From Anolis carolinensis (Eukaryota): 64,000 bases of DNA. The first letter of the stretch is position 1, and every line of letters begins with the position of its first letter. A model generated the notes under the pieces. The model saw only the letters and a list, made by a program, of their open reading frames with translations, had not been told where the DNA came from and did no database searches. Positions 1 through 64,000 of the stretch are shown here, one piece after another. The DNA is taken from contig NC_085844.1 of the NCBI RefSeq assembly GCF_035594765.1, forward strand, positions 137,656,107 through 137,720,106, read 5' to 3'. The translations under genes were made by a program, and so were the position numbers.

Positions 1-13542: not shown

Positions 13543-15955
13543 ATGGAGCCTGACGATCCTGTCGATGCCTTGGTCGCTCGCTATAACAGTGAGTTGTCCA
13601 GGGCAATAGACATGATCGCCCCCAAACGTCCCCTCTCGCTACGTGGAGTTGCCCCAGCCCCCTGGTTTACTGGGGAGCTGGCGGAGATGAAACGTGCGAG
13701 GAGGAGACTAGAGTGCCGCTGGCGGACAACTCGTGATGCATCTGACCGAGCACAGTCTAGAGCCGCTATTAGGGCCTATTCCGCGGCGTTGCGGGCAACC
13801 AGGAAGGCTTTCTCGACTGCCCGCATCACGTCTGCAACAACTAGATCCTCAGAGCTGTTTCGGGTTGTTGGGGAGCTCCTCCACCCTCCTCAGGCTGGGG
13901 GGGGCACCTGACATCCCGGCAACTCGGTGTAGCGAGTTTGCTCACCATTTTGCAGACAAAGTCGCTCAGATTCGTTCCGACTTAGATGCTGACCTTGTTG
14001 CAATGCCAGGTGAGGTAACCGAGGCTTCTGTCTGTTCGATCTTGTGGGATTCGTTTCAGCTTGTGCAGCCTGATAATGTGGACAAGATTCTTGGAGCGGT
14101 GAGGGCGACCACCTGTGCCCTTGACCCTTGCCCATCTTGGCTTTTAAAACAGGCCAGTGGTGGGTTGGTTGATTGGTTTGTGAGAATAATTAATGCCTCT
14201 TTGGAGCAGGGTAGATTTCCATCTAATCTAAAACAAGCGGTGGTGAGACCTATCTTAAAGAAGGCCTCCCTAGATTCGACCAACTCGCATAACTACATAC
14301 CAATCTCCAACCTTCCATTTTTGGGCAAGGTCTTGGAGCGGATGGTTGCCTCTCAGCTCCAGGGATTCTTGGATGATACGGATTTTCTGGACCAATCGCA
14401 GTCTGGCTTCAGGCCTGGTTTCAGTACCGAGACGGCTTTGGTCACCTTGGTGGATGACCTCCGCAGAGAGCTGGACAGGGGGAGTGTGACCCTGCTGGTT
14501 CTCTTGGATATCTCAGTGGCTTTCGATACCATCGACCATGGTATCCTTCTGGGACGTCTCTCCGGGATGGGCCTTGGGGGTACTGTTCTGCAGTGGCTCC
14601 AGTCCTTCCTAGAGGGGCGTTCCCAGATGGTGAAGCTGGGGGACACCTGCTCGGACCCCTGGCCATTGTCCTGTGGGGTCCCGCAAGGTTCTATTCTGTC
14701 CCCCATGCTTTTCAATATCTACATGAAACTGCTGGGCGAGGTCATCCGGGGTTTCGGAGTTCGGTGCCATCTCTACGCGGATGACACCCAACTCTATTTT
14801 CCACCAAAATCCAAGGAAGCCCCTCGGATACTGGATCAGTGTCTGGCCGCTGTGTTGGCCTGGATGAGGGCGAACAAGCTGAGACTTAATCCTGATAAGA
14901 CAGAGGTCCTCCAGGTCAGTCGAAAGTCCGATCGGGGTATTGGGTGGCAACCTGTGCTTGACGGGGTCACACTGCCCCTGAAGGCGCAGGTCCGCAGCTT
15001 GGGGGTCCTCCTGGATTCGGGGCTGACGCTTGAGGTTCAGGTGTCAGCCGTGGCCGGGAGGGCCTTTGCACAATTAAAATTTGTGCGCCAGCTGCGACCA
15101 TACCTCGAGAAGTCTGATCTGACCATGGTGGTCCACGCCTTAGTTACCTCTAGACTGGATTATTGCAATGCGCTCTACGTGGGGCTGCCTTTGAAGACGG
15201 TCCGGAAACTACAATTAGTTCAACGCATGGCAGCCAGGTTTCTAACTGGAGCAAATTACAGGGCACGTTCAACGCCTCTGTTTAAGGAGCTCCACTTCCT
15301 GCCGCTTACTTTCCAAGCCCAATTCAAGGTGCAGGTTCTTACCTACAAAGCCCTAAACGGTTTGGGACCCGCCTACCTTAGAGACCGCATTTCCCCCTAT
15401 GAACCTGCACGATCTCTTCGCTCGTCGGGGGAGGCCCTCCTCTCGCTCCCACCACCCTTGCAGGCGCGGTTGGTGGGGACGAGAGAGAGGGCCTTCTCTG
15501 TCGTGACCCCCCAGCTTTGGAACCTGCTCCCTAGGGAGATTAGGGTGGCCCCCACCCTCCTCTCCTTCCGGAAGAATCTGAAAACCTGGCTTTTCCGGAA
15601 AGCCTTTGATGAGTGACTTTTGTTGGTTTAAGATGCCTGCCTATGTAATAATAGACCCACTGATCTGCCCTTTTATTGTCACTATTGTCATTTATAGTAC
15701 TTCATTGACTATCTCAATTATGTAACTATCTCCTCCCTATTTGACACATTCACCTTTCGGCCCAGACTTGTGTTTGATATACCTGTTTTAACATTTTATC
15801 TTGTAAGATTGTCCTTTTCGATTGTTTTACCGATATTGTTGATTTATTGTTGTAAATTTGTGTTTTTGTTTTGATTTTATATTGTGATGTTGGGCAAGGC
15901 CCCATGTGAGCCGCCCCGAGTCCCTTCGGGGAGATGGGGCGGGGTACAAGAATAA

Positions 15956-16016
<61 letters not shown>
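13543..16016 (+). mobile_element. 5'-truncated L2-clade LINE with RT ORF (13733-15616) and (TTA)n tail
   Basis: PISNLPFLGKVLER, QSGFRPGFSTET, LLDISVAFDTIDH, GVPQGSILSP and YADD motifs; 3' stem-loop gagtcccttcggggagat; frameshift at the G-run near 13896; (TTA)n at about 15957-16016. Confidence 0.93.
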
Positions 16017-16278
16017 GCCTGATGTCGAATTTCATTTCATGTCTAAGAAATTATACTGCCCAAACTGAAGAATAACTAGTGTTCAAACAGCTATAAAAGT
16101 TTAAAGATTATTGAAGTTTTTAATGACATAACTGCAGTTGTTAAAAGTTGGGATAGAGCTGGAAGTATTCTGTTAAATGTAATGGCAATTCACTTTTTTT
16201 AGGTTCAGTTGGTTAAACACAGCTTTATCAAAGGATCTTCTGTAGTTAAAATTCAACTTTTAGCTTTTACTTATAAAT

Positions 16279-16450
16279 GCTAAACAGCGTAAGTCTTGGT
16301 TAGTACTTGGGTGGGAAACATTAATGAATATAAGGTACTATAGCTATATTCCTGATGGGGGTAACTGGCAAAACCACCTCTGAGTATTCCTTAACTAAGA
16401 CAGATCCCATGAAAACCATCAGTTGACAAGCGATATGAAAGCACATAGAC
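16279..16450 (+). mobile_element. Decayed 5S rRNA-derived SINE (5S-Sauria/SINE3-like)
   Basis: gctaaacag...tggttagtacttgggtggga...gaata resembles the 5S rRNA internal promoter region; followed by an actggcaaaaccacctc tail. Confidence 0.65.
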
Positions 16451-18879
16451 ACATTGAAGCAGCATTGTGAAAATGCAAAATTTAATCATCTGGTAGTGCT
16501 TGGTGGCACAATTACATTTTCTCTTTTATATTTTCCAAAATCTCCCTTCCCTTGGTTATTTAATTCTTCTTCCCAGTCTGATGGAGCTTACTGAGAAAGT
16601 CAGTAGTGAAAATCTTCATGGTTCAGATTTCAATCCAAGCAAAACTGGTATGCAAATAAATGTAAATCGTTTTTTAAATCTTGGTGTCCAAATTGACAAT
16701 GCCCTTAATTCAGCACTGTGATACAGTTTAGTAGAATAAGTATAATCTGCCAGACTAATAGAACAATTGAAGCTGTGGGTTACCATATTTCACCACGTAA
16801 TAGTTGCCACTGCATAATCATCACATCCCTCCTTTCCAGTCTAAAAAATTGTTTCTTGCCTTTCCTTGCTTAATGGTTGCATTAATCCTCCTCCCCTCTC
16901 AGAGGTACATAATTTTTGAAAACCAAATAAACCGAACTGGCTGGGGCTCTTCCTCTTTCCTTCTTGGAGGTAACACAGTTTTTAAAAAAACAGCCAGCTG
17001 GGGCTCTCCCCCTTCCTTCCTCTCATCTTAGAAAAAATGCAACATGTGCAAAAAAGAGGCGTTAAAATGCAACAATTCTATGGTGAAATGCGAGATTTTG
17101 TTTGAGTACAATTGCCACAAAATTATCCTATACCTTCACATAGTTATGTAATATTGCTAGTACCATTGCACCGTTTTAAGTACTACAACACTATCAGGAA
17201 GAATGGAGAAATTGGGCTGAAATGAATTCCTTTGCTTAAATAAAATGTACTGCTATTCCATGTCTGCAAGACTGAATGTTTGGCAAACAGATTAAAAAGG
17301 GACTTTAAAGCACCAACAGACAGACAGTGCAAGCCATTACTACAGTAAGGATAGATAGATAACCGTTGTGCTCTCAGACCCCTTACAGGTACTCTGCTTC
17401 TGGATTCCAGACACACACATGCACCAGGAGCCTCAACGCCACTGTCGCAACTGGGGATTGAAAGACAAGGCTTACCGCATAGGTAATTGGGGTGGGGTTG
17501 GGGAGCAATAGATTTACGGGGTGGGGGCATCTATACAGATGATGAGTCCTGTACACCCAAGATGTGCTAATCAGAAACACCCATAGCTAAAGGATTTTAC
17601 TACTGCACCTCTGGAAAAGCCCCAAACTATACTGTTTGAGTAGATTCTGTAGCAATGTCTTCTATGAATAAGAGATAAGGTATGCATAGTATGTGCACTA
17701 GGGAAGCTTCCTTTTGGCAAGAATTGGGCCCAAGGCTCACTGCACTTATAACACACATTGGGAAAACTAATGGAAACCATATAACTGCCTTTATTGAAAA
17801 GCAAGCACTTGTTGTTAGCAAACTGCTGTTATATATTCTTTATCTTGCAGAATCAGAACCAGGAGATACTACAGCAGAACAGAAACAGGAGAGGGAATTG
17901 CCATGCAGTTCACAACATTTGATGAGTGAGTATTCGATCTGGTACAGCACTTATCTCTCCAGATGTGTAGTGGAAGGCTAACAGGTGAGTGCATTATTTG
18001 GGAGAGCAGGGAGGCTGACTGAGATGCGTGTAATGCAGTGTCCTTCAGTAAGGCATCCTCCTTCATCAATGCTTCTTAATTTGGTTCACATCTAATATCT
18101 GCATTTACAGTAGACTTTGGACATCACTTCCCTATATTTCTTTTCTCTCTCTACAGATAACCCAGCTATCATCAAGCATGCACAGAAGCAAGGCTGTTCC
18201 CCACATGCCATAGTATGCAGGTCACAAGATAGGTCTACAGATTCACCAGCCACCAGTGAGAAGCCAATTATTTGTATATCAGCTGCCACCATTTTGTTCT
18301 GTAGGGTTTCTATGTTTTTGAAAGTTTCATAACAGGCAGAGAGACAACACTACGTAGGGTTGGAGAAAATGGTGCTTGTTATGCTTATACCTGCCATGCA
18401 ACTGTCTACCATACTGGAATTCCTCAAGAACAAACAATGTGGCAGTTCCTAGACTGTGGTGTTGCCAGAACTCATTCTACAACTGATATTGATTAATAAA
18501 AGTAGTGCTTGTTTCACTTTTCTTACATTGGTTAGCAGATGAGGAACACTGATCTAAACATCTTAATAGGGCAGGTCATGGAAGGATTCTCCACTACAAC
18601 AACGGTTGATAATCTGTGTGGCTTTTCTTTTTTATAAATATATTATCTTTTATACCATTATTAAATATTTTAAAATTCCAAAACATTCTTATACCCCCCA
18701 ACCATCCCATTACTTACATAGCATTATAAAAATACAGCATTGTCAATTCTGTTTCTTTTATGTTATTCTGCTTTTATTTGTTACATATAATTATTGTAAA
18801 GTGTATTAATTGCTCAACCACCATCTTTCTTGGACATTTGGTGATTTAAATTCACCATTGCTTTTACACATGAAGCTAA

Positions 18880-19300
18880 TAAATGGTTTCTAAGTTCTGT
18901 CAAATAGATCTTTCAGTTCTCCTTTTGCTAACCTTATTTTATGAGTTAACTTTTCCCATAGAGCTGTCACCCATATCTTGTTTAACCAATCCTTTATTGT
19001 CCAATTCTCGTAACTTTTTCCAGGTTTTCATTATTTCGAGTCTTGCGACACATAACATGAGCAGTATAAGATTTTTATTTACCAGATACTTCTTCCTTTT
19101 GAACACAGAAATCACTAACAGAACTCCCTTGAAATGCACTTCTTCTCCCACTATTTGGCCTATCCGTGATAGAGCTTCGTTCCAGAATTTCTGTGTTTTT
19201 TACCCAAATCTGGTTTCAGTCCCTTATCTCTCTGCACTTTCTCCAATATAGTTTAAGGATTCTGTTATTAAATCTATGTACTAGTTTGAGTGGATAATAG
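18880..19300 (-). mobile_element. Decayed L1-like ORF2 3' fragment
   Basis: Minus-strand LILLMLCVARLEIMKTWK resembles the L1 ORF2 C-terminus; the minus strand is A-rich. Confidence 0.45.
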
Positions 19301-20993
19301 TACCACCTATGCAATATTTTCAGAGAATTTTCTCCCAGTTGTGCTGAGATTGATTTATATGCTTGAGTTTCCCAAATTGAGTTCCATTGTTTCTCTTCTA
19401 TTTTTAACCCTAAATCTGATTCCCATGCTAATCTATATGGCCTTTCAAGGGTTGATCATCTGCTCTTCATGGCCTTTCAGTTATAGCACCAGCAGGAGTA
19501 AGGGAGGGTTCCTAACAGTTCAATATAATTTCCCTTTCTTCTTCACTTGCTGCCAGTGTATTTTCCTTCTACATCTCCTTACCAACCACAGGAAGACAGT
19601 GTGACTCAATCCCCTTGACATATCCACTGAGCTTTTTGGCTAGTGTGGTTTTATTAGTCTTCCCTCTTCCCTTGGTGGGGGCTGATGTAGGCAATGTACA
19701 GACTTCAGCTGAAAGAAGCTATCTCAGGTTATTACTCCCATACTCAGTATATCAGAATTAACTGGACGGTGGTGGTATAAATAGCCTGTCGTGGGGGTCG
19801 AAATGATTTGAGAGTTTCCATGAGATAAATTGGGTTCACAAACCAGTATAATTCTCTAAACCAAAGAGAATGGGAGCTGAAATGCTGCAATGTGTAATAA
19901 TTAAGCATGGAATGAAATTAATTGTCTGACAGATACGAATTGGGAATTTACCTGAATCATACTCTAGGTTTATGCCAACCAGTTATAGTGAAAATATAGT
20001 TATTGCTAGAAGCAAAGGGTTGTCTTTGTGTGTTAGCAACTATATCTCTGTAATCAGAGGTGGAAAATGAATCCACAACTGCTAACATACTTTTCTAACC
20101 GAATTATCAACCACACACAGTACTGACTTCTGCAAACCTTTCAGAAAAATAATATTCGTCCTCCTTTGTGTGGGGAGTAGACCCTTTTCAATGGAACAGG
20201 TCACATACTAGTTCCTATTCTTTTTGCAGTTACGTGCACATGTTTTTTATGAGATACCTAGTACTGCAAGAAGTCTGTAACCAGTTTCTTTGGCGGTTTG
20301 TTATGTCTGGGATCTGTGTGCACGCCTCTTTCCCCTGACCGTTAAATGGCTAACAGATCAGTATACCCTTCCTTCATTTCCTGTTCAGTTATGGCTGTTT
20401 CTCTGAGAAAATATTTTTGAATGCTTCTGCATTTGAGTTATCTAGGGGCCTTGAGCCATTCTGAGTTTTGTCCTGAAGATACCAGTTGCTACCCTTATAT
20501 CTACAGAGCTATGCCAAACTATGATGAAGGAACCCTACAATACACATGTTTGTATTTTGTGTGTGTATTCTGTTCTAGTGTCACGGAATCTTTGCCGTTA
20601 CTATATGTTGCTCTTATTTTCTGCGTACAAACAAGTGGAAGAGGGAACATAAGCACTGGCACAGTAGAATTACCACATGGACTGTTCCATATCTTTTAAA
20701 GATGAAAAAAGAAAACAAGATTTAGAGACCTAAGATAAATAAGAAATTGTATTGCTGAATCATAATTCTTTTTAGACATTGGTGACTAATGAAACTGACT
20801 AGAGAGACCTATTTCATGTATTAAGTTTTTTTAGACTTCTGCTTGTTTTTTGACATGAAGTATCCTAACCTAAGATTTTTTATTTAGCACCCATTAAATG
20901 ATATCTGCTGTTTAATATTTGTTTGAATTTTTAAAACTGATCTAATAGTATTCTTGTCTCCTCCCCCAATTTTCTGAAACAAAATCTTTATAG

Positions 20994-21091
20994 AATCCCA
21001 TGCAAACGTCAAGAGGGAGAATGGAGTCAAAGAATTCACAGATACAAAAGAAGTACCACATACTGAAGAACATCTTTTAGATTTTAATATG
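20994..21091 (+). CDS. KIAA0232: KIAA0232 penultimate coding exon (ESHANVKRENG...EEHLLDFNM)
   Basis: ctttatag|AA acceptor and ATG|gtaagt donor; 98 nt, phase 1 to 0; matches human ECYTNAKGE...EERLLDFNR. Confidence 0.9.
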
Positions 21092-21900
21092 GTAAGTTCT
21101 AGCATCTCTTTCTAGCATCCATTACATCATATCCATCATTACTAGAAGATAACATCTGGAATATATAATTCTTTCTTTTCATTAGTAGTCTATCTCATTC
21201 AAAATCTCATTCCTCTAGTTGCCAAGGGAAGTATTATTGATTTTTGATTTTGACTAGAATTCTTTACATCCCATTGCTTCCTGCTAAAGAATTTGAGATT
21301 CCAAGACTTCTTCAGGGAGAGAAGGAAACTCTTGTTGTAGGTCTTTTGGTAGAGGGAGGGATAGGAAATGTGTTTCCCTGGTGCCCCTTTCCTCTTGTGT
21401 CTCTTTCCCAGAGGTTTTGGCCAAGGTCATGAAGCCCTCTGCATCAGGAATATGAAAATGTACTGATTTGTGGGAGGGTTTTGGCCAAATGCTGCCTTGT
21501 GCCCTCTTCCAGTGCCAGCAGAGTTCTGTTGGAATCAACTCTTTGGCCTAAGTCCATTTGCTAGGCCAAATTCAGACTCATTGAGTTAGTGAGAATTGCA
21601 TGAGAGTTGAATTTCTATTGAACACTGATTCAGCTGGGCTCTGTTTGGGGAATAACAATGGAAATCAAACCTTTGTTTGTAAATTAGGATACTTGCATGG
21701 AAATCTGTTAGTTTGTTTGAATGATTGATCAATATGCAGGGTTTCTTCCAGAACAAAATAACATTAAAACACAGTTGAATAAAAAAAGTTTTAAAAAATG
21801 TAAAATACGTTCATTTCTAATTTTTTTGTATTATTTCTGAACTATAATAACCTTTTCTCTTGCAAAACACTGACATACGTTTTCACATGAAAATCCTTAG

Positions 21901-22077
21901 GTCGCTTCTCTTCATGAAGCAAGATGTGCAGATCCTAATTCTGAAACAAAATCAAATGGTTTTAGGAAGAAGCTATACTCCAGTGATAGCTCCGGGTCTG
22001 AAGGCACAGCATCAGAAGGTGGAAATGGATGGACAGACCCTTGTGAAGAGGAGCTTTTCTCTCGAACTCACCTGTAA
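21901..22077 (+). CDS. KIAA0232: KIAA0232 last coding exon, ending EEELFSRTHL*
   Basis: ccttag|GTC acceptor; stop TAA at 22075-22077; C-terminus matches the recalled human EEELFSRTHL. Confidence 0.95.
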   Translation, partial: VASLHEARCADPNSETKSNGFRKKLYSSDSSGSEGTASEGGNGWTDPCEEELFSRTHL

Positions 22078-24349
22078 AATTAGATGATCTAGGAACAGCA
22101 TGAGATGGGAAACTCTTCTAGAAGGCCTGAAACTCAATACTGAATTGAGTTCCCCCTTCAGTTAATGGATTCAGAAATGTATTTATCTTTCTCTTCTTGA
22201 TATTTTATTTTCAATAGTTGGGATTCTAGTCCCATTGAAGGCTTTTCCCCCTCCCTCCAAAATGTTAGCTCCTTGGCTATTTGGACCTAGAGTAGATTGT
22301 GTTGTCGAATCAAGAATGGATGTGCATGTGATTTGTCTTGGTAGTATCACTGCTATTTTGCATCCTAGCTGCAGTTATTTTTATTTTTAACTGTAGCCCT
22401 ATCAGTATTACTATCTTACTAGCATTGCAGTGTCTACAGCTATTCAGAGATTTTAACTTTCGGCACATTTAGGCTTTTAAGATTTGGGAGATAAATACTT
22501 AACACTGTAATCTATCAGTGCCTTTCTGAATGTGAGAGGAAAGCATGTATGGCTTGTCCTGTCTTTTAAGATCTCATAACATTGGAGTAGGAATACTAGG
22601 GCTGTGCTTTAGAGACTTTCAGAAACTGTGTTTTCTATTCTAAGTTCTCTCCTCTTAACTCATATAAATTAACACAGTTGAAACTATTGTTTGTTACCTT
22701 CTTGCTAGCAGAGATTATTTGCAGGCCTGAAAAAAGAAACACAATTTTCTTTTCCTCCTTGTTTTCAGGGCTTAGTGTTCCATCTTTTTCAGGTTTTAGT
22801 GTTGTAAAATAGATCATTAAACAAATGACACTACAGTCTGGTCCGAAGCACACTTAACTTTAATGGTACATTCTTGCAGGCATGCTTAAGGTTGTATCAT
22901 TAATGCCCCTGGAGAAATTATGAACAGTGAATTTTGTCACAAGCTGCAGAAATTTGACCGAAACTATCTCAGAGTCAACATTCAATATTTTATATGCAGA
23001 AGGTTAGTATATCACCCAAAATCAATCCAGTGGCTCCTGCAGTTAGCTACTATTGTGGTTCTAATTTAGTAAAACTTGTAGCTAACTTTGTGTTCTGAGA
23101 GAATGTTAGGAGTAAGTTGTGTGTTGTGGGTGTGAGTGGGGAAAATGACTTACGTGTGTGATTGCAGTAGTGATTGTTGCTTTATGTGACCTGCTCTTAA
23201 AGTTTATTTTAACATAGTCAATGCATCTGTCAACTTGTAACTGTGCAAGACTATCAATTCCCTGTGCTACTAATGTATTATGCAAATCATAAGAGCCAGG
23301 AGGAGCAATATAGGTTTATACCATTTCATAGTTTTAAAAACTGATCTATACAATAACAGCATGTTTAAGACATCAGAAAGTGCAGAAAGTTTACTGTTGA
23401 TTTGAAAATGCTAAGCCATTAATTTTAATAGGCAAGAAACTCCTAACAATTATAGTTGTTTGAAATGAAAAGCTGAACTGGCTTTCAAGTTTCATTCTGT
23501 GCTAGTTAGCTGAAATGAATTTGAGTTTTGTTGCCTTTTCTTGACTAGTACATGGACGTAAGATCTAGGATATCAGCAACTTCTAAGATTGCATGTATTC
23601 TTTCTGTTGAAACTTTGACTCCAGTGGCTTGGTTTGTACTTTCAAGGGAAATATTATTAACTGCTTTTAAGCTGCATTATTTTAGCTTTCATACAAAAAA
23701 TCTTTCCAGTGTTGGGGTTGTTTGTTTTTTCTTATTTGAGATTCTGGATAGGTTTTTAAATATTTACTTTCTTCTGGAGCTTCCTTAAAAATGTTGTATA
23801 GCACATGCACTGAGAATATTGTCTGTCAACATGAAAGCAAAAAGAACGAAAACTGATGAATTCTAATGGTTTAATCCAACTAGAGTCATTGTTAGAATAA
23901 TGAATGACCAAACGGGAATATTTGGGGGGGAGGGGGACCCACACCTTTTAACCTTGGCTTATTTAGATAGATATCTCAGTGAAAGGATGATTCATTATAT
24001 TATGATTTAATATTTTAACATCTTTAAAAATGTACATGTTACATGTGTGGGCAATAACAAATAATATTTATTTGTTTCATAACTGAATGGATAAAATTCT
24101 GAAGCTTTCCAGTGAGAAGGTTGATGTGTGAGTTTGTGTTTTTGTTTCTCTGCAAGGATAATTTAAAAAGTGGAGATGCTAAAATGCACTGTGGTATGAA
24201 GCGCATTGCATATCCATAGCACTGAAGTATCAGTTTTTCATTCCTGGGCTGAATTTGTTTCTACTTTTTTGCTTCAAGTGGTTGTATTGTTCTGATTTCA
24301 CATACACCAGGGTAACTGAATTTGTTTTTTGTGGAGTTACTAAACACCA

Positions 24350-24355
24350 AATAAA
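24350..24355 (+). terminator. Probable KIAA0232 polyadenylation signal (3' UTR about 2.3 kb)
   Basis: AATAAA followed by a GU/U-rich element (gttgcgttgttttgtgtatg) at the end of a TE-free UTR-like stretch. Confidence 0.6.
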
Positions 24356-24823
24356 AGATAAAAGGACAGTTGCGTTGTTTTGTGTATGTTTTATCATACA
24401 AAATCTACCTTTAACGCAGCATTGACATAGATTTCATCCACCTAGTATGCTGAAGAACACAAAGCCCTGCTATCAAAGGATACTATTGCCAATACTTATT
24501 TATATTGGTGCACCAAGTACAGCCTTTCCTGTACCAAGATAACCTAGTGATAGTAGTCTAGGCACTAGTAACCTGCACATTAGACTACTGTAGTGTGCTC
24601 TATGTGGGACTGCCTTTGAAGATGACTTAGACGCTGAAGTTAGTGCAAAATGCAGCAGCTCAACTGCTGGCTGGAATACCATATAGGCAGCATATTGTGC
24701 TGATATTAAAAGAATTACACCGACTGCAGTACATTTCCAGTCAACATTCAAAGTGCCTGTGAGGACATTTAAAGCCCCAAGCCCTTGATACTTGAGGAAC
24801 ACCTCTTCCCATATGTGCCTGCC

Positions 24824-25092
24824 GGAGCCCCCAGATGGCGTAGTGGACTAAGTGACTTGAAGGTTGGGTTGCTGACCTGAAAGCTGCCAGGTTCGAATCC
24901 CACCCGGGGAGAGCATGGATGAGCTCCCTCTATCAGCTCCAGCTCCATGCGGAGACATGAGAGAAGCCTCCCACAAGGATGGTGAAACATCAAAACATCC
25001 GGGCGTCCCCTGGGCAACGTCCTTGCAGACGGCCAATTCTCTCACTCCAGAAGCAACTCCGGTTGCTCCTGACACGAAAAACAAAATACCGG
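24824..25092 (+). mobile_element. tRNA-head SINE (Anolis SINE2/ACASINE2-like) with a Vingi-type 3' end
   Basis: Box A tggcgtagtgg and box B ggttcgaatcc; GACACG-A tail; 12-bp TSD TATGTGCCTGCC at 24812-24823 and 25093-25104. Confidence 0.85.
24950..25044 (+). ncRNA. HDV-like ribozyme fold (probably degenerate) inside the SINE body
   Basis: P1, P2 (TGAGAGAA/TTCTCTCA), P3 (GCC/GGC), P1.1, GGGCAA, P4 (CGTC/GACG) and J4/2 GCCAA occur in HDV order; two P1 mismatches. Confidence 0.65.
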
Positions 25093-27704
25093 TATGTGCC
25101 TGCCCAAAGATCAAAGTCTGATGGTGAGGTGAAGAGGGGGCTTCAGCTTCTCAAGTGAGGCACCCTAACTGGAATGCCCTCCTTCCACTGGAGGTCCAAC
25201 TGGCACCTACACACATCATTTAGGGACCATTAATTCAACCCAAACCTAGTTTTGAAATCTTTCAAATCTTTTTTAATGTTTAGTAAGTGTTTAGCTTATT
25301 TAAATATTTTTAAAACTTTGTTACTTGTTTTATTACTTTTCATAAGCTGCTCAGAGATCTTTAATACAGTATAGGGTAGGGTATAAATATTTTAATACTA
25401 TTGCCTTACCTTGCAAAATAAACATTGCACTGAACTTCTCAGAAGGGATTATCTCTTCAAGTTGGAAAGGAGAAATGAATTAGTCCAAAGCTACAGCTAG
25501 AAGAATGGAGTTCAGACCATAGAGGAACCAGTTGTTTCATCTTCCTTCCTGGCATTTTTTAATCTTCCCACCATCCTGACACATTTACTATACCTTGTGT
25601 TGTGCAGAACTCTGAGGCACAGATACTTCTTGAGAAACGCAAAGTGTCATAGTTCAAAATAATGCAGGGAGAAAAATGCACATTTTCTGATCTGGGGCTG
25701 ACTTCAAAGAACTGCCGCTTCTGGAAGCTTTTCTGTTTGTTGAGACTCGGTAACAACCATCAACCTTCCATTTTTTACAGCAACGGGGAAAGGGGCTGGA
25801 GAGTACACGCAAATCACTAGCAGCATGAGACTGACCTCAATTATTTTTTCAAACTTGGCCAAACTTGATTAAAAGTATATTGTCAGTGTTGTACTTTTAG
25901 GTGACTCTCTTATATTGTCTATATTGACCAGATCGGTAGCCTGAACTGCATCTAATAACTTGAGAAATAAAATGTTTAGGTCTCTGGTGTGGGATGTATA
26001 CTATTCTACATAATTGCTTTTGTTCAATAATCTCAAATTTGTTGGGATGCTGGTGGATTTAGTTCACCTGTTGTTGGGCCCCTCTCAGGGTCCAAACTAC
26101 ATGGACTTCCCAAGATACAGCCCCTCAAGCTGGAAATATCAAAGTACTTCCAACACAGAAATCATACACTGGTTTTGGGCAGTTGGAGGTACAATAGAAT
26201 CATAACTGCTGTTAGAGTGCTGGGCTGTAGTTGACAGAGAAAAAAATCTATCTGCTGAAATCAGGAATAAGATTCAACTATTAGTGCATCCTTCAGTACA
26301 CAAATAATGTCTTTTAATAAGAACAATTTCTTGAAAATAGACTATTTTATAGGTTTTAAAACTTAAAAACTGGTGCCTTCTGTATTGCAACTTGTAGTTT
26401 GGTTGAGCTGATCATTTGGGTGATTACAAGTTTACATGGGAAGCGTGTGCACTTCCCTGACTCCTTTCACCTTACTCATTTCTCTGTAAATAGTTGTAGT
26501 ATATTTAACTTGTGCAGTACTTCTGCACTTAATTCCAAATATATTTGTCTCTGGTGTCTTTATATTTCACAACTTTCAGAATGACTTAGGCTTGAACAAC
26601 CCATGCCCCCCCCCCCCCCCCGGTGTTTGGGACTAACTCCCAGAAGCCCTGGCCAGTGTGCCCAATGGTCAGGAATTCTAGAAGCTGAAGTCCAAAACAC
26701 CTGAAAGGACACAAGTTGCCTAGGTTTTCCTGAATAGTGCATAAATGTTATTTTTATGTGTCTAGGGCAATCAGGTCAGAGAGGGAATATGGTCCAGGTT
26801 CTCTGCATATTTTCATAACACCATCTAATCACCTACAGTTTCAGACACATTTGCTTGGACAAGGATTGTCTCACCTTTCATCTCACTATGCAAAATAAGA
26901 TATGAATGATCAACTCATGTCCATCTTTGTTAAGAGTTGTGTAGCCACTTGTTTTTTAAATCTACATTCCAGGGCTGTGCTAAGATCCATGGTTTTTCCA
27001 AATGTTTTAGCCACGCTAGTAAATTTTTTGAACAGTTCCATTAGTTTCATGTCAAGCCATTTTTGTGCAAGGGAACAGTCTTGGAGGTCAGCATTGTAAC
27101 TGCAAAGGAAGCTGTTTCACTGTAGGTTTCTGTTGCATCTTCCCACACTTTGATTCTCTTTGGAGTTCTACGTTTTGTTGGACAGATTTGTGCTGATCTT
27201 ATTCACTATTTTTTAAATCGGATCTCCATTTCATTCTACTTCTACTGCAATTTTTAAAAAAAGATAAACAAGCAAGATAACCAAATTGTGAACATATGTC
27301 TTGCCAACAATCTTCCCTAAAAAGCAGCTATATTTTCAGAAAGACTGTATACATTTTTCTCCAAAATAAGCAAGAAATAAAATTCTATAGTTTTAAGACT
27401 AAAATACCCCATGCCAGTAAATTACCGATAATATATAGTTTGGTTAAATACTACTGATGGTAGTTAAATTAATTTCCTCCCAATTAGCATTTTCAATATT
27501 ATAACCAACTCTGTCACTTACAGGGGCAATCCAGCAAGAATGTTTCCCTACCATTCCCAGTGCTGCAGTAATTGTCTTCACTAAAAGAAGAATTTTCCCC
27601 TGGAAGACTAAAAGAAAGCATCCATTAACCACTGCTCTACATTTTAACACGGCGAAGTACGCTAACTTCTCTAGAGGATTCAAAAACACAATTCTACTGT
27701 TAAA

Positions 27705-28434
27705 ATAAAAATATAAATAAAAATGTAATCTGTTTGTGAGGACCTCATATCTCCCAAACTACTTCACCGATTGCTACGAAATTTGGACACAACTTAGCAT
27801 TTAAACTGACAAGGGTTTTAAGCTATTCACATGCTTACTATTACAAAGCAGTCACATCTGAGAAAGGTAAAACCATACCCCATAGCAACTGCCAATCAGG
27901 CTCATCCCTTAGCTACCGTCGTAACAGATAGCTCCTCTCCTTAGCAACAGCTAAGCAGTCTCCTCCCTTAGGAACCATCATAGCAGACAGCTCCTCTTAG
28001 CAAAAGTGCTAGCAATGGTCAAGCAGTCTCCTCCCTTTAGCAACTGGCATGGGTGGGGCCACAAGGAACAGCCAGGCCCGCCTCCTTGCCACTCAGTTCG
28101 GCTTGGCGAGTTATGTGAAGCCGAGGAGAGAGCAGAGAAAGAAAGAGATCTGTATCGATCCATCCATCTATGTTTACACTCAGAGGCAATCTTTAGAATT
28201 CTACGGTTTACAACAGGACATGGATTGCTTATCACATGGACAGTAATATGTTCTGTATTCCAGAGTCACCCAACCAGACAATCTTCATATTTGCCTTGAT
28301 TATGAAACCACCACGAATATTGCCTATCCACAATCATTGTGAAATCACATATATCTGAAACCTGGTCTTTCTGCATCCTTTCTTTCCCATTGAACCAGAT
28401 TGGGCCACAGCAACACATGGCTGGATACAGCTAG
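27705..28434 (+). mobile_element. Non-autonomous Helitron
   Basis: 3' GC hairpin (gccacagcaacacatggc) about 10 nt before CTAG|T at 28431-28435; degenerate AT-rich 5' end (tataaataaaaatgtaatc...aaatttggacacaa). Confidence 0.6.
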
Positions 28435-28981
28435 TTCTTTATAAAAAGCATTCTTCCCATATATATATATATATTTATTTGAGTTATTGACATAAATACA
28501 ACAAAAGTGGGGGAACATCAGTTGATTTAGTAGAGAAAGTAAGAATGAGATTTGGAAGAGAAGGGGGAAAAAACCCCACAACCCAGAAAAAGCACCAGGG
28601 GGGTTCTAAAAAATTTGACATAAAAAGCATTCTTAAGACACTATTAAAAGAAGAAGAGGAGGGGGAAATGTATATTATTTACCACAAAGCTTGGTAGAAG
28701 AAAGAAGCCAGGATAGCTCAGAAATGGGTAGTAGAGCAGTACGTCATTGCCTCAAAGAGTTCCTGGGACAGAATCCCCTTTAAAGTTGAATCCACAAAGT
28801 ATGCAATTTATCAGGTTTTTAAAAATAGTTTGGATAGTTCTAAACTAAGTGGATAAGGCTGATTTTACATTAAGGCACAATAATCTCTTGACCATAAATT
28901 CTATCAACAAACAAGTACATGTTAAGAGCTTAGTGCATACTCCCCAAAATCTTGTCTTTTTTACATTTAAACCATAGTAAT

Positions 28982-29527
28982 TTACAATGGTAGAAAAGAT
29001 GTCACCCCTTCGAGTTTCTTTTTGACTCCTTTGCATGAAAGACTGAGTCCAGCATGACGACGCTTCAGTATCTCTAGCCGCTCCTTGAGTGCCTCAGCAG
29101 CATTCACTTTGTTTTCATAGTCCCTCAACAACAGTGAATGCCCAAGTAAACCGCACTTTTGCTGAAGCCTCTCATTGTCCAATCGCAACTTATCCCGAGC
29201 CTGTTTAGTCTTAGTTAGAATCTCTCTCTTTTGCGCCACTAAAGCTTCAACTGCCATTAACTGGGATTTCTGGACTTGATTCTCTGCTTCCACAAACTGC
29301 AGCTTTTCTTTTACTTGAGATATGATTTGTACTGTGTTTGTAATCTTTCTCCGGAGCTTCAAAAGCTCCTCATTGCGTTCTTCAATCTTTTCATTGTAGG
29401 TTTGGTTCTCAATCTTCAATTGCTCAAAGTCTATTAAGTGCAGGCCTTCTGCCAGCTCCTCCTGGGCTTTTAGCTTTGCTTCAAGTTTTTGGATCTTGTG
29501 CTTCAAGTTTATATATTCTAGACGAAC
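28982..29527 (-). CDS. CCDC96: CCDC96/CFAP184 exon 3 (C-terminal coiled coil, DUF4201-type)
   Basis: ttaattctag|GTT CGT CTA GAA acceptor; GLHLIDFEQLKIENQTYNEKIEERNEELLKLR matches CCDC96; 546 nt to the stop. Confidence 0.93.
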   Translation of the reverse strand, partial: VRLEYINLKHKIQKLEAKLKAQEELAEGLHLIDFEQLKIENQTYNEKIEERNEELLKLRRKITNTVQIISQVKEKLQFVEAENQVQKSQLMAVEALVAQKREILTKTKQARDKLRLDNERLQQKCGLLGHSLLLRDYENKVNAAEALKERLEILKRRHAGLSLSCKGVKKKLEGVTSFLPL

Positions 29528-31065
29528 CTAGAATTAAAAAAAAAATCTGAAGTGAGGTCACAGAAGGGCTATCAGAATTACCGCAAAGTCTTTTATTCCT
29601 TACTAATCAACTGAAATCCCAGTTGCCTTGCAGCGTACCTGCTGTGAAAATCAACTGATGGTATTGAATGAGTATTTTCCTCCATTCATTGTGTTGTAGT
29701 TCCAGTTTTTAAAAACTTGGGGTGTTTGGCTACTTGATCATGTCTGCAATGAATACCTCTTGTAAAAACACTTTATTCCATATCCCCCAAAAGGCTCAAC
29801 TAGCAGATCAGTTCAACTTATGAGAGCGAGGTGCTCCCTACTCCTCTTTTAAGAGATGCTCCAGAAGAGATGCTCCGTCTACATATTTTGAATTGCAACT
29901 CCCATCATTCTTGGGCATTAACGGTATTGGCTGGATGGATGAGACTTGCAGTCCAAAACATATGGAGAGTATCAGCTTGGGGAAGGCAGATGTATAAAGA
30001 TAATTACTGATAAACTCTTAGACCTTTCTGATCTGAATAAATTAGTTCAAATTTCCCATTCCTGTTTACCTTGTGAGAGTGTATTTTCTGATTTGGCTTG
30101 TTAGGGAAACTTAATCACCCAAGCAAATATGGTGAAGAATGACATATGTGTGTGTGTGGGGGGGGGGGGGGGTGTCTCTAAATCTTCCCACAGCTTTTGA
30201 TACCATCAGCAATGAGGAGATCTCTTGGCCCCCTTGCATGGGAGAACTTGAGAGATACTGTTATGCACTGCCTTTTGGACATTCCTGAAGTGTTGAGGAA
30301 TTATTCTGAAGATTGTCATTCTATCTTTTTACATGTGAGGGACTTCACCTGTTCTCTGGAAGCAGAGATTGTTAAACCTATCCACTTGGGACCCCTTTTG
30401 GCCTGAGAAATTTGTACATGTCCCCGAGTGTATAGGTATAAAAATCAGCATTTACAAGACTTGCTGAATTGACTGATTTTCTTTTTTATGAAGTACAGCT
30501 GAAGCATCTTCTACAGAGTCTACTGTAAACACTGTACAACAGATCCCATACCCACTAGGTAACATTTCAAAACTTACTGTTGCTAAATTTTAGGGGTCCC
30601 AACATTGAGCTAAGAGGACCCTATTTAGGTTCAGGATCTAGTTTCAGAAGCAGTGCTCTTGAGTACACGCGTCAAACTCAAGGCTTGTGGGACAAATCCT
30701 GCTCACCAAGTCATTTTATATTGGCCCTACAGCCCGTTTTCCTTGTCATTAGACATCATGACTAGAGATAATGAGTATTGTGATACAGCAACATCTGGAA
30801 GGCTGCAGTTTGTTCTGTTTAGTTAGGAAAGCGTGTTTCAGATTTTGATACAAAGTTTGTGATATGATGTCCGACTTTCCCCAATCTCGGCTACAAGTGT
30901 AATTCCCATTATCCCCAGTTAGCATGGCAGACAATAAAAGTGATGGGAGTGATAAAATAACACCCAGAGACCCAAACCGGGTACAAACTACCTATTTTCT
31001 ATAACTATACTCATGTAAAAATGTCTCAGGCTAGAAGGGATCCCAAGTGGAAACATTGTTGAAGA

Positions 31066-31357
31066 GTTTTCTGGGCTGTATGGCCATGTTCCAGAAGCAT
31101 TCTCTCCTGACGTTTCCCCTGCATCTGTGGCAGGCATCTTCAGAAGTTGTTGAGGTCTGTTGGAAATCAGGCAAGTACTTCCAACATACACGGGTTATTT
31201 CTCCCACCATGAACATTCCACAGATATATAAACCCCACTTGACTAGTTTCCAACAGACCTTGCAACCTCTGATGATGCCTGCCATAGATGCAAATGAAAG
31301 GTCAGGAGAGGATGCTTTTGGAACATGGCCATACAGCCTGAAAAACTCAAAGCAACC
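31066..31357. mobile_element. Short Penelope (Poseidon-like) insertion made of two inverted pLTR ends
   Basis: Inverted copies of the ggccatacagcc...gcaaccc terminus with hammerhead remnants; 12-bp TSD CATTGTTGAAGA at 31054-31065 and 31358-31369. Confidence 0.85.
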
Positions 31358-31552
31358 CATTGTTGAAGACATTTTGCTGGAGAGTCTATACCAGTCATAG
31401 CCCTCCCTCCAGGGGTTTGGACCTCAAGTCCCACACTTCCTAACAGCAGTCCAAACCCCCTGGAGGGAGGGCTGAAATTGGCCCATGTCTGGTCTATCTA
31501 AAGCTCCTGCGGGGAGAGGGATGGAAGTGGAGTGAAGCAGAAGGCCACCCAC

Positions 31553-32336
31553 CTCGGTCATCTCGTCCTCCTTGGCCTGCTCTCGGACCTGGATCTGGTC
31601 CACCTCCTTCTTGGCAGCCTGCTTGCCACCTAGGCGCCGGCCCATGGTGAAGACAGCCACCTCTTTCTTGGTGGCCTGGCAGGCCTGCCACTCGGCCTGC
31701 ACCTTGCCCAGCTTCTCCTGACAGGAGTTGTGCAGGGCCTCAAGCTGCCTCTGGTACCAGGCGCCCTCGGCCACCTGCTGGGCGCGCAGCTCCTCCAGCA
31801 TGGCCAGGTAGCGGCTGTAGCGCTGCTCTCGGTCAGAGATGTGCTGCTCCAGCTCAGAGGCAGCGGCGGCACGGGGGGCACCCTCCTTACCGCTTCGGCC
31901 CAGTAGCTCAGCCAGCTTGGCCTGAAGCTTGATGTTCTCGTTGCGGAGGCGGCGGCGCTCGGCTTGCAACTGCCAAAACTCCTCGGTCAGCTCCTCCCGG
32001 CGGCGCTGCTCCTCAGCCCGGCGCGCCACCAGCTGCTCCTCGGTCTCCCGCTCTGGCGACAGGGCCTCTGTGCTCTCTGGGGTGGAGCCCGCCGAAGGGC
32101 CGCGAATCTTGTCCAGCTCCCAGAGGCTCTGGCTGATGCGTTGGCCCAGGTCGGCACCCAGCAGGAGCAGGGAAGGCTCCTTGGCCTCACCTTCCGCAAA
32201 GGTTACAGAGGTGGGCAGCTCGGGCTTCGCTGGCTGGGGCAGGAGCAGCGTTGGTGAGGGCTCCTGTGACTCCTCCTCCGCTGCAGGCTGGGACTCTCCC
32301 TTGCCCCCGTCTTTCTCTCCCTCTCCATCTCCTTCT
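31553..32336 (-). CDS. CCDC96: CCDC96/CFAP184 exon 2
   Basis: tttccccctcccccaaaaag|A GAA GGA acceptor and ACC GAG|gtgggt donor; 784 nt, phase 2 to 0; coiled coil with EQRYSRYLAMLEELR and RRLGGKQAA. Confidence 0.88.
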
Positions 32337-33217
32337 CTTTTTGGGGGAGGGGGAAACAGTTTATTATGGTTATGGTACATAATAGAACAACAGATCATAA
32401 CAGATATAACCAAGTAACAATAATTTTGATATATACATGCATATCTACATTAGCCAATCAATTAGTTATTTCTGACATTAAATGCATCTTAATACCAGTA
32501 ACTTAACATAAATCATTTAGTCTTGCTATTTCTACATGTTATCCACTATTTTCAGTCTATACTTTCTTCTCATTTAATTTTTAAATATAAGAGTTCATGA
32601 TAACATTCAAACAATATGCAACATATTACAGACCATACACACAACTGAAACCTCTATCCCCCACAAATTAAAACCTCTTTCCCACAGCTGTGCACTCTTC
32701 TCCATGACTTCCGATGCTGAAGGACTATTTTATTTATTTATTTATTTACTACATTTATACCCCGCCCTCTATGAGCCTTTAAGCTAATTTATCCTTGTTC
32801 ATAGTAATCCTAAATTCCTAATGGAGCTCCTCTATGTTACTGACTCTCCATTCAGATATGCTATGGCCAACTTCTATTTTTACAAAAACTCCTCATTACT
32901 TTTGTTCCTCCTCCTATTGTGTGTGACCATTAGCATATATTCCTGCATTCTTTCTCCCCAACCTTTTTTAGTTAGACTTTTTTCTCCTTTCCAGTCTTTG
33001 GCTATGGTTAATCTTGCCACAGCAAAGCTATATTGGTATATTTCTTTGTCCTTTGGATTATTGGTTTCTCTATGTAAACCTAATATAAACAGCCCTGGGC
33101 TTTTCTTCATCTTATTATGTAACATTTTGTCTACTTAGTTACTTTATCCCAAAATGCTTGTATGGTCTCACAGGTCCACCACATATGGAAGAATGTCCCT
33201 TTCTATTTCCTTCCAGC

Positions 33218-33263
<46 letters not shown>

Positions 33264-33790
33264 TATTTTTATTTTTATATCCCGCTCCCATCTCCTCAAG
33301 GGGACTCGGGGCGGCTCACATGGGGACAAGCTCAGCATCATCAAACATTAAAACAGTCATAATTTATCATTTAAAACAATATAAAACAATAAAAACAACA
33401 TAACAGCATAAAACAGCATAAACATATCCGTTCCTTCAAACCTAAGGGTGAGCGTGTGCAGACTTTATGTGAGACTTGAGAATAATAATATAGGGCGATC
33501 AGGGAAGATTACAAGATTAAAATCAACAAGAGTGAGGGACATTGATAAAGTGCAATAATTGTGACAAGTTAATATCTAACTGGAACTATTCATTCGAAGG
33601 TGCATTAATACAGCCATATTTTAAGGTCCTTATGAAAGGTGGACAAGGAAGGTGCCAATCTGATCTCCCTGGGGAGGGAGTTCCAGAGCCGAGGGGCCAC
33701 CACCAAGAAGGCTCTCTCCTTTGTCCCCACCAACCGCACCTGAGACGGAGGCGGAAACGAGAGAAGGGCCTTCCAGGAGGATCTCAAGGT
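33218..33790 (-). mobile_element. L2 3' end with (TTA)n tail
   Basis: RLVGTKERAFLVVAPRLWNSLPREIRLAP; 3' stem-loop; (AAT)n at 33218-33262 on the + strand. Confidence 0.88.
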
Positions 33791-33965
33791 TTATAGGGGA
33801 GGAGGCAATCACAGAGATAAGCAGGTCCTGAGCCTGCTTATCTCCGCCTGCAAACACCTTATTGTCATTTATCTATTTTTGCCAATGTTGTTGGGGTGAT
33901 ACAGCATCTATAAAACATTTTGTATTGATTCTCCCTAATTGATCCAGATAGCGTAAATTTGAATT

Positions 33966-34511
33966 CTAAACGGTTTGAATCCTGCCTACCTTCGTGAAAA
34001 CATTAGCGCGGACCCTAAGATCTGCCAGGGAGGCCCTTCTGTCGCTCCTGCCACCATCACAAGCACAGTTGGTGGGGATGAGGGAGAGCACCTTCTCAGT
34101 GGTGGCCCCTCGGCTCTGGAACTCCTTCCCCAGGGAGATTAAGCTAGCAGCCACTCTATCCACCTTCTTAATAGTTAGGCCCCTGTCAATGAAAGCTCAT
34201 CCCAAACTGGCCATTACAGTGAGCTCAACATTTTACCCCAGCCCCAGTACTCTTTGCAGAAGCCCATGCCCAGCCCTCTCTGATTTCTGATCCAGCCCAC
34301 GTTTGAGATGTTTGTTTGGATTTACTTTAATTGTTGTTTTTATATTCTGCTGTTTTTAATTGTTTAGATTGTTTACATGTGTATTATGTTTTAAATGATG
34401 TTTTTCGTTCTTAAATTTTGTTACTGGGCTTGGTCCCGTTTGTAAGTCACCCTGAGTCCCTTCGGGAAGATGGTGGCGAGATATAAAAATAAAGTTATTA
34501 TTTATTATTAT
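33966..34511 (+). mobile_element. L2 3' end
   Basis: STFSVVAPRLWNSFPREIKLA; gagtcccttcgggaagatgg stem-loop; short TTA tail. Confidence 0.85.
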
Positions 34512-34822
34512 TCCATAGGTATTCCCAGTTATCCAATTCTGTTGTTATACCTAGATCCTTGTCCCAGGATATTATTATTGTCTTGACTCTATTGTCCTCC
34601 ATGTTGTAAATTAATATATATTTGTATAATCTGGAGATTAACCCTTTGTTTTCCCTTTCCCATATTCTTTCCGATTTTGATTTTTTGGTTGCAAATCCCA
34701 CTCTCACATCTTTTTTATATCTTTCATACAGTTGATGATAGCGAAACCAATAATTAATCTCCAATTCTTTCTGCCCTTTTAATTTCCACTTTTCATTTTC
34801 TCTAATAAGGTATTCTTTATAT

Positions 34823-35784
34823 GGGTTGCTGTGAGTTTTTTGGATTGTATGGCCATGTTCCAGAAGCATTCCCTCCTGACATTTTGCTCACATCTATGGC
34901 AGGCATCCTCAGAGGCTGTGAGGTATACTGGAAACTAAGCAAGGGAGATTTATATATCTGTGGAAGGTCCAGGGGAAAATAAATAACTTGTCTGTTGGAA
35001 GCAAGTGTGGATGTTGTAATTAATCATCTTGATTAGCATTTCAATGGCCTTGAAGTTTCAAGGCCTGGCTGATTCTTGCCTGGGGAAATCCTTTGTTGGG
35101 AGGTGTTAGCTGGCCCTGATTGTTTCATGTCTGGAATTCCCCTGTTTTCTGAGCGTTGTTCTTTATTTACTGTCCTGATTTTGGAGCTTTTTAATACTGG
35201 TAGCCAGATTTTGTTCATTTTTGTGGTTTCCTTCTTTCTGTTGAAATTGTCCACATGCTTCTTGATTTCAATGGCTTCTCTGTGTAGTTTGACATGGTAG
35301 TTGTTTGAGTGGCTCAGCATTTCTGTGTTCTCAAATAATATACCGTATCCAGGTTGGTTCATCAAATGCTCTGCTAAGGCTAACTTCTCTTGTTGGGTTA
35401 GTCAGTAAATAAAGAACAAGACTCTGAACAAGGGAAATGCCAGACATGAAACAATCAGGGCCAGCTAACACCTCCCAGCAAAGGATTCCCCTGAGACAGG
35501 AATCAGCCAGGCCTTGAAACTGCAAGGCCATTAAATGCTAATCAAGGTGATTAATTACAACATTCACACCGGCATCCAACAGACAAGAGTTCTTTCTCCC
35601 ACCCTGAACATTCCACTGATATATAAACCTCACTAGCTTAGTTTCCAACAGACCTCACAAACTCTGAGGTTGCCTGCCATAGATGTGGGCGAAACGTCAG
35701 GGGAGAATGCTTCTGGAACATGGCCATACAGCCCGGAAAATACCCAACAACCCAGTGATTTCGGCCATTAAAGCCTTCGACAAC
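34823..35784. mobile_element. Penelope (Poseidon-like) 3' end with an inverted partial copy
   Basis: GIY-YIG C-terminal remnant (LHREAIEIKKHVDNFNRKKE) on the minus strand; inverted pLTR with hammerhead remnants at both ends. Confidence 0.88.
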
Positions 35785-35870
35785 ATATTTTTATATGTTT
35801 TTGCTCTTAGGGTTAGTCTTGTAAGCGCTTCTAGTGGCCTCAGCCAAAGGAGGGGGGGTTGATTCCATAC

Positions 35871-36367
35871 TTTTTCAGTATTTCTTTCAAAGTTCCCTCT
35901 TCTTCTCCTTCTCCTTCTCCGGCCGGCTTCTCCTCGGGCGGCGCCTCTTCGCTCGGGGCGGCTTCCTCGGGGGGTTTCGGCTCCTCCTCCTTCACCTCCT
36001 CCTCCCCTCTTTCAGGCGCCGGCAGCTCCCCTTTCCCTTCCTGCTCTGGGCCTTCCAGTGCCCCTCCGCCTTCTGGGACTCCCTCCGCCTTTCCTTCCAC
36101 GGCGGCCCCCTCTGCCTCCGCTTCTCCCTCGGCCGCTGGAGGGGGTTCTCCATCCGGGCCCTTTTCCACCGACGCCTCAGGGAGAGCTGCCTCTTGCTCC
36201 TCGGCCGGCGGAGGACTGGCCACCACCACCGCCACAGGCACCTCCGCCTCTGAGGAGGACTCGATAACGGCTTTGGCCTCCTCCGCCTTCTCCTCCTCTT
36301 TCTCCGGCTCGGGCCCAGTCAGAACCGCGGCCTCTCCCTCCGCCGCCGCCGCCTCCACCTCTTCCAT
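35871..36367 (-). CDS. CCDC96: CCDC96/CFAP184 exon 1 (Glu/Ala/Pro-rich N-terminus); full protein about 608 aa
   Basis: ATG at 36367 in a CpG island; 497 nt to the AAAAA|gtatgg donor; phase 2 matches the exon 2 acceptor. Confidence 0.78.
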
Positions 36368-36622
36368 GCCTGCCTTTCTCTCAATCTGACGGGCCTCGGC
36401 GCCTCTCCGTCGCTAGGCAACAGCGGCTCCGGCTCCGCGCGCGCGGTTGCGAGGGGAAACGCATCCCAAACCTCGACGCTGATTGGTCCTCTCCGCGCTC
36501 GGGCTCCTCATTGGCCGCGCGCCCTCCCTCCTTCCCCGTCGCCGCCCGGGACGTCACAGGTGCGCCGGGCCCCGTTTCCTCTGAGGGAGGGAAGGAAGGG
36601 GGGACGGCGAGCCAAGATGGCG
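36368..36622. promoter_or_regulatory. Bidirectional CpG-island promoter for CCDC96 and TADA2B
   Basis: ATGs 249 bp apart; X-box-like GTCGCTAGGCAAC at 36409-36421; ATTGG at 36482 and 36510; GACGTCA at 36550; YY1-like CAAGATGGCG at 36613-36622. Confidence 0.85.
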
Positions 36623-36886
36623 GAGCTGGGCAAAAAGTATTGCGTGTATTGCTTGGCCGAGGTGAGCTCGCTCCGGTTCCGCTGCACCGAGTGCGTCGAC
36701 ATCGAGCTGTGCCCGGAGTGCTTCTCGGCGGGGGCCGAGATCGGGCCACACCGGCGTTGGCATGGTTACCAGCTGGTGGACGGTGGGCGCTTCACGCTCT
36801 GGGGCGCTGAGGCCGAGGGCGGGTGGAGCAGCCGCGAAGAGCAGCTCCTCCTGGACGCCATCGAGCAGTTCGGCTTCGGCAACTGG
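36617..36886 (+). CDS. TADA2B: TADA2B exon 1 (ZZ zinc finger, start of SANT domain)
   Basis: MAELGKKYCVYCLAEVSSLRFRCTEC...AIEQFGFGNW; AACTGG|gtgaga donor; 270 nt. Confidence 0.97.
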
Positions 36887-37020
36887 GTGAGAAGGAGGAC
36901 GAGGAGGAGGAGGGCAGGGGAATGGGGAGGAGCCTGGGAGTATCGGCCTTCCTGGCGCCGGACGGGGCCTGCCCCTCGGCTCTCTGAGCTGCCCAGACTC
37001 TCAAACTTCATCCATAGCTA

Positions 37021-38391
37021 GGTTGCTGTGAGCTTTCCAGGCAGGCATTCTCGCCTAACGCTTCGCCCACATCTGTGGCAGGCATCCGCAGAGGTTGTGA
37101 GGTTCGCTGGAAACTAGTCAAGTGGAATGTTCAAGGTGGAAGAAAGAACCTGGACACAGCATATTATTTGAGAACACAGAAATGATAGGGTTGTTGTATG
37201 TCTTTCGGGCTGTGTGGCCATGTTCCACACAGCCCGAAAGACATACAACAACCCTGTGATCCCTGCCATGAAAACCTTCGACAACAGAAATGATAGTCCA
37301 CTCTAACAACCACCTTGTCAGACTACACAGAGCAGCCACTGAAATCCACATATTATGCTGTGTCCAGGTTGGTTTATCAAGTGCTCTGCTATGGTTGACT
37401 TCTCTGGTTGGATTAGTCCGCAGTGTCTTTCATGTTCCTTGATTCGTATTTGGGCAACGCTGCCTTTGGTGGTTCCTATGTAGATTTGTCCACAGCTGCA
37501 TGGTATACGGTAGACTCCTGCAGAGGTGAGAGGATCCCTCTTGTCTTTTGCTGATCGTTGCATTTGCTGAATTTTTTAAGAAGACAGAAATACTGGACTA
37601 CTCTAACATCTACCATGCCAGATTACACAGAGAAGTCATTGAAATCCACAAGCATGTGGACAATTTCAACAGAAAGGAGGAAACCACGAAAATGAACAAA
37701 ATCTGGCTACTGGTATTAAAAAACTCCAAAATCAGAACAGTAAATAATGAACAACACCTAGAAGAAAGGGGAATTCCAGACATGAAACAATCAGGGCTAG
37801 CAAACACCTCCCAACAAAGGATCCACCCAGGCAGGAAACAGCCAGACCTTGAAGCTGAATTGCTAATCAAGGTGGCCAATTGAAACATTCACAACAGACA
37901 AGAGTTCTTTCTCCCATCCTGAACATTCCATATGTGTGTGTAAGTCTCACTTATCCAAGCTAAACGGGCTGGCAGAAGCTTGGATAAGCGAATATCTTGG
38001 ATAATAAGGAGGGATTAAGGAAAAGCCTATTAAACATCAAATTAGGTTATGATTTTAGAAACTAAGCACCAAAACTTCATGTTATACAACAAATTTGACA
38101 GAAAAAGTAGTTCAATACACAGTAATGTTATGTTGTAATTACTGTATTTACGAATTTAGCACCAAAACATCACGATATATTGAAAACATTGACTACAAAA
38201 ATGGCTTGGATTATCCAGAGGCTTGGATAAGTGAGGCTTGGATAAGTGAGACTCTACTGTATATAGACCCCACTAGACTAGATTCCAACACACCTCACAA
38301 CCTCTGAGTATGCCTGCCATAGATGCAGGCAAAACATCAGAAAAGAATGCTTCTGAAAGATGGCCATACAGCCCGGAAAACTCACAGGCAA
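37021..38391. mobile_element. Rearranged Penelope (Poseidon-like) insertion with inverted ends
   Basis: Minus-strand SAGVYRIPCSCGQIYIGTT (GIY-YIG); plus-strand HREVIEIHKHVDNFNRKEE; hammerhead remnants at both ends. Confidence 0.88.
37943..38259. mobile_element. Tc1/mariner-pogo-type MITE nested in Penelope
   Basis: Partial left TIR agtctcacttatccaa; right TIR ttggataagtgagactctactg followed by TA. Confidence 0.85.
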
Positions 38392-38789
38392 CGCAAAGAC
38401 TTATGTGCTGGTGTCAACGCCTTTTTGGCATTAATCTTTTCACAGCATACTAATCCAGTTTTACTAGCAAAGCCGAGGTTAAACCAACCAATCCCTTATC
38501 AGAGAGCCGCACACATGCAGGAATTGTAATAACATCTCATGAAAACCTTTTCATTTATACATTTTAAAAAATACATTTATTAATTATTTATTTATTTGAA
38601 AAAGTTTTACACTGCCTTTCCCCACTTAAGGGCTCAAGGCAGCTTACAGCAGATAAAAACATACATAATAAAAGTTGAAACATATAAGAGCAAATATTAG
38701 TAGTTGCTGTCACACATCTTAAAACATACATTAGACTATAATAAAACCTTTAAACCACCCCTAAATACATCATACAGTCTAGGTTCTTC

Positions 38790-39190
38790 AGAATGTAGGA
38801 CAATAAGATAATAACAGGAAAAACTGGCAATGATCCAGAGAGCAGTGGAAAGAATGATGTGTGGCGTGATAATAAGAAATAAAGTCAGCAATAAAGAGCT
38901 GCGTCAAAGAACTAGGGTGCATAACATGATCAATGAAATCTATGAGGCAAAAAGAAGGCGGGCAGGGCATAGAGCATGAACAAAAGACAGCTGATGGACA
39001 TGTCGACTAATGAACTGGATACCAAGAGACCACAAGCGGCCTTTGGGCAGACCTAGTATTCGATGGGATGAACCAATGGTTAAGCTATTGTCCAAAAATG
39101 GAAAAGTAAAGCACAGGGTCATATATTTTGGCAGATGGTAGACTTGCTTGAAGCCCAAAGGAATGGATCGACAACAAAGGATAGGAAGAT
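38790..39190 (+). mobile_element. Decayed RTE-clade LINE 3' fragment
   Basis: QRAVERMMCGV, SNKELRQRT, WIPRDHKRPLGRPSIRWDE remnants. Confidence 0.7.
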
Positions 39191-40489
39191 AATAACATAC
39201 ATTTCCAAGGTTTTGTTATTTGCACGACACATCTACAAACGGCAGTCGACACACTAATGTGTCATGACACACAGGATGGAAAACTGCATTAGAGTGTTGG
39301 CTGCTGTGTGGACCTGTCACACACATAATGAGTCTATGTGAAATACGCAATAAATCATATGTTTTAAACAATATAAATGAAAGATTTTCATGAGATCTGT
39401 CCCCATTCATTTAGTTATTACAGTTTATGTATGTGTCCATATCATTTTGATGGGTTGGTCTAGCCTCCTGTTTGCTAGGAAAAGCGAACTACTGTGTTAC
39501 AAAATGATGCATGCACCAACGGGAAATTTTTGGAAAGTTCTGCTCTATTGTTGTTGGTTTTAACTTTCATTCCAAATTAAAACATTCAAAGAAGTTCCAG
39601 TTCCCACATCACTTTTCAGTTCTTTGCTCTATGAAGCTTCTAGTGAAAATGTGAAATCAGGCATTCTGTGTTGTCACAGCCAAGGGGTGGATTCCCCCTC
39701 TCCCCCTCCATGCTACCCTGTAGTCAAGAGAGCCATCTAGGCATCAGCTAGTTTTGTATTTGATTTGAATCATTCTATTGTAACTCTCTGGAGCTGATTG
39801 GGTTGGCTTTTTGTTGTATTTTGATGCCCTATATCTTAAGACAATTCTTTTTATTGTGGATTTTCTCGTCATGCATGACCTTATAGGATAGAAAAGCATC
39901 TAGCACATTTTAATGTACTTATGGTTTGTATAACCTTGTAATGAATTTTAATATTTTTAGTGTTTTAACTTTACAAGTTGCTTAATTGCTTTTTGGTTCA
40001 GTTCTATATTCATATTTTTATTACAGTTTTTTTACTGTATTTCTGTATTGTTTTAAAATATAGTTAGTCATCTTGAGTCTCATTATTGGGAGAAAGGTAT
40101 CATCATCATCTTTTAGATACCCTAAGTAGAGTAAATTGCTGAAATAGGCTAGGGCTAGTTGTCTGCTGTGTTACATATCAGTAAATTGGGAGTCTTATGG
40201 TTTTTTAAATAGAGGACTTAGAAGTGTTTTTTCCAGGAATCTCTAGGTTTCAAGAATCTACAGACAATATATTTCATACATCTATGGAATGTTCTTGTCA
40301 TACAAAACTTCGGAACCTATGGCTTTTCAGAGAACATAGTCTCCAAATGCTATCATCCTTGACTATTTGGGACATTAGCAAGAGATTGATGGAGTCTTAG
40401 AACAATCACAAATTCTCTTCTCCCCTTGTAAACAGTTGTCTTGAGGTCTCTCATATTAATAGTTCTGGTATTCTTTCATTCTATTTTAG

Positions 40490-41482
40490 GAAGATATGGC
40501 TGCTCATGTTGGAGCATCGCGGACACCCCAGGAAGTGATGGAACACTATGTGAGCATGTATATACATGGTAACCTTGGAAAAGCCTGCATCCCTGACATT
40601 ATTCCAAACAGAGTGACAGATCATACCTGCCCAAGCGGTGGTCCACTTTCTCCTAGTCTAACAATGCCTTTGCCACCCCTGGACATATCAGTGGCTGAAC
40701 AACAACAGCTGGGTTACATGCCACTTCGTGATGATTATGAGATTGAGTATGACCAAGATGCTGAGACTCTGATTAGTGGCCTTTCGGTTAATTATGATGA
40801 CGACGATGTGGAAATTGAATTAAAAAGAGCCCATGTAGACATGTATGTAAGAAAACTGAAGGAAAGGCAGCGCCGAAAGAACATTGCCCGTGACTACAAC
40901 CTGGTTCCTGCTTTTCTGGGGAAAGAAAGAAGAGACAAAGAAAAACCTTTGAAACGCAAAATTACTAAAGAAGAAAAAGAGCTGAGATTAAAACTACGGT
41001 CTCTCTATCAGTTTATGTCTTGCAAGGAGTTTGATGACTTTTTTGAAAACCTACACAAGGAGAAGATACTTCGAACCAAGATTAGGGAACTACAGCGGTA
41101 TCGACGGAATGGTATAACCAAAATGGAAGAGTCTGCAGAATATGAAGCAGCCAGACACAAACGAGAAAAAAGGAAAGAAAATAAAAACATTAGTACTTCT
41201 AAAAGAGGAAAAGAAGATGGTAAAGATGGTGAATTTGCTACAATTGAAAATCTACCTGGTTTTGAATTATTATCTGACCGAGAGAAAGTACTTTGTAGTT
41301 CTATTAATCTGAGTCCTGCACGTTATGTGACTGTTAAAACTATCATCATTAAAGATCATCTTCAAAAAAGACAGGGCATTCCATCAAAAAGTCGTCTACC
41401 TAGTTACTTGGATAAAGTACTAAAGAAAAGGATTTTGAATTTCTTAACGGAAAGTGGTTGGATATCAAGGGATGCTTCCTGA
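40490..41482 (+). CDS. TADA2B: TADA2B exon 2 (to the SWIRM domain); full protein 420 aa
   Basis: ctattttag|GAA GAT ATG acceptor; LGYMPLRDDYEIEYDQDAETLIS and ILNFLTESGWISRDAS*. Confidence 0.97.
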   Translation, partial: EDMAAHVGASRTPQEVMEHYVSMYIHGNLGKACIPDIIPNRVTDHTCPSGGPLSPSLTMPLPPLDISVAEQQQLGYMPLRDDYEIEYDQDAETLISGLSVNYDDDDVEIELKRAHVDMYVRKLKERQRRKNIARDYNLVPAFLGKERRDKEKPLKRKITKEEKELRLKLRSLYQFMSCKEFDDFFENLHKEKILRTKIRELQRYRRNGITKMEESAEYEAARHKREKRKENKNISTSKRGKEDGKDGEFATIENLPGFELLSDREKVLCSSINLSPARYVTVKTIIIKDHLQKRQGIPSKSRLPSYLDKVLKKRILNFLTESGWISRDAS

Positions 41483-44400
41483 ATCTTGTCTGCTTTGGAA
41501 TAGCATTATGAACTAAGGACCCATTGTTGTCAAGAATAGTCTGTTTACCTGCCTCTTTAAAACACAAACACACCTAGGCTATATCTTGTTTAATGCCAAC
41601 TCCTCAACCAATAGATTTTTCTGAATTAGATCATGCAAATGGTAAATTCTACTTTGTGCCCTACACTTGGAAGTCATCTTGTAAAAAACATTATGATGAA
41701 ATGGCTCATTGATCTGTTGACTAGTCTCTCAAATGTGAAACATGAAGCCCTAGCAATAGTTTTTGAGTATTTATGCCATACAAGCTATTTTTGTAGGGAG
41801 TGGGAGAACCTTCAGTTGTGGGCTTTTTGTTTTTGTTTTTGATGTAGTGCTGTCTGGGGATGCCATTTTCTGCACATTTACATTGGAAGCAAGACGCATT
41901 GAATCTTCTGGGTTCTTTGCTGGAATATCTGTGCATGTGCTGCATGTGCCTCTTAATCTTGGCTACTGAATTACAAAAGCACAACAAGATTAAGATTTGT
42001 TGATGAGCATCTTTAGTCGTGATGCCGCTTTGTTGATCATTGGCAAAGCATTGTATTCTGCTTTACTATTAGCAAAATATCAGGCAAGAGGGCATTAAAA
42101 ACAAAGTATTTCATGAAGAACAGCTTTAATGCTAGATTGGCTTATTTTTCTAGGGATGGGCAAATTCCAGGGGTTAATTTTATCTCTTAGGGACTTGCCA
42201 AGTTCCTCACACACATCAAAATATGAGTTTTTTCTTTTTTGAGAAAACCACTGGAAACAGATCCCTCCCATCCTAAAGCAGAATTGAGAATCATATTGCC
42301 CTCCCATTGGTTGCCACTTTCTCATCATTCAAAATGCTAACTAGCACTTCTGGGAATTGCCATTAGGAAGGATTTGGAAGGCTATATAATTATATCATTC
42401 TCAACTATAGCAAGGATTCCATCATTAACAGCTCACCTTTTTCAGTTATTTGGCTTTGAGCAGGCTAAATGATTTCAACCCTTGATCTGGTTAAATATAG
42501 ACTAACTCCCATTGGAAGACCTGGCAAATACGTTGTGTCCCAATGTACTACATGCAGTGGTGATGAGCCAAGATCTCTAGTGGGTTACTGCTTTTTTTAC
42601 GAGTTTCATTTGATCCAAAGAAAAATGAGAGTCAGCCAAACTATTCTGTTTATTTTAAAACTTTTTACATAATAGATTTCAGGTAGTTTGCACCCAGTTA
42701 TGATGACCAAAAAACACATCGCTCACCAGGCCTGAAAGTGACTAGGCAACCTCCTTCGTTTTTCAGATTTTGCAGACAATAAAATAGGAGACTATCTGAG
42801 CAACATTTGGGAATCAGTTGCAAGTAATGGAGGCTCAAATTGGGAATGATGCCGTATGCCATTGTAACGGGTGGTAGAGAGGACAAACTTGAAGATTAGT
42901 CAGGGCTGTTTTTGTATAGTGTTATATTCACTCATCCATTGCCATTTTATTGGCTGTTAGAGCAGACACAACTTTGGCCATTGTCCAGGAATCTGTAGAC
43001 TTTACCCAGTGCCTTCTTTGTAAGAACAGTTCTGTTTGCACCTCTCCAAACAGCATATAAACCTGGGATGATGGTGGCTCTAGAAACAGTTTTGCTGTGT
43101 GATGTAGAAAGAAAATGTTGAAAGCAGTCGGGATTGGATGTATACAAGTTTTCCAACATCAGCAGAGGCCATACTAATTATGTCTGATACTCCAGTGATG
43201 CTGTCTATCTACTTAGTTTGCTAGAGATTGAACCTTGCTGCTTGCTACCTACTTTTATCTACATTCAGAACTTTCTGGGCCTTGAAAACACAGGTCTCTG
43301 TACAACATGGGCAGCACAATCATAAGTTTACAGCAGTCATTTTGATTTCAGTGGGACTTTGTCCACAGTGAATGTGCTTAAAATTACAGCCTTAAGGTTC
43401 CTGTTTTCTTAAAACTCTTTGTGAATACAGTGCTGTTATACACATGCAGAATTCTGGACTTTTCCATTTCAGACTTGAGTGGTGCATTGTACTTTAAATG
43501 TTCCTTCCATGTAATAAACTAGCAGAGTCAAGGGCAGCTTAGAGAAGCATTAAAATGACATACCACTTGCTGTCCATGGTCGCATAGTCTACCACCTCGA
43601 TTTGCTGCAGATCTAGCCTGTCTGTTACAAGCAGTCTGTTATTGCATATTTTAATGTTTCATCATTAATGTATAGCTCTATATAGCTATTACGGGGTAAT
43701 TTTGGCATATTCCAACTTCTAGCAATTGATGAACATACTAATGATATGAAGGCCACAGTCCCCCCCCGCCCAAAAGTTCAGTTTCCGTGCTTCTCATTAT
43801 GTTCTTTCTCAAATTGTGAGTTTAATTACTATTTTGCCTTGAGAACTCTGCTCACAAGCTTTGAAGTTTTGTATCAGGAGCGGAAAGCATGTGACTCACC
43901 AGATGTCAAGCTCCCCAGCAGCCTTAACCAGAATAGGCAATAGTGAGGAATTCTGGAAGTAGTAGTCCAACAGATGGAGGACCATGTGATTCCCAGCCAT
44001 GTCATATATTTGATACAGAGCTTTAGATTTTGGCCTTTATCGAGAGACAGTCCCATTGAAGACAATGGGGCTGAAGCACAAGTAACTCTCAGGAAGGGCA
44101 CAGTTCTTCCAGGTGGTCCAGACCTTTTTAAAATTCCTAAACTTTCTTATACAGGTTCCATTATTTAGATGTTTATTAAGGTTTAGCAGATCCATAAGAA
44201 ATTGACTGTTAGTCTGTATGCTATCCATACATCTGGTAGTTCATTACAAATAATTTCAGATAGGGAAGATTAAAGCCTTACATTTTATTAGCCTTTTACT
44301 GCTGCTTGAGAGAAGCAACTGGTGCTAAACGTAACTGATTGATATTCCAAACATGTTTTCAGTTTGTGCATTTATTACACATCTGCAAAGGTTTTACATT

Positions 44401-44748
44401 TTCACAAGAAACAAATCTTCCTGCAAAGCCTCTTCAAAAATTTACAAATAAACATTTTAATATCACTAATGTTTCATTAACATTATTTAGAAGTAAATTA
44501 CTAAATGAAATCACTGAGCTAGTGCCTGAAATCTGAAATATGCATGGCAGAATTATTTCCTAACAAACAAACATGTAAATAGCATTGGGACTACTTTCAT
44601 TGTCCAGGAAAGACGAATCAAACTATTTACTGCATGTTGTGTTGTTATAGAATCAACCAGATTTTGACAAAATTTTAGATCAATACTGCACTATCAGAGC
44701 ACATTTGAGGGAAATCTAGTCAAGTAATTTTGTACTGCTGCACAAGTA

Positions 44749-45202
44749 CAGGCAGTCCCCAACTTACAAACGGCTCATAGTTACAAATGGGGGTGAGGCA
44801 ACAGGAAGTGAGAGAAATCTACTCCCAGGAAGAGAAATTCACTCCTGAAATCATAATTTAGGGGAAAATGCGTCTCAACCAAAGCTTTATCACCAAGCCT
44901 TGTTTCCACAGAATGCCAGATTTTTCAAAATCCAATTATCACAGGGATAGAAAGTGGGGTGAAATCTGAATGGGCACATACAGCAACACTAACACCACAG
45001 GGGTGTTAGCTTTTCCCTGTGCTATCCAAAGCTTTATATAGAGAGAGACAGAGAGGGAGAAAGAGAGAGAATATATATATGTATATGTATGTATGTATGG
45101 CTGGAGTTACATTTTAAAAAGTACCTGTCCAAACGTACATACAAATGAAACTTAAGAACAAACCTACAGAACCTATCTTGTTCAGAACATGGGGACTGCC
45201 TG
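44749..45202. mobile_element. Tigger/pogo-type MITE
   Basis: TIR CAGGCAGTCCCC / GGGGACTGCCTG with TA on both sides. Confidence 0.85.
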
Positions 45203-48187
45203 TATAGTAATATCACTTTCCCTTTTCCATTAAAATGAAATTATTAAAAGCGCTCCACAATTTCATATGGCATCTTTCTAATGGTGCATACTGTGCTGTA
45301 GATACAGGTGGCTTGTCAATTCTACTAATCTCTAGAACTGCAGAAAGGGAAGTGGAACTACCCTACAAAACTTAGGATGTTTTGATTTTCTACTTGCCGA
45401 TTACTCAGAGCACTTTTGCAAAACCAACAAAAGTCTTTCACGGTAAAGAAAGGTACAAAGCTATATCTACGTCTTCACACTTGGCAGGTATTCCAAGCAC
45501 CTGAGAAGTGAAGACATACTTGCTCAGCAGCTTGGGAGAAAGGTTACTTTCATATTGCACAGGAAATGTCTTTAAGTATTGCTTTTGGGTTGGCCTTCAG
45601 CAGCAGCAATATGAAGGTATACTAGTACCCAATTCTGATGAACAACTGCTGTGAAGAGGAACATAATCAAACTTAACTAGTAGGATTTTGCCTGCATTAG
45701 GCTGTATAGTTGTTTAATATAAAGCCCTGCTGAGCAAAAACTACAAGGGGAAGGCATTTTCATTAGATGTACAAGTGGCAAATTGAGATTTAGTTGAGCA
45801 CCATATGCTACATGGATCAATATGCAAATAGTTCCATAGACACAGAATACACCAGTCAATATAGCCAAATCAGTGTAAACAAAATTTCAAGAACAATGTA
45901 GAATCAATTCGGGGACATTTTAAAAAATAGTATCCACATTTACATATCCAAAAAAGTCAAGTTGGAGACCAGCACTTTCCTATGTTGAGCATTCTTTCTG
46001 TAATCACAAAAAAGAAACAATATTCTATATCAGGATGTCAAATCTAATTTTATCGAGGGCCACATCAGCCTTATGGTTGCCTTCAAAGGGCTGTTTGCAA
46101 TCGTAAGATTGCATAAATGTTGCACTGGCATTGAAAGCCTCATGGACCACTAAAAATGACGCAGTGGGCTGGATTTGGCCAAGCCTTGCATTTGACACAT
46201 GTGCTTACTTGAATTAAAATAATACGGAAATCCATAGCCATACTAAAAATGCCAGAGTGAGGACCTTATGTAGCATTTCAGTACAAGTGAACAAGGTAAG
46301 AAAAACATGTTGTCATGAACAGGTTCTATAAGTACTCAAGCGATTGGGGGGGGGGGGGAGGCTTCATCAAAATTAGATTTTGATATGAACAGTGGATAAG
46401 TTGAGGATCATTCTGCAGAGAAAAAAGTGCCAGTGCTGACTTTGGGTCAGCCATCCCACATTATTCCTACTTAGGCATTCAAAAAGTCCAGAAACAGCAT
46501 TGCAGCCGATTAAAAAGGGGGTGCTTCTTTTATGGTCTTCCAGGATGAATACAGCTTGTTCCTTCTGCTACTCTACTTAGAGAGGGGGAGGATACCTTTT
46601 TGAAAATTAGATTTAAAGTATAGTACTTACATTGTGTTTTGAATCAATTTTGACAAGATTGCCTTTATGAGCCAACTTTTAAAAAAGGGTTGGGAAAGTA
46701 TTATGGCTGGTTTTACATACTTAGTAAAACATCTAATTTACTCCTGAAAAAGTTAGAAAAAAATATCAGCCACTCAAGGATCTTAATGAGCTTAACAGTT
46801 TTGCTCTCGCCAAAACAACCTTTATTTTTATACTGTCAGGAACAGAAATCATGTGGCCCAGCTCCCACCACTGGAACCTCTAGTTCAACAACACCTGATG
46901 GCACGTGTCATTGCCAATCCAAGGTAAGAGACAGGTTTGTTTTGTTTTTTTTTTTAAAAAAAAACTTCCTCTCTCCTGTGGAAAGTGAAGCCAGGATGGT
47001 GTTGTGTAGATTTGCACTATTGTGAAGACTGAGGCTAGAAACAGGTATGTAAAAAACATTTTAAATAAGGCTGTTTCCTTATCAACGGCTACAAGGAACA
47101 ACACCAACATTTTGAGTTTGATGTGTTTGTGCTAGCATTCTGATATGACAATATGGACTTAAAATGAGAGTATGCCTCCACTTCTGGGTTAAACATGACT
47201 TATCTAGAAATCCAAAATCCTCAAAAATACATTATTGTCCATGTGGGTGACTAAACATAGCAACACCTATTTCCTGATGGTTCAATTTACACAAAATTCT
47301 TTACTGTATAAAATTCCCTTCAGGCGATGGGTCTAAGGAATATATGAAATATAATATGTTTAGACTTGAGTCACATTTCCAAGATATTTCATTTAGCGTA
47401 TGCAAATATGAGTGTTCCAAAATTCAAAAAGCTGCTCTAAAGCATTTCAAATAAAAGATACTCAATTGCTATGAAAAAAATGCTTCCAAAAAAGAGCTAA
47501 GCAGAAGATGTATAGGTTTAATCACCAAGGTTCCCTGGAAACACATTAGCAGCAGTCTTTTAGCCAAATGCACTTGTGGACAAGCATAATCTTTTTGCTC
47601 CTGACCTGCACAGTTGTTCATGTATCTACAGAACACTAAGTTTTACATCTGGAAAGCACAGGGCCCTGGCCCACTTGCTGTAGTAAAATTTGTTTACCAA
47701 TAGATATTTCAAAATACTTAAGTGTTCACCACTAAGATACTATGGAAAAGATTTATTCCACTTGTTATTAGGTGCATCCCTTGAAACAGAGGAAATTAAG
47801 CAGATGTGAGACTGAAGTATAACTTTCTTTATAAAGGAATGAGCAAGAAACAGTGCTGCAAGATATAAATATAAAACGACACTGAGTGTTCCAAGATTTT
47901 CATCTTGGACAATGATTTACAGTGCATTATTTTTGTTGATAAGTTGCCTAATTACAATGCAGAATACTTCTAAATAATCACAAGAAGAATATGCATGACT
48001 TGTACTTGGAATTAATACCACCCATTAACGCATCTCTCCACATTATCAGTAGCCACTTTAAGAGCCACTTTGATCTGCACTGATGCTCCATCTATGACCT
48101 GGCTTAGCGTCCCACGTCTTGTATAGAGAAGCATTATTCAGGAATCATAACAGTTGTGAGATGCTTTGATTACTTCAGGAAATATTT

Positions 48188-48534
48188 CTAAGGATCTTTC
48201 ACAACACCTACTAAAGCAGGCCGCAAAGTACGGCCATGCAGCTTGTATCCAACTTTAGATACTAAAGCAACAGTGCCAGGCTCTTTATCTTCCATGGGGA
48301 CATGGAACAAAGCTTCATGTTCATAGGGGTCAAATTTGGCTCCAAGAGGATTCAGTTTAATCAAGCCATGCTTTTTGAATACTTTCTGAATCTGAGCTTC
48401 TGTCATGGCAAGACCCTCATAAAGGTTCTTCAGATGAGGATTGCCTTCCTTGAGTTCCTCTTTGGGAACGGATTCAGTGGCTTTTTCCAAAACATCGGCA
48501 ACTTCCAGTAAGTCTTTGCAGAAACTTTGAATTC
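48188..48534 (-). CDS. GRPEL1: GRPEL1 exon 4
   Basis: ttttag|GA ATT CAA acceptor; FDPYEHEALF and VGYKLHGRTLRPALVGVVK GrpE signature. Confidence 0.97.
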
Positions 48535-49390
48535 CTAAAATGGAAAACCACAGTAAATGTTCAGTCACTGTATAAAGATATACTGTTATTTTATCTGACT
48601 GTAAGATTTGTTTCTGATATTGAAAATGGAAAGTTTGTTCCAGCTACCTACTTCTCAAATGCCTGGGGCTCTGGGTTGCACTTTAAGCCAAGCGTGGGGG
48701 GGGGGGGGGACATGATTGGGGGGGGGGGGGACATGAACAACCACATACCATTTTTTTTAATGAAGTGGTGAGAAATCCATGCCTGGTTTAAGAAACAATT
48801 CATTTTATTAATTTATACACATACACACACAGATTTAAAAGGTGCCCCTCTCCCTCCGGAGGACAAATACAGAGCCAATGCCACAGTCTGAGTAGCTTGC
48901 ATATCACTGATTTCACTGAATTACTCTGTACATATTTTCAAAAGCATAATATTTATAGCTGGAGCAATACCAACAACCCAGACTTCTTCAAACCCACATT
49001 TAAGCCTACCATGTAAGATTGCATAATATAGTTATTTTCATGTTCTCATTATCTCGAAACCAAGGAGACACTAAGAATCTCCTGTACATTTGACTTTGTA
49101 CGAGTATTAGAATAGAACTTGTGACAACTGCAGTTTGTTATAAACGCAAAGGTTTATGCCTCTTTGAATTGTTTTTTATGGTGACTTAAGAAAAAGGAAG
49201 AGCCCATCTCTGCATCTGGCCTCAATGTTAACAAAATGTAAACAAAAAAAGTTATAGTTTACCAACTGAAAACCATCAACATCCTCAAAGCAGCACTGCA
49301 GTGTCTTTTCTGAGTTTCCAGGTTTCAGTTTTCACTTAGATAAGTAATAATGCTTTGATTTTAGTACCAACAAGCAAGTCCTAAACTCAC

Positions 49391-49472
49391 CATATAACTT
49401 TGCTTCTTCTACCAATTTCTGAGTTCTCTGTCGTAGATTTTCAGCATCTGCCAAGGCACGTTTATATTTGTC
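49391..49472 (-). CDS. GRPEL1: GRPEL1 exon 3 (DKYKRALADAENLRQRTQKLVEEAKLY)
   Basis: tttttcag|GAC acceptor and TATG|gtgagt donor; 82 nt. Confidence 0.96.
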
Positions 49473-50132
49473 CTGAAAAAGAAAAACATGAACATTAAAA
49501 ATGTAAGGTTAGATGCTATGTGTTAAGCAGGCAAGCAAAACACATTATTCTACGCTTTCCTACTTCAACCTAAAGCACATAAACACGTAGAATTTGCATT
49601 CTGTTTAATCCTAAACCACCTGCCACATTTAGGACTGGTTTTTACTCCAAGCCTTTTCAACTCAAGCTTTATAGTATGAACATGTTATATAAGCAGTCTT
49701 TTTTAAAATGGAGAAGCTTTTTTGTGGCAAAAATTATATAAATACAACTTACACAATTGAAATTCACTTTGGAAGGCAAGTCTGTTTATTAATTAATGGC
49801 AAACCCTAAGCACTACATCCCTTTACACAATGAAGAGCTACAACTTCAAATGACGTATGGGGAGGAAATTGGGCCACATGTAAAGACTTCAGAATAGCTT
49901 TAATTGATTTTATATATGACATTATTTTATATCTTTGCTATGCTGTTGCTGTCACTTCAAGTTCTGATTCCTGAATCAATTATCAAAAAGTTACAGGAGT
50001 ATTCCTATCCACTAAGTAATTTGCATCTTCCACATGTTATGCAGGCAAGAGCAATTCAGCATCTGGTGGGCCACAAGTTGCCCCCACTGGCACTAATTAG
50101 CTTAAGAACAGACAAACCAACATGATTCTTAC

Positions 50133-50298
50133 ATTAATTTCTTTTAATTGTTCTTCCAATTTGGTCTTTTCCTCCATTAATATCTTTGTGGCAGAATCAG
50201 AGTCAGGCTTTCGTTCAACATGGTTCTGGTTTGTGTCCTCGTCTACATTTGGTCCAGTATTTTTCTCCTGTGTCACTGTACACAGCAGCTGAGAAGTT
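50133..50298 (-). CDS. GRPEL1: GRPEL1 exon 2
   Basis: ttttgtttcag|A ACT acceptor and AAT|gtaaga donor; LLCT...EEKTKLEEQLKE; 166 nt. Confidence 0.93.
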
Positions 50299-50428
50299 CT
50301 GAAACAAAACAAGGTTCAATACAACTGAAGAAACTGGGACTAAAAGAGAGTACAGTATTTAATCTCATTTCAAGTACAGAATGATATATTATTCCAGGAA
50401 ACCATTTAGTATAGTGAAAAATATGCTG

Positions 50429-50570
50429 GGGCCCCTTCCACACGGCTGAATAAAATCCCACATTGTCTGCTTTGAACTGGAATATATGACAGTGTGGACT
50501 CAGATAACCCAGTTTAAAGCAGATATTGTGAGATTTTCTGCCTTGATATTCTGGCTGTGTGGAAGAGCCC
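50429..50570. mobile_element. PIF/Harbinger-like MITE (related short copies near 50967-51037 and 59481-59643)
   Basis: Terminal inverted repeats ggccccttccacac / gtgtggaagagccc; internal palindromy. Confidence 0.6.
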
Positions 50571-51103
50571 TTGACAGGCAGAAACAATAAAGAGTTCCTA
50601 AAGAGATGGAAATGGGCAATGACATATCAGGAAGGAGAGTCAAAGAAGTGAATGATAAATAGCCCTAAGAGTAATGTATGGGTAAACACGATAGAAGGGT
50701 AAATAAGCAATATTATAGGCACCACAGTGATTAGGGATGGAAGTCAAGAGGGGGGGTGCATGGGCATGTGGGATAAAGGTTAACTTTGTGTAGGATGTGG
50801 GCAAAAGGGATGTCTTACATGTTGTAGTGTGGATGTCATGTGTGTTATGTGTACTGTATGTATATCACGTTTGTAAATTATAATAAAATTTAATTTAAAA
50901 ATAGTTCTGGTGGGTTCAGAAGCTCACTGAACTATGCTATTATCAATTAATTTGATCTTATTTCAGGCCTCAATCTACACTGCCATATAATACAGTGTGA
51001 AATTACATTATATGGCAGTACTGTATAAATGGGGCTTTAGATAGGCGAGACCATGGAAAATCATTTTAGGTGCTATATATAGCAGGTGCTATATATAGAT
51101 ATA

Positions 51104-51421
51104 GGAGCCCCGGTAGCAAAGTGCGTTAAAGCACTGAGCTGGAGACCGAAAGGTGCCAGGTTCAAACCCCGGGAGCGGTGTGAGCGGCCCCTGTTAGCTC
51201 CAGTTCCTGCCAACCTAGCAGTTCGAAAACATGCAAATGTGAGTAGATCAATAGGTACCGCTCCAGCGGGAAGGTAATGGCGCTCCATGCAGTCATGCCA
51301 GCCACATGACCTTGGAGGTGTCTACGGACAACGCCGGCTCTTCAGCTTAGAAATGGAGATGAGCACCAACCCCCAGAGTCAAACATGACTGGACTTAACG
51401 TCAGGGGAAACCTTTACCTTT
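51104..51421 (+). mobile_element. Sauria SINE, full length
   Basis: ggagccccggt head; box B ggttcaaacc; cctgccaacctagcagttcgaaa core; (ACCTTT) tail; inserted in a TA-rich site. Confidence 0.92.
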
Positions 51422-51494
51422 TATATATATATATAGATAGATAGATAGATAGGCTCAGTGTCTCAAAATAATACAGCCAGTCAGAAACGTTAAA

Positions 51495-52140
51495 TGTGTT
51501 GTTGAAGACTTTCATCGCTGGAATCACTGAGTTGCTGTGAGTTTTCCAGGCTGTATGGCCATGTTCCAGAAGCATTAGTTCCTGACATTTAGCCTGCATC
51601 TATGGTAAGCATCCTCAGAGATTCTGAGGTTTGTTCAGGGTGGGAGAAAGAACTGTTGTCTGAGGCAGGTGTGAATGTTTCAACTGTCCACGTTGATTAG
51701 CAATGAATAGCCTGTGAACAAGCATGTGGACAGAAAAGAGGAAACCATGAAAATGAACAAAATCTGGTTACTAGCATTGAAAAAACCCTCTAAAATCAGG
51801 ACAATAAAGAACACCACTAAGAAAACAAAGGAATTCCAGACATGAATCAATCAGAGCCAGCTAATAATTTCCAACAAAGGATCCCCCTGGACAGTAAGCA
51901 GTCAGACCTTGAAACTGAAAGGTTGTTCAATGCTAATTAAATGGCCAATTGAAATATTGACACCTGCCTCCAACATATAAGGGTTCTTTCTCTCACCCTG
52001 GACATTCCACAGATAGTGGAATGCATGGTTTCCAGCAGACCTCACAACCTCTGAGGATGCCTGGCATAGATGTGGGCGAAACGTCAGGAAAGAATGCTTC
52101 TGGAATAAGGCCATACAGCCCAGAAAACTCAGAGCAACCC
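51495..52140. mobile_element. Penelope 3' end with inverted pLTR in GRPEL1 intron 1
   Basis: KHVDRKEETMKMNKIW remnant; inverted terminal copies with hammerhead motifs. Confidence 0.87.
52048..52088 (+). ncRNA. Minimal type-I hammerhead ribozyme with intact core (Penelope pLTR)
   Basis: CCT-CTGAGGA-T-GCC...GGC-GAAA-C-GTC^AGG; stem I CCT/AGG; palindromic ACGT stem III; predicted cleavage after 52085. Confidence 0.8.
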
Positions 52141-52557
52141 CGAACCGTTAAAGCAGCCCTGTGAGCGGGAAAGGTGGCTGCCTCGCTAGGATCCAGGAAA
52201 ACACTGTATAGAGATTTTTAGGATCAAGCCCTGCTTCTATTGAGAGAGAGGCTGAGCAGAGAGGGGTTAACGAGGGAAAGAGGCAAATGAATGGCGCGAG
52301 AGAGAAAGGAATGACCTGAAGACAACGAAAGGGGACGGGAAAGGTTAGGTCCCCTCTCTCATTCAAACCAGTTTCCTCTATCTATGAACATGGTCTGCCC
52401 CCTCCCCTTCCCGTCCACAGACCGCCTGGGCCTCTCGCTGTAAGGCCGCAAAGGCACACAGCGGTCTTTACCCTCAGTGCGGCACGTTGGGGCCCAGTGG
52501 AGGCGTCAGCCAAAAAGGCCAAGCCTCAACTTCCCTTTGCGGCGTCCCCTGCCTCAC

Positions 52558-52640
52558 CTCCACGGAGGTCCCGGGAAGAGAAAGACGTTCCTCCCGGCCA
52601 GGCCCACCAGCCGCTGCACACCTCGCACGGCCGCCGCCAT
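52558..52640 (-). CDS. GRPEL1: GRPEL1 exon 1 (mitochondrial targeting peptide); full protein 225 aa
   Basis: MAAAVRGVQRLVGLAGRNVFLFPGPPWR, Arg-rich with no acidic residues; GAG|gtgagg donor; 83 nt, phase 2 matches exon 2. Confidence 0.88.
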
Positions 52641-52865
52641 CACGCTACTCTCAGCGTCGTCCCCCTCAGCGCTCGACGGAAGTCGCCTCTACCCAATCAG
52701 CGCGCAGGTCAAGCGAACAGGGGAGGGCGCAGCCAATCAGCGGCGCCGCTGGGGTGGGTCGTGCTTGGTGCTAGCAACGGGGCGTACTCCTTCCCCTAGC
52801 GGCAGAGCTCAACAGAGCATGCGCAGCCGGCTTTATTCGGGAGGGAAGATGCGCAGGCGCAAGGA
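52641..52865 (-). promoter_or_regulatory. GRPEL1 CpG-island promoter
   Basis: ETS-like ACGGAAGT near 52676; CCAAT at 52693 and 52733; NRF1-like GCATGCGCA at 52817 and TGCGCAGGCGCA at 52850, consistent with a nuclear-encoded mitochondrial gene. Confidence 0.75.
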
Positions 52866-53002
52866 AGCGATCTAAGGCTCAGTCCATAGAGAGCATAACT
52901 TTCCAAACTGTGTGTCCTGATGTATTAGTGTGTCAGTCAGCACCGGTGCATCGCAAACCTTTTGGGAAAAAAATGTTATGTTATAATCTTAGAAATCATG
53001 TA

Positions 53003-53308
53003 CAGTAGAGTCACTTATCCAACATTCTGGATTAGCCAACGCATTTTTGTAGTCAATGTTTTCAATACATCGTGATATTTTGGTGCTAAATTCGTAAATA
53101 CAGTAATTACTACATAGCATTACTGCTTATTGAACTACTTTTTCTGTCAAATTTGTTGTTAAACATGATGTTTTGGTGCTTAATTTGTAAAATCATAACC
53201 TAATTTGATGTGTAATAGGCTTTTCCTTAATCCCTCCTTATTTTCCAACATATTCGCTTATCCAACGTTCTGCCGGCCCGTTTATGTTGGATAAGTGAGA
53301 CTCTAATG
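53003..53308. mobile_element. Tc1/mariner-pogo-type MITE
   Basis: TA-CAGTAGAGTC...GAGACTCTAATG-TA; same family as the copies at 37943 and 60114. Confidence 0.88.
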
Positions 53309-53567
53309 TATTTGTAAACATATACATGAAAGCTGCCTTGTTGTGAGTTTCCCAGGCTGTATGGCCATGTTCCAGAAGCATTCTCTCCTGACGCTTCGCC
53401 CACATCTCTGGCAGGCTTCCTCAGAGGTTGTGAGGTATATTGGAAGAAACGAAGCAAGAAGGTTTATATATCTGTGAAAGGTCCAGGGTGAGAGAAAGAA
53501 CTCTTGTCTGTTGGAGGCCTGTGTGAATGTTTTAATTAAACACTTTGATTAGCATTAATGGCCTTGC

Positions 53568-55982
53568 TGAAGTCGAACATGACCCCCCCCCCCAGTAAAA
53601 GATTGTAACTTATAGTTTTGCTAAGGACAAAGACATCAAGCTGGATAATAATCAATTGATCAATTTGCAAAGGCAACAACAACAAGGACCCTTCCCATAT
53701 TAGGTAGTGTGTACATTTAATCAAGGCTTTATGTCCTACATTTCATATATTTATAGCAGAAGGTACAAAATTTATTACTGGAAACTGGTATTTGACCTTT
53801 ACCAAGCCCAGCCCTCCCCCCCCCCCCTCCCTCTTTTGCTAGCCTTTGGCCTAGAGGCCTAGAAATGTAGATTTCTCTTTTGTTTAAGAGCTATTGACTG
53901 GAGTAAGAAACAATTAACTGAGTCGTTAGTTCTCAGGCAGAAGGCCCTTTGTCAAAAGCTGGGAGGAGGAGGGTTTGCATTTCTGGGCTTTTGGTCTGAG
54001 ACTAGCAAGAGAAACAAAAAAGCCCCGTGAACAATATATCTTATAATCTTGCCCTCATTTCTCAAAACTGAAATGTATCTTTCTGTCTCTCTGTATCACC
54101 TTGACACACATTTTTCTGTTCTTTTAGACTAGACTCTCCTGCCCATTTTGCTCCCTTTCCCTTGCCATTCATTTCCCCTTTTATGAATTTTTATGTATCA
54201 GGGACCCCCTTCCGCTTCCTCCCCACATGTACCCCTCTCCCCTTGCATTGTTCCAAGCCCCAGGGTACCCCAACCTGCCCCCTTCGCCTGCCTGGCCAGG
54301 AAAGGAAAATCCTGGGATTCCCTTCTAAGAAAAGCCCCATGAATACGCGTCCAGAGATAGGAGCCTGGATAAACGGTCATAAGGGAACCTGTGTTCGTTT
54401 CCCCAGTCCCATGGGATGTTGGGTCATTTTGGATTCTCCCCGGAATATTGGGTTCCTTGTATGTCACTATAATTTTATTATTATTATTTATCATTATTTC
54501 TTATTGCCTATATTATTCTTATTGCTGCAATGTCTTTCCCCACATAATTGGAACATGATAACCTCAACCTGAACTCTGGCCAGCACACCATCCTGCCCAA
54601 GCAACATCAGGATGCCTCAGGGCTATGTATGACAAACATGGGTTATCAGAAATCACCGTCTGCAAAGAAACAATGGATTTTTTTTCCTTCCTGGACTTCG
54701 GAGGGCAAGATGCCAGACTATCTAGGAAGAAAGGAACCTTTTGGACATTTAAATCACTCATCATAAAAGACTCATCTTCCTGGAAGGCAGAGGCAAGGCT
54801 TGACAAAAGCCACCTTTTCCTTGGACTTTGAGTCACAGATATTCCCATCACCGATCCTACGGACAAACCAGCAGGGGCCAGACTCCTATTCATGAATCTG
54901 GACAAATCAATCAATTAAACTAAGCCAGGTCCGGTTGGAACGCCACAGGCAGTCACTGGGCTATTTAGACAAAATATCATCACTGAGTCACCTATAATCT
55001 TGTCATTTCCACATGTGTACCCTTTGTTTCTCCTGTTGCCGCACCTCCATCTCCCCCATTGGCCAGCAAGAGAGTGAGGTCACAGATGGGGCTCACACTC
55101 TCATTGGAAGAGGCCCTTAGTGGCTCCCCCTCTATTCTGCCTTGGTCAGACCACACCTGGAATACTGCGTCCAATTCTGGGCACCGCAGTTGAAGGGAGA
55201 TGTTGACAAGCTGGAAAGCGTCCAGAGGAGGGCAACTAAAATGATCAAAGGTCTGGAGAACAAGCCCTATGAGGAGAGGCTTAAAGAACTGGGTATGTTT
55301 AGCCTGCAGAAGAGAAGGCTAAGAGGAGACATGATAGGCATGTACAAATACGTGAGGGGAAGTCATAGGGAGGAGGGAGCAAGCTTGTTTTCTGCTGCCC
55401 TGCAGACTAGGACACGGAACAATGGCTTCAAACTACAGGAAAGGAGATTCCACCTGAACATCAGGAAAAACTTCCTCACTGTGAGGGCTGTTCGGCAGTG
55501 GAACTCTCTGCCCCGGACTGTGGTGGAGGCTCGTTCTTTGGAGGCTTTTAAACAGAGGCTGGATGGCCATCTGTCGGGGGTGCTTTGAATGCAATTTCCT
55601 GCTTCTTTTGCAGGGGGCTGGACTGGATGGCCCATGAGGTCTCTTCCAACTCTACTATTCTATGATTCTATGACATCAGAGCCAATCAGCGCAGAGCTGG
55701 CCAGTGGGCGGGAGGTGGGAAATTCAAAACTAGAAATGTATAAAAAGTGCTGTATGCTGGTTTATTTCTGCATCATATTGCGACCATCATCTTGTACCAG
55801 CTGGACAGAATAAAGGCTTCGGTGCTCTCTGCTTCACAGAACTTGGGTGAAATAATCTTTTTGGACAGGGAAATTCTGATTTGCTTCTCGGAAGGCTCAC
55901 CAGGTGTTGAGCAACCCTCCTTGCAGGATTCAGCATGGGTCTCCTTCGCTAGAAGAGACCCTAAATTTTGAATTCTATTTCA
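53568..55982 (+). mobile_element. Long solo LTR, class I ERV-like (about 1.86 kb without the nested CR1)
   Basis: TGAA...TTCA termini; 4-bp TSD TTGC at 53564-53567 and 55983-55986; CCAAT 55682, GC box 55706, TATAAAAA 55739, AATAAA 55809. Confidence 0.8.
55123..55673 (+). mobile_element. Young CR1 3' end nested in the LTR
   Basis: Uninterrupted [15 protein letters not shown]...[14 protein letters not shown]; (ATTCTATG)n tail. Confidence 0.93.
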
Positions 55983-57118
55983 TTGCCAGATTCATATCCT
56001 GGCTTCTTCCTGCCTGGGGGAATCTTTTATTCAGAGGTGTTAGCTGGCTCTGATTGATTAATGCCTGGAATTCCCTTGTTTTCAGAGTGCTGTTCCTTAT
56101 TTACTGTTCTGATTTTAGAGTCTTTTTAAATACTGATAACCAGATTTTGTTCATTTTCATGGTTTCCTCCTTTCTGTTGAAATTGTCCACATGCTTGTGG
56201 ATTTCAGTGGCTTTTCTATGTAGTCTGACATGGTGGTTGTTAGAGTGGTCCTGCATTTCTGTGTTCTCAAATAATATGCTGTGTCCAGGTTGGTTCATCA
56301 AGTACTCTGCTATGGCTGACTTTTCTGGTTGAGTTAGCCTGCACTGCCTTTCATGTTCCTTGATTCATGTCTGGGCAATGCTGCGTTTGGTGGTCCCTAT
56401 GTAGACAGCTGCATGGTATACGGTAGACTCCTGCAGAGGTGAGAGGATCCCTCTTGTCCTTGGCTGAACGTAGCATTTGTTGGATTTTCTTAGTAGATCT
56501 GTAGATAGTTTGTAGGTTGTGTTTCTTCATCTTTCCTATGCAGTCAGTGGTTCCTTTGCTGTATGGTAAGAACACTTTTCCTCTGGGTGGGTCTTTGTCT
56601 TTACTCTCACTGCTTGTTCTTGGCCTTCTGATGTCTGTGGTGTATCCATTGGCCTGTAGAGCCCAGTTTAGGTGGTTTAGTTCACCTTGGAGGAGGTGAG
56701 GTTCGCAGATTCTTTGTGCATGGTCTGTCAGGGCTTTGATTGTGCTTCTTTTTTGACTTGGGTGATGGTTGGAGTTTTTATGAAGGTATCTATCTGTATG
56801 TGTAGGTTTTCTGTAAACTGTGTGGCCCAATTCTTGATTGGGTTTGCAGATGACCACAACAACTAGAAATGGCAGTTTTCCTTCATTTTCTTTTTCCATG
56901 GTGAATTGGATGTTTGGGTGGATACTGTTGAGGTGGTCCAGGAACTTGTTGAGTTCTTATTCTCGATGGCTCCAAATGGTGAAGGTGTCATCCACATGTC
57001 TGAACCATGTAGTAGGCCTTTTTAGTGCTATTTCTAGGGCTTGTTTTTCAAAGTGCTCCATGTAGAAATTTGCTATGACTGGACTGAGAGGGCTCCCCAT
57101 GGCTACTCCATCAAAGAA

Positions 57119-57553
57119 CTTTTGTCTTTTAGCAGGGAGGAAAAAGCGCCCTGAAAAACATGCCGGCGATCCAGTCAGAAAGGCGTCTATGAACAACAAA
57201 GCTCCTTGGCGTGGAAGAATGGAACAACAGCACTTCCTTATGGCCAAGTCTTTTGTCTTTTAGCGGGGAGGAAAAAGCGCCCTGGAAAACATGCCGGCGA
57301 TCCAGTCAGAAAGGTGTCTATGAACAACAAAGCTCCTTGGCGTGGAAGAATGGAACAACAGCACTTCCTTATGGCCAAGTCGAGCACAGCATCCAGATTG
57401 CAGATACAGATAAAAGAGGGAAAGCCTGCCTCTGTTTATATACAGTTCTGTCTTTGTCTATTGCATAAAGGCATTAAATGTTTGCCACATATGTATTTGT
57501 AATCTACTCTGAGTCCCCTCGGCGAGATAGAGCGAAATATAAATAAAGTACTA

Positions 57554-57599
<46 letters not shown>

Positions 57600-57600
57600 T
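57119..57600 (+). mobile_element. SINE-like element: Sauria-SINE-related body with a 131-bp tandem duplication, L2-type tail and (TTA)n
   Basis: Body aligns by eye to 51265-51368; tail tgagtcccctcggcgagatagagcg...aataaa followed by (TTA)n. Confidence 0.65.
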
Positions 57601-57925
57601 TATGATTACTGTATCGCGAAATGGTGCATGCCTAAAGCATGTGTCATCAACATTAAATATTTGGAAAGCTCTGTTATGAAAACTCATGTGAACGTAAAAT
57701 TTCCAAGTTCTAGAGATGTTATGTTTTGTTCCTTCTGACAGAAGTGACAGTTGCAGATGGAAAACAACAGAAGAATTATGAAAAGGAGCAATCGAGCAGC
57801 TCCTTTAACCTTAAGATTAATTTACATCTACACTGTAGAATTAATTCAGCTTGACAACCCATAACTGCTCTGACTCAACGCCATGGAATCATGGGATTTT
57901 ATAATTTGCACCAGGATTCTTCAAC

Positions 57926-58745
57926 AGAGAAGGTTAAAGACCTTGTAAAACTACAACTAAAGTGGTGTCAAACTACATTAATTTTATAGTGTAGATGCAC
58001 CATTACTTATTTTAGTTTGACCTTGTGTGGATTTTGGTACAGTTCTTCATTTGTACTGATTTCTGTGAGCATTTGGCTTCAAATCACCTGTCAATTATGG
58101 TGGCCTCATTGATTTCATAGGGTTGTTTCAGGCAATGAATCCTCAATTGTGGTTTTGCCAGTTCCTTCCTCCGACATGTGGCCTATGCCACCTGGTATTC
58201 ATTGGTGAACTTCCACCCAGGTGCTAACCAAGGCTCACTCTGCTTAGCTTCTGGGATCATATGGGATCTGGTGCCTTCAGTGGACTTAGGCATGGTGCAC
58301 TGATGGTATACAGTACTGAAGCTACAGATGTTAAAGAGAAGGTTAAAGACCTTGTAAAACTACAACTAAAGTGGTGTCAAACTAAATTAATTTTATAGTG
58401 TAGATGCACCATTACTTATTTTAGTTTGACCGTGTGTGGATTTTGGTACAGTTCTTCATTTGTACTGATTTCTGTGAGCATTTGGCTTCAAATCACCTGT
58501 CAATTATGGTGGCCTCATTGATTTCATAGAGTTATTTTAGGCAATGAATCCTCAATTGTGGTTTTGCCAGTTCCTTCCTCCGACATGTGGCCTATGCCAC
58601 CTGGTATTCATTGGTGAACTTCCACCCAAGTGCTAACCAAGGCTAACTCTGCTTAGCTTCTGGGATCATATGGGATCTGGTGCCTTCAGTGGACTTAGGC
58701 ATTGTGCGCTGATGGTATACAATACTGAAGCTACAGATGTTAAAG
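57926..58745. repeat. Tandem duplication of a 409-bp unit, each copy containing a minus-strand 5S-derived SINE
   Basis: Copies start at 57926 and 58335 with about 10 substitutions by eye; the reverse complement has gatcccagaagctaagcagagtgagccttggttagcac (5S-like). Confidence 0.9.
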
Positions 58746-60113
58746 CACAGTTACGTAGTTGTGAAGTTGAATTAGAGTGCAATGACATGCACTTTGAAGC
58801 TAACACTGAATCAAAGGACGGTGAAAACAGCAAGTAAAGGGTTTTGGGAGAAGGCAGAGCCTCCCTTTCCCCTTTCAGAGGTGTTTCTTGGCTCCAACAG
58901 CCGACATTCTGCTTTTTGTCTTAAAAACTGCTGCTCCAAAGTCTCCTGTGCCGTAAGCACAGCTTTAACAATTCTGTGAATCTGTATCTCTGTTATTCTT
59001 CCCGCATTCCATGGCAGTAACTTTTTGGTATGCTGCTTTTCATAGAGTCCATTATCCAGAAAAATGCTATGAAAATGTGTCCTGTTTAGGGAAGTCTGTC
59101 AAAAAATTACTAAATTATATTGTAGGCCAGAGTTCCTCAACCGTTAGCCTTCCAATTGTTTGGAACTGCACTTCCCAAAAATCCCTGAAATTTGTGCACA
59201 ATGGCTGGGGCTCTGGGAACTTCCATGAAATCTAAATGACAAAAGATTTGAGAATTAGTGCTGTAAGTTACAGACAAATTGAAAATGATTAAATGTAATG
59301 AGCTTTCAAAACCAAATTCATTTTTCTCATTCCTCCATGCTCCCTGGAGTATTTGAGGCCCAGGGGAGGCCCTTTTCAAACTAGAAGAAATTCTGCTTGG
59401 AACCAATAGTCCAAGACGACCTCTGAGCATAGCAACATTGTTCCCCAGATGTTGTTGAATGGCACCTTCCATCACCTCTTGGCCCCATCTATACTCCCAT
59501 ATAATGCAGTTTGCAATGACAATATATGGTTAGTGTAGATCCATATAATACAGTGTAATTCCAGATTGAACATCATTATATGAGTCTACACTGACCATAA
59601 AATGCAGTTTAAACCTTAACTATATGGCAGTGTAGATGGGGTCATAATTATCTATGCTGTTTATCCCCACCTGAATGATCTCATGATTTTCACCATCATG
59701 ATGTGGGAATGATCTCAATCTTGTTGCACTGTTTCTGGGCACTAGAGCAGACATGGGCAAACTTCGCCCCTCCGGGCATTTTAGACTTCAACTCCCAAAA
59801 TTCCTAACAGCCGTTACTGTTGCTACTTGGTCGTTATACAGATTCCTCAGGAGACAGACAAGGTGACTTGGTATCCTCATACCATCCAGAACTTGCCACA
59901 ATTTATTACTATCCACATAGTCAATTAAACAAAAATATTATCCGGCGGATATTGGCAATTTGGTCTCTCCTCTCTTGTGTACTTAATGTTCATTATTGTA
60001 TTATGTTTAGTTGTATGGTTTTAAGCTGTATGGTTTCTTCGCTATGTTGGAAACCGCCCTGAGTCTTTTGAGGAGATAGGGTGATACAGTATATAAATAA
60101 AGTTTTATTATTA

Positions 60114-60759
60114 CAGTAGAGTCTCACTTATCCAAGACTCGCTTATCCAAGGTTCTGGATTATCCAATGCATTTTTGTAGTCAATGTTTTCAATATATCG
60201 TGTTTTTTTGGTGCTAAATTCGTAAATACAGTACAGTGGAGTCTCATTTATCCAACACTCGCTTATCCAAAGTTCTGGATTATCCAACGCATTTTTATAG
60301 TCAGTGTTTTCAATACATCGTGATATTTTGGTGCTAAATTCATAAATACAGTAATACTACATAGCATTACTGCGTATTGAACTACTTTTTCTGTCAAATT
60401 TGTTGTATAATATGATGTTTTGGTGCTTAATTTGTAAAATCATAACCTAATTTCATGTTTAATAGGCGTTTCCTTAATCCCTCCTTATTATCCAACATAT
60501 TCGCTTATCCAACGTTCTGCCGGCCAGTTTATGTTGGATAAGTGAGACTCTATGGTAATTACAACATAACATTACTGTGTATTGAACTACTTTTTCTGTC
60601 AAATTTGCTGCATAACATGAAGTTTTGTTGCTTAATTTGTAAAATCATAACCTAATTTGATGTTTAATAGGCTTTTCCTTAATCCCTCCTTATTATCCAA
60701 CATATTCGCTTAACCAAGGTTCTGCCGGCCGTTTAGCTTGGACAAGTGAGACTCTACTG
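60114..60759. mobile_element. MITE containing a second copy of the same family (60234-60555)
   Basis: Both copies have CAGT(A/G)GAGTCTCA TIRs and TA duplications. Confidence 0.9.
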
Positions 60760-60769
60760 TATTTATTAA

Positions 60770-61480
60770 TGGCTTGGCGCGGCCAGGAGGGGGCGCTCCG
60801 AGCCTTCAGAGCAGTTTTTTTCCTAGCGAGGGGAAAGGAGCGGCACGCGGGTGGGCACAGTGACACCCTCAATGAGCGCGCGCGGAGCAAGCCCTTGCAG
60901 AGGAGGGAGGGGAGCCCCTTGCAGAAGGAAGGAGGGCGCGCGAGCGGCCGGCCGGCAGGGGGCGGCGCTGGGGCGCGCGGGCTGGGCTGGGCGGGGAAGA
61001 CCCGGCGCGCTGTTTCCCACGCAGCGCAGGAACGCCACGCTCCCTCCCTCCCTCTCCTTGGCTGGCTCTCCTCCTGCTGCCAGCTTCGCATCCTCGCCTC
61101 GCGCTGTGGTGGACGGAGGCCCCCCGAGGATGGCGCGGCGCGTGGCCCCGCGGCTGCTCCTGCTCCTGCTGCTGGCGTTGGGAGCTTGCAGGGCGGGGCG
61201 CACCGGCAGAGAGACCCGGAGCGCTTCCGGGGGGCCCCTGCGGGAGGGCGCCTCCCTGCTCAGCACCTCCTTCGTCCTGAAAGGCGACGCCATCCACAAC
61301 CAAGCGATGGTCCACTGGACGGGCGACAACAGCAGCGTGAGTGACAGGGGCGCGCGGTCACGTGGCCGAGGGGCGGGGAAGGCGGGGCAGGGCCCTCTCC
61401 TCTGGGAGCAAGCAAGTGGCGCGCGGCGGGGCGGATGGGGGCGGGGGTGCCTTGAAGGAGCGCCCCTCTCTGCTTTCCTG
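60770..61480 (+). promoter_or_regulatory. SORCS2 CpG island and promoter
   Basis: Very GC- and CpG-rich block around exon 1, with GC boxes. Confidence 0.75.
61130..61336 (+). CDS. SORCS2: SORCS2 exon 1 (signal peptide, short propeptide, start of the VPS10 domain)
   Basis: [28 protein letters not shown] matches SORCS2; AGC|gtgagt donor; synteny with GRPEL1. Confidence 0.92.
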
Positions 61481-61841
61481 ACACGCCTCCCTCCCTCCCT
61501 CCCACCCATCCATCCATCCATCCCTTGGAGCAGAGAGGAGCGCGGCAGTGCATGGACTTCTCAAGGCACAAAGAGGCTTCTTTCCTGTTGCCTCCTCCTC
61601 GGAGAAGTTGGGAGACAAGCCCCGGAGAGACAAGGCGGACAAGCCCTTTGTCAAACCGAAATGTCATGGGCCGAAGTGATGGCTCAGCTTCCCAGAGAGC
61701 GTCAGCGTGCGCCTTGCCCTGCTTGGTCTGAGTCCCGGCCGCAGTCTTCTGAAGAAAAAAGCTTTCCAGACATGTCTTGACACACTTTTTTAACCTGGTA
61801 TGGGCAAACTTGGGCCCTCCAGGTGTTTTGGACTTCAACTC

Positions 61842-64000
61842 CCACCCCGCGACCCAGCAGTCTCTCTGTCCGAGCTAGCAGAAGTGGTCTCCAATTCGGC
61901 CCTGGTCTCCCAACAACTCATAGTTTTGGGGGACTTTAATATTCATGCCGAGACCTCTTTGACAGGTGCAGCTCAGGATTTCATGGTTGCCATGACGACC
62001 ATGGGGCTGACTCAAGTTATATCTGGGCCCACACATCAGGCGGGACACACGCTGGACCTCGTCTTCATTGTGGACGGTGGGACAGTCAGAGTGGAAGAGC
62101 AAAATATTCTTCCATTGTCATGGTCTGACCATCATCTGATCTGTTTGAGTTTCGCCGTGTCTTCTAACCTCCGCAGGGGTGGTGGACCCATTAAGATGGT
62201 CCGCCCCAGGAGGCTGATGGATCCGGATGGACTCCTGAGGTCTCTTGGGGATCTTCCTGTTCTGGAGACTGGCGATCCTGTCGATGTCCTGGCTGATCGC
62301 TATAATAGTGAGCTGACAAGGGCACTTGACACGATCGCTCCCGAACGTCCTCTTTCGCTGCGTAGAGTCATGTCGACTCCTTGGTTCACTGAGGAGCTGG
62401 CTGTGATGAAGCGTGCGAGGAGGGGACTAGAGTGCATCTGGAGGAAATCTCGGGATGTGTCTGACCAAGCACGGGCTAAAGCCGCTATTAAGGCTTACTC
62501 CGTGGCTCTGCGAGCAGCCAGGAAAGCTTTCACGACTGCCCGCATAGCGTCTGCGGCCAACAGGCCATCGGAGTTGTTCCGAGTTGTTGGGGAGCTCCTG
62601 CGGCCTCCTGAGACCCAGGGGCTTCCTGATGACTTGGCAACTAGGTGCAGCGATTTTGCGCACCACTTTGCAGGCAAAGTTGCTCAGATACGCCATGAGT
62701 TGGACTCCAGCTTAATTGTAGTTCCAGCGGAGGTAACCGAGGCACCTGTCTGTCCGATTTTGTGGGATTCTTTCCGGCTTGTTCTTCCGGATGACGTGGA
62801 GGGGATTCTTGGGTCTGTGAGGGCGACCACTTGTGCTCTGGATCCTTGTCCCTCTTGGCTGGTTAAGCAGGCCAAAGAGGGGTTGTTGGATTGGTTTGTG
62901 GCTATAATAAATGCCTCCCTGGGTCAGGGGTCATTTCCATCTTGTTTTAAGCAAGCGGTGGTAAAACCGTTACTAAAAAAGACCTCGCTAGACCCATCTG
63001 TATGTAACAACTACAGACCAATTTCCAACCTCCCGTTTTTGGGCAAGGTTCTGGAGCGGGTGGTGGCCACGCAGCTCCAGGAGTTCCTCGATGACACTGA
63101 TTTTCTGGACCGCTCGCAGTCTGGCTTCAGGCCTGGGCACAGCACTGAGACGGCTTTGGTCGCCTTGGTGGATGACCTCCGCAGGGAACTGGACAGGGGG
63201 AGTGTGACCCTGCTGGTTCTCCTGGACATCTCTGCGGCTTTCGATACCATCGACCATGGTATCCTTCTGGGGAGGCTCTCCGGGATGGGACTCGGTGGCA
63301 CTGTTTTGCAGTGGCTCCAGTCCTTCCTGGAGGGCCGTTCCCAGATGGTGAAGCTGGGGGACACCTGCTCGGACCCCTGGCCTTTGACCTGTGGGGTCCC
63401 GCAAGGGTCTATTTTATCCCCCATGCTTTTTAACATCTACATGAAACCGCTGGGAGAGGTCATCCGGAGTTTTGGAGGGTGTTGCCATCTCTACGCAGAT
63501 GACACACAAATCCACTACTCGTTCCCACCTGACTCCAAGGAAGCCCCTCGGGTGCTGAACCAGTGCCTGGCCGCTGTGGCGGACTGGATGAGGAGGAACA
63601 AGCTGAGGATCAATCCTGACAAGACAGAGGCCCTCCTGGTCAGTCGCTCGTCGGATCGGGGTATTGGGTGGCAACCTGTGCTGGACGGGGTTGCACTCCC
63701 CCTGAAATCACAGGTCCGCAGTTTGGGGGTCCTCCTGGATTCAGCGCTGACGCTTGAAGCGCAGGTGTCGGCGGTGGCCGGGAGGGCTTTTGCACAACTC
63801 AAACTTGTGCGCCAACTGCGACCATACCTCGTGAAGTCTGACTTGACCACGGTGGTGCATGCATTAGTTACCTCTAGACTGGACTACTGTAATGCGCTCT
63901 ACGTGGGGCTTCCCTTGAAGACGGCCCGGAAGTTACAGCTGGTCCAACGTTCGGCAGCCAGACTAATAACGGGGGCGAGTTACAGGGAGAGATCTACTCC
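61842..64000 (+). mobile_element. Young 5'-truncated L2 LINE (endonuclease C-terminus plus RT) running off the window
   Basis: VLGDFNIH, GPTHQAGHTLDLVF, WSDH, QSGFRPGHSTET and YADD motifs; interrupts a hAT-like MITE end at 61796-61843. Confidence 0.93.

What the first reader, a model, noticed from the sequence alone, without database searches (positions are those of the whole stretch)
32318..35913. Apparent de novo intron gain: an L1 inserted into the CCDC96 coding exon and is spliced out in frame
Seen on the gene strand: (i) a 20-bp direct repeat, GAGAAGGAGAAGAAGAGGGA (35913-35894) and GAGAAGGAGATGGAGAGGGA (32337-32318), flanks the block. (ii) L1 ORF2-like remnants start right after the first copy and run collinearly (PLWLRPLEA, WFRYHQLYERYKKD, ISRLYKYIL, HMWWTC, ARLTIAKDWK). 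(iii) The block ends AATAAA-ctgtttccccctccccc-AAAAA directly before the second copy. (iv) The donor gtatgg is 23 nt inside the L1, and the acceptor AG is the last A of the tail plus the first G of the TSD, with the pyrimidine tract supplied by the L1 end. (v) Splicing retains 23 + 19 = 42 nt, adding TLKEILKKEGDGEG in frame to a low-complexity region. Exons 1 and 2 share CpG-island composition, as if once contiguous, and the downstream frame is intact although the L1 has decayed and gained nested elements. Known: clear intron gains in amniote coding sequence are very rare. Splicing is inferred, and the repeat lies in GA-rich sequence.
Basis: partly seen in the sequence, partly recalled or inferred. 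Interest (0 to 1): 0.92.

Follow-up and report, generated by a model that had tools for sequence, protein, structure and literature searches.

The report
Lizard gene intron born from L1
In the green anole, a jumping gene (an L1 retrotransposon) landed in the middle of a protein-coding exon of the cilia gene CCDC96 and now most likely serves as a new intron, a well-preserved vertebrate example of a known but seldom traceable way that introns are born.

Summary
The anatomy is confirmed; splicing was not observed directly. The window is Anolis carolinensis CCDC96/CFAP184. A 3,556-nt block sits between two 20-nt copies (18/20 identical; no chance equivalent in 3,812 control positions). It is a 5'-truncated, sense-oriented L1 3' end (about 1.4 kb) carrying a nested Penelope-like element and L2 pieces. 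In seven outgroups (six squamates and a turtle) the exon is uninterrupted; an eighth has only an unrelated 46-nt break. The A. sagrei protein lacks the L1 peptide and has one copy of the duplicated peptide. The GT at 35870 and the first AG after the pyrimidine tract share phase 2. RefSeq models from two assemblies already use exactly this junction (a 3,534-nt intron, 14 residues added). Both flanking exons stay under purifying selection. Intron gain by transposon insertion is known (a rice SINE, non-LTR introners, notothenioid fish). I found no report of an L1-made coding intron in an amniote. The scan has unchecked notes on other candidate intron gains in this genome.

The parts
35871..36367 (-). 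CCDC96 coding exon 1 (165 codons + 2 nt); its last 23 nt (35893-35871) are exonised L1 DNA
   Evidence: identical to RefSeq XP_062835584.1 residues 1-165; aligns in one frame to the A. sagrei N-terminus
35894..35913 (-). 5' copy of the 20-nt target-site duplication (exonic)
32337..35870 (-). new intron, GT..AG, 3,534 nt, phase 2
   Evidence: sites and phase; junction used by RefSeq XP_008107282.1 and XP_062835584.1; splicing not observed directly
35790..35893 (-). 5'-truncated start of the L1 (ORF2 C-terminal half); holds the donor at 35870
   Evidence: 40% A; its open frame continues in phase into 34823-34513 across the nested element: 134 codons, no stop
34823..35797 (.). nested Penelope-like element (GIY-YIG-type remnant, inverted terminal parts) flanked by an 8-nt direct repeat
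   Evidence: 79-87% identical to other copies in the window; family name from own knowledge of the peptide motifs, no Pfam hit
34500..34822 (-). L1 ORF2 remnant (103 open codons)
   Evidence: no Pfam, PDB, Atlas or protein-database hit
34012..34512 (.). nested L2-type 3' fragment
   Evidence: matches the L2-type element at window 15429-15973
33851..33990 (-). L1 ORF2 remnant leading up to the Cys motif
   Evidence: matches a Podarcis LINE 3' end in L005: protein z=10.3, DNA z=5.3 against shuffles
33218..33850 (.). second nested L2-type fragment with an (ATT)n tail, opposite in orientation to the first
32790..33217 (-). L1 ORF2 C-terminus remnant (CWK..HMWWTC, ARLTIAKDWK), with stops and frameshifts
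   Evidence: z=4.8 and 7.7 against the Podarcis element; Atlas 0.96 to unnamed chordate clusters, weak
32338..32730 (-). L1 3' UTR: AATAAA at 32365, branch-like sites 34 and 28 nt before the exon, C/T tract, 5-A tail; 108 nt free of AG
   Evidence: lizard L1 3' UTR features in PMC5381506
32318..32337 (-). 3' copy of the target-site duplication; its first G completes the acceptor AG, and the other 19 nt are exonic
31553..32336 (-). CCDC96 exon 2 (formerly the 3' part of exon 1)
   Evidence: dN/dS against outgroups equals that between outgroups
28982..29527 (-). CCDC96 last exon, after the ancestral intron shared with all squamates and the turtle examined
   Evidence: dN/dS 0.12-0.20

Best explanation
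A 5'-truncated L1 inserted in sense orientation into the acidic, low-complexity part of CCDC96 coding exon 1 in the A. carolinensis lineage, and duplicated 20 nt of target. Shown: the repeat, the L1 running from edge to edge, and the absence in outgroups. Inferred: this happened after the split from A. sagrei, judged from its protein only. The allele survived because the spliceosome removes nearly all of the element. A latent GT lies 23 nt into the truncated ORF2, ahead of the first in-frame stop. The element's own 3' end supplies branch-like sites and a C/T tract, and the last A of the tail plus the first G of the target copy make the AG. The retained 23+19=42 nt keep the frame and add 14 residues to a region that tolerates indels. 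The sites and phase are shown; their use is inferred from two RefSeq models and from continued purifying selection. The new intron then took up further transposons neutrally. Unspliced RNA would stop at codon 176 and, having a downstream intron, should be removed by nonsense-mediated decay (inferred).
For: Repeat beyond chance. Continuous exon in Sceloporus, Pogona, Python, Eublepharis, Podarcis, Hemicordylus and Chelonia; Phrynocephalus is continuous from residue 109 across the site. A. sagrei lacks the L1 peptide and has one repeat copy. The block's 5' edge is in frame with the downstream ORF2 once the nested element is set aside. The pieces match a Podarcis LINE 3' end, and composition and 3' UTR match published lizard L1. 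The donor and the first AG are both phase 2. RefSeq XP_008107282.1 and XP_062835584.1 both carry this junction, although another in-frame donor exists. No relaxed selection: 19 changes on the carolinensis branch against 22 on the sagrei branch, and dN/dS like outgroup pairs. Exon 1 aligns to sagrei over its whole length in one frame despite about nine indels.
Against: No RNA reads were seen. RefSeq XP models are predictions and their read support could not be checked. Both sites look suboptimal (AAA|GTATGG, and AAG|A with an A-run before the AG; own knowledge of the consensus, not scored). Six sense AATAAA sites lie in the intron. The UniRef entry G1KA68 models a protein starting inside the L1 instead. 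No A. sagrei DNA was available. No library profile confirms L1.
Confidence: 0.8

Rival explanations
1. The L1 is spliced out, but mainly through other sites, for example the exonic donor at 35995 (phase 0) joined to a phase-0 AG at 32320-32263. This would remove some original coding sequence.
For: These in-frame sites exist, the predicted sites look weak, and the region tolerates deletions.
Against: Both RefSeq builds chose 35871>32336. The downstream AGs have poor pyrimidine tracts, and 32336 is the first AG after a 108-nt gap.
Confidence: 0.07
2. Function is rescued without splicing: a transcript starting in the L1 3' end is translated from the in-frame ATG at 32398 or 32380 and gives a 463-residue protein with the whole coiled-coil part.
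For: In-frame ATGs with no stop before exon 2; the UniRef entry G1KA68 is this model. It would also explain the intact downstream frame.
Against: Exon 1 stays open and colinear with A. sagrei in one frame, which means it is still translated under selection. The CpG-island promoter shared with TADA2B lies upstream of exon 1. The L1 is 5'-truncated and has no promoter.
Confidence: 0.06
3. The insertion and the intron are older than the carolinensis-sagrei split, and A. sagrei either splices differently or its model hides the element. This changes the date and perhaps the original splice sites, not the L1 origin.
For: The nested elements are old. The sagrei protein is also shorter just downstream.
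Against: The sagrei protein has exactly one copy of the duplicated peptide, with the expected neighbours on both sides, and no L1 peptide.
Confidence: 0.08
4. The gene is dead or strongly hypomorphic: transcripts end at an L1 poly(A) signal or are degraded, and the gene models are artefacts of ab initio prediction.
For: Six sense AATAAA sites in the block; a stop ten codons into the intron.
Against: 443 downstream codons are intact while the L1 gathered stops, frameshifts and at least four insertions. There is no excess of changes on the carolinensis branch.
Confidence: 0.03
5. A small intron arose first by another route, such as tandem duplication or break repair, and the L1 later fell into it.
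For: Cannot be formally excluded without intermediate species.
Against: Both target copies are exonic, and the L1 runs from one to the other with no non-L1 intron sequence at either edge.
Confidence: 0.02

Closest known systems
Intron gain by transposon insertion, imprecise type (Yenerall and Zhou 2012, PMC3443670)
   Same: The element carries or completes splice sites near its edges and is removed almost precisely.
   Different: That review's table lists Oryza, Drosophila, Oikopleura and Zea and no vertebrate for this mechanism. There is no AGGT duplication here: the donor is internal to ORF2 and the acceptor is a hybrid of tail and target.
SINE-derived coding intron of rice catalase A, and Alu 'intronization' in human 3' UTRs (PMC2394776)
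   Same: [quoted passage not shown]
   Different: The four human cases are alternative, 3' UTR and Alu-based. This one is an L1, in coding sequence, in sense orientation, and apparently the main form.
Introners, including non-LTR-derived ones (Gozashti et al. 2025, PMC12130899)
   Same: A transposon-derived intron that encodes or co-opts splice signals; about 5% of classified introner families are non-LTR.
   Different: Introners are recognised as multi-copy, recently active families, and the paper notes an apparent lack of recent gain in vertebrates. This is one old, decayed copy.
Transposon-like new introns of notothenioid slc26a2 (PMC12357937)
   Same: A lineage-specific vertebrate coding intron made of repeated DNA.
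   Different: Those are in teleosts and the elements are putative and unclassified. Here the element class, target duplication, tail and the source of each splice signal are legible.
Lizard L1 families (Boissinot and Sookdeo 2016, PMC5381506)
   Same: A-rich ORF2, Cys motif at the C-terminus, short low-GC 3' UTR with C/T tracts, AATAAA and an A tail.
   Different: The family could not be assigned; the second Cys of the motif is not readable.

Membership tests
L1-clade LINE (lizard) | ORF2 C-terminal CX2CX8HX4C motif | tested here: inconclusive
   The first Cys (CWK) and HX4C are present and in order; the spacer is 22 nt against 27 expected, so the second Cys is not readable
L1-clade LINE (lizard) | A-rich sense strand in ORF2 (about 42% A) | tested here: met
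   39-46% A in the four pieces (reference value)
L1-clade LINE (lizard) | Short low-GC 3' UTR with C/T tracts, ending in AATAAA and an A tail | tested here: met
   About 400-500 nt, 31% GC, AATAAA at 32365, C/T tract, 5 A
L1-clade LINE (lizard) | Target-site duplication and 5' truncation | tested here: met
   20 nt, 18/20 identical, beyond chance; begins inside ORF2
L1-clade LINE (lizard) | Reverse transcriptase phylogeny or match to a curated L1 consensus | not testable with these tools
   The RT domain is not in the truncated copy and there is no repeat library; Pfam, PDB and protein searches were blank. The only homologue found is an unannotated Podarcis element
Intron gain by transposon insertion | Intron absent from outgroups | tested here: met
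   Eight outgroup loci; A. sagrei at protein level only
Intron gain by transposon insertion | Intron edges coincide with element edges | tested here: met
   Donor 23 nt inside the 5' edge, acceptor 1 nt beyond the 3' edge
Intron gain by transposon insertion | Removal shown in transcripts | not testable with these tools
Introner | Multi-copy family that created introns at many loci | not testable with these tools
   No second copy of this L1 in the window; no genome-wide search available
Intronization (exon turned intron) | Intron sequence corresponds to exon sequence in outgroups | tested here: not met
   The intron is inserted repeat DNA; outgroup exons have no counterpart

The most novel reading that the evidence does not exclude
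Lizard L1s are predisposed to become introns in the sense orientation, because their 3' ends carry a C/T tract next to the poly(A) signal and tail, so that a target starting with G can complete an acceptor. They would then be a recurrent low-rate source of coding introns in squamates, in effect a vertebrate non-LTR introner.
Probability: 0.2. Interest if true: 0.85.

Novelty: new variant of a known kind. Interest (0 to 1): 0.66.

Why it matters
Where new spliceosomal introns come from in vertebrates is an open question. Gains are counted by the hundreds (PMC12124190), but their source is rarely traceable, and introner surveys note a lack of recent vertebrate gains (PMC12130899). Here the source element, the target duplication, the origin of each splice signal and the 14-residue scar can all be read in an amniote coding exon, with empty-site relatives for comparison. 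That makes intron birth by a LINE directly testable with a minigene and across the anole radiation. It also suggests a sense-strand route, through the pyrimidine tract of the L1 3' end, that differs from the antisense poly(T) route described for mammalian SINEs (PMC2394776).

Tried and rejected
One later look-up used the tool-returned RefSeq id P0088, which includes that exon's translation. The spliced model was searched exon by exon; the joined step was left out, and junction statements rest on phase arithmetic and on RefSeq proteins returned by the tools. A. sagrei DNA is not on record. L1 pieces: blank in Pfam, PDB, the protein database, exact look-up and metagenomes; the Atlas was blank or weak. 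No paper mentions CCDC96 together with Anolis, and searches for L1-made coding introns found none. Rejected: chance GA-rich repeat; ancestral intron; intronization; pseudogene. Splice-site strength was not scored because no model was available. The window has no N runs. No contig taken for human was fetched; some unnamed proteins low in the list may be mammalian and were not used.
Full report
Identity. The minus-strand gene is CCDC96/CFAP184, head to head with TADA2B. Its three exons match RefSeq XP_062835584.1 of Anolis carolinensis exactly, compared exon by exon, so the window is green anole. It has no N runs.

Observation. The two 20-mers are where stated and match at 18/20. GA-richness does not explain them. 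Among 3,812 positions in the same acidic stretch of nine orthologues, adjacent 20-mers never exceeded 13/20, and native tandem repeats appeared only at lags 12 and 15. The pair is also the best of all pairs of exon-1 and exon-2 20-mers. A length of 20 is not a multiple of the 3- or 6-nt period of the coding repeat. The donor GT is at 35870 (phase 2). The acceptor AG at 32338-32337 gives an exon start at 32336, also phase 2. It is the first AG after a 108-nt gap and the only phase-2 AG down to 32260. Branch-like sites lie 34 and 28 nt upstream. The intron is 3,534 nt.

What the block is. About 1.4 kb is one collinear LINE 3' end; the rest is nested elements that match other repeats in the window. 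These are a Penelope-like element of about 970 nt, two L2-type fragments and a short tail at about 32790-32730. The Penelope name is from my own knowledge of the peptide motifs. That element is flanked by an 8-nt direct repeat, and the open frame of the first 100 nt of the block continues in phase into the next L1 piece, giving 134 codons without a stop. So the block begins as ORF2 immediately after the first target copy, and the 23 exonised bases are ORF2 DNA read in another frame. Later pieces match an unannotated LINE 3' end in the Podarcis locus L005 (protein z = 10.3, 4.8 and 7.7 against shuffles), which also ends in a pyrimidine run, AATAAA and an A-rich tail. Published lizard L1s have about 42% A in ORF2, a CX2CX8HX4C motif, and a short low-GC 3' UTR with C/T tracts ending in AATAAA and poly(A) (PMC5381506). 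The block has 39-46% A, CWK and HMWWTC in order with the second Cys unreadable, and a 31% GC 3' UTR. No curated profile confirmed the clade (Atlas weak). L1 therefore rests on these features, and the family is unassigned. In this copy the C/T tract lies after the AATAAA; whether the family has it there was not testable.

Polarity. Sceloporus, Pogona, Python, Eublepharis, Podarcis, Hemicordylus and Chelonia encode the first 297-387 residues without a break, up to the single ancestral intron that the anole also has. Phrynocephalus has only a 46-nt break at residue 105 that bridges a frameshift, and it is continuous across the site. Two unnamed Logan contigs also encode long continuous first exons. 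The gain thus falls on the carolinensis side of that split (inferred from protein only). Both carolinensis assemblies carry it, and the nested copy is 79-87% identical to its relatives, so it is not recent.

Is it spliced? I searched the model exon by exon and left the joined step out. There are four indirect lines. First, RefSeq models from two assemblies (XP_008107282.1, XP_062835584.1) both read ...GTLKEILKKEGDGEG..., the junction predicted here, although an in-frame exonic donor exists at 35995. These are predictions whose read support I could not see. Second, the 443 downstream codons are intact while the L1 gathered stops, frameshifts and at least four insertions. Third, selection is not relaxed: 19 changes polarise to the carolinensis branch and 22 to the sagrei branch, and dN/dS against outgroups is 0.29-0.54 in exon 2 and 0.12-0.20 in exon 3, like pairs of outgroups. 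Fourth, exon 1 aligns to the sagrei N-terminus over its whole length in one frame despite about nine indels. This argues against rescue from the in-frame ATG in the L1 3' UTR, which the UniRef entry G1KA68 models.

Mechanism. Shown: a sense L1 with a target duplication inside a formerly continuous exon; a GT before the first stop; a tract and hybrid AG at the 3' edge; matching phases; 42 nt retained. Inferred: that these sites are used; that unspliced RNA, which stops at codon 176, is removed by nonsense-mediated decay; that the disordered acidic region tolerates 14 extra residues, as its length varies widely among orthologues; and that the tail shortened and the AG-free stretch was kept by selection. 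Confidence is about 0.95 for the insertion history and about 0.8 for this junction being the main product.

Comparison with what is known. Transposon insertion is a recognised route of intron gain, with cases listed in Oryza, Drosophila, Oikopleura and Zea (PMC3443670), a SINE-made coding intron in rice and Alu-made 3' UTR introns in human (PMC2394776), non-LTR introners in non-vertebrate lineages such as the dinoflagellate Amoebophrya (PMC12130899) and transposon-like introns in notothenioid fish (PMC12357937). It works like an introner insertion, but membership is untested because only one copy is known. It is not intronization. I found no paper on an L1-made coding intron in an amniote or on this locus; the library omits most subscription journals.

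Verdict. The intron is already in RefSeq, but its origin appears undescribed. It is a new variant of a known kind, interest 0.66. Unchecked scan notes on other candidate gains in this genome are leads only.

Noticed in passing
window 9138-28981; L005, L006, L007, L008: TBC1D14 lies downstream of CCDC96 in the turtle, but KIAA0232 (DUF4603) is the next called gene in Podarcis, Hemicordylus and Phrynocephalus, and its large exon lies at window 5911-9138. Its absence here looks squamate-wide rather than anole-specific.
   Followed up: partly
L007:10300-10371: The Phrynocephalus CCDC96 model uses a 46-nt 'intron' at residue 105 to bridge a frameshift; probably an assembly or annotation artefact.
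   Followed up: partly
window 32398 and 32380 (-): In-frame ATGs in the L1 3' UTR open directly into exon 2; the UniRef entry G1KA68 starts there. This could give a minor short isoform.
   Followed up: partly
window 13733-16006 (+): An L2-type element with a 627-codon open reverse transcriptase frame; related to the two nested fragments.
   Followed up: partly
window 35893-34513 (-): The 5' part of the L1 ORF2 remnant keeps 134 open codons while the 3' part is broken several times; probably chance, not tested.
   Followed up: no
window 35900 region, residue 156: The two A. carolinensis RefSeq proteins differ at one residue (E or G) inside the 5' target copy, so the copy varies between the two assemblies.
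   Followed up: partly
L005:23130-23904: A related LINE 3' end in a Podarcis KIAA0232 intron, with its pyrimidine run before rather than after AATAAA.
   Followed up: partly
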